The translations under genes and the position numbers were made by a program. The notes beneath the pieces were generated by a model. The model saw only the letters and a list, made by a program, of their open reading frames with translations, searched no databases and was not told the origin of the DNA. Of a stretch of 64,000 bases of DNA, positions 1 to 64,000 are shown in pieces (position 1 is the first letter of the stretch; each line of letters starts with the position of its first letter). Source of the DNA: a bacterium. Its GTDB lineage: Bacteria > UBA8248. The stretch lies in contig CBDATS010000015.1 in assembly GCA_965200245.1 (NCBI GenBank), positions 160,001 to 224,000 on the forward strand, read 5' to 3'.

Positions 1-37
1 TTATTTCGCCTCACACAAAGCAGAAAGGACACACAAC

Positions 38-481
38 ATGGAATTTAACCAGGAGATTACGGTTGCCGCTTCCCGAAAGAAAGTGTGGGACTTCATCTGG
101 CAGGTCGAGGAATTTGCGGCCTGCGTGCCCGGCGTGAAGGACGTGGAAAAAATAGACGATGCGACCTACAGCGTGAGAGTCGAGCAGAAGGTCAGTTTCC
201 TGAAAGCGAGCTTTCATATCCAGATCAACATCGAGGAAGTCCGTGCTCCCGAGTACATCCGTACGGTGGGCGAGGGGAAGGATTCGAAAATCGCGGCGAG
301 CCTCAAGCAGAAAAACGCGGTGATGCTCGAAGCCGTCTCCGAGAACGAAACGAAGGTTTGCATCAACTCTAGTGTCGATGTCTTCGGTAAGCTCGGTTCT
401 CTGGGTTTCAGCGTTATCAAGAACCAGGCGAACAAGATATTCGCCGAGTTTGCCAGGAACGTGAAAGCGAAGGTGGAATAA
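38..481 (+). CDS. CoxG/SRPBCC family protein (CO dehydrogenase subunit G-like)
   Basis: 147-aa ORF with RBS AAAGGA; motifs VWDFI..E.FAACVPGV and FGKLGSLGFSVI typical of CoxG. Confidence 0.85.
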   Translation: MEFNQEITVAASRKKVWDFIWQVEEFAACVPGVKDVEKIDDATYSVRVEQKVSFLKASFHIQINIEEVRAPEYIRTVGEGKDSKIAASLKQKNAVMLEAVSENETKVCINSSVDVFGKLGSLGFSVIKNQANKIFAEFARNVKAKVE

Positions 482-659
482 GTTCAAAAGCCTCTCGCCA
501 TGCGGTCTTCTGCTCCAGATACCTATCTGCCGTATCACACCTGATACAGAGGGCTGTACCAAGTGAGTCCCGACCGAGCCGCATTCAGGAAGCGTATCTA
601 ATTGTGTAACACAATAGGTTAAGATGGACTGTCCTGCCTTTGCGGCCTTGCGTGCGGGT

Positions 660-946
660 TGGGGAGCGGCGAATCTTCCTGCTGCGCTGCCACGGGCCGA
701 TTGTGCGACGCGAGTATTCCTTGAGGATCTCACATCGAACAGGCCTGCATCTTATGGGTCGGCATCCCGGACGAAGCCGGGCTGCCCGCGGCCTTCGTAC
801 CACCGCCTGCGCCACACACGTGGACGTCACAGGGCGTCATGAGCGTGTCGGGCTCATAACCGTCGGGCGCTTGGCCAGGAGACAGGAAGCGAGAGACCAC
901 CATCTGTGCCCATCTCGACGATGCTGTTCTCAAGGACGCCGCAGAG
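660..946 (+). pseudogene. C-terminal remnant of a tyrosine recombinase/phage integrase
   Basis: Stitched across frames: AALPRADCATRVF.EDLTSNR / LWVGIPDEAGLP / HRLRHT (801-818) / WTSQGVMS / VGLITVGRL / GDRKRETTICAHLDDAVLKDAAE. Matches the HxLRH...LGH...Y box, with several frameshifts and the catalytic Tyr position now TGT (905-907). Confidence 0.8.
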
Positions 947-973
947 GGTACGGGATCCGAGACGCCGGACTAT

Positions 974-1107
974 GCGAAATGCGGCGTAGCACTGAGAGCC
1001 ACTTAAGAAAGCGGTATACCGATAAGGCATGTCGGCATCGGTGAGTCGATGGAAAATTTCATGGATTTTGAGCCGATGCTTTCATCAAGGCCGTATGTGG
1101 GGAATAA
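974..1107 (+). pseudogene. Degenerate 3'-terminal fragment of an SRP GTPase (FtsY-like)
   Basis: Reads AKCGVALRAT*ESGIPIRHVGIGESMENFMDFEP, then after a 1-nt shift DAFIKAVCGE*. Matches the FtsY C-terminal consensus AKGG...PIRxIGxGE..EDL..F. Confidence 0.75.
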
Positions 1108-1514
1108 TCTACCCAGAGTCCCATTATTGATGATGATATTGTGAAACACCCTTGCTTATCAACTAAATCTGTCAGAAATTATTTTCAGGAATTTATCTGA
1201 AAGGTCGTGGATTAAAATAAATTTAGCGGATTTTCAGGAAACTTCCTCAGCCCCGAACGAGTCGATTCTCTCCACTGCCATCCCCGCTTTCTCCTATTCT
1301 CCCAGCACCGTAAATGCGGGAAATTGCCTGTGATGTTCCGGGCCGATGATTCTGTTTCGACCGTAGAAGTTTGGGCCTGCGCGTCTTGGGGGATGACTCA
1401 ACAGTGAAACACGCCAATCCTTCACGATACTTTTGGGCGCTTCGTTTCTCACTACGGCAATTGCGTATAACGCATTTGTGATGCTGGTGGACGAAGACGA
1501 CCGCAGAGGGACTG

Positions 1515-1542
1515 TTGATGAAGCCTGATTCCGTGCTAGAAT
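1515..1542 (+). promoter_or_regulatory. Putative sigma70 promoter upstream of the LuxR-type gene
   Basis: TTGATG-16 nt-TAGAAT with extended -10 TG. Confidence 0.4.
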
Positions 1543-1688
1543 AATGTCTTATTTCCTTAGGTTGGATTCAGCGATAATACGAGGTGCCGGGAAAAGAGGG
1601 TCGTGGCCAGTTCTCCGTGGGAACATTTCCCGGCACGTATTCTGAATTGTCTTATTGCGCTGGCAAAACTTAGCTAGGCATCAACCCA

Positions 1689-2279
1689 ATGAAGCCTGCC
1701 ATTTTGAAAGTAGAAGAATCTAGCATGAGAAAATTACTCCAGAATTACAAGCCCCAAGTAATTCTCAAGATAGCCATTTTATTGCCGGCTGCGTTGTTTC
1801 TGATTTACGACCTGATCACCGATGCAAGTTTGGGGGAGGAGTTCGCCTCTACGCATTTTATTATCGAATCGGTTGTATTCTTCTTTGTACTGACCGTCCT
1901 CATTATCAGTTTACGGGATATTGCCAACTTGCGAACGCAACTACAGCAAGAGGAGAGACGAAACAAAATGCTCGCCGGTGAACTAGCCGCTGTCATCGAA
2001 GAACAGATGAGTGAGTGGAAGTTGACCCCCAGCGAAAGAAAAATCGCATGTATGATAGTCAAAGGTTACCGATTTGCCGAAATTGCTGAACTGCGCCAAG
2101 TGAAGGAAAACACTACTCGGTTGCAAGCTACCGCTCTCCACGCAAAGGCTGGCGTGAACGGGCGTGCCGAATTTGTCGCCAAGATCATCCATCACTTACT
2201 AGCCCCCGTCTTGGAAGATACTTCTTCCGACAAGAACCGCCCCACCGTCCCGACTGGCCCAGGCGGTATCTCATCCTAG
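1689..2279 (+). CDS. Membrane-anchored LuxR-family HTH transcriptional regulator
   Basis: Two N-terminal hydrophobic helices, a coiled coil, then WKLTPSERKIACMIVKGYRFAEIAELRQVKENTTR (LuxR HTH). Start may be the second Met (MRKLL). Confidence 0.85.
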   Translation: MKPAILKVEESSMRKLLQNYKPQVILKIAILLPAALFLIYDLITDASLGEEFASTHFIIESVVFFFVLTVLIISLRDIANLRTQLQQEERRNKMLAGELAAVIEEQMSEWKLTPSERKIACMIVKGYRFAEIAELRQVKENTTRLQATALHAKAGVNGRAEFVAKIIHHLLAPVLEDTSSDKNRPTVPTGPGGISS

Positions 2280-2324
2280 AAAATATCAGGTGGCAACACG
2301 AGGGCAATTCTGAGTTGGGGGTTA

Positions 2325-2789
2325 TTACTGACCAATACGGAAAGCCCTGCCTTTACCTTTTACCCAAAGGGCCGCACGGCGCAGCATGCGTAGCCATGGG
2401 CAGAGGATGCGTACGAGTCTTGGATTCGAAGAAAACCATCTTACGAGAATATTGAACCAGTCGTCTCCGCTCGTCATCGCCTCAAGCACCATCATTGCTT
2501 CCGCTCCCTGATGCCGCTGGCCATCCAGGACAAGAATCATCCCATCCTCAATGTCGTATCCTTCCCGTCGCAGTTTGTTGGCCAGTTCGGTCGCCCGATT
2601 GGTGTCAATGAGCCGCAATGGCCGCCCGGTTTGCATCTCGAACCTCGATTTTCTCACGTAGAGACTGCAAAAGGGGCATTCGTCGTCATAAAGCAGAAAG
2701 TCATCTTGCGGGGATACGTCGACGGTTTCGGTTCGGTCGGTTTCTTGTGAATGTGAAGTCGTCAACGCATCTTCTCGTTCCATACTCAT
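2325..2789 (-). CDS. DCC1-like (DUF393) thiol-disulfide oxidoreductase
   Basis: LLYDDECPFC DxxCxxC motif; GMILVLDGQRHQGAEA. Confidence 0.85.
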   Translation of the reverse strand: MSMEREDALTTSHSQETDRTETVDVSPQDDFLLYDDECPFCSLYVRKSRFEMQTGRPLRLIDTNRATELANKLRREGYDIEDGMILVLDGQRHQGAEAMMVLEAMTSGDDWFNILVRWFSSNPRLVRILCPWLRMLRRAALWVKGKGRAFRIGQ

Positions 2790-2927
2790 GTTTATTTTCC
2801 AAAGAATGTCGCATCACGCACGCACAGCCTGCTTTTCAGCAATCGGGCGAAATCAGTCGAGCCCGTGACGGCGATGAGGATTGTATCAGCCTGTCCATTT
2901 CCATGAGAGCGAAGTTATTCAGTATTC

Positions 2928-4325
2928 TCACTGGCCGAAAATAAGTCTCGTGTGCGAAATCACTTTTTTCTTGCCCCTGCGCCTCTCATGAAGAGGTACC
3001 TTTAGGGGCTTGATCCATTTTTGGGGCCAAATCGACCGAGGCACATTCAAGAGGTTGACATCGGGATCGATCAGGCGTTGTCGCCGCCGGCCGTTCAAGG
3101 ATACCTTGGAGTCGACGCGAATCGAGACCACCTTTATTCCTTCCGCCCGCAACCGGTCGCCCAAATAGTAGACGAATTGATGAATCATGTCCGGTCTGGC
3201 GGCCATTTTCTTCGCCTGCCAAGATTTGATGTAGCGGGCGGGGGATATTTTATACTCGTTTCCCGCCTCGTCGGTGACGAGAAATCTCGCCCGACCGGAT
3301 TTGCTGCGAAGCTTCATGTGCCAGGCGTAGAGATGCCCCTCTTCGGTCCAACTCACATTGCCAGGATAGAGCCAGTGCCTAAGTGGCATCAATAGTTGCC
3401 AGGAAATATAAACCACGAGGAATGCAAGCACGGTTCGTGAACAACGACTCGGGCCGGGAGGTGTTGCCGCCTGATATTTTTTCAGGATGAGATATCGCCT
3501 TGGCCAGTTGGGACTGAAGAACACCGTTGAGAGGGCAATGGCGAACCAGGGAAAAATTCCGATATGAAAGATGACGGCGTTGGTGAGATTAAAAAACAGT
3601 ACGCCGACGAACGCGATAACCCTCGTTCGCTTCCACATCAGGAGCGGCACGATGAGGAGGTCGAAGAACAGACCCCCGTAGTTCATGAGCATGACGACCA
3701 ATTCCTGTTTGAACAGGGGGCCGATCAACGGATAATCCGCGCGTTTATGCAACCAGCTTCTTAACGGTTCCCCGGCTAGCCAGTCGGAATTGATCTTGGC
3801 GACTCCGCCGTAGAAATAGGCGATGCCCACCTGTAAGCGCAGGATCCACAGACTCCATGTGGGGATGGTATCCGCTCCCTTGCAGAACCCAAACTTCGCA
3901 TCCAGTGAAACGGCCCGATTCGCCGGAACGATCGCCATTAGGAAGCTCACTAGGCAAACGAGATAAAAATGATTCAGGTAGCGCGCCTGCTCAAGCAGAA
4001 AGATGTAGCTGAAACCGACGAAGAAAAGTGCAGCGGCTACGCGATAGAACAAACCGAAGGTAATGAATAAGGCAAGAACACCCAATCCCAGGAAATGCCA
4101 ATACATTCCGTCGCCAGGCCAAGGAGCGACCCAATCGAACCCGAAGTAGCTAAAATGGAAGTCCGGCGCGATCCAATATTTATGGATCCAACCCTTCTTG
4201 AAATACCGTGCGACTTCCCACAGCATGATCAGCCCGAAAAAAATCCGGACAACCACCAACGAGGCGATATCAAGGGGCTCTGCAAGCCGTTCACGCAACT
4301 CCCCGACCATTTGTTTTGTGCTCAT
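2928..4325 (-). CDS. HTTM-domain / vitamin K-dependent gamma-carboxylase-like membrane protein
   Basis: SLVVVRIFFG, FHFSYFGFDWV, YLNHFYL, YFYGGVAKINSDW (Lys of the carboxylase motif), WTEEGHLYAWHMKLRSK, SLNGR..QRLIDP; multiple TM helices. Confidence 0.9.
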   Translation of the reverse strand: MSTKQMVGELRERLAEPLDIASLVVVRIFFGLIMLWEVARYFKKGWIHKYWIAPDFHFSYFGFDWVAPWPGDGMYWHFLGLGVLALFITFGLFYRVAAALFFVGFSYIFLLEQARYLNHFYLVCLVSFLMAIVPANRAVSLDAKFGFCKGADTIPTWSLWILRLQVGIAYFYGGVAKINSDWLAGEPLRSWLHKRADYPLIGPLFKQELVVMLMNYGGLFFDLLIVPLLMWKRTRVIAFVGVLFFNLTNAVIFHIGIFPWFAIALSTVFFSPNWPRRYLILKKYQAATPPGPSRCSRTVLAFLVVYISWQLLMPLRHWLYPGNVSWTEEGHLYAWHMKLRSKSGRARFLVTDEAGNEYKISPARYIKSWQAKKMAARPDMIHQFVYYLGDRLRAEGIKVVSIRVDSKVSLNGRRRQRLIDPDVNLLNVPRSIWPQKWIKPLKVPLHERRRGKKKVISHTRLIFGQ

Positions 4326-4486
4326 TCCGCGTTCCTCGAACAAGCCTCAAAGTTTTTCATCAGGTTTACGTAAGTTATGCCATGAAATGGCTAAATCCAA
4401 TGGATTGAACACGGGGTGCCTCTATGTGTGTTAACTGTCTAGGAGGCATATTGAATTTAACGCTTCTCATTCTTTGGCATTCGGAT

Positions 4487-5763
4487 TTATGGTGTGCGTT
4501 TGGCTCCGAATACGCCGAGGAGGCTCTGCAGGTTGTCCGCGGTGTTGGCCCTGAAGGTGCCCGCCACCGAACCGGGATGGTCCGTGGGGTCGGAGTGGTT
4601 GCCGAAGAACTTCCCGCCCCACTTGCCCGAGAGCGCGACGCCAGCACCCGTCTCTCCGCTGGTGTCGCCGTCGAAGTTCCCCCCGAGGACGCTGCCGGTG
4701 ACGTCCGCAGATCCCAAGGTCAACGCGGGCAGGGACACGCCCCCATCCGTCCTGCCTCCCGTGATCGTCCCGGAGACGGTTCCCAGTGCAGTCGCGTCCC
4801 CGAAGTTGGCTGTCAGCTCAGCAGTCGCATCGAAATAATCGAACACGGGGTCCGCGTTCGCATCCGCCTTCATCATGTGCACGCCGGTCGCGGGCCCACT
4901 GTAGGTCGCCGTGCCCGTAAGGGCGGCGAGGTTGCCGTTCTCGAAGGGATCGTTGCCGCCCGCCGCAGCGCCCAGGGTGTAGGAACCAGTATAGCTGCCA
5001 TCCTCGGGGTCCTTGTAAATGAACAGCACAAACCCAGCGAGAGATAGTCCGTGTCCGAGTTGCCCTGGCTGTCCGTGTAGGCGTCCCAATTGAAAACGCC
5101 GTTTGTCTTGTCGTTGTGGACTTCAACTCCCTGCCAGCCCAATGCCAGGTCGTCCACCCTTCTCGACGACGCGCCCTGATCCGTCGTGCTCATGGTCGAG
5201 ACCGTGCCGGCGATGCTGCGCTTGAAGGTGAACTGCAGGCCCGCGCTCGCGTCGCGCTCGGCGAGGAAATACGAGGGGTCAGAAACCCTCCCGCCGGGGA
5301 CGTAAGAGGATTGCGTAGTGCTGCTCATCTCCTTCGAGGTGGGCGTGAACCCCAGAGGCCGTGAACTCCCGGCTCTCAGAATGCGTACCGCAGCGCCTCC
5401 CGCCAGACCCGCGTTCTCTCTGACTTCCTTCAGCAACGACCCTCTCAAGGGTGGAGTAGGCGGACCGCCTCCGTCGTCATCGTCGTCGCTGTCGTTATCG
5501 TTGTCGTCGTCATCACCGTCATCATCATCGTCGTCAAAAGGTGTAGGTACAGGCGGAGGCGCCGGATGCGGAGGTGACAGTGTAGGCGGGTTTATGTTTG
5601 TGTAGTCAAGCATAGTGGCGGGCATGACAACGACTCTTGTACTTCTACCGCCACCGTAACCCCAAGTAATGGAAAAAAGCACAAACAACGAGACTGCTAA
5701 GACGAAAACTGAAATTTTCGATTTCGTAAGCAATCGGCACTCACTAGAACTCGGATCAATCAT
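4487..5763 (-). pseudogene. Exported Pro/Asp-rich protein with TbpB-like C-terminal beta-barrel, split by a 1-nt frameshift
   Basis: ORFs 4873..5763 and 4487..5089 join into 425 aa if one base is restored near 5027 (DYLSLGL-W-LFIY). C-terminus has GTATYSGPATG, AELTANFG, GKWGGKFFG, SVAGTF, GVFGAKR. Confidence 0.75.
5473..5535 (-). repeat. GAY-codon low-complexity tract encoding DDDDDDGDDDDNDNDSDDDDD
   Basis: (tcg/tca)n on + strand; 17 Asp in 21 residues, flanked by Pro-rich linkers. Confidence 0.9.
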
Positions 5764-5962
5764 TTCGTCGTCTATATCCTATATCCACGGGATCTTCTCT
5801 GAGATTGGGCTTTTCTTATAATCTCGCCCCCATAGCTATCATAAGAAGTTGTGAACACACCATCTTTGGTTTGCTATATATTGCTTATGCAAACGTTATA
5901 ATTGACGGTCCTGATTTTACGGAGCGCAATGCTGGAGGTTAGAGGAGGTGACTGCCGGCTAG

Positions 5963-6162
5963 GCTGAGCGAAACGGCGTTCCCCAGATTGTCTGCAAGCC
6001 GCTCAGAACGCGCACGGGCGCGCCGCTCCCTTCTGGCGTGACGACGTATTCCTGTCCCTGTATTCCAGGGGCGTTATCGCCTTTCCTGGTTCGGGCATCA
6101 CCGACAACTTTGTCGGCAAGACCAGGCAACTCGGTATACTTGTCCAGCAAGTCGCCGCATAG
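5963..6162 (+). pseudogene. C-terminal remnant of a DUF2493 (SLOG/YspA-like) gene
   Basis: TAG at 5960-5962 where Trp is expected, then AERNGVPQIVCKP, a 1-nt shift near 6002, then NAHGRAAPFWRDD...GVIAFPGSGITDNFVGKTRQLGILVQQVAA*. Confidence 0.75.
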
Positions 6163-6679
6163 GAATTCCGGGCCGCGTCGCGAGTCTCTCGGATGGGGTC
6201 GGTCTACTTTTCCGGACTTCTCCACACCACTCCATCTATTTGCCATTATGGGGTACAGGCGAGCAGGTAACGAGTGCGCACAGAGGGAACATGTAGATGG
6301 CGCCCGTTTGATCAACGGAACATGTGAGAAAGGATCCGTGCGCTGGGGGAACATTCCCAGATATGGGGCGCCACGTGTAATAAGTGCCGCATCACGCTTG
6401 CAACACGTAATGCTTACCCCTGTTGACGGGAATAGGACACAGTACGCATCCTGGGGCAGCCACGGTCGTTTCGCTCAATCGCAGCGACTGCTTCAGGCCG
6501 TTCATATATCGGCCCTTAAGGCCGGTTACATTGCGCCGAATAGGAACGCAACACTTGCCGCCGTTCGACTTTTTTTCGTCACACCTGACGCAATCTTGCC
6601 CGATTTACCTCGATCCCGGTTTGTCAGGTTCGTCATTCATTCCGGTTTATCGGTTGTTTCATACCGGTTTGCTTGGTTT

Positions 6680-6705
6680 GTCATTCCGGCAAAAGCCGAA
6701 ATCCA
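6680..6705. repeat. Single arm of a GTCATTCC..GGAATCC-type palindromic (REP-like) repeat
   Basis: GTCATTCCGGCAAAAGCCGAAATCCA; antisense translation gives the characteristic WISAFAGMT. Confidence 0.55.
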
Positions 6706-6782
6706 TTTTCCCCTGGTCACAGACGAAAGACTCGGATCGAGAATGCGCTGGAACAGACTGTACCGGCAAGGTTTACGGAACC

Positions 6783-7259
6783 TCAGGGGCGCTTGATGAT
6801 CCACTCCTCCATCAGTTCGCAGCCGCTCTCGCGGTAAAGCGCGGAGATGGGGCATCGTCCGTGATGCTGGCGTTTTAGTTCCTCCACCCGTTCGTCGGAC
6901 TCGTCCGTGGTCAAGTGGATTTTCGCCTCCACGTAATCGAAGTTGGGGCTGATGCCGTTGTCCGGGTCCTTGGCACCTCTGGGGTCTGCAGTGCCGCGTA
7001 CCTCCACCTCCTGCGCGATGACGTTGAAATCGAGCCCCTCGGCCACCTTGTTCGTGATGACCGTGATGCAGGCGGAAAGCGCGCCCAGTGCGAGTTCTCG
7101 CGGCGTGGGGCCTGTGTCCGTCCCCCCGCCCTGCGTTGGTTCGTCGGCGATGAAGGCGTGTTTGCACGCTTGTATCTCCACGCGGCAGTCCTCGGATCGC
7201 TTGGCTCTCACCCGGCGTTCCTGTTTGGCCATCACTTCCTTGTCTACAGATTCCACCAT
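6783..7259 (-). CDS. OsmC/Ohr family protein
   Basis: FIADEPTQGGGTDTGPTPRELALGALSAC and RCPI (two Cys). Confidence 0.9.
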   Translation of the reverse strand: MVESVDKEVMAKQERRVRAKRSEDCRVEIQACKHAFIADEPTQGGGTDTGPTPRELALGALSACITVITNKVAEGLDFNVIAQEVEVRGTADPRGAKDPDNGISPNFDYVEAKIHLTTDESDERVEELKRQHHGRCPISALYRESGCELMEEWIIKRP

Positions 7260-7308
7260 CGGAAATTCTCCTTGTCGTATGAATAGGAATGCGTCTTCGC
7301 GTATGCAT

Positions 7309-8370
7309 CTAGTCGAATACCACCGCGGCCCTTCCTGTCACCCGGTTATCGATGAGTGCCTGGAATGCGGTTTCCGTTTCCTGAAGCGGGAAGGTTTCGG
7401 TGACGATGGGCTGAATTCTCCCCTGCTGAATCAGCATAAGCGACTGATTGAGCTCTTCCATCGAACAATAGCGTGATCCGTGTATCTCCTGTGCGAATGT
7501 CAGGAACTGGAGCGGGTCAACGGTGAAATTTGGCGATACATTGTTGTAGGCCGCAGGTGGGCGGTAGCCCACGATCACAAGCTTTCCACCGCGTCCGAGG
7601 CTGGCCACACCGGCTTCGAGCGTCTCGCGCGTGGCCACGTAGTCGATATAAGCGTCTACACCGCGCCCTTCGGTGAGTGAGAGGATTTCCTCCACGGTAT
7701 CGGTCTGTGCGGGGTTCAGAGTGGCGAAGGCCCCGAGTTGCGAGACGGTTTCGAGTTTTTTCTCCGACACGTCGATTCCGATGACGTGGCCACCGCACAC
7801 CTGAGCCATCTGCACCGCGTGAATCGCCACGCCGCCGCCCGCGCCCACTATCGCCACCACGTCGCCGGGCTTGATCTGCGCCTCTGCCACGCAGTTGTGG
7901 TAAGGCGTACAGATGGCGTCCGCTGCAACACAAGCGTCGAGCGAACTCACGCCCTCCGGAATCTTGCACAGATTCACGGCGGGAACGGTTGTGTACTCGG
8001 CGTAGCCGCCGTCCATGACGAGGCCGAAGTATCCCCGGAAATTCTCGCAGAGCGTCTCGCGTCCGCTTCGGCAATAGCGGCAGTTATGGCAGGTGAGATA
8101 GAAGTGGCATGTCACGTGATCGCCCACGCCCACATTCGTCACGTGGGAACCGATTTCGACGACCTTACCAGCGATCTCATGTCCCAGGATTCTCGGGTAT
8201 TCGTCCACTAGGCCCGGTGTACTTCGCATGATCACCAGCGTGAGGCCCACGCCCGTGGCCTGAAGACGCACAAGCGCATCGTTCGGTCCCGGCTGGGGAA
8301 TCGGGACCTCCTCAAGCTGAAACGTGCCGCCCAGTTCATGAAGCCGCATTGCTTTCATCGTGGATGCCAT
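7309..8370 (-). CDS. Zinc-binding (MDR) alcohol dehydrogenase family protein
   Basis: GHE motif, structural Zn CxxCxxC..C, GAGGGVA Rossmann motif; RBS AAGGAGG. Confidence 0.9.
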   Translation of the reverse strand: MASTMKAMRLHELGGTFQLEEVPIPQPGPNDALVRLQATGVGLTLVIMRSTPGLVDEYPRILGHEIAGKVVEIGSHVTNVGVGDHVTCHFYLTCHNCRYCRSGRETLCENFRGYFGLVMDGGYAEYTTVPAVNLCKIPEGVSSLDACVAADAICTPYHNCVAEAQIKPGDVVAIVGAGGGVAIHAVQMAQVCGGHVIGIDVSEKKLETVSQLGAFATLNPAQTDTVEEILSLTEGRGVDAYIDYVATRETLEAGVASLGRGGKLVIVGYRPPAAYNNVSPNFTVDPLQFLTFAQEIHGSRYCSMEELNQSLMLIQQGRIQPIVTETFPLQETETAFQALIDNRVTGRAAVVFD

Positions 8371-8793
8371 GGCGTAGCCTCCTTCCGTCTCATTGGCCGC
8401 TGCGAGTGTACGTGTCTAAATCTTTATAGAACTTTATAAGGGTTTTGCACCCGCCCTGAAAAGAGGCCGTTCGGGTTAGTCGCCTATAGGACCTATAGGA
8501 TGGTGCTCGGGATGGTCGCTTACTCATTTTAGTATAAGTCGAATTGGATCGTAACGCAGATGCCCCATCATGGGCAGCGCGCATCTTCGTCAGCCGACCC
8601 AGCGTGAAACGTCCGATTGTAACATTGCGAATGCGAGAAAAATCTGCCGCGACGAATCCGGTCACGAGCGCATTCGCATAAGGGTTATTCCCGCGAATGA
8701 GCCTTCTTTTCCTGCACTGAACGAGTCCCCATATGTCTATTCCGCGCGAACTCGTGCTAGAATCCGGGAAACACGACATGAAGGAGAAGTATT

Positions 8794-9186
8794 TTGGTAT
8801 TCAAGCTGTTTTTGCTTTTCACGCTGGTCCCCATCGTCGAGTTGATGATTCTCGTCGATCTGGGCGGTGCCATCGGCTTGGCGCCGACGCTGGGAATCGT
8901 GATTCTCACTGGCGCGCTGGGCGCATGGGCGGCAAGAACGCAGGGATTCTACGTGGTCTCGCGTATTCAGGCAGAAATGGCGGGGGGGAGGCTTCCCGGT
9001 GCTGAGATGGTTGAGGGTGCCATGGTGCTCGTGGGTGGTGTGCTGCTCCTGACGCCTGGCCTTCTCACGGATGCCGCCGGTTTCGCCCTTATGGTTCCCG
9101 CCATGCGGGCGGTGCTAAGGGGCTGGCTAACGAGAAAGTTCGAAAAAATGATCAAAGAGGGCAAGGTGCATGTCTACCGGGGCTAG
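8794..9186 (+). CDS. fxsA: FxsA family membrane protein
   Basis: LFTLVPIVEL...GGVLLLTPGLLTDAAG; RBS AAGGAG. Confidence 0.9.
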   Translation: MVFKLFLLFTLVPIVELMILVDLGGAIGLAPTLGIVILTGALGAWAARTQGFYVVSRIQAEMAGGRLPGAEMVEGAMVLVGGVLLLTPGLLTDAAGFALMVPAMRAVLRGWLTRKFEKMIKEGKVHVYRG

Positions 9187-10117
9187 GGTGGAGCGTGTCA
9201 GTTCGCAGCACCTCGATGCGCAGACTACCCTGGGTGCGGAGGCTTTCGGGCTTTCGCGCGAGGAGGTGGTCGGTGGTTTCGGTGCGCCGGGTACGAAGGT
9301 CTGGCTTGTCTGGCCGGGGGGAGGAGGCGATGAGCGTCCGGCAGGTTATTGTCGCATGGTCGTGAACAGGGAAGCGAGAGCTAAGCACAGGGCCTGCATC
9401 GATGCTCTCTATGTGCGACCCGAGGCCAGGAAAGCGGGCTTTGCGCGGCTTCTGCTGGAGGCCGCCCTCGCCGAGGCGCGTGATAATGGCCTAGGCGGTA
9501 TCTGGGCGTACCTGCCCGTTTCGCTCCCGGGGCGTTTCGTGTATCTGAGCGGCGGGCGGAAAGTGCACGACCTCCGTTTTCTGAAGCATGACTCGCTGCA
9601 GGAGTTGGGGACGCCCAGTCTGTCCTCGGGCTATGGGATTCGATCGGCAGCCCTTCCAGAAGATGCGCAATACCTCGCCGATCTTTTCAACGCAACTTTT
9701 GTGAACATGTGGAATTTTAGAAGTCATACGGCTGAAACGATCATCGCTTGGTACAATGCGCCGGACACGGAACCGGAAAATACCTACATCATCGAATATT
9801 TGAATGGCGAATCGGGAAACCCCGAAGGGGTAGGTATGGCGATTCTGGCTGTCGACCCAAGCCGATTGGCCTCGGGTGATAAAGCCGTCTATGTTCCCTA
9901 TATTGGCGTCATGCACGGCCACCGAAGGAGAGGGCTGGGCCGCTTGTTGGTTCAGGCGTCCGCCCGAAGAGCGATCGACTGCGGAGCGGAGGCACTGGAA
10001 CTTATCGCTTCCGCCGCTGACCAGCAGGTGCGTGCCTTTTATCAAAGTCTGAGATTCAGTGAAATGGGAGTTATCAGCGTGTATGAATGGCTCTGCAATA
10101 ATTCTGAATCTACCTGA
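9170..10117 (+). CDS. Tandem GNAT N-acetyltransferase (MshD-like architecture)
   Basis: Two acetyl-CoA motifs, LYVRPEARKAGFA and IGVMHGHRRRGLG; AFYQSLRF. Confidence 0.8.
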   Translation: MSTGARVERVSSQHLDAQTTLGAEAFGLSREEVVGGFGAPGTKVWLVWPGGGGDERPAGYCRMVVNREARAKHRACIDALYVRPEARKAGFARLLLEAALAEARDNGLGGIWAYLPVSLPGRFVYLSGGRKVHDLRFLKHDSLQELGTPSLSSGYGIRSAALPEDAQYLADLFNATFVNMWNFRSHTAETIIAWYNAPDTEPENTYIIEYLNGESGNPEGVGMAILAVDPSRLASGDKAVYVPYIGVMHGHRRRGLGRLLVQASARRAIDCGAEALELIASAADQQVRAFYQSLRFSEMGVISVYEWLCNNSEST

Positions 10118-10131
10118 ATAAACGGTTGTAA

Positions 10132-11409
10132 TTAATTGTTATTTAATCGTAAATAACTTTTTATATAGCCTGATATTTCCGCACGTTTCACTTCGGCCTG
10201 GCGGCTCTCGTTCATATGACGAACGCTAATGACGCCTTTGGCCGCCTCATCCTCACCGAGCAGGAATACGAAACCGGCGCCTGAGCGATCGGCACGCTTC
10301 ATCTGGCTTTTCATGCTTCCCCCGCCAAAAGATCGTTCTGTGCGAATACCCTGTGCGCGCAATTCGGTAGCGAGTTCGAATACTTGAGCCTGCGCCGCTT
10401 CGCCGAGGGATACGATATATACCTGTGCTCCCTCTTTGAGGGTGGGGGCCTTTTTGCCCGCCAGTTGCAGGAGGCGTTCCACACCGACGGCGAAGCCAAT
10501 CGCAGGCGTGGGCGGGCCGCCCAACTCCTCGACGAGGGCGTCGTATCGACCCCCGCCACACACCGCGTTTTGCGCACCAAGGCTCTCGCTCGTTACCTCG
10601 AAGACGGTGAGGCAGTAATAGTCAAGGCCGCGAACGAGCCTCGGGTTTATCTCATACGCGACGCCCGCGCTCTGGATGAGCCGGCATACGCTCTCCAGAT
10701 GTTCCCGGCAGGCATCGTTCCAGAACGCATCTATTCTGGGCGCACGCGCGATAATCTCTTGGTGGCCCGGGTCCTTGCTGTCCAGAAAACGCAGTGGGTT
10801 GCGCTCGATCCGTTCGGCGATTTCTGCGTCCAGATGCTTCGTTTCTTTCCTGAGATATTCCTGGAGGGCGGCGGTATATGCCGGACGGCATTTCTTGTCG
10901 CCCAGATTGTTGATCTGGAGTGATAGTCCTTCGACCCCCATCGCGTCCAGAAATTCCATGAGCATCACAATGAGTTCGGCGTCGACCGCCGGGTCCTCTG
11001 AGCCAAAGACCTCGGCGTCGATTTGATGAAACTGCCGCTGACGGCCCGCTTGGGGACGCTCGTAGCGGAACATGGGACCCATGCAGAAGAGTTTCGAGAC
11101 GCCGGGGCGGTTGTGAAGGCCGTTTTGCACGTACGCGCGGCAGATCGAGGCGGTCGCCTCCGGGCGGAGGGTGATGGAGTCGCCCCCCTTGTCCTCGAAG
11201 GTGTACATCTCCTTGGAAACGATGTCGGTTCCCTCGCCGATGCCGCGCGAGAAAAGTTCCGTGTGCTCGAACACGGGCACCCGAATTTCCCCGTATCCGT
11301 ATCGCGCAAAAATCTCTCGTGCCAGACGTTCGGCTCCCTGCCAGTTTGCCGATTCTTCGGGCAGAATGTCTTTCACGCCGCGCACCGCCGTGAGTCTGGG
11401 ACGCGCCAT
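10132..11409 (-). CDS. hisS: Histidine--tRNA ligase
   Basis: LRPEAT, FRYERPQAGR.RQFHQ, LVRGLDYY, GGGRYD. Confidence 0.98.
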   Translation of the reverse strand: MARPRLTAVRGVKDILPEESANWQGAERLAREIFARYGYGEIRVPVFEHTELFSRGIGEGTDIVSKEMYTFEDKGGDSITLRPEATASICRAYVQNGLHNRPGVSKLFCMGPMFRYERPQAGRQRQFHQIDAEVFGSEDPAVDAELIVMLMEFLDAMGVEGLSLQINNLGDKKCRPAYTAALQEYLRKETKHLDAEIAERIERNPLRFLDSKDPGHQEIIARAPRIDAFWNDACREHLESVCRLIQSAGVAYEINPRLVRGLDYYCLTVFEVTSESLGAQNAVCGGGRYDALVEELGGPPTPAIGFAVGVERLLQLAGKKAPTLKEGAQVYIVSLGEAAQAQVFELATELRAQGIRTERSFGGGSMKSQMKRADRSGAGFVFLLGEDEAAKGVISVRHMNESRQAEVKRAEISGYIKSYLRLNNN

Positions 11410-11411
11410 CG

Positions 11412-12161
11412 CTATCCTCCAAAAGCCGCTTCGAGCAGGCGGGGAAGGGCGACGCCCGAGGGCTCCTGTACCGCTTCGTTCATATAGGGGCTGATCTCTG
11501 TCGGCTCGGGATTCACCTCAAGTACGAACGCACCGCCTCTCGAAGCTGTCATGGGCATCGAGGCAGCCGGCTGCACCACGGCGGAGGTGCCCGCCACGAT
11601 CAGGTAATCACAATCATCTACCGCAACCAGTGCCCGGCGCAACTGTTCGGGGTCGAGCATCTCGCCGAACCACACTACGTGGGGGCGCAGAATGCTATCA
11701 CACACATCGCACTGCGGGGGAAGGGGGTCTATCGGAACCTCGCGGTTCTCCCACGCGAGCGTGAAGCGCTCACATCCGGGGTTCGTGCAGCGAACGCGCC
11801 AGATGTTGCCGTGCAACTCCACGATTTCATTTGACCCGGCAATGCGGTGGAGGTTGTCGATGTTCTGTGTGATGAGGGTGAAGCGATTGAAGTGATCTTC
11901 CAGTGAGGCTATGGCGTACTGGCCCGCGTTGGGGGTTAAGGGAGCGAGCACCTCGCGGCGGTAGTTGTAGAATTCCCAGACGAGCTTGGGGTCGGCGCGA
12001 AATGACTCGGGTTTTGCCAGCGAGGTAGCACTGTACTCGCGCCAGAGGCCGCCCGTCCGTCGGAATGTGGGCACACCACTTTCCGCACTCACGCCCGCTC
12101 CGGTGAGGACGACCACCGATTCGGACTGCTTGAGGGCGTCTATCGCCCGGCGACTGAGCAT
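11412..12161 (-). CDS. cobB: NAD-dependent protein deacylase (class III sirtuin)
   Basis: GAGVSAESGVPTFR, YxxR, QNIDNLH, LHG, LRPHVVWFGE, GTSAVVQPAA; start taken at MLSRR. Confidence 0.93.
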   Translation of the reverse strand: MLSRRAIDALKQSESVVVLTGAGVSAESGVPTFRRTGGLWREYSATSLAKPESFRADPKLVWEFYNYRREVLAPLTPNAGQYAIASLEDHFNRFTLITQNIDNLHRIAGSNEIVELHGNIWRVRCTNPGCERFTLAWENREVPIDPLPPQCDVCDSILRPHVVWFGEMLDPEQLRRALVAVDDCDYLIVAGTSAVVQPAASMPMTASRGGAFVLEVNPEPTEISPYMNEAVQEPSGVALPRLLEAAFGG

Positions 12162-12287
12162 TTTTTTCTCCCGGGTATGTCCGATGCCCGGCAATGAAGC
12201 AAACTGCTGCTCATCATATGTGCCGGTATGAAAACAGTAGGCGAGAAAGTAGACCATCCCCCCTTCGCGCGCAAACGGGTAGCGAAG

Positions 12288-12316
12288 TTGACATGCGCCC
12301 GGATGCCGCCTAGCTT
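12288..12316 (+). promoter_or_regulatory. Putative sigma70 promoter
   Basis: TTGACA-17 nt-TAGCTT upstream of RBS GGAGGA. Confidence 0.55.
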
Positions 12317-12357
12317 TGGCAGGTTTTTTGTTTTCGTGGGAATCGGAGGATTCACAG

Positions 12358-14058
12358 TTGGCGCGAAACGGAGCGCAGGTGCTGCTTGATGCACTTCGGG
12401 AAAACGGTGCGGAATACATTTTCGGCATTCCGGGTACACTCACGTTACCCGTCTACGACGAGATGATCGACGATATGGGCGCGACACCCGTCGTGACGCG
12501 CCACGAGCAGGGGGCGGGCTTCGCGGCGGACGGCTACGCCAAGGTGTCCGGCAAGACGGGTGTGGTCTTCACCGTGCCGGGACCCGGCGGCACAAACCTC
12601 GCCACCGCGCTTCGCTCGGCTTTTGAGGATGCGGTTCCCCTGGTCGCGGTGACGGCCACGCTCGCCGACAACATGCGCGAGAGGAGCGCCATCCACGACG
12701 TGGACATGGAAAAAGCGCTCGCAGGCTGCGTCAAAAAGGCATTCACGCCCGATTCGGTCGCGGGTATCGAGCCTGCTGTTGAGGCTGCGTTCCGCTGGGC
12801 AACGGCGGGTAGACCCGGCCCGACGCAGGTGGTGATGAAGGCGAACCTCTTTCGGGCCAATGAGGAGCGGGTAATCATTAAGCCCGAGTTCGAAAGGCCA
12901 TCACCTGCGCTTCCTGTGGATGAGCGTGCACTTGATGCAATCGCAGAGTCGCTCCTTGCTGCCAAAAGGCCTGTGATATATGCGGGAAACGGCGTGGTGA
13001 CGGCCCGCTGCGAGAGGCAGGTGCAGCTTCTTGCCTCAAGGCTTGGCGCGCCGGTTGTCACATCCGTAAAGGGGAGGGGAGTTCTCTCGGAATCCGATCC
13101 GCTCTCCTTCGGCCTTGTGCATTTCCTGGGCTGCGAGGAGATGCTCGAAGAGTCAGATATGTGTCTTGGCTTGGGTACTGGTTTCGGGCAGTTCGCCACC
13201 TTCTGCTTCAAGGCGCCGATGCCGCAAAACCTCGTGCAGATAGACATCGATCCCGCGCGCATCGGGCGAAATTACCCCGTTTCAAAAGGCTTGGTGAGCG
13301 ACATGAAACCCGCGCTCGATGGTCTTCTCAAGAGACTTGCAGGTGTGCCCGAAGTCCCGCTTTCTGAAGGGCACGTTCGCGTTCGCGAGGGAAAAAGACG
13401 CTACGAGGAGAGACTTCGCTCGTTTTCGACGAAACCGACCGATCTGCCCTTCCATGGTCTGTTCGTGATGAAGACGCTCCGCGATCACACCTCACCAGAT
13501 ACGATTTTTGTCTCCGATTCCTCTGCTACACAGAGTTGGCTCATGGAGCAGGCATTCGTAGTCCACCGGCCCCGGAGTATCCTTCTCTCGGAAGCCTATC
13601 AGTCGATGGGCTACGCATTGGGCGCCGCCATCGGGGCGAAACTCGGCGCGCCTGAACGGCCCGTATGTGCTGTCGTAGGAGACGGAAGTTTCACCATGGC
13701 TTGCGGTGAGCTGGCCACGGCGACGGCACTCGATTTAACCGTCACCTATCTCATTTTCAACGATGGGGAATACAACGCGCTCAGGCACTCGCAAAAGCAC
13801 GTGTTCGGTGAGCGCTATATCGCCACCTCGCTGAACAACCCCGACTTCCCGGCCTTGGCCCGCGCGTTCGGCGCGCATGGGCATCGCGTCGAGTCGGCAG
13901 AGGAGTTGGGGAGCACCATCCGGGATGTTCAGGCGCAAGGCGGCGTTCACGTCATCGACTGTCCAATTGACCGGGATGTGTTTTCTTCTCGATGGGCGAG
14001 GACGATGAAATCCTTCCGGAGAGGGGCCGCCACCGCACCGCCCGACACAGACGACTAA
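12358..14058 (+). CDS. Thiamine-pyrophosphate-dependent enzyme (acetolactate synthase large subunit-like, substrate unknown)
   Basis: IFGIPG, RHEQGAGFAADGYA, GPGGTN, GDGSF...N TPP motif. Confidence 0.9.
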   Translation: MARNGAQVLLDALRENGAEYIFGIPGTLTLPVYDEMIDDMGATPVVTRHEQGAGFAADGYAKVSGKTGVVFTVPGPGGTNLATALRSAFEDAVPLVAVTATLADNMRERSAIHDVDMEKALAGCVKKAFTPDSVAGIEPAVEAAFRWATAGRPGPTQVVMKANLFRANEERVIIKPEFERPSPALPVDERALDAIAESLLAAKRPVIYAGNGVVTARCERQVQLLASRLGAPVVTSVKGRGVLSESDPLSFGLVHFLGCEEMLEESDMCLGLGTGFGQFATFCFKAPMPQNLVQIDIDPARIGRNYPVSKGLVSDMKPALDGLLKRLAGVPEVPLSEGHVRVREGKRRYEERLRSFSTKPTDLPFHGLFVMKTLRDHTSPDTIFVSDSSATQSWLMEQAFVVHRPRSILLSEAYQSMGYALGAAIGAKLGAPERPVCAVVGDGSFTMACGELATATALDLTVTYLIFNDGEYNALRHSQKHVFGERYIATSLNNPDFPALARAFGAHGHRVESAEELGSTIRDVQAQGGVHVIDCPIDRDVFSSRWARTMKSFRRGAATAPPDTDD

Positions 14059-14099
14059 CCGGAAACTTCTTCGCGCCCTCGGTTCATATATGGCGGATG

Positions 14100-14400
14100 G
14101 CGCATCGACTCTTTTTTCACGGGTGGAATATTCAGGTTCGAGGCTTCTTCGGAACTTGTTCCAGTGTGTGGCGGCGTTGCGTGACCAGGTTTTGGCCGCG
14201 GGGTTAATCCGTGAGTAGACTTGAACGTAGATTTCGGGCACGCCCTCGTCATAATTGTACATGAGTCCCAGCCTGAACTGGGTTTTGGTATCTCCTTCCT
14301 CAGCCAGTGAGTGCCATTGTTGCAGCACCGTTTTGTAATCACCCTCGTCTGTATTCCTCTAGGCCTTTCCCGAAGTCTGCGCCTTGCGTTTTCGCATTTT
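14100..14400 (-). pseudogene. Sel1-like repeat protein remnant
   Basis: ADFGKGLEEYRRG, 1-nt shift near 14343, then DYKTVLQQWHSLAEEGDTKTQFRLGLMYNYDEGVPE; degenerate downstream; boundaries approximate. Confidence 0.7.
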
Positions 14401-14919
14401 GCTGCCCGTTTAGCAGAAGTGAGCATGCGGAAACAGTCTGAAATTTTTCAGCTAGGCCACTGCATCCTTCACGCGAAATGAGGGAGCAAATGCGTTTGTT
14501 TGCGAATACACTGATTGTCAAATACCAGAAATACAGCGATGACGGATTTCTGCAGTTTAATTTCGTGCGAGACGACTCGTTGCGCATGATTGCCTGTTGG
14601 GAGCGAGATATGTATTTGGAAGCAGTGGAGGTGGTCGGACTAGATTGGTGGCCACAGCGCATCGGATTTCCATGAGGAGGATAACAACATAATTCTTGGA
14701 ACTAGGCGGAGTCGGCGACCCGAACGTACACCCATCGGTAAATGCATTGGAGCGCGGGTCTTCAAGGCACTCGCCTCAAAGGCGACTCACTTCCCGTTGC
14801 CATGGTCGAGGCAGAAGTCCGGAAAGCCAAATGCCACACCGGTTCGCTGGTTTCCAAGGGGGCTCCAGCTTGTTCTGCTCCTCGATGAAAGGGCGGCACC
14901 TGCTACTTGCGGGGACGCG

Positions 14920-16242
14920 TCAACGCACGATTGTCCCGGCGACATCCGGCCTGCGTATTTCAAGGCGATCTTTCATGCAGATGTCATGGGCGGCGTTGAC
15001 GAACACGTGGGTGCCTTTGGTGAGATCATGAACCGATGCGTGCTCTCCTTCCTTCGGGTAGTAGCCTGTGCCGCCGCCGCTGGCGCGGCCTTGGGGACCA
15101 TAGCAGATCGCCGGAATGCCGGCGCGGGTCAGCGGTGCGGTGTCGGCGTACCAGCCGTCCCAGGTGATCTCGGGACGCTCGCCCCAGACGAGGTCGTGCG
15201 CGGCGGAGATGCTGCGCACGACGTATTCCTCGGGCGATATTTCGGCCGCGTACGCCGTCTGGATAACCTGTAACTCGATCTCCATTGCGGGGTCCTGCTC
15301 CCGCAACTGCCGGATTACCTGACCTACTTCGGCGATGATATCACCGTGCAACTGGCCCGGCATCATCCCGACTTCCAGATATAATCGGCAAAAGCACGGT
15401 AGTTTGCTTGCCCGGAACGGATGCCCCCCTTCAATGGCAATGATGTTGACGTTTCCGGCCGGCTCCCCCTTGTAGTGGGTCCTGTTCAGGTAGTCCTTGC
15501 CCCAACTCTTGAGGGCGGGTATGGCGTTCAGCATCTTCTCGATGGCGTCTTCGCCGGGTTTGATTTTCACCGTGGAGCCGCCGCGGCTGTAGGTGGCGGC
15601 CGGGTTGCCTCTCGTCATGAGTTCCAGGAACACGTATCCGCCCGTGGCCACCGAAATCCGGTTGGATGTCGGCTCGGGTATAACCACCATGTCGGCGGTG
15701 ATGCCGTTGTTGACCATAAAACGGGCGCCGATTCCGCAGCCCCGGTAGCGGGCTCCCTGGTAACGCCCCACCGGCGCGTGGCAAGTCTCGCCGACGACGC
15801 CTGCGATCATCAAGTTGCCGCGCAATTTCGCCTTGGAGCGGGCCATGGCCTCCACCGCGAGGATGGCCGACGCGTGACCGCTCTTCATGTTGTAGGTGCC
15901 CATGCCGTAGATCCACTCGCCCTCGCGCCAGGATTTCGGCTGGTAACCCGGCCCGAGATCGCGGATACCCTCCTCGTCGCCGCCGTAGGTCGTGTCCAGA
16001 TGGCCGCAGTACATCAGGTTTGGGCCGTCGCCCGTGCCCTCAAGCTGGCCGTAGACGTTGTATCGATCCGGTTCGACTTCCTGTAGCCAAGTCTGCAGGC
16101 CCGCCGCTCGGAAACGGTCGGCGAGATATTCGGCGAGCGCCTTCTCGCCGCCCATGGGACTCGGGATGTCGACCATCTCCATGGTCAACTGCGCGATAGC
16201 TTCCTCGTCGACGTATGCCAAGGCGTCTTCGACTATGCTCAT
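14920..16242 (-). CDS. M20/M25/M40 family metallo-hydrolase (NaaA-like variant)
   Basis: GHLDT, IYGMGTYNMKSG, VVGET, PEPT, GIPAICYGP. Confidence 0.88.
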   Translation of the reverse strand: MSIVEDALAYVDEEAIAQLTMEMVDIPSPMGGEKALAEYLADRFRAAGLQTWLQEVEPDRYNVYGQLEGTGDGPNLMYCGHLDTTYGGDEEGIRDLGPGYQPKSWREGEWIYGMGTYNMKSGHASAILAVEAMARSKAKLRGNLMIAGVVGETCHAPVGRYQGARYRGCGIGARFMVNNGITADMVVIPEPTSNRISVATGGYVFLELMTRGNPAATYSRGGSTVKIKPGEDAIEKMLNAIPALKSWGKDYLNRTHYKGEPAGNVNIIAIEGGHPFRASKLPCFCRLYLEVGMMPGQLHGDIIAEVGQVIRQLREQDPAMEIELQVIQTAYAAEISPEEYVVRSISAAHDLVWGERPEITWDGWYADTAPLTRAGIPAICYGPQGRASGGGTGYYPKEGEHASVHDLTKGTHVFVNAAHDICMKDRLEIRRPDVAGTIVR

Positions 16243-16322
16243 CGTTCGTCCCTCCTAGGTGTGCGGGATCCGCGACTCCACGCTAGTCTGGGTTTCTCGT
16301 GGCGAGCGGCCCCGGTGGCCAG

Positions 16323-16387
16323 ATGCCAAGATGAATCTATCGTATGTTCGGTAACTACATGCCAAGATACATCTGTCGTATGTTCGG
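16323..16387. repeat. Imperfect 29-bp direct duplication of the livF 3' end
   Basis: 16323-16351 vs 16359-16387, 3 mismatches, period 36. Confidence 0.85.
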
Positions 16388-17074
16388 ATCAAGCAGCAGT
16401 TCTGCCGAGTCTCCCTCGCGACGATTCCGACCCATGTCCAGCACGTATCCCCGGTCGGAATTCTCCAGGGCCTTGGCCGAGTTCTGCTCCACAACCAGGA
16501 TCGATACACCGTCGCGGTGAATTCGCTCGATGCTCTCGAAGATGGTTTCCATCACCGTGGGTGAAAGCCCGATCGTCGGTTCGTCCAGCAGGATGAGGGT
16601 CGGTTTGGTAACCATGGCCATACCGAAGCTGAGCATTTGCCTCTGGCCGCCACTGAGGGTTCGGGCCTTGCTGCGTTCTTTCTCCTTCAGGATGGGGAAC
16701 AGGCCGAATACCCCTTCGCGCGAGCGGCGGCGCTCCTCGGCGTCACCCACCGTCCAGGCGCCGAGGTTGAGGTGCTCGCTCACCGTCATCTGGGGGAAGA
16801 TGTTGCGCCCTTGGGGGCAATACGCGACTCCGTTCTGGATAATCAGGTGTGGCTCGATCCCTGTGATATTCTCTCCCCCGAGGACGACCGTTCCGTCCGT
16901 TGGCTTGAGGTATCCCAGGATGGTCAGCAGCACGGTCGACTTGCCGGCGCCGTTGGGCCCGATGAGAGCGATCGTCTCGCCGCGGCCGACCTCGAGGGAG
17001 ACGCCGTGCAGAATTTGCTTCTTGCCGTAGCCGGAGACGATTCCCTCGACCTTCAGCAGTGTATCCTTGGCCAT
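16355..17074 (-). CDS. HAAT (LIV-type) ABC transporter ATP-binding protein, LivF-like
   Basis: GPNGAGKST, LSGGQ, LLDEP, LVVEQN. Confidence 0.93.
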   Translation of the reverse strand: MAKDTLLKVEGIVSGYGKKQILHGVSLEVGRGETIALIGPNGAGKSTVLLTILGYLKPTDGTVVLGGENITGIEPHLIIQNGVAYCPQGRNIFPQMTVSEHLNLGAWTVGDAEERRRSREGVFGLFPILKEKERSKARTLSGGQRQMLSFGMAMVTKPTLILLDEPTIGLSPTVMETIFESIERIHRDGVSILVVEQNSAKALENSDRGYVLDMGRNRREGDSAELLLDPNIRQMYLGM

Positions 17075-17077
17075 GGC

Positions 17078-17785
17078 TCAAGCCCCGAAATAGGCAGTGA
17101 GGACTGCCTCGTCCCGCCGGACTTCATCCGGCGAACCTTCGGCGATCTTCTCACCCATGCTCAGGACGACGACGCGTTCGCAGTTGTTCATGATCACGTC
17201 CATGTTGTGTTCGATGATCAGAAAGGTCCTTCCTTCCTTGTTCAGATGATGGATCAACTCCAGCAATTTCTTCTGCATCACGGGACTGACGCCGGCGGCC
17301 GGCTCGTCGAGCAGGATCAATCCCGGGTCGAGCATCAGGACCTGGATGATAGAGAGCAGACGTTGCTGGCCGAAGGAGAGGTCGCTCGCGTATTCGTTCC
17401 GCAGCTCGTACAGGCCGACGAACTCGAGAAGTTCATGGGCCCTGTCGTCCGCAGCAATGTTTCGCGTCGGCAAGGTGACGTTCTCGAGTAGGGTCATCTT
17501 GGGGAAGATGCGCGTAACTTGGAAGGTGCGGCCAATACCCTTCCGGGCGATTTGGTAGGGCGGCAGGCTCGTCACGTTCTCTCCTCGATAGAGGATGCGC
17601 CCGCCGTCCAGCGACAGATATCCCACGATGATATTGAACAAGGTCGTCTTGCCGGATCCGTTGGGGCCGATCAGGCCGACGATCTCGCCCTCTCCGACAG
17701 AAAAGCCGCATCCCGCGAGCGCATGGACGCCCCCGAAGCTTTTCCGGACATCCTGGATTTCTAGGAGCGGCCTATCAGCGGTCAT
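17078..17785 (-). CDS. HAAT (LIV-type) ABC transporter ATP-binding protein, LivG-like
   Basis: GPNGSGKTT, GIGRTFQ, LSFGQQR, IEHNM, AYFG end. Confidence 0.93.
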   Translation of the reverse strand: MTADRPLLEIQDVRKSFGGVHALAGCGFSVGEGEIVGLIGPNGSGKTTLFNIIVGYLSLDGGRILYRGENVTSLPPYQIARKGIGRTFQVTRIFPKMTLLENVTLPTRNIAADDRAHELLEFVGLYELRNEYASDLSFGQQRLLSIIQVLMLDPGLILLDEPAAGVSPVMQKKLLELIHHLNKEGRTFLIIEHNMDVIMNNCERVVVLSMGEKIAEGSPDEVRRDEAVLTAYFGA

Positions 17786-17846
17786 ATTCCTCCCCCGGGT
17801 GGGCTCAAGCGGTGTCCCGTGGCGCGGAGGGTTTTCGCATTCATCG

Positions 17847-18794
17847 TCAGATCCACCTCGTTTTCGGCAGGATCCCCATCTCCTTGAGCCGAACCAGGAC
17901 GCCGTCGGGCATCCATATGACTAGGCAGACCAGAACGAGACCGAAGACAGTGATGTTGGCTTGGCCGAGGTGCAGCCAGACATAATCGCTGATGAGTTGG
18001 AGTGTGACGGCACCGAGCACCGCACCGAGGACGGTTCCAAGCCCACCGAACATAGCCATCACGATGGACAGCATGGTGTACTTGATGTCGAAAGCCGCGA
18101 AAGGTTCGATGTAGTGCAGAAAAGTGGCATGGATGCCGCCCGCCGTTCCAGCGAAGAAGGCGCTTGCGACGAACACGCTGACTTTCACAGCGGTGGTATT
18201 GACCGCGAGACCGCTCGCCGCGGCCTCGTCTTCCCGCACGGCGATCAGCGACAGGCCGAAGTACGAACGGGCAAAGAACATGGTCGCCAGCACGATGCAG
18301 ACCGCGAGCAGGAAGATAGCGTAGTACTTCTGGTTCAGGTTTCCCGCAAGGACGGGCATACCGGCGCCGCCGCGCGTTAGCGGCGTCAGGTACTTGGTGG
18401 ATATGAGCACCCGAGCACCCTCAGCCAGAGCCAGCATGGAAATCGCGAAATAGGCCCCGCGAATGCGTAGCAGCGGATAGCCTATCACCGCCGCGACGAG
18501 GGCGGAGAACAGCCCGCCCGTCAGGTAGCCCGGAATCAATCCCATTTTGAAGTCGACGAAGCCTATCACCGATGCGTACATGCCGAGTCCGACGAACAGG
18601 ACGAAGCCGAAATTGATATAGCCGGAAAAGCCGGAGAAGAAATTCCAGGCGCCGGCTAGGCAGGTGTAGTAGAGGATCAGGAACAGCAGGGAGACCGCCG
18701 CCGGGCTCAAGTAGAGCGGCGCAGTAGCTGCGAGGATCGCGTAGGCTATCAGGCCCGCGGCGCCGACGGTGGGAATCGCACGTCTCCAGGTCAT
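17847..18794 (-). CDS. HAAT ABC transporter permease, LivM-like
   Basis: WN...GFSGYINFG, LRIRGAYFAI, AVREDE.AA, FGGLGT. Confidence 0.92.
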   Translation of the reverse strand: MTWRRAIPTVGAAGLIAYAILAATAPLYLSPAAVSLLFLILYYTCLAGAWNFFSGFSGYINFGFVLFVGLGMYASVIGFVDFKMGLIPGYLTGGLFSALVAAVIGYPLLRIRGAYFAISMLALAEGARVLISTKYLTPLTRGGAGMPVLAGNLNQKYYAIFLLAVCIVLATMFFARSYFGLSLIAVREDEAAASGLAVNTTAVKVSVFVASAFFAGTAGGIHATFLHYIEPFAAFDIKYTMLSIVMAMFGGLGTVLGAVLGAVTLQLISDYVWLHLGQANITVFGLVLVCLVIWMPDGVLVRLKEMGILPKTRWI

Positions 18795-18801
18795 GGCCGA
18801 A

Positions 18802-19677
18802 TCAATCCTCCACCCCGTAGCCGAGCAAGCCTCGCCGCCGGATGGCCAGAATCAGCACGATGATCAGGTAAGGTAGCACCTGCGCCATGCGCGTCGTCAG
18901 GAAATAGGTGCCGACACTCTCGACGATGCCGAAGATATAGGCCCCCAGAAATGCACCGGGCAGACTTCCGAGGCCGCCGATGACGACGATGGCGAAAGCC
19001 TTGGCCACATAGATCAACCCCATTTGCGGATAAATTGTCCACACCATCGCCACCATGGTTCCGCACGCACCCGCGAGCGCGATGCCAAGGCTGAAGGTTA
19101 CCGTCATGACCTGCTTGACGTTGATGCCGCAGGCTTGCGCCAGGTTCCGGTTCTGCGCTGTGGCACGAATGGCCTCGCCGTATGCCGTGAAACGGAGGAG
19201 GGTGAAGAAAGCGGCAAGCAGCAGCAGCGCCAGAACGAAGGCGACGAGATATATCTTGCTGGTGGTGAGAAATCCGACTGTGATCGGCTCGCCCAGGTAG
19301 TCGACCGAACGAAAGGTCGGCGTGAAGACCACCTCCGCTGTGTTCCACAGGATCATGGAGAGCCCGAAGGTCAGCATCATCGGCGGCATCAGCCCGCGGA
19401 CGGCGACGACGTTGATCAGAAAATGCCCCAGTCCGAAGCCGACGGCGAAGAGCACCGCTATGGTGAGGGGCAGTGTCAACAGCGGATTCAGACCGAGGAA
19501 AGCCCAGGCGCCGAAGGTGGTGAAGGCGCCAAGCATCACGAATTCACCGTGGGCCGCATTGACGACCCCGCAGACGCCGAAGATCAGGCTCAAGCCTATG
19601 GCCACCAGTGCGTACATCGTCCCCAAGATGATCCCGAACGCGATCAACTCACCGAGGGCACCGAGGGTTTCGAACAT
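18802..19677 (-). CDS. HAAT ABC transporter permease, LivH-like
   Basis: YALVAIGLSLIFGV..VVNAAHGEF, IRATAQN, IGGLGS. Confidence 0.92.
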   Translation of the reverse strand: MFETLGALGELIAFGIILGTMYALVAIGLSLIFGVCGVVNAAHGEFVMLGAFTTFGAWAFLGLNPLLTLPLTIAVLFAVGFGLGHFLINVVAVRGLMPPMMLTFGLSMILWNTAEVVFTPTFRSVDYLGEPITVGFLTTSKIYLVAFVLALLLLAAFFTLLRFTAYGEAIRATAQNRNLAQACGINVKQVMTVTFSLGIALAGACGTMVAMVWTIYPQMGLIYVAKAFAIVVIGGLGSLPGAFLGAYIFGIVESVGTYFLTTRMAQVLPYLIIVLILAIRRRGLLGYGVED

Positions 19678-19724
19678 GCCGGATTTCCCAAACGAAGGGT
19701 GGTTGGCCGAAGCCGGTGACCCGG

Positions 19725-19771
19725 TGCAGCCTCCGGGAGCCCTCATCAAGGCGAACTCCCGGCAGCCTGCA
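19725..19771. other. Intergenic stem-loop between the substrate-binding gene and the permease
   Basis: TGCAGCCTCCGGGAG ... CTCCCGGCAGCCTGCA imperfect inverted repeat; typical position for an mRNA-stabilising hairpin. Confidence 0.5.
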
Positions 19772-19795
19772 GCGGTTCCGACAGGTCGCTCTCGC

Positions 19796-21082
19796 TTACA
19801 TGGCTTCCCACTTGAACGGGTGCACGAACTTGGCGGAGGCGATCTTGCTCGGGAAGATCACCTCCGGCACAACCTTGCCGTTCTTGATCTGGTTCTGCAA
19901 AGCGAGTCGCGTGCCTCCGACTTGGAGTCCGGAATCGGGATGGCCCAATGGGTTTACCCTGAACCGTCCGAACACGGTGGCGCGGTCGAGCGAGAACATG
20001 ACGTCGCGTATAGCCGAGCGATTCTCCACCGATCCGGCCCGCTTGACCGCTTCCTCGAGAATCTGACAGCCGCCGTATCCGGCAGCCGCGAGCCAGTCGG
20101 GTGCCTTTTTGTATTCTTTGCTAAAGGCGTCGACGAACTTCTTGTTGCCGGGCCAGTCGGCAGTCGGGAGCCACTCGGTGTCGCTGCAATGCCAGGCCGC
20201 GTTCTTCCCGAGCGCCTGATTGAAATCCACGTGGCCGAGAGCGGACATGTACCAGATCGCCTTGGGCGCCCATTTCAACGATAGGGCGGCCTTGGCAATC
20301 AGGATGGAGTCGGCAGAGTATCCGCCGCCGCAGAGCACCTCGGCGCCGGCGTCCCGGGCCTTGCGGACCAGCGGCACCATGTCCTGAATCCCGATGGGAT
20401 AGGCCTCGTCGAGAACGAGATCGAGGCCCGCGGCCTTGATCCGCTTGCGTACACCCTCCGCCGCGGCGATCGGCATAGCGTCGTCGATGTGTAACAAGGC
20501 GACCTTTTTCATCCCGGCGTTCTTGCACATCACTTCCATGCCGGCGAAGCGGTCGCGGCTCGGGACCATGAGTTGCACCTGCCAGTTGAGCTTCTGGCCT
20601 AGCCATATCTTCTGGCTCGAGGCGGTGGCGCTGACAGTAGGAATCTTCGCCGCGGCGACGATGGGCCGCACTGCCAGATTGATGGAACTGGCGTAGGGGC
20701 CGAGCAGCAGATCGACCTTCTGGTTGTGGATGAGATGAAGCATGAGTCGCGCGCCTTGGGTAGGATCGCTCGTATCGTCGAGAATGGTCAGTTCGACCTT
20801 GCGCCCGTCGATGAGCCCGGGCTCACGGTGCGGAAGTTTCTCGTTGCCGTAGCTGTATCCTTTCTCGTTGATATGCTTGGCCCAAAGCTTGTAGCCCTCG
20901 ACGCAGTACAGTGCCTCACGGGAATACCGCCCAGTGAGTGGCATCGGGCAGCCGATTTTGATAGGCTCCGCGGCGCGGGGTGATGTCAGGATTCCCGGTG
21001 CCGCCAGAGAGCCGAGGCCGGCCAAAGGACCAGCGGTCGAATACTTCAGGAACTCACGTCTCGTGATCGTGCTCTTGAACAT
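19796..21082 (-). CDS. HAAT ABC transporter substrate-binding protein with Tat signal
   Basis: TRREFLK twin-arginine motif; IKIG..MPLTG, LLLGPYASS. Confidence 0.9.
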   Translation of the reverse strand: MFKSTITRREFLKYSTAGPLAGLGSLAAPGILTSPRAAEPIKIGCPMPLTGRYSREALYCVEGYKLWAKHINEKGYSYGNEKLPHREPGLIDGRKVELTILDDTSDPTQGARLMLHLIHNQKVDLLLGPYASSINLAVRPIVAAAKIPTVSATASSQKIWLGQKLNWQVQLMVPSRDRFAGMEVMCKNAGMKKVALLHIDDAMPIAAAEGVRKRIKAAGLDLVLDEAYPIGIQDMVPLVRKARDAGAEVLCGGGYSADSILIAKAALSLKWAPKAIWYMSALGHVDFNQALGKNAAWHCSDTEWLPTADWPGNKKFVDAFSKEYKKAPDWLAAAGYGGCQILEEAVKRAGSVENRSAIRDVMFSLDRATVFGRFRVNPLGHPDSGLQVGGTRLALQNQIKNGKVVPEVIFPSKIASAKFVHPFKWEAM

Positions 21083-21467
21083 ATCTGTTCCTCCCTATGA
21101 GTGCGATCGGATCATTACGCTTTGCGGGCCATCACCGACGGGTGTTCAAACGGACGGCATCACGATCCGACTACCTTTCACGCCGCAATTCAAACGCCAA
21201 GCACTTCGTTACGCCCCGCACGATGGATTAAGAAGCCATTATGAATACTACAATGGCACAATAGGGATGAATACAACATGCTATCATAGGGATCCTTCTG
21301 TAGCAAGAGTCAGCGCGGGAGGTTGGAAACCGGTTGCGGATCCAGGGGGGGGGTTGGGGGGAGAGCGGACAGAACGTGTGCTCTCGAAGGATGACGACGC
21401 GCGCAGTGACTACAGGAGAAGCGTTACAGCAATAACCGCATCTTGTGCCCCCCTAGCTTGTTGTTGA

Positions 21468-21481
21468 TATAGTTAACTATA
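21468..21481. promoter_or_regulatory. Perfect 14-bp palindrome (candidate operator) between divergent ABC operons
   Basis: TATAGTTAACTATA. Confidence 0.4.
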
Positions 21482-21610
21482 GTGAATTTATATACCAAAA
21501 CGCCATTCATCCCTTTTGTCTTATGGTATGATCACTTAATACATGTATCATTCTATGCGGCCGACGAGTCATGACACCAATCCCCTGAGAGAAAACGAGG
21601 AGAGATATCC

Positions 21611-22960
21611 ATGACCACCAAGAGAGCAACTTTCTGGATCATTGCCTTCGGGCTCGCCCTGACCATCCTGGCATCACCTTTCGGCGCGGTCGCACTTGAG
21701 AAGAAACTCGTCATCGTGACGTCCTACCCACCAGACACGACGACCACGGTCAAGGCGGCTTTCGAGAAGAAACACCCCGGCGTCAAGGTCGAGATGCTCA
21801 AGAAAAAGACGACGGCCGGTATCAAGTATCTTCAGGAGACCTCCTCCAACAACCGGTCCGACATGTTCTGGGCCTCTGCGCCCGATGCCTTCGAGGTACT
21901 CAAGGGCGACGGTCTGCTGCAGAAATACAAGGTCAAGGTCAAGGGAATCCCCAAGAAGGTCGGCGCCTTCCCGATCAACGACCCCGAAGGGTACTACAAG
22001 GGATTCGCGGCATCTGGCTACGGCATCATGTGGAATACCCGGTATCTCAAGGCCAAGAAACTGCCCGCACCCAGGACCTGGGCCGATTTGGCCAAACCCG
22101 TCTATCACGGCCATGTCGGCATGAGTGCTCCATCACGCTCAGGTACCACGCATCTGACCGTCGAGACCCTATTGCAAGGGAAAGGTTGGGAGAAGGGTTG
22201 GGCCGAGTGGAAGGCCATAGCGGGCAACTTCAAGACCGTTACCGAGCGCAGCTTCGGTGTGCCCGACGGCGTCAATTCGGGTCAGTTCGGCCTTGGCATC
22301 GTGATCGATTTCTTTGGTCTGTCGTCTGAGGCGTCGGGATTCCCCGTCAAGTTTATCTATCCGCCAGTGACGACTCTGGTGCCTGCGAACATCGCTATCG
22401 TCAAGAACGCACCGCATCCCAAGGCCGCGGCAGCGTTCATCGAATTCCTTCTCTCGCCAGAGGGTCAGGAAGTACTGCTTAACCCGAAAATCCGGCGTCT
22501 GCCCGTGAATCCGGCGACCTACGCCAAAGCGCCCGCCGGCTTTCCCAACCCCTTCAAGGACAAGTCCATCGGCGCCGCAGTCAGGTTCGATCTCAAACTC
22601 TCGAAAAACCGTTACAACGTCATCAACTCCCTGTTTGACGTGATGGTCACCTACCGCCTCAGCGATCTGCGTGCGGCAACCAGGGCCATCCAGAGTGCCG
22701 AGGCGAAAATGGGCGGCAAGCCGAACACTGCGGCCAGGAAAATGATCGACGAGGCCAAGGCGTTGGTCGCCAAGGTACCCATCACCGCCGCCCAGGCGAG
22801 TAAAAAGGATTTCAACCGGACATTCAAGAAAAAGCGCAAGAAGACGACCACGAAGGTAACCGGCCGCCAGGCCGAGATCGAACAGGCATGGGACACGGAG
22901 GTCAAGGCCAATTACGCCAAAGCAAGGGCGTTGGCCGAGAAAGCGGCGTCTATGCTCTAG
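21611..22960 (+). CDS. ABC transporter substrate-binding protein (Fe3+/sugar-phosphate family, PgtC-like)
   Basis: Signal peptide; WASAPDAF, SGYGIMWN, PSRSGTTH, RSFGVPDGV, VIDFF. Confidence 0.85.
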   Translation: MTTKRATFWIIAFGLALTILASPFGAVALEKKLVIVTSYPPDTTTTVKAAFEKKHPGVKVEMLKKKTTAGIKYLQETSSNNRSDMFWASAPDAFEVLKGDGLLQKYKVKVKGIPKKVGAFPINDPEGYYKGFAASGYGIMWNTRYLKAKKLPAPRTWADLAKPVYHGHVGMSAPSRSGTTHLTVETLLQGKGWEKGWAEWKAIAGNFKTVTERSFGVPDGVNSGQFGLGIVIDFFGLSSEASGFPVKFIYPPVTTLVPANIAIVKNAPHPKAAAAFIEFLLSPEGQEVLLNPKIRRLPVNPATYAKAPAGFPNPFKDKSIGAAVRFDLKLSKNRYNVINSLFDVMVTYRLSDLRAATRAIQSAEAKMGGKPNTAARKMIDEAKALVAKVPITAAQASKKDFNRTFKKKRKKTTTKVTGRQAEIEQAWDTEVKANYAKARALAEKAASML

Positions 22961-22990
22961 TCTTCACGCGGGGGTCTGGAAGAGGAAAGA

Positions 22991-24706
22991 ATGTCTCTGA
23001 AAGAGGTGGTGCGCGGCCAGTGGGGGCCGGTAGCAGTGGGTCTCATCGTCGGCCTGTTTCTGCTTGCCTTCCTGGTCGTGCCGGTCGCGAATGTGATCTA
23101 CGTCGCGTTCCAGGACCCTAACACAGGTGCGTTGACGCTCATCAACTTCTACGACTTCTTCCGCACCAGCCTGTTCCAGGAATCTTCCATCAATTCGATC
23201 TATGTTGCCTTGATGTCTGTGGTGCTGGCGTCGTGCTTTGCCCTTCCGCTCGCGTTTTTCACGACCCGCTTTCACTTCGGCGGCGCTATCCTCATCCAGA
23301 CCCTCGGCGTGCTCCCCTTGATCATGCCGCCCTTTGTCGGGGCCGTGGCGATGTTGCTACTGCTCGGCGAGAACGGTTCGGTCAACCTGTTGTTGGGTGA
23401 GTGGTTCGGCTTCACCATCCCCTTCATGGAAGGGCTCAACGGTGTCATCCTGGTCGAAAGCATCCATTATTTCCCGTTCATCTTCAGTAACCTTTCGGTC
23501 TCGCTCAGCAACATCGATCGTGCGATGGAAGAATCTGCCCAGAACCTCGGAGCCAGCGGGATGCGCCTGTTCCGGCGCATCGTGTTTCCGCTGGCCATGC
23601 CTGGGTATGTCGCGGGCGCATCGCTGGTCTTCCTGAAGGTTTTTGACGACATCGGCACGCCCCTGTTGCTCAACGTCAACAACATGCTGGCACCCCAGGC
23701 TTATCTGCGCATCTCATCCATCGGCATCTCCGACCCGATGGGTTACGTGATCTCGGTCATCCTCGTCATATTCTCCCTGCTGGCGCTCTGGACCTCGTTT
23801 CTTGCACTGCGAGGAAAGGATTACGCCACTGTGCAGAAGGGCGGGGGCGGATTGATGAAGCGCGACCTGAAACGCTGGGAAAAAGTCGGTTGCTACGGTA
23901 TCGTCATCTTCATCCTGTTGTTGGTGCTTTCGCCACATTTCGGTCTCGCCATCCTGTCTCTCGGCACGGTCTGGTCGTTCAGTGTCCTGCCCGACGCCTA
24001 TACTTTCGCGCATTATCTGCGGGTGCTTTCGAGCTCGTCCGAATTCATCACCAACACACTGCTCTACGCCGGCCTCGCCGCGGCCATTGATGTCGTGTTC
24101 GGCACGGCCATCGCCTACATCGTCTTGCGCACCAATCTGGCCGCCCGGCAATGGCTCGATTACATTGCGATGGGGGCGGTAGCGATTCCGGGTGTGGTGC
24201 TCGGCATCGGCTATCTTCGCACCTTCTATGCGTTCAATGTGCCGATCATCGACAAGCCTCTGGCGTCGTGGTGGATCATCATCGTCGTCGCCCTCGCCAT
24301 CCGGCGGCTGCCCTACGCGCTACGCGCCTGTGTCGCGGCCTTGCAACAACTCAGCGTGATGCTTGAAGAGGCGGCAGAGAACCTGGGCGCCACCAAGGGT
24401 CGTACCATCTATCGTGTCGTCGTGCCGCTGATGTCCGGCGGCATCGTCGCCGGTTTCGTCACCAGTTTCGCCACCGCGTCGGTCGAATTGTCGACGACCA
24501 TCATGCTGGTGTCGCAGGAATCAGACGCACCGCTCGCCTTTGGCATTTACGAGTTTATGCAGTCGGCAGCGGGCCGTGGCCCCGGTGCTGCGTTGGGCAT
24601 CATCGCCGTGGTCATCGTCGGGGTCGCAACTTACGTTTCGCACCGTTTCATCCAGCGCAAAGAGACACGCCAGACGCCAGACATGGCCATTGCTGCGGGA
24701 GTCTGA
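22991..24706 (+). CDS. Fe3+-family ABC transporter permease (FbpB/AfuB-like)
   Basis: Two EAA loops (MEESAQNLGA, LEEAAENLGA); 571 aa, hydrophobic. Confidence 0.9.
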   Translation: MSLKEVVRGQWGPVAVGLIVGLFLLAFLVVPVANVIYVAFQDPNTGALTLINFYDFFRTSLFQESSINSIYVALMSVVLASCFALPLAFFTTRFHFGGAILIQTLGVLPLIMPPFVGAVAMLLLLGENGSVNLLLGEWFGFTIPFMEGLNGVILVESIHYFPFIFSNLSVSLSNIDRAMEESAQNLGASGMRLFRRIVFPLAMPGYVAGASLVFLKVFDDIGTPLLLNVNNMLAPQAYLRISSIGISDPMGYVISVILVIFSLLALWTSFLALRGKDYATVQKGGGGLMKRDLKRWEKVGCYGIVIFILLLVLSPHFGLAILSLGTVWSFSVLPDAYTFAHYLRVLSSSSEFITNTLLYAGLAAAIDVVFGTAIAYIVLRTNLAARQWLDYIAMGAVAIPGVVLGIGYLRTFYAFNVPIIDKPLASWWIIIVVALAIRRLPYALRACVAALQQLSVMLEEAAENLGATKGRTIYRVVVPLMSGGIVAGFVTSFATASVELSTTIMLVSQESDAPLAFGIYEFMQSAAGRGPGAALGIIAVVIVGVATYVSHRFIQRKETRQTPDMAIAAGV

Positions 24707-24708
24707 GA

Positions 24709-25791
24709 ATGACGTCACAAAATGCCGCAGGTGTCGTCATCGAGCGTCTGAGCCTCGCATACGACACGACCGATGTGCTCAAGGACGTCAGTCTATGCAT
24801 CGAACCGGGCGAGTTGTTTACCTTCTTGGGCCCGTCGGGTTCCGGCAAATCCACCCTGTTGCGCGCCATCGCCGGTTTCGGCCCCACGCCCCGGGGGCGC
24901 ATCCTGATTGGTGAGGACGACGTGACGCACCTGCCGCCCTGGCGGCGCAACGTCGGCATGGTCTTTCAGTCCTACGCGCTATGGCCGCACATGACTGTGC
25001 GCAGGAACGTCGCCTTCGGCCTTGAGGAGCGCAAGACACTGGCCTCCGAGATACCCAGGCGTGTCGACGCCGCACTTGAGATGGTCGGGCTTCTGGACCT
25101 GGGAGAACGACGCCCCTCACAGCTGTCCGGCGGACAGCAGCAGAGGGTCGCGTTGGCACGCACCATCGTTGTCGAGCCCCGGGTGCTGCTGCTCGATGAG
25201 CCGCTCTCGAACCTCGACGCCAACCTGCGCGTGCAGATGCGGCGCGAGATACTCGACTTGCAACGGGAATTGAAACTGACCACCATCTTTGTGACCCATG
25301 ACCAGGAAGAGGCCAATACCATATCGGATCGAATCGCCGTTCTTGACGCCGGCATCCTTCAACAGGTGGGCCTGCCCATGGAACTCTACGACGAGCCGAT
25401 CAACCGCTTCGTCGCCCACTTCCTGGGCACCGCCAATCTCATGGACGGACGCATCGAGATTCAGGCCAATGGCGCACGCTTCGTAGGAGTCGGCGGCATG
25501 GTTTTGCCACTGACTGGCGGGGCTCATGGGGCGGGCGAGAATCGAACTGCGATGTTCCGGCCCCAGGACGTGGCCATCGCCGCGCCGGGCGAGACGGTCA
25601 CCGGAACCGCGCTTATCGGCCAGGTGCAGCATCGCGAGTTCCTTGGCAACCTCCTGCGCTACACGGTCGTCATCGGTGAGGATCAGTTGCTGGTCGACGA
25701 TACCCACCACCCGGGCCGACGCGCTTTCGCCGTGGGCGACGATGTCGTGGTGGGTCTCGACGGCGAGCAGGTTCGCATTCTCAAGCCTTGA
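24709..25791 (+). CDS. ABC transporter ATP-binding protein (FbpC/PotA-like)
   Basis: GPSGSGKST, VFQSYALWPH, LSGGQQQR, LLDEPLSNLDA, TOBE-like tail. Confidence 0.93.
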   Translation: MTSQNAAGVVIERLSLAYDTTDVLKDVSLCIEPGELFTFLGPSGSGKSTLLRAIAGFGPTPRGRILIGEDDVTHLPPWRRNVGMVFQSYALWPHMTVRRNVAFGLEERKTLASEIPRRVDAALEMVGLLDLGERRPSQLSGGQQQRVALARTIVVEPRVLLLDEPLSNLDANLRVQMRREILDLQRELKLTTIFVTHDQEEANTISDRIAVLDAGILQQVGLPMELYDEPINRFVAHFLGTANLMDGRIEIQANGARFVGVGGMVLPLTGGAHGAGENRTAMFRPQDVAIAAPGETVTGTALIGQVQHREFLGNLLRYTVVIGEDQLLVDDTHHPGRRAFAVGDDVVVGLDGEQVRILKP

Positions 25792-26240
25792 AACGGCCAT
25801 TCCAGACGCTCGATTCCTGACAAACGAAGCGTCGAATCGGAAAGGATGAAAATTCTGCAAGAGCGTGCACTCCGTTTCTCGTGAGTTTCCTGGAACCGGA
25901 CAGTTCCCGATTCCTGAGTGACTGTGGGGTGACAAGGGCCGATCAATCCGCGGACGCTGGCATCCCGGCTGGAACCGACGCCTGATAAGGTCCTTACGAC
26001 ACTCGCGCTTCGCGAGCCCGGTTTGAGTATCGCGGCGACACCCGACACAGACACGACGCCTGCAACCCCGTCATCTGGCCGATCGCCAGTTGATGAAGAG
26101 CACGAACGTTTTTCCCATCAAAGGGATATGCCATCCTGCATCAGGCTGCACCGGGTGCGCTTGCTTTCCTTCGCCTTCGCGCGCGCTCGTGGTAGGCTTC
26201 GCCCCGGATGAATGGTTGAATTCTCTTCAAGAGGACAACG

Positions 26241-27239
26241 ATGCGCATGCGCACCTTGGGAAAGACGGACATTTCGGTTTCCGAAATAGGTTTCGGTACG
26301 GGCGGAATCAGCCGCCTGATGGTGGGCGACGACCACGAGTTGCAGCTTCGCGCGGTGCGCGGTGCGCTGGACGGCGGGGTGAACTTCTTCGATACGGCGA
26401 TGGGCTACGGGAACGGGAAATCGGAGGTCAACCTGGGTGCCACGCTCAGGAAACTGGGGGCGGACATCGTGCTCACGACGAAGATCCGTCTCACCGCCGA
26501 GGAGCGCGAAGCACCCCGAAAAGCGGTAGTTGCCTCGGTGGAGAAGAGTCTCGAACGGTTGGGCCGGCCTTATGTCGATCTGATCCAGATCCACAACTAT
26601 GTGGCTCCCGGGAGGGATTGGCCCGTGGGGGAGGTGGTGTTCGATCTATCCGATATTTTCGGTGCAGGTGGCGTGCTCGACGGCTTCAGGGAGTTGCGCG
26701 ATCGGGGCCTCGTGCGCTTTTTCGGTTTCACCGGCATCGGGCACCCCGCCGCGTTGGCCGAGATGATCGACAGCGGCGAGTTTCAGGCGGTGCAGGCGTA
26801 TTTCAATTTACTCAACCCCAGTGCGGCCTATCCTGTGCCCGAGGATTTCAGCGCGGTGGATTACGGTCTGCTCATAGCGCGTGCCGCGAAACTCGGTATG
26901 GGGGTACTGGCGATTCGCGCCCTGGCACTTGGCGCGCTCACCGCCGAACCAAATCTGCTGGGTTTTCTCGATGAATGTCCGCCGGTTCTCTCGCCAGGTT
27001 CTGAGTATGACAAGGATGTGACGCGCACCGAGAAGATCTCGTTTCTGGTTCGGGAGGGGCGCACGCTGGCTCAGTCGGCCCTTCAGTTCGTCCTGATGCA
27101 CGAGGAAGTCTCCTGCACTCTGGTGGGCTTTTCGAGTGAAGGGCAACTCACAGAAGCGCTTTCCTGCGTCGGTGCAGGGCCACTGGCCGAAGACGAGATG
27201 GAGCGCCTTGGGGATATTTGGGAAAACGATTTCGCCTAG
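26241..27239 (+). CDS. Aldo/keto reductase
   Basis: LGKTDISVSEIGFG, FFDTAMGYG, TK, SLERLG..YVDLIQIH. Confidence 0.92.
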   Translation: MRMRTLGKTDISVSEIGFGTGGISRLMVGDDHELQLRAVRGALDGGVNFFDTAMGYGNGKSEVNLGATLRKLGADIVLTTKIRLTAEEREAPRKAVVASVEKSLERLGRPYVDLIQIHNYVAPGRDWPVGEVVFDLSDIFGAGGVLDGFRELRDRGLVRFFGFTGIGHPAALAEMIDSGEFQAVQAYFNLLNPSAAYPVPEDFSAVDYGLLIARAAKLGMGVLAIRALALGALTAEPNLLGFLDECPPVLSPGSEYDKDVTRTEKISFLVREGRTLAQSALQFVLMHEEVSCTLVGFSSEGQLTEALSCVGAGPLAEDEMERLGDIWENDFA

Positions 27240-27264
27240 GGCAGGGCGAATCGATCGCCGAATT

Positions 27265-28512
27265 ATGGAAAACCCGGAAAAAACGCGCATCAGTCAGGCG
27301 TCCCTGTGGGCGTTGAGTTTTTCTCAACTTCCCATCATGCTGGTATATGCCAACTATCCGACGGCCATCCCGATTCTGAAAGCGGAATGGTTCCTCACCA
27401 ATGCGGATGCCGGTTCCATCTATTTCGCGTTCTATGTGGGCTACGTCGTCGCATCCGCTGTCCTCACCGGAGCGACGGATTATTTTAACGCGAGAACGAT
27501 ATATCTGTTCTCGGCGGCCTGGCTCGGCCTAACGAACCTCATGTTTCCCTTTTTCGCTGAGGGTTTGTGGACGGCGGCGCTTCTGCGATGCGCCTGCGGC
27601 GTGGGGCTGGCGGGCGTGTTCGGGCCGGGACTTCGTATCGTGGCGGAACATGCCTCACCGGCCTTGAGGGCGAAGATGGTCTCGGGCTACGCCTTTTTCT
27701 TCACCTTCAGCGTATCGGTCTCGATGTTCCTCACGGGTTATCTGCTTCCCGATTTCGGCTGGCGTTTCACGTTCGCCGCAGGTTCGCTCGGCCCCGTCGT
27801 TGGCGTGCTCATGGTGCTGCTCTGGGTGCCGGATCCCGGCAGGGACGAATCGGGGGGAGGGGAGAAATTCGCCTTCCCGCGCCTGCCGCTCAGGTGCTGG
27901 GTACTCATCGGTTCCTACGTGATGCACAGGTGGGAAATGTTTGCCTTCAGGGGCTGGGGCGTCACTTTTCTGGCTTCGGCGTTCGTGTCGCACGGTCTGC
28001 CGAGAGGAAACGCCGTCGACAATGCCGCGACGGCGCTGGCGTTCATGATCGCGATTTCCGCCTTTTCGAATTTTATCGGCGCCTGGTCGGCAGACAGGTA
28101 TGGGCGGCTCCGGAGCATCGGTGGGAGTCTGTTCTTTAGCGGCGCGATGGCCTATGGGGTTGGCCTTCTGTTTCATTCGCCTATCCCTGTTCTGTTGCTC
28201 GTGGCACTTGTCTGGGCGGTGACGATGGCCGTCGATGCCTCCATCTTTCTGACCGTGATGAGCGAAATAGCTCCCAAGCGTCATCTGGGCACGGCGCTGG
28301 GTTGCCTTGCCGGATTTGGTTTTCTCTTTGGAGCATTATCCTCCATCGAGGTAGGCTACATTCTCGACATTACGAACCCAGGCTCCAGCGGCGAGGTTTT
28401 GCCCGTCGAGTGGACGGCCGCCTGGGCTTCGGTTGGTGTGGGGGCATGGATCGGCCTGGGCGGCATCTTCTGGCTTTCCCGTATAATGAGAAGGCGGGCG
28501 CAGGATGGTTGA
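27265..28512 (+). CDS. MFS transporter
   Basis: About 12 TM helices; GAWSADRYGRLR motif A. Confidence 0.88.
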   Translation: MENPEKTRISQASLWALSFSQLPIMLVYANYPTAIPILKAEWFLTNADAGSIYFAFYVGYVVASAVLTGATDYFNARTIYLFSAAWLGLTNLMFPFFAEGLWTAALLRCACGVGLAGVFGPGLRIVAEHASPALRAKMVSGYAFFFTFSVSVSMFLTGYLLPDFGWRFTFAAGSLGPVVGVLMVLLWVPDPGRDESGGGEKFAFPRLPLRCWVLIGSYVMHRWEMFAFRGWGVTFLASAFVSHGLPRGNAVDNAATALAFMIAISAFSNFIGAWSADRYGRLRSIGGSLFFSGAMAYGVGLLFHSPIPVLLLVALVWAVTMAVDASIFLTVMSEIAPKRHLGTALGCLAGFGFLFGALSSIEVGYILDITNPGSSGEVLPVEWTAAWASVGVGAWIGLGGIFWLSRIMRRRAQDG

Positions 28513-28577
28513 ATTCCTTATGGGAAGCCGATAGGCTCCCGCGCCAGCGAGGTAGATTCGCATATTCGGGCGCGGAC

Positions 28578-30383
28578 ATGAACAAGGGACAGGGAATCTT
28601 GAGTGAACTTCTGGAAAAAGGAAGAACCCACGACTGCGGAACGCTTCGTGTCTCCGATGTTGGCGACGAGGTCGTTTTGATGGGATGGGCGGGGTCGAGC
28701 CGCGATCACGGTGGATTGATTTTCATCGACCTGCGCGATCGCTATGGAGTCACCCAGGTGGTGGCCGACCCATCCTATGACGAGGCGGCCCACACTCTCG
28801 CCGAACGGGTGCGCGGCGAATGGGTGCTCGCCGTTCAGGGGATTGTCATCAAGCGTCCGGAGGGGATGGCGAACCCCAATCTCGCGACCGGTGAAATTGA
28901 GGTCCGTGTGACGAAACTCGAGGTCTTGAGCGAGGCCAGAACGCCACCCTTTGAAATTCAAGACGATTCCGACGCGGGCGAGGCGCTGCGCCTGCAGTAC
29001 CGCTACCTCGACCTGAGACGGCCCGCCCTGCGGGAGAATTTCCTCAAGCGCCACCGTGCGAGCCAGGTGATCCGGGATTTCCTGACGGAAAACAACTTCG
29101 TTGACGTCGAGACCCCGGTGCTTACGAGGAGTACCCCCGAGGGGGCGAGGGATTATCTGGTGCCGAGCCGCCTCGCGCGCGGAAGTTTCTTTGCGCTTCC
29201 CCAGAGCCCCCAGATGTTCAAGCAGATACTTATGGTGGCGGGTTTCGATCGCTATTTTCAGATTGTGAAATGCTTCCGGGACGAAGACTTGCGGGCCGAC
29301 AGACAGCCCGAGTTCACGCAGATCGACATCGAGTGCTCTTTCCTGAACCGTGAAACCTTCTTTGGACTCATGGAGGGTCTCGTGGCCGCGATATGGAAAG
29401 AGGTAGGCGGGATCGAAATCGAGGTGCCCTTCGCGAGGATTCCTTACGCGGATGCGATTGCGCAGTATGGAACCGACAGGCCGGACAGGCGCTTCGGCAT
29501 GAAGCTGGCCACCATCACCGACGTGGCGCAGGCGAGCGAATTCAAGGTTTTCAAGGGCACTGTGGAAAAGGGCGGCGTGGCGCGCGCCATGGCGGGGCCT
29601 GGCATGGCGTCGGCCTCTCGAAAGGAAATCGACGACATCATTGCGCACGCGCAGGAGTTGGGCGCGGGTGGTCTCGCCTGGGCGAAGCGGACAGAGAACG
29701 GGTATGAGTCGAACATCACCAAGTTTTTTCTGGATGGCCAATTGGAGGAGATTGGCGCGAGAGCAGGAGTGGAGGTTGGCGATCTGTTGATGATGGTGGC
29801 CGACACCCCTGCCGTGAGCGCGTCGGTTCTGGGGCATTTGCGAAACGAACTCGGGACGCGCCTGGGGCTCGTTTCCCGCGACAATGCGAAATTCGATTTT
29901 TGCTGGGTCGTGGATTTTCCGCTTCTCGAATACGATGAGGCGGAAAAGAGATTTCACGCGATGCACCACCCTTTCACTTCGCCCGTGCCCGAGGATGTCG
30001 CGTTGTTCGATTCCGATCCGGGTGCCATCCGCTCCCAGGCCTACGACATGGTCGTGAACGGGAATGAAATCGGCGGTGGCAGCCAGCGGATCCACCAGCG
30101 TGAAGTGCAACAGAAAATGTTCGCCGCACTGGATATGGATGAAGACGAGGCGCAGCGCCGCTTTGGCTTCTTCATGGAAGCGCTGGAATACGGCACGCCG
30201 CCCCACGGGGGAATCGCCTTTGGTCTGGACCGAATCATGATGCTTCTGACGGGCGCACCCTCGATCCGCGACGTCATTGCGTTTCCCAAAACCCAGAAGG
30301 CCACCTGCCTGATGACCGGCGCACCCGCCTCGGTCGATCGTCTCCAACTCCGCGAGTTGGGCATCGACGGGATTTTCCGGTAG
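28578..30383 (+). CDS. aspS: Aspartate--tRNA ligase (likely non-discriminating)
   Basis: RDHGGLIFIDLRD, STPEGARDYLVP, CFRDEDLRADRQPEFTQ, PPHGG.AFGLDR. Confidence 0.98.
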   Translation: MNKGQGILSELLEKGRTHDCGTLRVSDVGDEVVLMGWAGSSRDHGGLIFIDLRDRYGVTQVVADPSYDEAAHTLAERVRGEWVLAVQGIVIKRPEGMANPNLATGEIEVRVTKLEVLSEARTPPFEIQDDSDAGEALRLQYRYLDLRRPALRENFLKRHRASQVIRDFLTENNFVDVETPVLTRSTPEGARDYLVPSRLARGSFFALPQSPQMFKQILMVAGFDRYFQIVKCFRDEDLRADRQPEFTQIDIECSFLNRETFFGLMEGLVAAIWKEVGGIEIEVPFARIPYADAIAQYGTDRPDRRFGMKLATITDVAQASEFKVFKGTVEKGGVARAMAGPGMASASRKEIDDIIAHAQELGAGGLAWAKRTENGYESNITKFFLDGQLEEIGARAGVEVGDLLMMVADTPAVSASVLGHLRNELGTRLGLVSRDNAKFDFCWVVDFPLLEYDEAEKRFHAMHHPFTSPVPEDVALFDSDPGAIRSQAYDMVVNGNEIGGGSQRIHQREVQQKMFAALDMDEDEAQRRFGFFMEALEYGTPPHGGIAFGLDRIMMLLTGAPSIRDVIAFPKTQKATCLMTGAPASVDRLQLRELGIDGIFR

Positions 30384-30436
30384 GCGTCCGCGTGTCGCCG
30401 AGGCAAAGGAAACCTCGTACCCGGGGCGACACGCGC

Positions 30437-31381
30437 ATGATCGACCCCGAAAAAATTCTTGGAAGCCCCGAAGCGCGACTTGAAACGCCCGCAGGTTTCC
30501 GATCCGGCTTCATCGCCATCATCGGACGCCCGAATGTAGGCAAATCCACCCTGCTGAACCGTATTCTCGGAGAAAAACTCGCTATCGTCACCAGAAAACC
30601 CGGAACAACGAGGCGGAAACTTCTCGGCGTGTTGAATACCGAAGACGCGCAGGCGACTTTTTTCGATACACCCGGATTCGAACGCCCTGCCTCAAAACTC
30701 GGGCGGTTTCTGCTCGAAGAGGTGAAAGCCGCCTGCTCGGGAGCCGACCTTATCCTGCTTGTGACGGACGACGCCGAAGGGGAGGTGGATGAAAATGCGC
30801 TCGCGCTGATCGAGGATGCGGACTTGCCCGTGTTTCTCGTCATCAACAAGACGGACCGTATCAAGGAAAAGACAAGACTTTTGCCGGTTTTGGCGAAACA
30901 CTCCGAAAACGGGATATTCAAAAGCGTGTACCCAATCTCTGCGCTCAAGGGAGATAACGTAGGGCCGCTGGTGTCGGACATCATTCAGACGCTGCCCGAG
31001 GGCCCTAGATATTTTTCGCCTGATATGACGACGGACGTGAGCGAAGCGCTCTTGGTAGAAGAATTCATTCGCGAGCAGGTGTATCGCCAACTACACAAGG
31101 AGATTCCCTACGCCGTAGCGGTGAAGGTGAGCGAAATGGAGCGTGACCAACGTTCTGGCCTGTTGCACGTCGAGGCGGAAATCTACGTGGAACGCAAGAG
31201 CCAGCGCGGGATTCTGGTGGGTAAGGGCGGTGCCCAGATCAAGAAAATCGGAGAGTACTCAAGAAAGGAGATCGAGTGGCGTCTTGATGAGCAGACATTT
31301 CTCGGTCTCAAGGTACGAATCAAGCCGAACTGGCGGCAAAAGGATGCCGCGCTTTCCGAACTCGGATATGAGACTGTATAG
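30437..31381 (+). CDS. era: GTPase Era
   Basis: GRPNVGKSTL, DTPG, NKTD, EIPY, KH domain ILVGKGG. Confidence 0.96.
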   Translation: MIDPEKILGSPEARLETPAGFRSGFIAIIGRPNVGKSTLLNRILGEKLAIVTRKPGTTRRKLLGVLNTEDAQATFFDTPGFERPASKLGRFLLEEVKAACSGADLILLVTDDAEGEVDENALALIEDADLPVFLVINKTDRIKEKTRLLPVLAKHSENGIFKSVYPISALKGDNVGPLVSDIIQTLPEGPRYFSPDMTTDVSEALLVEEFIREQVYRQLHKEIPYAVAVKVSEMERDQRSGLLHVEAEIYVERKSQRGILVGKGGAQIKKIGEYSRKEIEWRLDEQTFLGLKVRIKPNWRQKDAALSELGYETV

Positions 31382-31383
31382 GT

Positions 31384-31572
31384 TTAGCGATTTTGTGCGC
31401 GCATGCGTTTTTTGTGCGCGGCGAGTATTTTTCTTTTGCGCTTCACGCTGGGTTTCTCGTAATATTCGCGCTTTTTAATTTCAGTGAGAATTCCAGATTT
31501 TTCGCATTGTTTCTTGAATTGCTTCAAAGCCTTGTCGATGGATTCACCCTCGTGTACTTTTACTCCCGGCAT
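31384..31572 (-). CDS. rpsU: 30S ribosomal protein S21
   Basis: [12 protein letters not shown]...[13 protein letters not shown]; RBS GGAGG. Confidence 0.97.
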
Positions 31573-31706
31573 ATTGGTTCTGGTTCCTCCCGTTTGCGGC
31601 ATGTGGCGACAGAAAATAAAATAGGACTCTCAGGTCGCGAACTGTCTCGCATCCGCCCGATTTCGTCAAGACCTAAATACAAGAAGACCTGTCGGGAGAT
31701 GCTTTC

Positions 31707-32453
31707 TTGGCCATTTTCAGCGACGATGCCATCATCCTCGGCGCAAGACCTTATTCGAATACGAGTTTGATCGTGACGCTTCTCACTAGAGAGAAGGGCA
31801 AGGTGCGTCTGGTGGCGAAGGGCGTCCGTTCGGTGAAATCGAGGGTCGGCGTGGGACTCGAGCCCGCGAGCGAGAGCCATGTCGAGTGGAGCAGGCGCAG
31901 CAACTCGGATTTGGGGTCGTTGCGAAAATGCGAAACGACCCGGATATATCAAAGGCTCTGGAACGATTACGAGGCCATGCAGGCGGCGTCGCGCCTTCTG
32001 AAAGTACTCGATGTAGTGCTGGGCGTGGACGAGGGCGAGGAAGCCCACTTTTTTTTACTGCGTTCCTCGCTTGAAGCACTGGAAAAAGGTGTTGGCGCGG
32101 CAAATTTGGAGGGAGCCTTCCTCCTCATGCTTCTTGGAGCGATGGGACTCTCCCCGGGGCTCGACTATTGTGTGGCGTGCGAGAAAAAACCCGGGAGCGA
32201 GGCGGCGCGTTTCTGCGTTGCGACTGGCGAGCTTCGCTGCGCGAACTGTCCGGAGCCGATCGAGCGGACGGTGCGCCTGCGCGCGGGCGCAATCGCCGCG
32301 ATGCGGGAGATTTCCAGGCAGACGCTCAATAGGTGTTTCTCCATTCGATTCACCGCGTCCCTGGAATCCGAGATTGTCCACTGCGCGGAGGCGTTTTTGC
32401 AGTATCACAGCGGAAAAACTTTGCCCCGGCGGCGCGCTTCTGTTTCACGTTGA
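31707..32453 (+). CDS. recO: DNA repair protein RecO
   Basis: SLIVTLLTREKGK..VAKGVR; Zn finger CxxC...CxxC. Confidence 0.92.
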   Translation: MAIFSDDAIILGARPYSNTSLIVTLLTREKGKVRLVAKGVRSVKSRVGVGLEPASESHVEWSRRSNSDLGSLRKCETTRIYQRLWNDYEAMQAASRLLKVLDVVLGVDEGEEAHFFLLRSSLEALEKGVGAANLEGAFLLMLLGAMGLSPGLDYCVACEKKPGSEAARFCVATGELRCANCPEPIERTVRLRAGAIAAMREISRQTLNRCFSIRFTASLESEIVHCAEAFLQYHSGKTLPRRRASVSR

Positions 32454-32517
32454 CGGAATCGCGCCGGGGCGGTATTTGTTCCCGTGTTTCGCTTGATGTT
32501 TATTCGATGAGGCTCTC

Positions 32518-34191
32518 GTGCTGAAAGAACTGATGGTCCCCTTGTTCGAAAATGCATTCGAAAGAGCGCACGAGGCGGGCGACCTGGCTTCCGAAGGGGA
32601 GCCGGCAGTCGTCATCGAAACGCCTCCGAACGAGGCGTTCGGGGATTTTTCCTGCAACATCGCGATGACGCTGGCGAGAGCCGAGCGAAAGTCGCCCCTC
32701 GTGATTGCGGAGCAGATACTCAAGCACTTCGAAGCGCCCGAAGGATTCCTGAAGGACGTCCGGATCGAAAAACCCGGCTTCATCAACTTGTATCTCGATG
32801 GTGACTACCTGTGTGCGAGGCTCGGGGACATTCTGTCCGAGCCGGATGATTTCGGAAGTAACAGTTCAGGGGAGGGGATGTCCGTTCATCTCGAGTTTGT
32901 GAGCGCGAATCCCACGGGACCGCTTCACGTCGGTCACGGTCGGGGTGCCGCCCTGGGCGATGTTCTTGGGCGCGTGTTGGAGGCTTCTGGCTTTCGCGTA
33001 CACCGGGAGTATTACATCAACGACGCGGGCAACCAGATTGAGACTTTGGCAAAATCGGCCTTCGCACGTTATCTGCAGGACGTGAAAGGAGAGGATGTCC
33101 CCTTTTCCGAAAATGCATACCAGGGGGAATACATTCGGGAAATCGCAAAATCGAAGAGATTTTGCGAAGGTGTCGCTGCGCTTGCGGATGAAGAAGCGCT
33201 TCTTTCGCAGGCGGGTGTCATCGCCAAGGATCTGATACTGGAAGACATCAAAAAATCCCTTGCCGGGTTTCGGGTCCATTTCGATGAATGGTTCAGCGAG
33301 TCTTCCTTGTTCACGGAAAACGGGAACAGCGTGGAAGAAGCGATCGCCGTACTGGAGGAGAACGGGAAACTCTACGAGAAAGACGATGCTAGGTGGCTCG
33401 CCTCAAGTACATACGGTGATGAGAAGGACCGCGTTGTCGTGCGCGATGACGGCCGCCCCACTTATCTGGCTTCAGACATCGCTTATCACCGTCTCAAGTT
33501 CGAACGCGGATTCGATCGCTACATCAATGTCTGGGGAGCGGATCATCACGGGTACTTGCCGAGGGTGCGTGCAGCGGTAGGAATGCTCGGTCATGATCCC
33601 GAAAAACTCGACGTTCTCTTCGTCCAGTTTGTCAGCTTGCGCCGGGGCGGGGAGACAGTACAGATGAGCACGCGATCGGGCGAGTTCGAGGAACTTTCCG
33701 CCGTGGTCGACGAGGTGGGCGTGGACGCGGCCCGTTTCTTCTTTCTCATGAGGAGCGCGGACACGACTCTGGAATTCGACCTTGATTTGGCGAAGGAGCA
33801 AAGTAGCGAGAATCCGGTGTATTACGTGCAATACGCCCATGCGCGTGCCTGCAGTATCTTCCGCCAGGCGGCGGAAGAGGGGGAGTTGCCCGGAAATCTG
33901 GACGATCCGCCGACCGGTGTGCCTGTGCTGGACGAGGAACGCAGGCTGATGAGGCATCTCCTTGAATGGCCCGATGTGGTGAGAACCGCGGCGGAGAGGC
34001 TTGAGCCCCATCACGTCACATACGCCCTTATTTCCCTCGCCAAACAATTCCATGCCTACTATAATCGAAACCGCATATTGGGTCAGGGTGAAGAACTCAC
34101 CCGTTTCCGCCTTTGCCTCACCAAGTGCTTGCAAATCGTCTTGAGAAGCGGTTTGAATTTGCTGGGAGTCTCCGCCCCCGAGAAGATGTAG
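32518..34191 (+). CDS. argS: Arginine--tRNA ligase
   Basis: EFVSANPTGPLHVGH, WGADHHGY, MSTRSG, YYVQYAHAR. Confidence 0.98.
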   Translation: MLKELMVPLFENAFERAHEAGDLASEGEPAVVIETPPNEAFGDFSCNIAMTLARAERKSPLVIAEQILKHFEAPEGFLKDVRIEKPGFINLYLDGDYLCARLGDILSEPDDFGSNSSGEGMSVHLEFVSANPTGPLHVGHGRGAALGDVLGRVLEASGFRVHREYYINDAGNQIETLAKSAFARYLQDVKGEDVPFSENAYQGEYIREIAKSKRFCEGVAALADEEALLSQAGVIAKDLILEDIKKSLAGFRVHFDEWFSESSLFTENGNSVEEAIAVLEENGKLYEKDDARWLASSTYGDEKDRVVVRDDGRPTYLASDIAYHRLKFERGFDRYINVWGADHHGYLPRVRAAVGMLGHDPEKLDVLFVQFVSLRRGGETVQMSTRSGEFEELSAVVDEVGVDAARFFFLMRSADTTLEFDLDLAKEQSSENPVYYVQYAHARACSIFRQAAEEGELPGNLDDPPTGVPVLDEERRLMRHLLEWPDVVRTAAERLEPHHVTYALISLAKQFHAYYNRNRILGQGEELTRFRLCLTKCLQIVLRSGLNLLGVSAPEKM

Positions 34192-34221
34192 GCCGCATCT
34201 GCCCGCGAAAACGAGAAGTCT

Positions 34222-35010
34222 ATGAAGTCTATCCAGAGAACATCCGCAAAACGCTATAACGTCGTTATTGGCAAACTGCAGATGTGGGTATTTTCGGTCA
34301 TCCTGCTCGCGCTGATGGCCGTCTCCTTCGGTTTCGGCTACCGGTGGGGAGCAGACTCGCGCAGTGCACCAGGCAAGCTGGCCGAAGCCGAAGTCAAGCA
34401 GCCTCCGCTTGAAATTGCCCAAAAGGGAAAGGATGAACAAGTTGCAAGGATGGCAGACGTCACGCAGGAGAAAGCGCCCGAAACGAAGACAGAGGCGACC
34501 GGGAAAAGCATGGACGTGATTAAGCCGAAATTCTACCAGGATCTGCTCAAGGAGAACCAGGGAAACGAACAACCTATCGAGCCCATCAAACTTCCCGTGG
34601 CGAAAAAGGAAACACTACCGAAACCAGCTCCCCGGCAATCGGAACCGGCGTCTGCGGAGAAGCCACCCACGATGGGAATCGTCGAGGAGAAAGGGAATTT
34701 GGATAACACTGCTCAGGTAGTCGAAAAGCCTGTACAAGCGGTGCCGCGCGCTTCGAAACCCTGGGCGAAGGTAGGTGGATTTACCATTCAGGTTGTATCG
34801 TTCAAGCAGTTTGACGAGGCACTCCGAGTCGTCCGCAAGCTACGAAACGCTGGTTTTCAGCCCTACATCAAGAATGCGGACCTCGGTTCAAGGGGGAAGT
34901 GGTACCGCGTGCGGGTGGGGCACTTTCGGGACAAGGTGGAAGCCAAAAAGAAACTCTCCGAGATGCAGGTGAAACTCAAGCTCCCAAGGGCAATAATTAT
35001 AGCGATGTAA
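34222..35010 (+). CDS. SPOR-domain cell division protein (FtsN-like)
   Basis: N-terminal TM, P/K/E-rich linker, FTIQVVSF...WYRVRVGHF; follows argS. Confidence 0.88.
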   Translation: MKSIQRTSAKRYNVVIGKLQMWVFSVILLALMAVSFGFGYRWGADSRSAPGKLAEAEVKQPPLEIAQKGKDEQVARMADVTQEKAPETKTEATGKSMDVIKPKFYQDLLKENQGNEQPIEPIKLPVAKKETLPKPAPRQSEPASAEKPPTMGIVEEKGNLDNTAQVVEKPVQAVPRASKPWAKVGGFTIQVVSFKQFDEALRVVRKLRNAGFQPYIKNADLGSRGKWYRVRVGHFRDKVEAKKKLSEMQVKLKLPRAIIIAM

Positions 35011-35063
35011 AATGCCCATGAATACAGTATTTTGCAGTTTTATTGCTACAAATGACTTTAAGC

Positions 35064-35092
35064 TTGACACTCGTGCCCGGCGTTCCTAATAT
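35064..35092 (+). promoter_or_regulatory. Putative sigma70 promoter for the lipA operon
   Basis: TTGACA-17 nt-TAATAT. Confidence 0.55.
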
Positions 35093-35126
35093 GAGCCTCC
35101 CGATTCCCGGGAGAGGAGGAAATTCA

Positions 35127-36110
35127 ATGGCTTCTCGACGCTTTCCGCCCTGGCTCGTAAAGCGCCTGCCGAGCCCGAGCCGGGCACACGAGGTCAAGGT
35201 GTTGATGCGCAACAAGCACCTGCACACCGTGTGCGAGGAAGCCCGTTGCCCGAACTTGTTCGAATGCTTCTCGCGCAACACGGCGACCTTCATGATCGGC
35301 GGAGACGTTTGCACCAGAACCTGCGGCTACTGCGCCGTCACAAAGGGCACGCCCGAACCTTTGGACCAGAATGAGCCCCTGCACGTGGCGCAGGCCGCGA
35401 AACATCTGGGTCTCAAGCATATCGTCGTGACGATGGTAAATCGCGACGACTTGTTCGATGGTGCGGCCGGTCACGTTGTGGCGACGATCAAGGCAATTCG
35501 TGCCCTGTTGCCCGAGGCTACGGTGGAAGTCTTGGTGAGTGATTTTATGGGCGACTTCGACGCGGTCGAGCAGGTGGTTCGCGCGAGGCCCGATGTTTTC
35601 AATCACAATATGGAGACAGTGAAGCGGCTGTTCAAGGGGACCCGCCCGAACGGTGATTACGAACGCTCGCTGCGCGTTATCGGCATGGCGCGGGAGATAG
35701 CTCCGGATATGGTGACGAAAAGCGGTGTCATGGTCGGCATGGGCGAAACCGAAGAGGATGTGCTCTCCTTGATGGATGATTTGAGAGACGAAAACGTCGA
35801 TTGCCAGATAATGACGATCGGCCAGTATCTCGCGCCCCGGAAAAAGGCGATTCCCGTTCGCGAGTACATACATCCGGACGTCTATGCGCGATACCGCGTG
35901 GCAGGTGAGGCGAAGGGTTTCTCTCACGTTTTCGCGGGTCCATTTGTCAGAAGTTCCTACAATGCGGAGGAGGCCTTGCACGCCTCCCAGGGTTTGAGTG
36001 AGGGGAAACTGCAGGGAGACCCCGAGGGCCGTGCCTTCATGACGGCCGATGGCTTGGGCAGCAACGTACCCGCTCCCCCTCATCGCCTCCTGTCCTTGCC
36101 CGTCTGTTGA
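35127..36110 (+). CDS. lipA: Lipoyl synthase
   Basis: CEEARCPN..EC, CTRTCGYC, VRSSY. Confidence 0.97.
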   Translation: MASRRFPPWLVKRLPSPSRAHEVKVLMRNKHLHTVCEEARCPNLFECFSRNTATFMIGGDVCTRTCGYCAVTKGTPEPLDQNEPLHVAQAAKHLGLKHIVVTMVNRDDLFDGAAGHVVATIKAIRALLPEATVEVLVSDFMGDFDAVEQVVRARPDVFNHNMETVKRLFKGTRPNGDYERSLRVIGMAREIAPDMVTKSGVMVGMGETEEDVLSLMDDLRDENVDCQIMTIGQYLAPRKKAIPVREYIHPDVYARYRVAGEAKGFSHVFAGPFVRSSYNAEEALHASQGLSEGKLQGDPEGRAFMTADGLGSNVPAPPHRLLSLPVC

Positions 36111-36122
36111 GGATTTTTGAAC

Positions 36123-37319
36123 ATGCATGAGTTCCAACGCATCACGCGCCTGCCCCCCTATGTCTTTGCGAGCGTCGACGAATTGAAGATCGAGGCTCGT
36201 CGTCGAGGCGACGACATCATCGATTTCGGAATGGGGAATCCTGACCTTGCCACTCCGCCGCACATCGTGGAAAAACTCGTCGAGGCGACGACGAATCCCA
36301 GGAATCACCGTTACAGTGCTTCGCGCGGCATCACCAGGTTGCGGACAGCCATCGCCGATTGGTACGGGCGCCGCTATGACGTGAATATTGATCCCGAAGA
36401 GGAGGCCATCGTTACCATTGGTGTGAAGGAGGGACTTTCCCACCTGGCCCTGGCCATAACGAACCCGGGTGATTTGGTGATGGTGCCGATTCCTACCTAT
36501 CCCATCCACACCTACGCCATGGTGCTGGCAAACGGCAACGTGGTTCATGTACCGCTCTCGCAGGGGTATGATTTCTTCGAAAACATGACTGACATCATCC
36601 GTCCCATCTGGCCACGGCCGAAAATCCTTGTGTTGAGTTTTCCCCACAACCCCACTACGGTTTGCGTGGACCTCGATTTTTTTGAAAAGGTCGTCGCATT
36701 CGCGAAAGAATACAACCTCATCGTGGTCCATGATTTCGCTTATGCCGATTTGGGTTTCGACGGCTACGAGCCACCCAGCATCTTGCAGGTGAAGGGTGCG
36801 AAGGATGTGAGCGTGGAGTTTTTCTCACTCTCCAAGAGCTACTCCATGTCCGGATGGCGAATTGGTTTTTCCGTGGGAAACCGCGAACTCATCGGCGCGC
36901 TGAGGCGCATCAAGAGCTACCTGGACTATGGAGCCTTCCAGCCCATTCAGATTGCCTCGATCATCGCGCTGAACGGCTCCCAGGATTGCGTCGAGGAGAT
37001 TCGGCAGATTTATCAGAGTCGCCGCGATGTGCTTTGCAACGGACTGGAGAGAATCGGCTGGCCGGTTCAAAAGCCAATGGGCACAATGTTCGTATGGGCG
37101 GAGATTCCTCCAGCCTATAAGGAAATGGGCTCTCTCGAGTTTTCCAAATTTTTGTTGAAAGAAACCGAGGTCGCCGTATCACCCGGCATTGGTTTCGGTG
37201 AACTGGGCGATGGGCATGTGCGCTTCGCGCTCGTAGAGAATGAGCACCGCACGCGGCAGGCACTCAGAAACCTGCGATCCCTGTTTCAGGAGAAAGCGAC
37301 CAGTCGGGCAGTAAGTTAG
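36123..37319 (+). CDS. Class I/II PLP aminotransferase (AlaC-like)
   Basis: [46 protein letters not shown]. Confidence 0.9.
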
Positions 37320-37345
37320 TTCGCCGTTCACGGGGTCAACATGGC

Positions 37346-38674
37346 ATGAAGAAAATTTGCGTCGGTATACTGGGCTTGGGCACCGTCGGAAGCGGTGTTG
37401 TGAATCTGCTTGACGAGCAGCGGGAATTGATCAAAAGGCGCCTCGGCGTGGAAGTGTGCGTCTCGAAAATAGCGGATCGCAGCGTTTTCACCAAAAAGAA
37501 AACAGCTCGCGGGGTGACTGCCGAGAACATGGGGACGGACTTCGAGGCCGTTATCGACGCGCCAGAGGTGCACGTGGTCGCGGAACTCATCGGCGGGACG
37601 GAAGACGCCAGACGCCACATTTTGCGGGCAATCGACAGGAAAAAGCCGGTGGTGACCGCAAACAAGGCAGTGCTCGCCATTCACGGGGAGGAAATATTCG
37701 CCGCGGCCGAAAAGGCGGGCTGTCCATTGGGTTTCGAGGCGTCCGTCGCAGGCGGGATTCCGATAGTCAGAAACTTACGGGAAGCCTTTGCGGCGGATAA
37801 AATCGAGAGGCTCGCAGGCATTCTCAACGGAACGTGCAACTATATCCTGAGCCTCATGACGGAGATGGGCGCAGACTTCGACGAAACGCTCCAGCGCGCG
37901 CAGGAACTCGGCTACGCGGAGGCCGATCCGGCTTTCGATATAGACGGCGTAGATGCTTCGCACAAGATAGCGATTCTGGCGAACCTGGCCTACGGAACGC
38001 CTGTAGAAGTCAAGGAATTCCACACCGAAGGGATACGCCAGATAACGTCCGACGACATTGAGATTGCCAGGGAACTCGGGTATCGGATCAAACTTATCGC
38101 CATGGCGCAGGAGAAGGATGGAAAACTCGATATCCGTGTGCATCCGACGATGCTCTCCGACAGCCACCCTCTCTCGCAGATTGGGGGAGTCTACAATGCG
38201 GTGGCCGTCTCGGGAGTGAATGCCGGGCCACAGGTTTTCATCGGAAAGGGCGCGGGTTCGGAGGCCACTGCCTCGGCCGTTGTGGGCGACATCATTGAGG
38301 TGGCGAGGTGGCTCCGGAACGGAGGCGACTCGCGGATTCCCGCTGCTGCTTACTTGCCGGACCAACGCGCGCAGCTCGAAATCCTCACGCCCAGGGAAAT
38401 TTCGACTCGTTTCTATGTTCGCTTCGCGGCTTTGGACAAGCCAGGGGTATTGAGCCGTATCTCCGGTGTTTTCGGCGAACACGACATCAGTCTCGAAACC
38501 GTCGTCCAAAAGGGCCACGCCGGCGAGGACGGCTATGCCCGTCTGGTGTTGCTCACCCACAAGGCGACCGAAGAGAACATGCAGAACGCACTCGGTGAAA
38601 TTTCCCGCCTGGACGCCGTGCAGCCTGATTATGCACTTATTCGCGTGGAATCGGACGGAATGGCTTTCATGTGA
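37346..38674 (+). CDS. hom: Homoserine dehydrogenase (with ACT domain)
   Basis: GLGTVG, VTANK, FEASVAGGIP, GILNGTCNYIL, GYAEADP. Confidence 0.97.
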   Translation: MKKICVGILGLGTVGSGVVNLLDEQRELIKRRLGVEVCVSKIADRSVFTKKKTARGVTAENMGTDFEAVIDAPEVHVVAELIGGTEDARRHILRAIDRKKPVVTANKAVLAIHGEEIFAAAEKAGCPLGFEASVAGGIPIVRNLREAFAADKIERLAGILNGTCNYILSLMTEMGADFDETLQRAQELGYAEADPAFDIDGVDASHKIAILANLAYGTPVEVKEFHTEGIRQITSDDIEIARELGYRIKLIAMAQEKDGKLDIRVHPTMLSDSHPLSQIGGVYNAVAVSGVNAGPQVFIGKGAGSEATASAVVGDIIEVARWLRNGGDSRIPAAAYLPDQRAQLEILTPREISTRFYVRFAALDKPGVLSRISGVFGEHDISLETVVQKGHAGEDGYARLVLLTHKATEENMQNALGEISRLDAVQPDYALIRVESDGMAFM

Positions 38675-38701
38675 TCGAGCAGACGAAAGAGCTCATCTCC
38701 T

Positions 38702-39952
38702 ATGCAGAAAATCCTGATGGTTCTGGCTCGCGGCCTCGCCGACAGGCCGATGGCGGACTTTGGTGGCGAAACGCCCCTGGAAAGGGCGCACACACCGGCG
38801 CTGGATCGCCTGACGGGTTCCGGGTTTTCCGGTATCTGGTCTCCTGCTTGCGCTGATACGTATCCCTGCCTGGATGGATTTTTCAAAAGGTTTTTTGGTT
38901 CCAGGGATACCCTTTCTTCCGGGCTGATGCTGGCCGCTGCCGCCGACAGTCTCCCCGAAGTTGGAGAAGTGGTATTCCGGCTTAACTTCGTGTGCCTGAA
39001 ACCCGGTGCCACGAGTGTTGTCATGCTCGACCCGACCGGCTTCGGTGTCACTGACGAGGAGAATCGCGAACTCATCGCTTATCTGGAGCAGAACATGCCG
39101 CCTGATTCAGGTGAATATTTTCGCTTCGAATCTTTGGGCGGATGTGAAGCATTGCTCTTCTATCAGCGCGATGGAGCGCCGCTTTCACCGGAATCTTTCG
39201 GGGGTTTTGCGCCTCCGCATGCGATCACCGGAAAGCCCATTGGAGAGCATATGCCTGTGAACGCGGCGGCACGGCGATTCGTTCATTTCGTGAATGATTC
39301 CCAGATGGTGCTTTCCACACACGCAGGCTTGAGAGAAAAAGCGCACACCCGCATGTTCGCTGCGAACTCCGTGTGGCTTTGGGATGGTGGTCTCGCAGAA
39401 GAGGTGGAGCGCATTTCGATCACAACGGGTGGCAGGGATGCTGCGCTCATAACCGACTCGCAACTCGTAAAGGGCTTTGCCAAATTGGGGGGTGCGGATA
39501 TATATGAGCCGGGGGAGGAGGCATCCGCCACGGTGATGGATGCGCTTTCACGACATGATTTCGCCTTCTGGATAGAGAATGCGGACGACATATCCCCTTG
39601 GCGCGAACCCGAGGAGAAGATCGAGGCCATCGAGAGGTTCGACGCCGGGTTCATGTCGCCCTTGCTCGAACAATTGAGCGAGACTTGTCGTATCTTTGTG
39701 GCGGTGGACCATGGTTTCAGCGTGGAATCCCAGGAATGGTTCACGGGGACCGTACCATTCGCCATGGCGGATTTCGATGGCGAGAACTTTACGCCGCCGA
39801 AACAACCGGGCCGATTGACAGTCATCTGGGAGATGATTCGTGGCGGGCAGGGGAAGCAAAACAATTCGGACGTCGGCTTTTGCGAAAAACTTGGGCGTGC
39901 GGGACGTGTCTATTCACTGGATGCGGTAAAAAGAAGATTGTTCGCTGGGTGA
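38702..39952 (+). CDS. Degenerate ApgM-type (cofactor-independent phosphoglycerate mutase-like) protein
   Basis: Scaffold motifs GGETPLE.AHTPALD, FRLNFV, PPHAITG, ANSVWLW, VDH and VPF are retained; several catalytic residues are altered. Confidence 0.8.
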   Translation: MQKILMVLARGLADRPMADFGGETPLERAHTPALDRLTGSGFSGIWSPACADTYPCLDGFFKRFFGSRDTLSSGLMLAAAADSLPEVGEVVFRLNFVCLKPGATSVVMLDPTGFGVTDEENRELIAYLEQNMPPDSGEYFRFESLGGCEALLFYQRDGAPLSPESFGGFAPPHAITGKPIGEHMPVNAAARRFVHFVNDSQMVLSTHAGLREKAHTRMFAANSVWLWDGGLAEEVERISITTGGRDAALITDSQLVKGFAKLGGADIYEPGEEASATVMDALSRHDFAFWIENADDISPWREPEEKIEAIERFDAGFMSPLLEQLSETCRIFVAVDHGFSVESQEWFTGTVPFAMADFDGENFTPPKQPGRLTVIWEMIRGGQGKQNNSDVGFCEKLGRAGRVYSLDAVKRRLFAG

Positions 39953-39962
39953 TGGAGCAGAA

Positions 39963-41171
39963 ATGAGTCTGGTCGTAAAAAAATTCGGCGGCACCTCGGT
40001 TGCAGATCTGGACAGGATTCGCGGCGTCGTGAAGCGAGTGTCTGTGGCGAGAGATTTCTGGGACAGCATCATCGTTGTCGTGAGCGCAATGGCGGGAGAA
40101 ACCGACAAGCTCATCCGGTTCGCGTACGATCTCTCGCCTGAGCCGGTAGGCCGGGAAATGGATTTGCTGCTTACCTCCGGGGAGCGCATTGCGAGTTCGC
40201 TTTTGGCCATTGCGCTCGATGCGGCCGGAATCCCCGCCATATCCCTGACTGGCGGGCAGGCAGGCATCCTGACGGAAGGAGCCCATACCCGTGCCCGTGT
40301 GCGCTCCATTCGCCCTGCCAGGATTCTCAGGGAACTCGACGAAGGCAAGGTGGTCGTGGCCGCTGGCTTTCAGGGAGTTGATGAGTTCGATGAGGAAACA
40401 ACGCTGGGGCGCGGAGGTTCCGACCTCACTGCCGTTGCTTTGGCGGCGTCGCTGGAAGCGGACCGCTGTGAGATTTATACCGATGTGGACGGAGTATACA
40501 CGGCCGACCCGCGCCTTGTCCCCAACGCGATGCGCATGGAGCAGATATCGTTCGAGGAGATGATGGAACTCGCGTCCTTGGGCGCGAAAGTGTTGCAGGC
40601 GCGTTCTGTGGATTTGGCGGCGAAGTACGATCTGCCGCTTGTCGTCCGATCCGCATTTGATGAAGGAGAGGGAACATTGATCGTTCCAGAGTCGACGGGA
40701 ATCGAGTCTCCCGCCGTTCGCGGCGTGAGCTGCGATTCGAAGCAATCGAAACTCACTGTGAGTGCTGTACCCGACAGGCCCGGAATCGCCGCCGCTCTTT
40801 TCGGTCAGTTGGCCGAGGAGTCCATCATGGTGGACATGATCGTTCAGAATGTGAGCGAAAACGGCCTGACTGACATCTCCGTCACGGTGAACAGCGACAT
40901 GGCGCAGCAAGCCGAGCAAATCATGCGGAAATCGAATGAATCATTCGGCGGCATGGCCATCTCCCGTGACGATGACATCGCGAAAGTCTCTGTTGTGGGA
41001 ATGGGCATGAAAAGCCAGGCCGGTGTGGCGGCGCGCGTTTTTTCCGCCCTCGCGAGACACCGTATCAACATCATGATGATCTCGACTTCGGAGATTTCGA
41101 TATCCGTCGTGGTTCGCCAGGCGGATTCCGAGTATGCGGTGCGCGTACTGCACAAGGAGTTCATCGGTTGA
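39963..41171 (+). CDS. lysC: Aspartate kinase
   Basis: [23 protein letters not shown], two ACT domains. Confidence 0.97.
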
Positions 41172-42145
41172 GTGATGCATTGACGTTTCAGGAAGTGATT
41201 ATGGGGCTGGAAAGGTTCTGGTCAGAAAAAGGATGCGTCATCCAGCAGCCATACGACATCGAGGTGGGTGCAGGCACCATGAACCCGGCCACCTTTCTGC
41301 GCGCCCTCGGCCCCGAACCCTGGAAGGTAGCCTACGTCGAGCCCAGCCGGAGGCCTACGGACGGCCGCTACGGGGAGAACCCGAACAGGCTGCAGCACTA
41401 CTATCAATATCAGGTGATTTTGAAGCCCTCGCCCATCGATGTGCAGGAGCAATACCTCGAAAGCCTCGAAAGTCTGGGAATCGATCCGCTGGAGCACGAT
41501 ATTCGCTTCGTCGAGGATGACTGGGAATCGCCTAACCTGGGAGCGTGGGGTCTGGGCTGGGAAGTCTGGCTCGACGGCATGGAGGTCACACAGTTCACGT
41601 ATTTCCAGCAGGCGGGCGGACTGGATCTGGAGATGGTATCCGCTGAATTGACCTACGGGCTCGAGCGCATCGCGATGTATTTGCAAGAGGTGGAAAGCGT
41701 GTATGACTTGATTTGGGCACGCGATACCGATGGGGGGATCGTACGCTACGCTGACGTGCACCATCAGGCCGAAGTGGAATTCAGCCATTACAATTTTGAG
41801 GAAGCGGACGTAAAGATTCTTTTCGACATCTTTGACAAATACGAGGCGGAAGGTTTGCGCCTCGTGAAGAAGGATCTCACGTTCCCTGCCTACGATCATG
41901 CCCTCAAGTGTTCGCACACCTTCAATCTCTTGGATGCGCGAGGCGCGATCAGTGTGAGCGAGCGGGCGCGCTATATCGGCAGAATCAGAAAAATGGCACG
42001 CGCATGTGCCGAGAGTTATTTGAAATCCCGTTATGAGGCCGGTTTCCCTCTCATCAGGGACAAGGGGCAGCGCGAAGGGTTTCTCGCCCTCTATTCCCCT
42101 CAATACGATGCGGAAGAGGCGAAGTTGAAAGCGGACAAGGGCTAG
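41168..42145 (+). CDS. glyQ: Glycine--tRNA ligase alpha subunit
   Basis: [35 protein letters not shown]. Confidence 0.98.
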
Positions 42146-42156
42146 GGAGGTTCGTT

Positions 42157-44358
42157 TTGGGCAAGGAGTTGCTTTTTGAAATCGGGACCGAGGAGATCCC
42201 CTCCACCTACATGCCGGGGATGATAGCCGCTCTCAAAGAAAGGGCCGAGGCCGCATTCGTAGCCGCGCGCCTGGAATACCTAGGCCTGGAGAGTTTCGGA
42301 ACACCCAGGCGTCTCGTCCTGCACGTGGCAGACATGGCCGAGCGTCAAAAGCCGCTTCAAGAAGAAATCCTCGGGCCGCCTGTCAAGAACGCATACGATG
42401 AGGAAGGCAATCCGACCAAAGCTGCCCTGGGTTTCGCCAAGACGAACGGGGCGGAATTATCCGAACTCAGAGAGGTGGATACTCCCAAGGGTGCGCGTCT
42501 GATGTATTTCAGAGAAGACGAAGGGGAGGGAACTCAGGCTGTTCTGGGAGGGGTATTGACAAAGCTCATCCATGAGTTGCCGTCCCCGAAATCCATGCGC
42601 TGGGGAGCCGGTAAGTTTTCGTTTGTTCGCCCCGTGCAATGGATTTTGGCCCTATATGGCCAGGAGTGCGTCGAAGGTCCCGCATCAAGTGAAGGCACGT
42701 CTCTTCCGGACTTCGGATCAATCACCTACGGCCACAGGTTTCACGGGAATAAAAATATGGAAATCAATAACTACCAAAGCTATATTCAAGTATTACATGA
42801 TAGTTATGTGGAGCCTGTCGTCGATGACGGCAGTGGCGGCGGTCGAATCCCCATGGTGCGAGAGAGTATCCTCGAAGAAGCCGGAGTTCAGGGTGGTGAA
42901 CCCGCAGCGGATGCGGAATCTGTGGAGTGTTTGGTGGAGAAGGTGGCGCATCTGGTGGAGTGGCCGTTTCCGGTAGCGTGCAAGTTCGATGAGAAGTTTC
43001 TGGATTTGCCGAGCGAAGTCATTATCTCTACCCTGGAGGTACACCAAAGGTGCTTTGCCCTGAAGGGAAAAGGTGGGGAACGGCTCATTCCCTCCTTTAT
43101 CGGCGTGAGCAACACGCGCGCCAGGGATATGAGCGTGGTGCGCAAGGGCTACGAGCGCGTCGTTCGCGCCAGATTGGAGGACGCAGAATTCTACTGGCGA
43201 CAGGACCTCGAAACGCCTCTTGCCGACATGACGGAGGGGCTGAAGGGTGTGGTCTATCATCCGAGACTGGGCACGAGTTGGGACAAGGTGGAGCGTTTCA
43301 GGCGCTTGGGCGCATGGATGTGCGAGAAAATCGCACCGGAAGACGTTACGCTGGCGAACATCGTGGACGAAGCGGCGTTTCTGTGCAAAGCGGATTTGAC
43401 CAGTGGGATGGTCTATGAGTTTCCCGAACTTCAAGGTGTCATGGGGCGGCGCTATGCAGAGCGTGAGGGCAGGGAAGAGGCGGTATCCCGCGCCATTTAT
43501 GAGCATTATCTCCCCCGGGGAGAGGGGGACGATTTGCCCGAAGGCCTTGCGGGGGCGATCGTTGGACTTGCCGACCGCATGGACACCATCGTCGGTATGA
43601 TCGGGCTCGGCTACCTTCCAAGCGGCTCGGAGGATCCTTATGCACTCAGACGTGCAGCCAATGCGATTCTGCTCGTTTTGGAGGACAAGGCTTTCAGGAT
43701 TTCCCTCCCTGAATGGGTGGAATTTGCGTGTGAACCGCTGGAGGACAAGTTCAAGGACCGAGGCGAGACGCTTGAGAGAATTTTGGGTTTCCTGCGCAAC
43801 CGGACCTCTGCTTATCTCTCTCGCGGCGGTGCGCGAGGCGACCTGGTGGAAGCGGTGCTCTCGGCGGATGACGATGCAGGCTGGCGCGACGTGATAGACG
43901 CTCGGGCGCGGCTCCGCGCGCTGGAGCGTTTGGCGTCGAGTGAGGAAACCTTCGAACCGCTCACGACGACTTTCAAGCGGGTGAGCAACATTATTCGTCA
44001 GGCACACGAGGTCGGGGGCCATGATGCGGCATACTCACTGGACCCACAGCTTCTCGTGGATGAGGCCGAAAAGAGACTGGGCGAATCCCTGACCGCGGTT
44101 TCCGAAGCGGTGCAAGAGGCATTGAAGACCGTCCGGGCGGGAGACACCAACTCGTTGGAAGAGGCCTATGTTTCGGTGAACAGTTCCATTGCGGCAATCC
44201 GCCCGGTGGTGGATGATTTTTTCGACGAGGTGATGGTGATGGCCGAGGACAAGGCCTTGCGGAAAAATCGTCTTGCGTTGATGACAGGTGTTGGCGCGCT
44301 GTTTTCGGCGAACGCGAATTTCACGAAAATTCAATCAAGGGCGACGAAACAACCGTAG
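42157..44358 (+). CDS. glyS: Glycine--tRNA ligase beta subunit
   Basis: LFEIGTEEIP, TPRRL, EFPELQG.MG, GSEDPYALRR. Confidence 0.97.
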   Translation: MGKELLFEIGTEEIPSTYMPGMIAALKERAEAAFVAARLEYLGLESFGTPRRLVLHVADMAERQKPLQEEILGPPVKNAYDEEGNPTKAALGFAKTNGAELSELREVDTPKGARLMYFREDEGEGTQAVLGGVLTKLIHELPSPKSMRWGAGKFSFVRPVQWILALYGQECVEGPASSEGTSLPDFGSITYGHRFHGNKNMEINNYQSYIQVLHDSYVEPVVDDGSGGGRIPMVRESILEEAGVQGGEPAADAESVECLVEKVAHLVEWPFPVACKFDEKFLDLPSEVIISTLEVHQRCFALKGKGGERLIPSFIGVSNTRARDMSVVRKGYERVVRARLEDAEFYWRQDLETPLADMTEGLKGVVYHPRLGTSWDKVERFRRLGAWMCEKIAPEDVTLANIVDEAAFLCKADLTSGMVYEFPELQGVMGRRYAEREGREEAVSRAIYEHYLPRGEGDDLPEGLAGAIVGLADRMDTIVGMIGLGYLPSGSEDPYALRRAANAILLVLEDKAFRISLPEWVEFACEPLEDKFKDRGETLERILGFLRNRTSAYLSRGGARGDLVEAVLSADDDAGWRDVIDARARLRALERLASSEETFEPLTTTFKRVSNIIRQAHEVGGHDAAYSLDPQLLVDEAEKRLGESLTAVSEAVQEALKTVRAGDTNSLEEAYVSVNSSIAAIRPVVDDFFDEVMVMAEDKALRKNRLALMTGVGALFSANANFTKIQSRATKQP

Positions 44359-44430
44359 CCTTTTCAGCCACCCATTAAACTACTTTGCAGATGCGCGAAA
44401 CGCGTGATGAGGTGCAGGAGGATGCAGGTG

Positions 44431-47079
44431 ATGACGGAGAAGATGATTTATTCCTTTGGAGCCGGGCAGACCGACGGCAGCGCCGATTTGCGAAACTTGC
44501 TGGGTGGTAAGGGCGCGAATTTGGCGGAGATGGCGAGTTTGGACATACCGGTACCGCCTGGCTTTACCATCACCACGCAGGTTTGCGTCGATTATCTCAA
44601 AGAACATAAGCTTCCTGAGGGTCTGTGGGAGAGCGTGAAGGAGCAGATGGCGCGCCTCGAAGAGGCGATGGGAGCGCAATTCGGGGGGGATGAAAACCCG
44701 CTTATGGTGAGCGTGCGTTCCGGCGCGCGAGATTCGATGCCTGGCATGATGGACACCGTTCTGAATCTGGGGATGAACGACAGGACGGTTGCTGCGTTAG
44801 AGAAAAAATCGGGCAATCGACGTTTCGCATACGACAGCTATCGCAGGTTCATCAACATGTTCGGCAATGTAGTTCTCGGGATGGAACACCATGCGTTCGA
44901 ATCGAAGATTGAGGCGATGAAACAACGCAAGGGCGCCGGGTCCGATCTGGAACTGACGGCGGACGACTTGGTCGAACTGACAGGTGAATACGCAGCCCTT
45001 GTCAAAGAGAAAACAGGTTCAAACCTCCCCCAGGATCCTTATGAACAACTTCGGCTGGCCATTGAAGCGGTATTCAAATCGTGGAACAACGACCGCGCCT
45101 TCACCTACCGCAGGCTCTACCAGATTCCCCATGACTGGGGCACTGCCGTGAATGTGCAGTGTATGGTCTACGGCAACTTGGGTGAGGATTGCGGTACGGG
45201 AGTCGCATTCTCGCGAAACCCCGCGACCGGCGAGAATGCCCTCTATGGTGAGATACTCTTCAACGCCCAGGGCGAAGATGTGGTGGCGGGCATCAGGACG
45301 CCCGAGCCCATCGAAAGTCTCAAAGAGAAAATGCCTGAATGTTACTCCGAATTCGAAGAAATCACGGAAAAACTCGAAGCCCATTACAGAGACATGCAGG
45401 ACATGGAGTTCACCATTCAGAACGGACGTTTGTTCATGCTTCAAACGAGAAACGGCAAGCGAACCGCTGCGGCGGCCGTACGAATCGCCATCCAGTTGGT
45501 GAAGGAAGGCGTGATCGATAGGCAGGCCGCCCTGCAAAAGGTGGATCCTGATAGCCTGGATCAGTTGCTGCACCCGATGATCGACGCAGAGGGGGAATTA
45601 GAAGTAGTGGCCACGGGACTGGCCGCCTCGCCGGGAGCTGCCGTGGGTCGTGTGGTCTTCACAGCGGCGGATGCGGTGAAACGGGCCGAAGCAGGAGAAC
45701 CCGTGATTCTTGTGCGTCAGGAGACCAGTCCCGAGGATATCAACGGAATGAACGTTTCTCAGGGTATCCTCACGGCGCGTGGCGGACTCACCTCCCACGC
45801 GGCCGTTGTGGCTAGGCAGATGGGCAAATGCTGCGTCACGGGTTGCAGCGCCCTGAACGTGAGAGCGGATAAGAAGATGATTCGGGTGAACGGCGAGACT
45901 GTACTGGAAGGTGATTTTATTTCCCTGAACGGGACAACCGGTGAGGTTATTCTTGGCAAGGCGGAACTCAAGCAGCCCGAACTTTCAGGTGATTTCGCAA
46001 CGCTTATGGAGTGGGCGGATGAGATCAGGACCCTGGGCGTCCGCGCCAATGCTGACACGGTGACGGATAGCGAGGCCGCCATCAAATTCGGCTGCGAGGG
46101 AATCGGCCTGTGCCGCACGGAGCATATGTTTTTCGAGGGGGAGCGCATCGACTACGTACGGGCGATGATTCTGGCGGTTACAGAGGAGGGGAGACGGCAA
46201 GCGCTCGACAGTCTCCTTCCCATGCAGCGCGAGGATTTTATCGGCATCTTCGAGGTGATGGAAGAAAGACCCGTGACAATCCGGCTGCTGGATCCGCCAC
46301 TTCACGAGTTCTTGCCCAAAACGGAAGAAGACATGAAGCATGTGGCCAGATTGCTGGGCGTAGACCTTGACACGGTGCGGCACGCCACCGAAGCGACCGA
46401 AGAACAGAACCCGATGCTGGGTCACCGGGGTTGCCGTTTGGCGGTCACCTATCCGGAAATCGCTGAAATGCAGGTACGCGCCATCATCGAGGCAGCTTGC
46501 GAAATGAAATCGCGTGGCGTGGACGTGCTGCCCGAAATCATGATTCCCCTCACCTCGGGGATAGAGGAATGGGAGTTCAACCGCGACATTGTGCACGGGA
46601 TTGCGCAAGAGGTGATTAAGGAAAAAGGTGTAACGCCTCGATATCTCACGGGCACGATGATCGAAATCCCCAGAGCTTGCCTCCTGGCGGGAGAGATAGC
46701 CGACAGCGCGGAATTCTTCAGTTTCGGCACGAACGATCTTACGCAGTTGACCTATGGCTTGAGCCGTGATGACGCGGGCTGGTTCCTGCCGAAATACATC
46801 GAGAAGGATTTGATTCCCAGGGATCCTTTTGTGGCCGTAGACCGCGAGGGCGTGGGCGAAATGGTGAAAATCGGTATCGAACGTGGCAGGGCCAATCGGG
46901 AAAACCTTGAGGTGGGCATTTGCGGGGAGCATGGAGGAGAACCGACTTCGGTTGAATTTTGTCACATGGTGAAAATGGACTACGTCTCCTGTGCTCCGTA
47001 TCGGGCGCCGATTGCGAGGCTCGCCGCCGCCCAGGCTGCCATCACCCACGGTTCATATCAGACGGTTGAAATCCATTGA
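44431..47079 (+). CDS. ppdK: Pyruvate, phosphate dikinase
   Basis: LGGKGANLAEM, TSHAAVV, GLCRTEHMF, FGTNDL, CGEHGG. Confidence 0.98.
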   Translation: MTEKMIYSFGAGQTDGSADLRNLLGGKGANLAEMASLDIPVPPGFTITTQVCVDYLKEHKLPEGLWESVKEQMARLEEAMGAQFGGDENPLMVSVRSGARDSMPGMMDTVLNLGMNDRTVAALEKKSGNRRFAYDSYRRFINMFGNVVLGMEHHAFESKIEAMKQRKGAGSDLELTADDLVELTGEYAALVKEKTGSNLPQDPYEQLRLAIEAVFKSWNNDRAFTYRRLYQIPHDWGTAVNVQCMVYGNLGEDCGTGVAFSRNPATGENALYGEILFNAQGEDVVAGIRTPEPIESLKEKMPECYSEFEEITEKLEAHYRDMQDMEFTIQNGRLFMLQTRNGKRTAAAAVRIAIQLVKEGVIDRQAALQKVDPDSLDQLLHPMIDAEGELEVVATGLAASPGAAVGRVVFTAADAVKRAEAGEPVILVRQETSPEDINGMNVSQGILTARGGLTSHAAVVARQMGKCCVTGCSALNVRADKKMIRVNGETVLEGDFISLNGTTGEVILGKAELKQPELSGDFATLMEWADEIRTLGVRANADTVTDSEAAIKFGCEGIGLCRTEHMFFEGERIDYVRAMILAVTEEGRRQALDSLLPMQREDFIGIFEVMEERPVTIRLLDPPLHEFLPKTEEDMKHVARLLGVDLDTVRHATEATEEQNPMLGHRGCRLAVTYPEIAEMQVRAIIEAACEMKSRGVDVLPEIMIPLTSGIEEWEFNRDIVHGIAQEVIKEKGVTPRYLTGTMIEIPRACLLAGEIADSAEFFSFGTNDLTQLTYGLSRDDAGWFLPKYIEKDLIPRDPFVAVDREGVGEMVKIGIERGRANRENLEVGICGEHGGEPTSVEFCHMVKMDYVSCAPYRAPIARLAAAQAAITHGSYQTVEIH

Positions 47080-47094
47080 GCGGGGTCCCTGTTG

Positions 47095-48252
47095 ATGGTT
47101 TACCTCTCCACCGAGCGGAAAAACGAGTTGATGGCTGAAGCACTCTCTCTCGCCAGACGCTCAGAGGGAAGGACGAGTCCCAACCCGCTCGTCGGTGCCA
47201 TCGTTCTTGATGCCCATGGGGAGATAGCGGGACGGGGCTGGCACCAGAAAGCTGGTGAAGCGCATGCAGAAGTCCTCGCGCTGCAGGATGCGGGTGCTCG
47301 TGCGCGAGGAGGGGTGCTGTTTCTCACTTTGGAGCCGTGTTCACACCAGGGGAGAACACCCCCTTGTGCGCCTTTTGTGGCGGGTGCAGGCGTTTCCCGG
47401 GTCATCACTGCGGTCTCGGACCCGAATCCGCAAGTGTCCGGCCAAGGATTTGAGTACCTGCGTGCGCGTGGCGTCGCAGTGGAAATTGGCATTATGGCCA
47501 GGGAGGCGGTGCGTCTGAATGAAGCCTATTTTCACTGGTGGCGTTTCGGCCGACCTTTTCTTACTTTGAAGACCGCCACGAGCCTAGACGGAAAAATCGC
47601 CACCCGAAACGGAGAAAGCCGCTGGATAACGGGTGAGGAGGCTCGAAACGCAGGCCATCATTTGAGAAACAAGGTCGACGCCATTCTGGTGGGTGTGGAG
47701 ACGGTTCTGACAGATGACCCATTACTTACCGCACGACCCGATGGAGATACGGGCAAGCCCTTGATCAGGATTGTGTTGGACTCAAGGCTAAGGACGCCTC
47801 CTTTCGCCCGGGTCCTAGCGCCTCGGCAAGGGAGTTTCACACTCGTTGCAACCACGGATGCCGCTACCCGGGAAAAAGAAGCAGGATTGCGCGTAGCGGG
47901 TGCTGAAATTATCCGTCTCGAAGCGGACCAGAAGGGCCGGGTTTCACTCGCTTCATTGGTTGAGGAATTGGGGAGTCGTGGTATTCGCCATATTCTTGTG
48001 GAAGGCGGCGGACGTGTGCACGGCTCCTTTATCCGAGAGAGTCTGGCGGATCAATTCCTGTGTTTTCTCGCCCCCGTGGTGATGGGAGATCATGAGGCTC
48101 CGTGCGCGATTACAGGCCTTGAGGAGGAGGAATTGCAATCCCTGCCGAGGCTATTTAATGTAACACATGAAGTTGTTGGCGATGATTTGTTGATTCAAGG
48201 ATATTTTAACAAACCGGTTTGGGGAGACATAGAGGACTGGAAACGTGTTTAG
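47095..48252 (+). CDS. ribD: Riboflavin biosynthesis deaminase/reductase RibD
   Basis: PNPLVG, HAE, TLEPC...TPPC, SLDGKIA, VEGG. Confidence 0.96.
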   Translation: MVYLSTERKNELMAEALSLARRSEGRTSPNPLVGAIVLDAHGEIAGRGWHQKAGEAHAEVLALQDAGARARGGVLFLTLEPCSHQGRTPPCAPFVAGAGVSRVITAVSDPNPQVSGQGFEYLRARGVAVEIGIMAREAVRLNEAYFHWWRFGRPFLTLKTATSLDGKIATRNGESRWITGEEARNAGHHLRNKVDAILVGVETVLTDDPLLTARPDGDTGKPLIRIVLDSRLRTPPFARVLAPRQGSFTLVATTDAATREKEAGLRVAGAEIIRLEADQKGRVSLASLVEELGSRGIRHILVEGGGRVHGSFIRESLADQFLCFLAPVVMGDHEAPCAITGLEEEELQSLPRLFNVTHEVVGDDLLIQGYFNKPVWGDIEDWKRV

Positions 48253-48895
48253 CGGAATCATTGAGACTATCGGCAAGATTCGATCTCTGAAAAAAGACGC
48301 CAGGGGTGCGCGAATTGCAATCGAAGCACCGCGTGTTCTGGATGGTGTGAGGCTCGGCGATTCCATCGCCCTGAACGGCGTTTGTGTTACGGTGGTGGAC
48401 TTTGGAGAGGGCAAATTCGAGGCCGATTTGTCCGTCGAAACGCTCCGGCGCACGAATTTGGGAGAGTTGGCCATTGGCGACCGATGCAACCTGGAGCGCG
48501 CCATATCGCTGGGAGAACGCTTGGGTGGCCACCTCGTGAGCGGCCATGTGGACGGTATAGGCAGAATACAGGGCAGAAAAAACGAGGGCGATTCCATCTG
48601 GATATCGTTCGAGGCTCCGGTGGAGGTGATGCGCTATGTCGTTTATAAAGGTTCTGTCGCGGTCGATGGGATTAGCTTGACGGTGGCGGCGTGTGACAAC
48701 GAAACGTTCTCGGTGTCGGTCATCCCGCATACGAGCGAGCAGACGACTCTCACGGAGAAGAAAGTCGGTGCCGCCGTTAACCTTGAGGCGGATTTGATTG
48801 GAAAATATGTGGAGAAACTGCTCGCTCCCCACGCGGAATCGATATCTCAGGTCGGTATCACCATGGAGAAACTAAAGGAGCAAGGCTATGCCTGA
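48245..48895 (+). CDS. ribE: Riboflavin synthase (alpha chain)
   Basis: MFSGII, GDSIALNGVC.TV, GGHLVSGHVD. Confidence 0.96.
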   Translation: MFSGIIETIGKIRSLKKDARGARIAIEAPRVLDGVRLGDSIALNGVCVTVVDFGEGKFEADLSVETLRRTNLGELAIGDRCNLERAISLGERLGGHLVSGHVDGIGRIQGRKNEGDSIWISFEAPVEVMRYVVYKGSVAVDGISLTVAACDNETFSVSVIPHTSEQTTLTEKKVGAAVNLEADLIGKYVEKLLAPHAESISQVGITMEKLKEQGYA

Positions 48896-50120
48896 GCCCA
48901 TGGAGAAAAAGGATATCGATAAAAGCACTTTTCCCACGATTGAAGAGGCGATTCGCGATATCCGTGAAGGGCGCATCGTCATTCTCGTGGATGACGAGGA
49001 CCGCGAGAATGAGGGTGATTTTATCTTGGCGGCCAATAGGGTGACGCCCGAGGCGATCAACTTCATGACGAAGCACGCCCGCGGTCTGGTTTGTCTCGCG
49101 CTCACACCCGAGAAAGTGGAATCTCTGGGTCTTCCCATGATGGTTCCCAGCGGTGAGAACGGTTCGGTGTTCGGCACGGCTTTTACGGTTTCCATAGAAG
49201 CGCGCGAAGGTGTGACGACGGGCATCAGCGCTTTCGACAGGGCCCATACCATACAAACTGCGATAAACGAAGATGCCAGACCCTTTGACCTGGTGACGCC
49301 TGGTCATATCTTTCCGCTGCGGGCACAGCCCGGGGGCGTGCTCAGGCGAGCCGGCCACACGGAGGGCACGGTGGACCTGGCACGTCTGGCTGGACTGCAA
49401 CCGGCGGGCGTGCTTTGCGAGGTCTTGAACGAGGACGGATCGATGGCACGATTACCCAACCTGCGGAAAATTGCGCAAAAATACAATCTCTCCCTGGTGA
49501 CCATCAAAGATCTGATTGCCTACCGCATGCGCCATGATCGTCTCGTTGAGCGACTGGAAGAGGCCGAGGTGCCGACGGCGTTCGGAACTTTCAAAGTGTA
49601 TGCATATCACAGTCAATGTAGCGGCAGGATTCACGCCGCTTTGGTGATGGGGGAGTTGAATCCCGAGGAACCCACCCACATTCGGGTACAGCCTGTGAAC
49701 GCCATATGGGACTTGTTGGCGCTTTTGCGCTCCGATTTTCCGGACCGAATCAGAAATGCGCTGGCGAAAATTCAGGAGGCCGGCAAGGGAGTGTTGGTTT
49801 TCTTGCAGCCCGATTCGATGGGAGAGGGGACCGCAAGAACGGAGAAAGCGGCCGGTGGTGGGTGGGATGCAGGTCAGAAAATCGGCATCAAGAGTGCTCC
49901 CCTGGAAGGTTTGCGTGATTACGGTATTGGCGCCCAGATACTCGTGGACCTGGGCTTGCGCCGTATACGGATCATGACGAATGACGAGCGCCGGATTGTC
50001 GCGCTTGAAGGCTATGGTCTTGAGCTTGAAGACAGAGTGGCTGTAGACATGGAGCCTCCTTTGCCGTCTTTGCACAAGAAGAGAAAAGACGGCAAGGAAT
50101 CCTACTTGCAGCGTCCATGA
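48888..50120 (+). CDS. ribB: DHBP synthase fused to a degenerate GTP cyclohydrolase II domain (RibBX-type)
   Basis: DDEDRENEGD, PGHIFPL and GHTE intact; C-domain lacks the RxHSEC..CDC zinc ligands. Confidence 0.9.
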   Translation: MPEPMEKKDIDKSTFPTIEEAIRDIREGRIVILVDDEDRENEGDFILAANRVTPEAINFMTKHARGLVCLALTPEKVESLGLPMMVPSGENGSVFGTAFTVSIEAREGVTTGISAFDRAHTIQTAINEDARPFDLVTPGHIFPLRAQPGGVLRRAGHTEGTVDLARLAGLQPAGVLCEVLNEDGSMARLPNLRKIAQKYNLSLVTIKDLIAYRMRHDRLVERLEEAEVPTAFGTFKVYAYHSQCSGRIHAALVMGELNPEEPTHIRVQPVNAIWDLLALLRSDFPDRIRNALAKIQEAGKGVLVFLQPDSMGEGTARTEKAAGGGWDAGQKIGIKSAPLEGLRDYGIGAQILVDLGLRRIRIMTNDERRIVALEGYGLELEDRVAVDMEPPLPSLHKKRKDGKESYLQRP

Positions 50121-50139
50121 ACATAGATTTGGAGACGGA

Positions 50140-50640
50140 ATGGCTAATCCTGTGGAAGGCAATCTGAACGGGAAGGGCTTGCGGATAGGCTTGGTTTCAT
50201 CCCGGTTCAACGATTTTATCGTAGCGCACTTGGTACGGGGTGCGGAGACGGCTTTGCGCCAATGCGGCGTAGCCGCTTCCGATATCGCGCACGTGCAAGT
50301 GCCAGGTTCGTTCGAACTTCCGGCGGCTGCGATGCGGATGGCGAAATCTCGAAATTACGATGCCATGGTATGCTTGGGCTGCGTAATACGGGGAGCAACC
50401 TCTCACTACGATCTGGTATGCGCCGAGGTGACAAAAGGTATCGCACAGGTGGGTATTCAGGCAGGGGTGCCGACCATATTTGCTGTCGTCACAACGGATA
50501 CGATAGAGCAGGCTATCGAGAGGGCAGGAACAAAGATGGGCAACAAGGGATACGAAGGAGCCTTGGCCGCCGTGGAGATGGCGACTTTATTCGCGAGAAT
50601 GGAAGAGGATGGGAATGGCGCTCTTGAAGAGGTGAAGTGA
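50140..50640 (+). CDS. ribH: 6,7-dimethyl-8-ribityllumazine synthase
   Basis: SRFN, VPGSFELP, LGCVIRGATSH, NKG. Confidence 0.97.
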   Translation: MANPVEGNLNGKGLRIGLVSSRFNDFIVAHLVRGAETALRQCGVAASDIAHVQVPGSFELPAAAMRMAKSRNYDAMVCLGCVIRGATSHYDLVCAEVTKGIAQVGIQAGVPTIFAVVTTDTIEQAIERAGTKMGNKGYEGALAAVEMATLFARMEEDGNGALEEVK

Positions 50641-51053
50641 TGGCCGAGAACCGAAAGGCGGGTCGAGAGCTTGCGTTTCAAATCCTTTATCATACCGATT
50701 GCATCGGAAGTCTTTCGCAAGAGGAGGTCGAGCGTTATTGGTGCTTGCATCCGGCGGAAGAGAATTCAAGGATGTTCGCCGACAGGTTGATGTCGGTCAT
50801 CCTGGAAAAAGACCACCAGATAAACGATTTAATCACAGAAGCAAGTGTGAGTTGGTCACTGGAACGCATGGACGCAGTATCGAGAAGCATTCTACGATTG
50901 GGTGTTTGCGAAATTTATTTTCTTCCGGAAATCCCACCTGCAGTCACTATGGATGAAGCAATTCGCCTGGCCAAACGCTATGGGCCGGAAAATACTCCCG
51001 GTTTTGTTAACGGCATCCTAGATCGTCTTCATCAAGACAAAATGGTGGTCTAG
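50640..51053 (+). CDS. nusB: Transcription antitermination factor NusB
   Basis: RKAGRELAFQILY, WSLERM, EAIRLAKRYG, FVNGILD. Confidence 0.95.
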   Translation: MAENRKAGRELAFQILYHTDCIGSLSQEEVERYWCLHPAEENSRMFADRLMSVILEKDHQINDLITEASVSWSLERMDAVSRSILRLGVCEIYFLPEIPPAVTMDEAIRLAKRYGPENTPGFVNGILDRLHQDKMVV

Positions 51054-51054
51054 G

Positions 51055-51609
51055 TTGATACGCCTTCGCCTCTTCCCTGAAGAGTTGCACGAAGTAAAAT
51101 GCTTTGCTGCCGTTTCCATGTTTGCAGTGGAGGATTATCCGTTTCAAGGTCGTTTGGGGGAAATTGATCGCTTGTTGGAGAATGAGGCGAGCCGCTTGGT
51201 GCACCAGGGCAAATTGAGCGGTGCATGGGACTCCCAGGCAATGCTGGCATCTAAGGGTAGACTCGCGCCCGAGTATATCTTGTTTGCAGGAATCGGCTCT
51301 TTGAACGATTTGACCCTTACGAAACTCTACAGGCGCGCGAAGGACATTTTCGGAAGAATGATGAAGGCATCGGCGAACAATTTGTCTCTGCAGGTTTCGG
51401 GCTTCGCGCAACTGCCGGGAGGTTTCGCTCCCATGGCGACGGAAATTGTGAACGGCGCGATTCGTGGTGTTATCGGCAGCCCTTGGGATGTCGATATTCT
51501 CGTTTGCGAACCTGATGACAGAAAATATGACGAACTGATTGCCCTGAGCGAGCAAATCACTTTCAGTAGCGTGAAGAACCGCGAACTCTCCCTGGAGGTT
51601 TTCATGTGA
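51055..51609 (+). CDS. Stand-alone M17 (leucyl aminopeptidase) N-terminal-domain-like protein
   Basis: DYPFQGRLGEIDRLL, GKLSG, LASKGRL..EYILFAGIG; no catalytic domain. Confidence 0.6.
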   Translation: MIRLRLFPEELHEVKCFAAVSMFAVEDYPFQGRLGEIDRLLENEASRLVHQGKLSGAWDSQAMLASKGRLAPEYILFAGIGSLNDLTLTKLYRRAKDIFGRMMKASANNLSLQVSGFAQLPGGFAPMATEIVNGAIRGVIGSPWDVDILVCEPDDRKYDELIALSEQITFSSVKNRELSLEVFM

Positions 51610-52142
51610 GCGGAGCGCTTTTCAAGATGGTTCACAGACTCTGTTTCACTCTCGTGATGAGTGTTTTCCTGGCTGCGGGTTGCGGTTATGAACTCGAAGG
51701 AACCCTCCGCCCCGAAAACCTGAAAGGCGCACGCACAATTTCGATAGCATCTTTCTTGAACCAGACAAACGAGCCGGGTCTCGGACGCGTGATGACAAAA
51801 ACACTCAGGGGTAGATTCTTGCGGGATGGCCGTCTCCAGGTTACGGATTCCTCCGATGCGGACATAGCCCTCGAAGGCATATTGCGCCAATATCGCCTTA
51901 CCCCGATTGGGTTCACTCGCGCAGATAGGGCTCAGGAATATCGGGTCTCCGTGCGAACACGGATACGTCTGCGCAACAGGACGCAGAAAAAAATGCTCAT
52001 CAATCAGGATGTAGATTCTTATGCAGAATTCAAGGTTGCCCCATCTATAGCGCAGAGTGCAGCGAATCGATCAAATGCAAATCAACGAGTGGCCAACTCT
52101 GTGTCCGAAGACATCGTCAGTCTCGTATTGGAGGGATTTTAG
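51606..52142 (+). CDS. lptE: LPS assembly lipoprotein LptE
   Basis: Lipobox LAAGCGY; FLNQTNEPGL; position before holA. Confidence 0.85.
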   Translation: MSGALFKMVHRLCFTLVMSVFLAAGCGYELEGTLRPENLKGARTISIASFLNQTNEPGLGRVMTKTLRGRFLRDGRLQVTDSSDADIALEGILRQYRLTPIGFTRADRAQEYRVSVRTRIRLRNRTQKKMLINQDVDSYAEFKVAPSIAQSAANRSNANQRVANSVSEDIVSLVLEGF

Positions 52143-52143
52143 G

Positions 52144-53187
52144 TTGGCCCCGAGCCGCAAGAAGCCGAAGAGTTCCTTGGCGGCGATCTCCAAAGTGCAG
52201 AACGTACCGACACAACCCATCTATCTTTTGGAAGGCAAGGACTCTTTTTTGCGCGATGAGTATCTTCGTATCATCCGTCTAAAGGTTTTTGGCGATGGAC
52301 GGGATGATTTTAACCTTGATCGATTCGACTGGAACAGTATAGATGCGTCTGAAATCATCACCATTGCTCAGACACTGCCGTTTATGGCCGAAAAGCGCCT
52401 CGTTGAAATTCTCAATTTCGCAAGGCCAGACGATAAGGATGAATCCATCTTCCTCTCTTATTTGGAGCAACCATCCACGTCCACGGTTCTGGTTTTTTGC
52501 GCTGAAAACGTCGACATGCGGACGTTATTTTTTCAGCGTCTGGCGAAGGCAAGCGTAGTTTGTCAGGTGGATATCCTGGAGGGCGAAGAATTAAAGAAAT
52601 GGCTCCACGGGCGCGCCGCAGCGCTGGGGATTGAGTTGCGGCCGGAGGCTGCTGATATCCTGATCGAGATGGTACAGCCCTCCATGATGTGCCTTGATAC
52701 GGAACTCGAGAAAATCGCTACCTATCTCATGCCGGAAAAGCTTGCTGGTGCGGAGGAAATTCGTGACATTGTCCGGCATTCCAGAGAGGAATTGCTATAT
52801 AAACTGGGCGATTCGCTCAGCCATGGAAGCTTGAGAGAAACCCTTGCTCTCTTGCGCCGAATGATGGAAACCGAGCACCCAGTCGTGTTTGTCGGGTTGT
52901 TGCGGAATTTGATTCGGCGCTGGACGATTTCGAAGGCTTTGATCAGAAGCGACCGAAGCGCTCAGGGGATTTCCCAGGTACTGGGTTTGCCCCCCTTTGT
53001 CGCACGAAGGCTTGAGAATCAGGTGAGGGGGTTTCGTTCCGCTTATTTGCGCGAACTGTATGGAAAGCTGCTTCAGGTGGATCGCAAACTCAAGCGTACA
53101 AACGACGTAAGAGCCGCTCGCCGCACACTGGAGTTGTTTCTGGTGGAGGTGCGTTCCTCAAGAAGCGGAACGCATAAGGTTGCCTAG
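52144..53187 (+). CDS. holA: DNA polymerase III delta subunit
   Basis: IYLLEG, TLPFMAEKRLV, ELEK; between lptE and rpsT. Confidence 0.9.
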   Translation: MAPSRKKPKSSLAAISKVQNVPTQPIYLLEGKDSFLRDEYLRIIRLKVFGDGRDDFNLDRFDWNSIDASEIITIAQTLPFMAEKRLVEILNFARPDDKDESIFLSYLEQPSTSTVLVFCAENVDMRTLFFQRLAKASVVCQVDILEGEELKKWLHGRAAALGIELRPEAADILIEMVQPSMMCLDTELEKIATYLMPEKLAGAEEIRDIVRHSREELLYKLGDSLSHGSLRETLALLRRMMETEHPVVFVGLLRNLIRRWTISKALIRSDRSAQGISQVLGLPPFVARRLENQVRGFRSAYLRELYGKLLQVDRKLKRTNDVRAARRTLELFLVEVRSSRSGTHKVA

Positions 53188-53442
53188 CTACTTGGAAGAG
53201 ACAGCGAGAACCCTCTTGGCCAATCTCCCTGCACGTCTCGAAGCCGTTTTTTTATGAATGACCCCTTTCGTTGCAGCTCGGTCCAGTTGAGATTGGGCTT
53301 TTTTCAGTAGTTCTTCTGTATTTTCCTCCTTACTCAAGGCCTGCTTGATTGTATTTCGAAACTGCGTTCGAATGGCACGGTTTTTGGCACGACGAACGAT
53401 GTTCTGGCGATTGCGCTTTTTGGCTGACCGGATGTGTGGCAA
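53188..53442 (-). CDS. rpsT: 30S ribosomal protein S20
   Basis: IRSAKKR.RQ, KGVIHKKTASR; TTG start. Confidence 0.96.
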   Translation of the reverse strand: MPHIRSAKKRNRQNIVRRAKNRAIRTQFRNTIKQALSKEENTEELLKKAQSQLDRAATKGVIHKKTASRRAGRLAKRVLAVSSK

Positions 53443-53560
53443 TTTGTTCCTTTCTCCGTGAATATAGTTGCAAAGTCTCTCTTGAGGCTGTTCGACAGCG
53501 TCGGTAAAATATCACGGAACGAAGGGTTGTCAAGCTCACCGCCCCGGTGTCAGGTATTTT

Positions 53561-55240
53561 GTGACCACGCCACCTGAATCCTCCAACCCAGGAAGAAAAG
53601 AAAACGTTTCTCCCGCTGCGCCGGCAGATAATAGCGACCCACCCGTGGGGGAGAGTATCTCAAGATTTGCAGGTCCCGTCAGTCTGGCAACTCTTGTCAG
53701 CCGGGTGGCTGGTTTTTTTCGGGATTTGCTCATCGCCAAATTTTTTGGTGCCGCGATGATGGCTGACGCCTTTTTTGTCGCTTTCTCTATTCCCAATCTT
53801 TTCCGGCGCATGTTTATGGAAGGAGCCCTGAGTTCCTCGTTCCTTCCAGTCTACGCAGACGTTCGGGAACGATCCGGAACCAGACAGGCCCGAAAATTTG
53901 CAGGCGGCATGTTGGTGTTTCTTATACTCGCTGGAAGCGCGGGCTGTGCGGTCGGGATTTGGTTCGCTGAGCCTTTAATGAGAGCGCTGGCTCCTGGATT
54001 TTCGAACAATCCGGGGAAACTGGATCTTGCTGCACAACTCACCAGAATCATGTTTCCGTTCATCATTTTTATCGGGTTGTGGGCGGTCGCCGCCGGTATG
54101 CTGAACGCGGCTCGACGCTTTTTCGTTCCTGCCTTGGCGCCAGCGATTCAAAACGCGATAATCATCTTTGCCCTGCTGGCGGCCGATTACCTGGTCAGCA
54201 GGGTGGAAGCCATTCGTTGGCTTGCGTGGGCCGTCGTAATTGGCGGAGCGACGCAGTTTATTTTTCTGCTCCCCTTTATGGGGAAATTGAAGATACTGCC
54301 GTTGCCCTCCATTTCCTGGAGGGTGGAGGGCCTCGGTAAGTGCCTTGCGTTGATGGGGCCGGCGGCTCTTGGAGGCGCTATTTTTCAGATCAATATTCTC
54401 GTTGATCGGTGGCTTGCATCATTCTTGGCCGAAGGGTCCATCTCTTTCCTCTACTATGCAAACCGCCTGGTTCAACTTCCTCACGGCATGCTGAGCCTGG
54501 CTGTGGTTTCCGCCGTTTTACCGGTCATGTCCGACTACGCGGCGAAGAATCGAGAAAATTCCGAGTCCGGAGATTCTGAGCGCAACACAATACTCGAGGC
54601 GGGGCGTCTGATGCTTTTCATCACCATTCCCTCTGCATTCGGTCTGATGGCATTAGCACATCCGATCATCGAGGTTATTTTCGAGCGTGGTGCTTTTACT
54701 GAGGACCATACCGTTGCGAGCGCGGCCGCCTTGCGGGCGTATGCAGCGGGATTGGTTTTTTTTGGATTCACGAGGCTTTTGGCAGGGGTATTCCATGCCC
54801 GATTGAATACGAGCTTTCCGGTACGGTGCGCCAATGTGGCCGTGCTAGCGAACGTAGCTCTCAGCATCGCACTTATGTTTCCTTTGGGGTTTGTCGGGCT
54901 CGCGCTCGCTACATCATGCGCGAGTGCTTTGAACACGGTGTTGTTGATGAGAGGCGTTCAGCGCGAATGGCTCGATTTCCCCAAAAAAGAGTTGCTCCGG
55001 TCCCTAAGCAGGCTTCTCGTGCTGGGTTTTGGGGCAGTGTTACTTGTGTATTTTCTCCATATTCAACTTATTCATTTGCAATTGTGGGATGCGCAGGGTT
55101 CATCGCTTCGCAAATTCCTGTTGATAATTTTCGAAATATCCTTGGCCGCCGGCTTCTATATTTTTCTGGCGAAAAAATTTGACTCCTCCTCTTATGAATC
55201 ATGGCGCCGTTTCACCCGCTCCGCATGGAGGAAATCCTGA
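53561..55240 (+). CDS. murJ: Lipid II flippase MurJ
   Basis: SRVAGFFRD, IPNLFRR...EG, YANRLVQLP, IFERGAF. Confidence 0.96.
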   Translation: MTTPPESSNPGRKENVSPAAPADNSDPPVGESISRFAGPVSLATLVSRVAGFFRDLLIAKFFGAAMMADAFFVAFSIPNLFRRMFMEGALSSSFLPVYADVRERSGTRQARKFAGGMLVFLILAGSAGCAVGIWFAEPLMRALAPGFSNNPGKLDLAAQLTRIMFPFIIFIGLWAVAAGMLNAARRFFVPALAPAIQNAIIIFALLAADYLVSRVEAIRWLAWAVVIGGATQFIFLLPFMGKLKILPLPSISWRVEGLGKCLALMGPAALGGAIFQINILVDRWLASFLAEGSISFLYYANRLVQLPHGMLSLAVVSAVLPVMSDYAAKNRENSESGDSERNTILEAGRLMLFITIPSAFGLMALAHPIIEVIFERGAFTEDHTVASAAALRAYAAGLVFFGFTRLLAGVFHARLNTSFPVRCANVAVLANVALSIALMFPLGFVGLALATSCASALNTVLLMRGVQREWLDFPKKELLRSLSRLLVLGFGAVLLVYFLHIQLIHLQLWDAQGSSLRKFLLIIFEISLAAGFYIFLAKKFDSSSYESWRRFTRSAWRKS

Positions 55241-55258
55241 ATAAATGAGGTTCGGTCC

Positions 55259-56182
55259 ATGACAAAAGAGAAAAACGGTTCACTCGATGCGCGTTTGGCT
55301 GATATTTCGAGGGTTTTTCGGGACTTTCTCCTGATCGAGCGTCGTCGCGCGGCGAATACCGTAGAGAGTTACGGGCGTGATGTGGAATCGTTTTTCTTTT
55401 GGCTTCAGGAGAACGATAAAGTTTCTCCATCGAACTGGTCAAAGAGCACCTTAATTGATTATCTCAAGGATAAGCGCGAGCAGGAAAAATCAGACACAAC
55501 ACTGCGTCGTCACTTGGCATCTATTCGCGCACTCGCCAGACTGCTGGTCCGAGATGGATATATTGAACAGGATTTTACGGCGGACATCGTGCAGCCCTCA
55601 AGGTGGAAGCGGTTGCCCAAGACACTTTCTCAGGAGGATATGTCCCAGATATTGCTGGCACCCGATGGCAAAACTCCCCAGGCTGTTCGGGACAGGGCGA
55701 TGTTCGAACTCTTATACGCCACAGGCATGCGAGTCAGCGAGCTCATTCAACTCAAGCTCAACCAGATTGAGATTGGATCGGGTTTTTGCATCGTTCATGG
55801 CAAGGGAGATAAATCCCGGCTTGTTCCGATAGGAGATGCGGCGAAAGACATGCTGGGAGATTATCTCGATACAGCTCGGCTGAGTCTTTTACGCGCCCGA
55901 AAGTCGGATTATGTGTTTCTGACTGGCAGGGGAGAGCCCATGACCCGTCAGGCCTTTTGGGCGCGGGTCAAGAGATGGTCAAAGGTAGCAGGTGTGGGCA
56001 AAGGCGTGAGTCCTCATGTATTTCGACACAGCTTCGCAACTCATTTGCTCAACCACGGAGCCGACCTGCGCGCCGTACAAGCCATGCTAGGGCATTCGGA
56101 TATCTCGACCACCGAAGTCTACACACATGTGGACAGACAAAAACTTCGGGGGCTCTTGGATAAGAGCCACCCGAGAGGATAG
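55259..56182 (+). CDS. xerD: Tyrosine recombinase XerD
   Basis: LPKTLS, RDRAMFELLYATGMRVSEL, MTRQAFW, SPHVFRHSFATHLL.HGADLR.VQAMLGH...TEVYTH. Confidence 0.93.
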   Translation: MTKEKNGSLDARLADISRVFRDFLLIERRRAANTVESYGRDVESFFFWLQENDKVSPSNWSKSTLIDYLKDKREQEKSDTTLRRHLASIRALARLLVRDGYIEQDFTADIVQPSRWKRLPKTLSQEDMSQILLAPDGKTPQAVRDRAMFELLYATGMRVSELIQLKLNQIEIGSGFCIVHGKGDKSRLVPIGDAAKDMLGDYLDTARLSLLRARKSDYVFLTGRGEPMTRQAFWARVKRWSKVAGVGKGVSPHVFRHSFATHLLNHGADLRAVQAMLGHSDISTTEVYTHVDRQKLRGLLDKSHPRG

Positions 56183-56215
56183 AGAAGATTGCGAAACCAA
56201 TATAAATTTCTTTTG

Positions 56216-56244
56216 TTGACGCCTGAAATTCTGGGGCGTACGAT
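56216..56244 (+). promoter_or_regulatory. Putative sigma70 promoter for the phoH operon
   Basis: TTGACG-17 nt-TACGAT. Confidence 0.5.
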
Positions 56245-56306
56245 TTAGAGGCGCATGGGATTCCGATTCTAGAATCGAGATATAAAATACAGGGAGCCTG
56301 AATCTT

Positions 56307-57263
56307 TTGGCGATAAGAATGTCTGCAAGCCCGCTAGCCGGGCCGGATAGATTGGTTCATATAATCGGGAATCGGGATGAATCTTTACAGGCCCTGGAGA
56401 AGGCGTTTGACGTAAAAATCAGAATTGCATCAGAGGGGTTCGTGGTGGAGGGCCCATCCGATACGGCGGACAAAGCCCGACTGTTTCTTGACGAGTTGAT
56501 CGAATGCGTGGATGAGGGATTTCGGTTCGATTCGTATAACGTCAAAACACTGGCTCAAACCGTTGCTTTGGAACAAAACGTTACGCTTCGTTCTCTGGTG
56601 ACCAATCGGATATCTGTTTCTCCCAAGAAACGATATGTCGTTCCCAAAGGCCCTGTCCAGAGCGAGTACATTCGAGCGATCCGTGAAAAGGGGGTAACTT
56701 TCGGAGTCGGACCGGCTGGCACGGGAAAGACATATCTGGCGATGGCGATGGCGGTTTCCGGGTTGCTGGACAAGGCATACGCTCGTATCGTTTTGACCAG
56801 GCCAGTCGTAGAGGCAGGCGAGAAACTCGGGTTCTTGCCTGGTGATTTGCAAGAGAAGGTGAATCCGTATCTCAGGCCGCTGTTTGATGCCCTTAACGAT
56901 ATGGTGGAATACGAACGTGTGGAACGTTTCATTCAAAGAGGCGAGGTTGAGATAGCTCCGCTTGCCTATATGAGGGGGCGTTCTCTGAATGATTCCTTTA
57001 TTATTCTGGATGAGGCGCAAAACACGACACCCGAGCAGATGAAAATGTTCCTCACCCGTCTCGGCACCCGGAGCAAGGCGGTAGTAACGGGAGATATTAC
57101 ACAAATCGATTTGCCAGAAACTTCGGGGTGCGGGCTGATTCATGCCCGAGATGTCTTGGGGGGATTGGGAGAAGTCAGTTTCGTCTATTTCAGTGAACGA
57201 GATGTGGTTCGCACGCAATTGGTGAGAAAAATTGTTGCTGCTTACGAAGCCCACAGCTTATAA
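56307..57263 (+). CDS. phoH: PhoH family ATPase
   Basis: GPAGTGKT, GEKLGFLPG, PLAYMRGR, DEAQN. Confidence 0.95.
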   Translation: MAIRMSASPLAGPDRLVHIIGNRDESLQALEKAFDVKIRIASEGFVVEGPSDTADKARLFLDELIECVDEGFRFDSYNVKTLAQTVALEQNVTLRSLVTNRISVSPKKRYVVPKGPVQSEYIRAIREKGVTFGVGPAGTGKTYLAMAMAVSGLLDKAYARIVLTRPVVEAGEKLGFLPGDLQEKVNPYLRPLFDALNDMVEYERVERFIQRGEVEIAPLAYMRGRSLNDSFIILDEAQNTTPEQMKMFLTRLGTRSKAVVTGDITQIDLPETSGCGLIHARDVLGGLGEVSFVYFSERDVVRTQLVRKIVAAYEAHSL

Positions 57264-57362
57264 GCAAGTGCTCGATAAAGTACTTTTATAGCCAGGGGCG
57301 TTCACATATAGCCGGTACGTCCACGATCCCTTTGATGCTGAAGGATTCTGGAGGTTAATCGC

Positions 57363-59849
57363 GTGATCCATCGAGCCGGCGTCGGAAAATCTGCCGGGAA
57401 ATCGAAAAACATGTTTTTGCAGTTAACTGCGTCGGCTGGGCGGTCGATAGCAGGTTGTGCCTTGGCGTTTACGCGCATGAGGGTCTATCCGTGGATTCTG
57501 GGCGGGGTGCTGGCCATTCTGCTCTCGTTTTTGCTTGCAACCGATCTTTCGGCTCCTCGCGTGTCTTTTGATGTGGGTGATGTCGTTCCGAGGGATATCA
57601 AGGCCCCTCAGGATATGCGTGTAGTCGATCCCATCGCCACGAATGCGAAGCGTCAGGCGGCCAGAGAAAAAGTCCTGCCACATTACGATATCGATACCCA
57701 ACTTTCCCGAGTCGTCCTCACAAAATTGAGTGGCGCTTTTGAATCCATTCAGCGGACAATTGACCAGGAACTCGAAAAGATCAAAGTCTCGCAGTTGAGT
57801 ATCCGGGCCAAGCAGAGAAGCCGGACGCTTTTTTCCGAGTCGGATGCCTATCGGGAAATGTACTCCACCTCCGCCTTCATCAAGGCCGAGAAGGAGTTTC
57901 ATGAACTGGTGGGTAGAACCGTTCCGGAAGAATTGTCGAATTGGCTCAGAAATGAGAGATTCGCAAACTGGATTCGGGATGACATAACCAAGTTGTTGAG
58001 GGCCGCGTTCTCACGTCAAATCGTTAGTGATAAGCGGCTATATGCCACCCATGTAGCGAAGGGCATTACGTCGCGCGACATAAGAACGGGAAACAGCGTC
58101 TCCCTCAGTCCATCTATGAATCCTCTGGAACTCCGACAGGTTGACAAATTCCTGAAGCAAGCCAGCCAGAAACTGGCCCTCAGAATTCCCCGGCGTATGC
58201 GCGGTTTGCTGATCTCACAAGTTGTGAAAATGGTTCAACCTACGTTGACGTTTAACAACAGGGTAACCCTTGAGGGCAGAGAAAAGGCTGCGGCCTCCAT
58301 TGCGTCTGTATCCGAGGTTCTCAAGCAAGGGGAGATGATTGTTCGCGAAGGAGAGCGATTAAGCGAAAGGCAAATCATCAAACTCAAAAGCCTGGAAAAA
58401 ATCTACCGGCAAAGCCATATTTTAGGTAACGTAACCGGAATGGCTGTTGTGATTTTTACCTTGCTCGTTCTGGCATGGATTTGTGTGCAGAAATACGACG
58501 TGAATTTTTTATCATCCCATAAAAACGTATCACTTTTTGTGATTCTGCTGTTGACCCAGGTAATCTTGTTGAAGATGGGGATTTTTTTCTCCGAGGTGTT
58601 GCATGAAACGTTTCGGGGGATTCCACTGCATTCGTTTTATTACGTCATTCCATTTTCCTCCGCACCCCTTCTCGTAGCCGTTTTGTTGGGACGTTCCCCC
58701 GCTGTATTGATGGCGGTTTTTTCTGCCGTTCTGACCGCACTGATCTTGCCGAATCATATGAACTTCAGCCTCGTTGCCTTGGCCGGTGGCGTGCTGGCTG
58801 CCGTTCGGTGGAAACAATACAGGCGCAGGACTTCTGTGCTGGTTGTGGCACTGATTTTGGGTCTGTTGGGTGCTGCGCTTGCCGTGGGCTTTAATATGCA
58901 GGAGGGTTTCAGTGCTGTAATTGTACAATGGACGGATGTTCCCATCGCCTTGCTCGGTGGTCTTGCGAACGTCATCATCGTGGCAGGTGCCATGCCATTG
59001 TTAGAGTCGATTTTCAAACTCACGACAGATATGCGTCTACTTGAGTTGGCCGATCAGAATCACCCGCTGCTGAGAAAAATGGTCGTCAATGCGCCGGGTA
59101 CCTATCACCACAGCCTTCTCGTGGGTAATTTGGCCGAGGAGGCATCCGAGTCGATCGGTGCGAACCCGCTTCTTGCACGGGTGGGTGCGTATTTTCACGA
59201 TATCGGCAAGATATCGAAGCCGGAGTATTTCATCGAGAACCAGGGACGCGAAAACCGTCACGACAGACTCAAGCCCAACATGAGTGCTCTTGTCCTGATC
59301 AGCCATGTAAAAGAAGGTATCGAACTCGCCAGAAACCATCAACTGCCCAGAGAAATTATCGATCTGATTCAACAACATCACGGGACATCCCTGATTCGAT
59401 TTTTCTACGAGAAAGCGAAGAAGCTAAACGGGGATGGTGTGACAGAAGAATTTTTCCGCTACCCGGGGCCGAGACCCCAGACGAAAGAAGCGGGCATCCT
59501 GATGCTGGCCGATATGGTAGAGGCATCGTCACGCTCACTTCCGGACCATTCTCTCGGGCGCCTTAGCGCGTTGGTGAAAAGAATTATCGAGAGCGCCTTT
59601 GTGGAGGGGCAATTGGATAATTGCAGCCTCACGCTGAGGGATTTGAGTAACATTCAGGAAGCTTTTATGCGGGTTTTGGTAGGCATCCATCATCACCGGA
59701 TTCATTACCCGGGGCAAGAAGATGTCTCCAGAAGAGGGGCTGCGAATGGAAATTCTCGTCAAAAACGATCAGAAGCTTTTCGCGTTGGATCACAAGGCAC
59801 TGGGGCAGCGCTTGGAGGTCATACGGCAGGCTATCGGCTCAGAGGATGA
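57363..59849 (+). CDS. 7TM-HD (HDIG) membrane phosphohydrolase, PgpH-like
   Basis: Extracellular domain, about 7 TM helices, APGTYHHS, HDIGK, HHGT, YPGP.P, LAD. Confidence 0.92.
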   Translation: MIHRAGVGKSAGKSKNMFLQLTASAGRSIAGCALAFTRMRVYPWILGGVLAILLSFLLATDLSAPRVSFDVGDVVPRDIKAPQDMRVVDPIATNAKRQAAREKVLPHYDIDTQLSRVVLTKLSGAFESIQRTIDQELEKIKVSQLSIRAKQRSRTLFSESDAYREMYSTSAFIKAEKEFHELVGRTVPEELSNWLRNERFANWIRDDITKLLRAAFSRQIVSDKRLYATHVAKGITSRDIRTGNSVSLSPSMNPLELRQVDKFLKQASQKLALRIPRRMRGLLISQVVKMVQPTLTFNNRVTLEGREKAAASIASVSEVLKQGEMIVREGERLSERQIIKLKSLEKIYRQSHILGNVTGMAVVIFTLLVLAWICVQKYDVNFLSSHKNVSLFVILLLTQVILLKMGIFFSEVLHETFRGIPLHSFYYVIPFSSAPLLVAVLLGRSPAVLMAVFSAVLTALILPNHMNFSLVALAGGVLAAVRWKQYRRRTSVLVVALILGLLGAALAVGFNMQEGFSAVIVQWTDVPIALLGGLANVIIVAGAMPLLESIFKLTTDMRLLELADQNHPLLRKMVVNAPGTYHHSLLVGNLAEEASESIGANPLLARVGAYFHDIGKISKPEYFIENQGRENRHDRLKPNMSALVLISHVKEGIELARNHQLPREIIDLIQQHHGTSLIRFFYEKAKKLNGDGVTEEFFRYPGPRPQTKEAGILMLADMVEASSRSLPDHSLGRLSALVKRIIESAFVEGQLDNCSLTLRDLSNIQEAFMRVLVGIHHHRIHYPGQEDVSRRGAANGNSRQKRSEAFRVGSQGTGAALGGHTAGYRLRG

Positions 59850-60246
59850 CTGGTTGAGTATCGTATTCCTTCGAGACGATAAAATGCGAGCGTTGAATTT
59901 CCGATATCGCGGGGAAAAGGAAACGACTGATGTATTGGCTTTTCCGCCAGCGGAATTTTTCCCGGCCGCGAGTGAGCAACAAGATGGGAAAACATTCTTG
60001 GGCGAATTGGTCATCTGCGTGGATGAGGTGATTCGACAGGCGGATAATCAGGCACTTGATTACGGAATGTTGGCAGACCGTCTGCTTGTGCATGGCCTTT
60101 TGCATCTCAAGGGATATGATCATTACACGAAGTCGGAATGCGCGAGGATGAGAGAGGAAGAAAAAAAAATTGCCCGCCTGCTTGACGGGGAATGGTTACT
60201 CAAACGGGAGCCAGGAAGTTCTTCCCCATCGGGTGGGAGATCGTGA
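59746..60246 (+). CDS. ybeY: rRNA maturation RNase YbeY
   Basis: LNFRYRG..TTDVLAF, LGELVI, HGLLHLKGYDH. Confidence 0.95.
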   Translation: MEILVKNDQKLFALDHKALGQRLEVIRQAIGSEDDWLSIVFLRDDKMRALNFRYRGEKETTDVLAFPPAEFFPAASEQQDGKTFLGELVICVDEVIRQADNQALDYGMLADRLLVHGLLHLKGYDHYTKSECARMREEEKKIARLLDGEWLLKREPGSSSPSGGRS

Positions 60247-60356
60247 GTTCGTGCCGTCCTTGCGGGTGTGTGGATGAGCACCGGGAGTTTAGAGAAGACC
60301 TGTAATCGATTCCGCCCTGATTTGATTACCGAATACTCGCAATTAGTGGTGGTGAA

Positions 60357-60755
60357 ATGGGTAGTCTTCGACTCATCGTCGGCTTGATTCTGGCGTTGGC
60401 GATTTCAAGCTTTGGCGTCATCAACATGAACCCGGTGACTGTCGCCTATTATCAGGGTTCCATCAATTTGCCTCTTTTCTATGTTCTTCTGGTGGTATTT
60501 GCATGCGGGTTCATGGTGGCTTGGCTTGGTGGCACCTTGGATAGATTGAAGTTCAGAAACCAAATCGTAAAATTAAAGCGCGAAGTAAAGACGTTGGAAA
60601 GCAATTTGGGTAAAGCACGCAAGAAAAGTGGCAAATTCCTTCCCATGGGCAATCCAGATACAGATGATTCGGCAAATACGGGCCATGGGCGCGCGTCAGA
60701 AATCAATCCCAAATCCGAAATGAGTCTCTCACCCCGCGAATCAAGGGCGGAGTAG
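60357..60755 (+). CDS. LapA family (LPS assembly protein A) membrane protein
   Basis: Two TM helices with N..PV.V and LP motifs, then a coiled coil. Confidence 0.75.
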   Translation: MGSLRLIVGLILALAISSFGVINMNPVTVAYYQGSINLPLFYVLLVVFACGFMVAWLGGTLDRLKFRNQIVKLKREVKTLESNLGKARKKSGKFLPMGNPDTDDSANTGHGRASEINPKSEMSLSPRESRAE

Positions 60756-60757
60756 TT

Positions 60758-63439
60758 ATGTCTCCCTTCAAAGGCACTCTCCAAAGTGAAAAGGAAAAGA
60801 ACGGATCTGCCAAGAAGAAGCGTGGGCCATCTCCCGCAATGCGCCAATACCTGGAAATGAAAAGACGCTATCCCGACGCGATGCTGTTTTTCCAGTTGGG
60901 TGATTTCTTCGAGATGTTTTATGAAGACGCGAAGCTTGGGGCCAAAATTCTGGAACTCGCGTTGACGTCACGTCAAAGCGATAATCAGGGGCCTATCCCG
61001 ATGTGTGGCGTGCCTTGTCATTCGGCATCTGCTTATTGTGGGCGCTTGCTGGAAGCGGGCTATAAAGTTGCCATATGCGAGCAAGTGGAAGATGTGGGAG
61101 AAAGCAGGGGAATTGTCAAACGCGAGGTGACTCGTGTTCTCACGCCGGGTACTTCGATTGCCGACCTTGATTTGCTGGACAGCAAGGAATCTCAATATCT
61201 TGTGGGGGTCGTCCTGTCGCTGGTAAATGAAGAATTACTTTGGGGAATGGCGTGGCTTGATAGTTCGACCGGAGAATTTTGCGCGACCGAAGCGAAAGGT
61301 GCTGACGCCGAGGGGCTCATTTGCAGCCAGTTAGAGAGACTTTCTCCCCGCGAACTCATCTTGCCGGATGTATTTTCCCTGCCTGATGCAATGAAAAGGA
61401 AAATCGATGAACTGAGCATTTATGTTGAAAAAAGACCAGCCACCACATTCCATGAGCCACTGGATTTCAAAACCAAGGAAGACATATTCCCGGATGAAGC
61501 AAAGGTTTCGACGAATCCGGCGGCCGTGGATGCTGCCGTAGGCGTTTTGACGTATCTCAAGGAAAATCAGCCTAGAGATTTTTCCCACCTCAAACCTGTA
61601 TATTTTTCGCGACTTTCGGATACCATGGTTCTTGATGCAGCTACATTAAGAAATCTGGAACTCATCTACTCGGCCTTTGACCGTGGGAAAAAGGGAACTT
61701 TGTTCGGTTTGTTGGATGAGACACTGACGGGTATGGGAGGGCGTCTGCTCAAAAAATGGATTCTCTCCCCCTTGATTCAAAAAAAAGACATTGAGTATCG
61801 CGCCGAAGCCGTACAAGAACTCGTGGATGATTCCGATTTCCTGAATACCCTCAAAAATGCACTCGAGCCCATACAGGATATCGAACGTCTTCTGGGTCGC
61901 GTGGGATCTCAAACTGCAAACGCCCGGGACCTGGCGGGACTTGGTGTATCGTTATCTGTTTTGCCGGATGTGCTTGGGTCTATACAAGACAGTGACTCCG
62001 AGTTGTTCCGATCCGTTCTATCGGGGTGGGATTCCTTGGAAGATGTAGCATCGGAACTGAAGAATGCAATTGTGGATGATCCGCCTGTTTCGATTAGAGA
62101 AGGTGGAATTTTTCGCACTGAATATGATCAGGAACTAGCTCGACTGAGGAAGGCTCAGCAGGAGGGCAATACGTGGCTGAAGGATTACGAACACAAGGAA
62201 AAAGAAAGAACGGGGTTGCCTCTGAAAATCGGGTTCAATCGTATTTTTGGATACTATCTCGAAATACCCAAACGGTTTAGTGAGCAGGTACCGATGGAAT
62301 ATGCGCGCAAGCAAACCCTCGTTTCCGCAGAACGGTACATAACTTCTGAATTAAAAAAGATGGAAGAAGACATCCTGGGAGCAGAAGGGAAATCCCATCA
62401 TCTTGAGTTTATGCTTTTTGGACGGTTGAGGGTTAAAATATCGAAACATGCCAGGCGCATACTCGCTGTTGCAGATCGGATAGCACTTCTGGATGTTGTT
62501 TTGTCCTTGGCACTTGTTGCTCGAAAATATGGATACATCAAACCGCAAATCCTGGATTCTATAGACATTGAGATCATTGAGGGGAGGCATCCCGTCATGG
62601 AATCGGAGAATCCCGGAACTTCTTTCGTGCCGAATGATTTGTCGGTTAGCGACGACCGCCGGATCCTCATTATTACAGGGCCGAATATGGCCGGGAAATC
62701 CACCTACCTGCGCCAATCTGCGCTCATCATTTTGATGGCGCAAATCGGCAGTCTCGTTCCCGCGAAGAGCGCGAGAATCGGTCTGGTCGATAGGGTGTTC
62801 ACGCGTGTTGGCGCGCATGACCGGCTTTTGGAGGGACAAAGCACCTTCATGGTCGAAATGGTGGAAACGGCCACTATACTGAGAGAGTCGACGGAGAGAA
62901 GTTTTATAGTATTGGACGAAGTGGGCCGAGGTACGAGTACTTATGATGGGGTGAGCATCGCTTGGTCAATTGTAGAATATCTGCATAATGAAATCCGGCA
63001 CAGGTCGAGAACCTTGTTCGCTACCCACTATCATGAATTGGCTGAACTCTCGAAAGAACTCGAATGTGTACAAAATTTGACAGTCGAGGTTCGGGAGTGG
63101 GGTGATGAAATCGTTTTTCTGCGAAACGTGACCGATGGAAGTTGCGACAGAAGCTATGGCCTCCAGGTAGGCAGGTTGGCGGGACTCCCGGAAGAAGTCA
63201 TCGCCAGGGCGAAGGGTTTGCTCTCAAAGTTCGAAAATGCAGAGACCATGTCCCGCCCTGACAGGAAGGGGTTCAATTTGAATAATAGCCAGGAAAACGG
63301 GCAATTGCCCTTGTTTGATCGCGTGGATTCCAGTGTCGAGAAGTTGTTGAAAGATATTGACCCGGATTCCCTGACACCTCGCCAGGCCCTGGATGCCCTG
63401 TATGAGCTAAGAAAGCTTATGGAAACCAGCGAACAGTGA
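60758..63439 (+). CDS. mutS: DNA mismatch repair protein MutS
   Basis: GDFFEMF, PMCGVP, TGPNMAGKST, STFMVEM, DEVGRGTST, FATHYHEL. Confidence 0.98.
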   Translation: MSPFKGTLQSEKEKNGSAKKKRGPSPAMRQYLEMKRRYPDAMLFFQLGDFFEMFYEDAKLGAKILELALTSRQSDNQGPIPMCGVPCHSASAYCGRLLEAGYKVAICEQVEDVGESRGIVKREVTRVLTPGTSIADLDLLDSKESQYLVGVVLSLVNEELLWGMAWLDSSTGEFCATEAKGADAEGLICSQLERLSPRELILPDVFSLPDAMKRKIDELSIYVEKRPATTFHEPLDFKTKEDIFPDEAKVSTNPAAVDAAVGVLTYLKENQPRDFSHLKPVYFSRLSDTMVLDAATLRNLELIYSAFDRGKKGTLFGLLDETLTGMGGRLLKKWILSPLIQKKDIEYRAEAVQELVDDSDFLNTLKNALEPIQDIERLLGRVGSQTANARDLAGLGVSLSVLPDVLGSIQDSDSELFRSVLSGWDSLEDVASELKNAIVDDPPVSIREGGIFRTEYDQELARLRKAQQEGNTWLKDYEHKEKERTGLPLKIGFNRIFGYYLEIPKRFSEQVPMEYARKQTLVSAERYITSELKKMEEDILGAEGKSHHLEFMLFGRLRVKISKHARRILAVADRIALLDVVLSLALVARKYGYIKPQILDSIDIEIIEGRHPVMESENPGTSFVPNDLSVSDDRRILIITGPNMAGKSTYLRQSALIILMAQIGSLVPAKSARIGLVDRVFTRVGAHDRLLEGQSTFMVEMVETATILRESTERSFIVLDEVGRGTSTYDGVSIAWSIVEYLHNEIRHRSRTLFATHYHELAELSKELECVQNLTVEVREWGDEIVFLRNVTDGSCDRSYGLQVGRLAGLPEEVIARAKGLLSKFENAETMSRPDRKGFNLNNSQENGQLPLFDRVDSSVEKLLKDIDPDSLTPRQALDALYELRKLMETSEQ

Positions 63440-63558
63440 AGGAACCTATAGGCAACATAACAAACAGTGTGGTTTCGTTTGAAAAAGCCTTGAAAACTCA
63501 TCCCATTGCAGGTTTTCTTATAGGATAGTACTGAATTCTTAAAGTGGCAGTAGAAAAT

Positions 63559-64000
63559 ATGTTATCTAAAGATCAGAAATCATTTGTTTTGAAAAAATCG
63601 ACCATATTTATCTATCTGTTCTTCGCCTTGGTGGGACCTGTATTTTCCGCAACCGATGGCCAGGATGAAATTCGGATGAAAGATATAGTTGTGGTTGAAA
63701 AAAACGAGGAATTATTGGTTTTTGGATTGCTCTTGGGTGCGTTTTCACCAAAACTACTGGAGGCCATCCATAGTGGAGTGACTACCAAATTCAGTTTCGA
63801 ACTTAGTCTGATCCGTTCCAGAAAGTTGATCTATGATTTGGAAGTATCCTCCCGGCAACTGGATCACCAGGTGAAGTATAGCGCGTTGAAAAAAACTTAC
63901 ACTTTCCACTTGAAAGAGGATGCGAAAGATATCAGGCGCAGGGTAACAGAGAGCCAAGGTGAAATGATGGATTGGATGCGCGAGTTGAATGGTGTGCCCA
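63559..64000 (+). CDS. DUF4390-like exported protein (truncated by window end)
   Basis: Open frame MLSKDQKSF...AFSPKLLEAIHSGV..KFSFEL...HQVKYSALKK.Y running off the window; N-terminal hydrophobic signal. Confidence 0.7.
   Translation, partial: MLSKDQKSFVLKKSTIFIYLFFALVGPVFSATDGQDEIRMKDIVVVEKNEELLVFGLLLGAFSPKLLEAIHSGVTTKFSFELSLIRSRKLIYDLEVSSRQLDHQVKYSALKKTYTFHLKEDAKDIRRRVTESQGEMMDWMRELNGVP

Follow-up and report, generated by a model that had tools for sequence, protein, structure and literature searches.

A four-gene cassette was identified in the window, the whole 64,000-nucleotide stretch of bacterial DNA that was analyzed. It consists of a convergent LuxR-like regulator gene and genes for a DCC1-like CxxC protein, an HTTM/VKGC enzyme (a vitamin K-dependent carboxylase homolog), and a TbpB-fold poly-Asp protein. 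The HTTM enzyme is encoded beside the only poly-Asp protein of its genome, an arrangement suggesting that such bacterial carboxylase homologs act on exported proteins rich in aspartate. The best explanation may be quinol-dependent carboxylation of exported poly-Asp tracts by the HTTM enzyme of the cassette, a reading to which we assign a probability of roughly 40%. The cassette is mobile, and the copy in the window is partly decayed. Its features are as follows.

1689..2279, plus strand: LuxR/GerE-like regulator with a membrane anchor; its gene converges with the DCC gene and is the fourth one conserved in the cassette.
2247..2299, no strand assigned: 54-nt copy (89% identity) of an internal segment of the HTTM gene (3461-3514); it sits in inverted orientation at the regulator gene's 3' end.
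2325..2789, minus strand: DCC1-like CxxC protein of 154 aa with a CPFC motif (Pfam PF04134, 30.1 bits; cut-off 27.8).
2928..4343, minus strand: intact vitamin K-dependent carboxylase homolog, HTTM plus VKGC lumenal domain (PF05090, E = 6.6e-89; PF22777, E = 1.4e-45).
4487..5763, minus strand: gene for a single-module TbpB-barrel surface protein with an N-terminal anchor and a poly-Asp linker (frames 4873-5763 and 4487-5089).
5027..5028, minus strand: 1-nt deletion (frameshift), located by DNA alignment with both modules of the relative at locus L007.
5473..5535, minus strand: poly-Asp tract, candidate carboxylation site (residues 77-97, DDDDDDGDDDDNDNDSDDDDD; 17 D in 21 residues).

A preliminary description of this DNA had listed the three minus-strand genes with gaps of about 140–160 nt, in agreement with the intergenic distances measured here (138 nt and 143–161 nt), and had named conserved linkage in relatives as a check. 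In a survey of the genus, the cassette was detected in 4 of 23 genomes, and the four-gene unit is present in all four HTTM-bearing ones as well as on two metagenome contigs; regulator, DCC, HTTM, and poly-Asp genes are colocated in G011, G014, and G020 and on L090/L091. None of the genes flanking the cassette in the window was found near it in loci L007-L009. One pair of flanking ORFs is common to L007 and L008, and L009 has different ones, indicating at least three chromosomal contexts. All four genes are kept across these contexts, showing that the cassette moves as a unit. The dN/dS values are 0.16–0.28 for all four genes, the part 3' of the frameshift included.

Around the cassette, the window contains CoxG-like, OsmC-like, and ADH-like genes (part of the ORFs in 1-12000 were scanned against Pfam). 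ORFs in the gene-poor flanks (approximately 480-1690 and 5764-6780) had no Pfam match, and tRNA and Rfam scans of the window gave no matches. A promoter/terminator scan of 1500-6200 returned counts at the level of shuffled sequence and is uninformative on operon structure. RNA-library contigs cover only 1600-2463 and 5071-5540 (parts of the regulator, DCC, and poly-Asp genes), which is no proof of transcription, and the absence of such cover over the HTTM gene carries no meaning.

The HTTM gene is the only one in the 3.68-Mb genome. Its product scored 298.4 bits against PF05090 and 155.3 bits against PF22777, the lumenal/clamp domain (cut-off 27.7 for both), and the ATG at 4325 is the more likely start, giving a 465-aa protein (P0001). 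The enzyme is shown to be intact and under purifying selection (dN/dS = 0.16). It aligns with human GGCX chains (PDB 9wfn, 9l20, 9bvk, and others) over residues 20–459 (E = 2.3e-43), covering both HTTM and lumenal domain. The NH and GxxK(I/L)xxDW motifs described before are present as N124-H125 and G180-V-A-K183-I-N-S-D187-W188. In the alignment with 9wfn_A, N124/H125 correspond to N159/H160, K183 to K218, W188 to W223, D228 to D263, F264 to F299, K348 to R406, and R383 to H440, so that both the catalytic Lys and the His, whose match to GGCX had been proposed as a check, fall into place; GGCX M401 is conserved as well. K183, W188, and D228 are invariant in the 25 sequences of alignment A1, equivalents of K218 and W223 occur in 80 of 80 genome HTTM loci, and those of Asn159, His160, and Phe299 are invariant. 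The alignments show that the enzyme keeps the GGCX residues that would serve quinol deprotonation and CO2 handling. By homology, its active site is probably on the noncytoplasmic side and its substrates are probably exported proteins, as for GGCX.

Several differences from GGCX were also observed. The human enzyme has 758 aa and the bacterial protein 465–471 aa; the window has no Gla-domain or propeptide-type substrate, the poly-Asp tract being the candidate instead; and the redox neighbor is a soluble DCC protein, not VKOR. Moreover, the position of GGCX Tyr395 is occupied by His (H337). According to the available text of PMC12647623, Tyr395 is hydrogen-bonded to the Glu carboxylate and stacks on the preceding residue. 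His occupies this position in 73 of the 80 genome loci of the first set, and Tyr or Phe in 24 of 27 Bacteroidota loci.

The poly-Asp gene had been described as encoding an exported TbpB-like protein with an Asp tract. The tract, flanked by Pro-rich stretches, stands, as does an N-terminal hydrophobic anchor, but the gene is split by the 1-nt deletion near 5027/5028, which hits the Trp codon of a conserved SLG(S/T)W motif. Contigs of two studies carry the deletion too: one from run X1 covers 1600-6000 without difference or gap, and one from X3 covers 4337-6000, with a single substitution but no gap. In relatives, the ORF is intact, is 926–990 aa long, and comprises two modules; the gene in the window is a recent pseudogene, shrunk to one module. 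A truncated product of 296 aa would still hold the anchor and the tract. The TbpB-like label fits in part: PF01298 matches the C-terminal part only (4487-5089; 32 bits, cut-off 26; E = 2e-7), while no Cys follows the N-terminal hydrophobic segment as a lipobox would require, and NCBIfam slam_lipo is below its cut-off (28.4 vs. 80 bits). The protein shares the C-terminal eight-stranded PF01298-type barrel with the Slam-dependent lipoproteins of the TbpB/LbpB type, but it carries its acidic tract in the linker at the N-terminus rather than in a loop of the barrel, and HTTM-linked copies lack a lipobox, unlike their paralogs.

The tract goes with a neighboring HTTM gene. A tract of at least 12 D in 20 residues occurs exactly once in all six frames of the 3.68-Mb genome, 1.1 kb from the sole HTTM gene. 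In the genus, a D6 DNA pattern hits the cassette in all four HTTM-positive genomes, with only one hit elsewhere in them, and is absent from 15 of 19 HTTM-negative genomes. HTTM-adjacent copies of the family, including P0121, P0124, and P0125, have poly-D linkers. Homologs with approximately 50% identity and genus paralogs (L232 and L234-L237) have no more than 4–6 D in any 20 residues; most of these proteins are lipoproteins with G/P/M/Q-rich linkers, and the paralogs have LAGC lipoboxes. The poly-Asp tract is therefore shown to be confined, within this family, to HTTM-adjacent members (five paralogs elsewhere were examined), which bears out the earlier link between acidic tract and HTTM.

The neighborhood survey for acidic-tract proteins proposed in the preliminary description extended this link to other phyla. 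In other lineages, 12 of the 177 loci (1.88 Mb) have a poly-D ORF at most 6 kb from HTTM, versus 2 of 98 control windows (1.96 Mb; rate test, P-value = 0.005), a roughly 6- to 10-fold excess to be read with the facts that the control windows (20 kb each) are larger than the HTTM windows, come from only 25 genomes, and may represent core genome, that HTTM and poly-D genes may both favor accessory regions, and that related genomes in the HTTM-locus counts are not independent. Among 11 residues tested for tract enrichment near HTTM (D, E, K, S, G, N, R, A, P, T, and Q), only D was enriched. All 12 positive loci have His at the Tyr395 position (12/118 His-type vs. 0/56 others; Fisher P-value = 0.008), a split that was examined after the replication results although the residue had been flagged earlier. 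The proteins encoded by the poly-D neighbors, most of them exported, are not related to one another (Kazal repeats, lipoproteins, a pseudopilin, a TadE/vWA-like protein, and T9SS-type proteins), and at least 6–8 changes of the poly-D label are needed on the HTTM tree; the link arose repeatedly, across unrelated proteins and phyla. In G061, G063, and G064, the sole D7 run of each genome adjoins HTTM. Two further D7 hits that appeared to be near HTTM (G104/L051 and G071/L016) were rejected, as they lie on other contigs.

A possibility of some weight is that these genes move jointly but do not encode an enzyme and its substrate. The poly-Asp tract would then be an ordinary polyanionic spacer or cation-binding tether, HTTM-DCC would have a different target (such as some other protein, a lipid, or a small molecule) or work only as a quinol epoxidase/oxidase, and the island would be shared because all its products serve the envelope. 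LbpB, a member of the TbpB family, has poly-acidic loops without any carboxylase, and the Leptospira VKGC ortholog reportedly epoxidizes vitamin K and lacks Glu-carboxylase activity on peptides; to our knowledge, no Asp-rich substrate was tried with it. HTTM neighborhoods are also very heterogeneous. A poly-D neighbor is present at only approximately 7% of all HTTM loci and at 10% of those of His type, leaving 165 of 177 without one. Two replication sets, mostly of Tyr/Phe type, reproduced the link weakly (0/32 for paralogs and 1/27 for new Bacteroidota genomes). Simple co-travel, however, does not lead one to expect the uniqueness of the tract in its genome and its restriction to the HTTM-adjacent paralog, an excess seen for Asp and for none of the ten other residues, a repeated origin restricted to His-type enzymes, or the retention of all four genes in at least three contexts.

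It is improbable that the enzyme carboxylates Glu, as GGCX does, or another residue, such as the Glu of a conserved helix after the tract (GSLLKEVxEN...), with poly-Asp serving as a propeptide-like docking or exosite element on the basic periplasmic domain. All Glu-carboxylate-binding residues of GGCX but Tyr395 are kept, and the region equivalent to the GGCX pocket is lined by basic residues (K348, K379, and R383); GGCX itself requires an exosite-bound propeptide, according to the available part of PMC12647623. On the other hand, the helix motif also occurs in paralogs P0127 and P0128, which have neither a poly-D tract nor an HTTM neighbor, several poly-D neighbors in other phyla contain little besides Asp-rich sequence (L023 and L283), and Glu tracts show no enrichment near HTTM (1/79 vs. 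1/98 controls).

The DCC gene (dN/dS = 0.23) follows HTTM in every cassette copy, its orthologs being 65–70% identical, and the CPFC motif is present in the DCC proteins of the window and of L007-L009. It had been proposed as a redox partner of HTTM, but linkage of the two as a general rule was not supported: no DCC was found among the neighbor ORFs of 23 HTTM loci, and one among 149 small neighbor ORFs of L034-L085. A narrow HMM built from four DCC orthologs recovered only genus copies, and tblastn with the DCC, regulator, and TbpB parts of the window gave matches in genus-level loci only. The DCC-HTTM linkage is nearly confined to the genus, rare fusions excepted, one of which (P0078, with DCC N-terminal to HTTM) is among the 120 HTTM homologs listed. 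Because the DCC protein of the window has no signal peptide and DCC is N-terminal in this fusion, it is probably cytoplasmic. A second DCC gene is present elsewhere in the genome.

These data also bear on a reading of HTTM-DCC as a quinone-linked thiol-redox module, similar to DsbB/VKOR, for the oxidative folding or maturation of exported proteins and not as a carboxylase. This is very improbable. There is a CxxC partner, VKOR was not found in the genome, the poly-D neighbor at L022 is a Cys-rich Kazal-repeat protein, and Bacillus subtilis SdpB, an HTTM protein, takes part in the maturation of a disulfide-containing peptide. Nevertheless, the candidate target in the window has almost no Cys, the DCC protein is probably cytoplasmic and is missing from nearly all other loci, and no variation was seen at the equivalents of F299 (CO2 pocket) and N159/H160 (carboxylate binding).

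Carboxylation of the poly-Asp tract might proceed as follows, judging from homology and gene neighborhood. The enzyme would be embedded in the cytoplasmic membrane, its active site facing the periplasm. With menaquinol, O2, and CO2/bicarbonate, it would deprotonate and carboxylate the side chains of Asp residues in the poly-Asp linker, the part of the anchored protein that would lie close to the membrane. Two MqnA/MqnD-family genes in the genome make menaquinone plausible. By analogy with the conversion of Glu to Gla, modification would fall on the carbon adjacent to the side-chain carboxylate and yield beta-carboxy-Asp, and with it a dense malonate-like patch that may bind metals such as Ca2+. 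His337, which takes the place of the GGCX Tyr395 that anchors the substrate dipeptide, may adapt the pocket to acidic Asp-Asp substrates. The least certain step is that the cytoplasmic DCC protein would supply thiol reducing power for recycling the quinone or its epoxide. Asp carboxylation had been suggested from the start; the conserved unit, the catalytic residues, and the tie between tract and HTTM speak for it, and the limited range of DCC, the pseudogene state of the substrate, and the weak replication speak against it.

As a precedent, the earlier reading had cited MloH of the malonomycin pathway in Streptomyces. In the available parts of PMC12186529, PMC12647623, and the preprint 10.64898/2026.08.19.745780, MloH is a bacterial VKGC ortholog carboxylating an aspartyl unit; two of the three term the reaction alpha-carboxylation. 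The substrate of MloH is a PKS-NRPS intermediate rather than a ribosomal protein, and no PKS/NRPS genes adjoining the cassette were noted among the ORFs listed for 1-12000, part of which were scanned against Pfam. As far as the available text of the preprint goes, a Melghirimyces HTTM-DCC fusion with a DUF5819 partner is proposed as a bacterial vitamin K-type carboxylase complex, with no substrate proposed (10.64898/2026.08.19.745780). HTTM is likewise physically coupled to a DCC1-like domain there, but that DCC domain forms the C-terminal part of the fusion and the lumenal clamp is replaced by an independent DUF5819 protein, whereas in the window DCC has a gene of its own and the enzyme itself contains the lumenal domain. 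A horizontally acquired homolog is known from Leptospira (PMC4555120, as partly available).

Bacterial VKGC homologs are very numerous (at least 4225 proteins with E ≤ 0.001 among 8000 candidates scored), and the malonomycin intermediate is the sole bacterial substrate named in the parts of the literature surveyed. Our literature search returned no paper linking HTTM enzymes to poly-Asp proteins. We know of no enzyme identified for beta-carboxy-aspartate modification. The present analysis offers exported poly-Asp tracts as a candidate substrate class, His at the Tyr395 position as a candidate specificity residue, and natural candidate enzyme-substrate pairs from at least 6–8 independent lineages. 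If true, carboxylation of these tracts would introduce poly-beta-carboxy-Asp as a new kind of protein modification, together with a novel CO2-fixing reaction on proteins driven by O2/quinol, and would explain the role of VKGC-type enzymes in bacteria. A bolder generalization seems rather unlikely: His-type homologs would be protein aspartate carboxylases making poly-beta-carboxy-Asp from the poly-Asp tracts of exported proteins tethered to the membrane, as an extreme Ca2+/metal-binding or mineral-nucleating surface in sponge symbionts and several other phyla, with the Tyr395-to-His change determining specificity for Glu versus Asp.

The regulator gene (dN/dS = 0.20 vs. L007) has orthologs of 62–77% identity that adjoin DCC in L007, L008, L009, L010, L090, and L091. 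Both of its profile matches are under threshold: GerE of Pfam scores 17.1 bits (cut-off 23.5), and LIC13292_fam of NCBIfam scores 51.8 bits (cut-off 200). The inverted 54-nt copy of the HTTM segment at its 3' end, absent from the equivalent place in L007, L008, L009, and L090, is most likely a rearrangement scar.

As the preliminary description of this region had it, a DCC gene, an HTTM gene and a poly-Asp gene lie together on the minus strand. Profile matches, coordinates and intergenic gaps (138 nt and 143–161 nt) all agree with this arrangement and therefore confirm it. Together with a regulator-like gene, the cassette contains the following features:

1689–2279, plus strand: membrane-anchored LuxR/GerE-like protein (GerE, 17.1 bits, cut-off 23.5; LIC13292_fam, 51.8 bits, cut-off 200; both below threshold)
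2325–2789, minus strand: DCC1-like protein with a CPFC motif (PF04134, 30.1 bits vs. 27.8)
2928–4343, minus strand: full-length vitamin K-dependent carboxylase homologue (PF05090, E-value 6.6e-89; PF22777 lumenal domain, E-value 1.4e-45)
4487–5763, minus strand: poly-Asp/TbpB-like gene in two frames (N-terminal frame 4873–5763, C-terminal frame 4487–5089)
5473–5535, minus strand: poly-Asp tract DDDDDDGDDDDNDNDSDDDDD, 17 D in 21 residues

The HTTM gene probably starts at 4325, yielding a protein of 465 aa (P0001). Frame 4873–5763 encodes, in order, a hydrophobic anchor, a Pro-rich segment, the tract, a second Pro-rich segment and a conserved helix, and the C-terminal frame 4487–5089 matches the TbpB beta-barrel (PF01298, 32 bits vs. 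26). On either side (480–1690 and 5764–6780, approximately 1.2 and 1.0 kb) only short ORFs without a Pfam match were detected, which leaves gene-poor DNA at both borders of the cassette. tRNA and Rfam scans of the window found no family.

To characterize the HTTM protein, we aligned it with human gamma-glutamyl carboxylase (GGCX). Residues 20–459 align to GGCX chains (phmmer, E-value 2.3e-43; chain position + 31 gives human numbering), and the catalytic Lys and His expected from the earlier proposal are in place (K183/K218 and H125/H160).

Residues of the window enzyme and their GGCX counterparts
N124/H125: N159/H160
K183: K218
W188: W223
D228: D263
F251: F286
F264: F299
M343: M401
K348: R406
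K379: R436
R383: H440

Except for the last two (K379 and R383), all of these are invariant in a 25-sequence alignment (A1). There is one clear difference from GGCX: the window enzyme has H337 where GGCX has Tyr395. According to a study of GGCX, Tyr395 hydrogen-bonds the carboxylate of the substrate Glu and stacks on the residue directly preceding it, and this "dipeptide anchor" permits processive carboxylation, activity being impaired in Y395A (PMC12647623). By every sequence criterion but Tyr395, the HTTM protein belongs to the VKGC/HTTM family, and by homology its active site is predicted to lie on the non-cytoplasmic face. Its gene context is unlike that of MloH, the Streptomyces malonomycin VKGC orthologue. 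Two MqnA/MqnD-family genes are present in the window genome, which therefore probably makes menaquinone. No VKOR was found in this genome (95.8% complete), and a second DCC gene is located elsewhere in it.

We then analyzed the distribution of poly-D tracts, defined as at least 12 D in 20 residues. A six-frame scan of the 3.68-Mb genome revealed exactly one, that of the cassette. The four HTTM-positive genomes of the genus have 1, 3, 6 and 9 matches to a D6 DNA pattern, all but one within the cassette; no match occurs in 15 of the 19 HTTM-negative genomes. One 8-Mb "genome" of the genus (G015) gave 104 and 108 matches to the reversed control pattern, vs. 0 in every other genome, pointing to simple repeats or a mixed bin. 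A search with the TbpB-like module found only 45 homologues. Among the 25 that were read, poly-D linkers occur in those with at least 78% identity and the N-terminus included (P0121, P0124 and P0125); most full-length homologues of approximately 50% identity are lipoproteins (LAGCGGGG...) whose linkers are rich in G/P/M/Q and carry no poly-D. The paralogues of the genus that were examined away from HTTM (L232, L234–L237) reach a maximum of 4–6 D per 20 residues, and the window genome contains no other TbpB-like paralogue.

The window genome has a single HTTM gene, and HTTM was detected in 3 of 22 other genomes of the genus (G011, G014 and G020). In these three genomes and in two metagenome contigs (L090 and L091, 86% identity), the regulator, DCC, HTTM and poly-Asp/TbpB genes are arranged alike. 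None of six proteins flanking the cassette in the window (CoxG-like, OsmC-like, ADH, ORF 8794–9186, GNAT and HisS) was found within the 20-kb loci of the three genomes (L007–L009). A flanking ORF pair is common to L007 and L008, and other ORFs flank L009. Since its flanks in the window, in L007/L008 and in L009 all differ, the cassette occurs in at least three chromosomal contexts. Values of dN/dS are 0.16–0.28 across the four genes, all of which are under purifying selection; the cassette is real and conserved. Another metagenome contig (L128:1809-2321) has a short HTTM piece (nt 1809–2175, 94% identity) and, after it, what is left of a DCC C-terminus (nt 2220–2321), an arrangement that resembles a decayed version of this four-gene cassette.

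In the window genome itself the substrate-candidate gene is broken. In L007 the orthologue is intact and has the motif SLG(S/T)WL(Y/F)IYKDPEDG in each of its two modules; alignment with L007 places one missing base in the Trp codon of this motif in the window, near 5027/5028. A contig from a sequencing run of a different study (X1) covers 1600–6000 with zero differences and zero gaps, and one from another run (X3) covers 4337–6000 with one substitution and no gap. Thus, the deletion is present in assemblies from two studies, of which either run may be the source of the window DNA. The holders of the matching contigs are sponge metagenomes. Relative to L007, the poly-Asp gene has dN/dS values of 0.28 ahead of the break and 0.23 beyond it, which indicate that the break is recent. 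Poly-Asp ORFs of the relatives are 926–990 aa long and combine two handle-and-barrel modules with several poly-D/N tracts; the window's gene has a single module and a single tract. In addition, an inverted 54-nt copy of an HTTM-internal segment (3461–3514, 89% identity) lies at the regulator's 3' end (2247–2299). This copy alters the regulator C-terminus and is without counterpart in the relatives, which is further evidence of local rearrangement. The two segments could pair as a long-range stem if the HTTM-DCC transcript passes 2325.

A survey of HTTM homologues for neighboring exported proteins with acidic tracts had been proposed. An excess was observed in other lineages, but two replication sets reproduced it poorly. 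Of 79 HTTM loci from outside the genus (±6 kb, 0.85 Mb), drawn from the best 80 of more than 574 in genome contigs, 9 contain a poly-D ORF, as do 2 of 39 non-genus metagenome loci. The tracts are 94–5149 nt from HTTM, on the same strand in 8 of 11 cases. Their proteins are mutually unrelated (Kazal repeats, three lipoproteins, a repeat protein, two T9SS-type proteins, a pseudopilin and a TadE/vWA-like protein), most with export signals as judged by reading. G061, G063 and G064 each have a single D7 run in the entire genome, and it adjoins HTTM; D7 runs elsewhere are common in other HTTM genomes (at least one in 21 of 40). The matched controls, totaling 1.96 Mb, were 98 windows of 20 kb from 25 of these genomes, each 50–200 kb away from HTTM. 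Only two, both from Nannocystis, have a poly-D tract, and none has at least 13 D, compared with 9/79 (Fisher P-value = 0.012) and 8/79 (P-value = 0.0013), respectively, of the loci from the best 80 of more than 574. Tracts of E, K, S, G, N, R, A, P, T or Q showed no enrichment near HTTM. On a FastTree phylogeny of 98 HTTM sequences, from which rows with internal stops or partial genes (including L011, L071, L090 and L091) were omitted, the 11 poly-D rows need eight changes, at least six of them forced by supported branches. In the omitted L011 (G061:C1:2741794-2743143, an Entotheonellaceae MAG), the HTTM gene (76% identity) has one in-frame TGA, and the poly-Asp ORF 2.9 kb upstream is a 73-codon open frame without a start codon; long-read errors, decay or recoding could be responsible.

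The replication sets comprised 32 paralogous HTTM loci of the same genomes, none with poly-D, and 27 loci from 24 new Bacteroidota genomes, one with poly-D. Pooled, 12 of 177 loci (1.88 Mb) vs. 2 of 98 controls (1.96 Mb) have a tract (conditional binomial P-value = 0.005). The residue at the Tyr395 position, flagged earlier, was tabulated after these results. His occupies it in 73 of the 80 loci that make up the first genome set (the best 80 of more than 574), in 31 of the 38 metagenome loci that could be scored and in 14 of the 32 paralogues. For the Bacteroidota loci the count is 3 of 27, and 24 of the 27 have Tyr or Phe. All poly-D-adjacent enzymes are of the His type, including the sole Bacteroidota match (L283). 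A poly-D neighbor was thus present in 12 of 118 His-type loci vs. 0 of 56 others (Fisher P-value = 0.008), and the His-type rate also exceeds that of the controls (P-value = 0.0003), with related genomes in these statistics not independent. That the poly-Asp link is confined to His-type enzymes is a sharpened hypothesis rather than proof. L297, also one of the three Bacteroidota loci with His at this position, has a tract rich in D and E approximately 1.7 kb from HTTM. In L283 (1231–7278), two small membrane proteins, a putative exosortase pair, are encoded after the HTTM gene on its strand. Approximately 4.3 kb beyond them lies the gene of a 146-aa signal-peptide protein that consists of D/G/Y repeats and has a hydrophobic segment and a KKKK tail at its end.

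The gene content, conservation, intact catalytic residues and tract exclusivity established for the cassette carry an enzyme-substrate hypothesis which is plausible and, on purely comparative grounds, moderately supported. By analogy with GGCX, the enzyme would use menaquinol, O2 and CO2/bicarbonate. A strong base would take a proton next to the side-chain carboxylate of an Asp in the membrane-proximal linker, and CO2 would then be added. His337, replacing the hydrophobic stacking platform of Tyr395, might allow an acidic preceding residue to be tolerated, and K348 and R383 may neutralize the product, the part played in GGCX by their counterparts R406 and H440. In this sponge-associated bacterium, the modified surface protein would carry a polyanionic, metal-chelating patch. 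Like Gla, beta-carboxy-Asp loses its added carboxyl group in acid. As far as we found, the hypothesis is unreported: no literature linking HTTM enzymes with poly-Asp proteins was found in a search lying outside bioRxiv supplements and paywalled papers.

The DCC protein, predicted to lie on the cytoplasmic side, may recycle the quinone. Its linkage to HTTM holds for the cassette and for rare fusions but not in general, as Pfam scans detected DCC in 0 of 131 neighbor ORFs of L011–L033 and in 1 of 149 small ORFs (≤330 aa) near HTTM in L034–L085, a set that leaves aside 11 further small ORFs and the long ORFs. Among the 120 HTTM homologues listed, one (P0078) matches PF04134, with a DCC-like segment N-terminal to HTTM that has no CxxC at its N-terminus. 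An HTTM-DCC fusion with a DUF5819 partner is described in a 2026 preprint (10.64898/2026.08.19.745780). Going by these two fusions, some lineages do couple HTTM and DCC; within this clade, the coupling is cassette-specific and not general. The commonest Pfam family in the 149 small ORFs of L034–L085 was the outer-membrane beta-barrel PF13505 (7/149), followed by ECF-type sigma factor domains (4/149).
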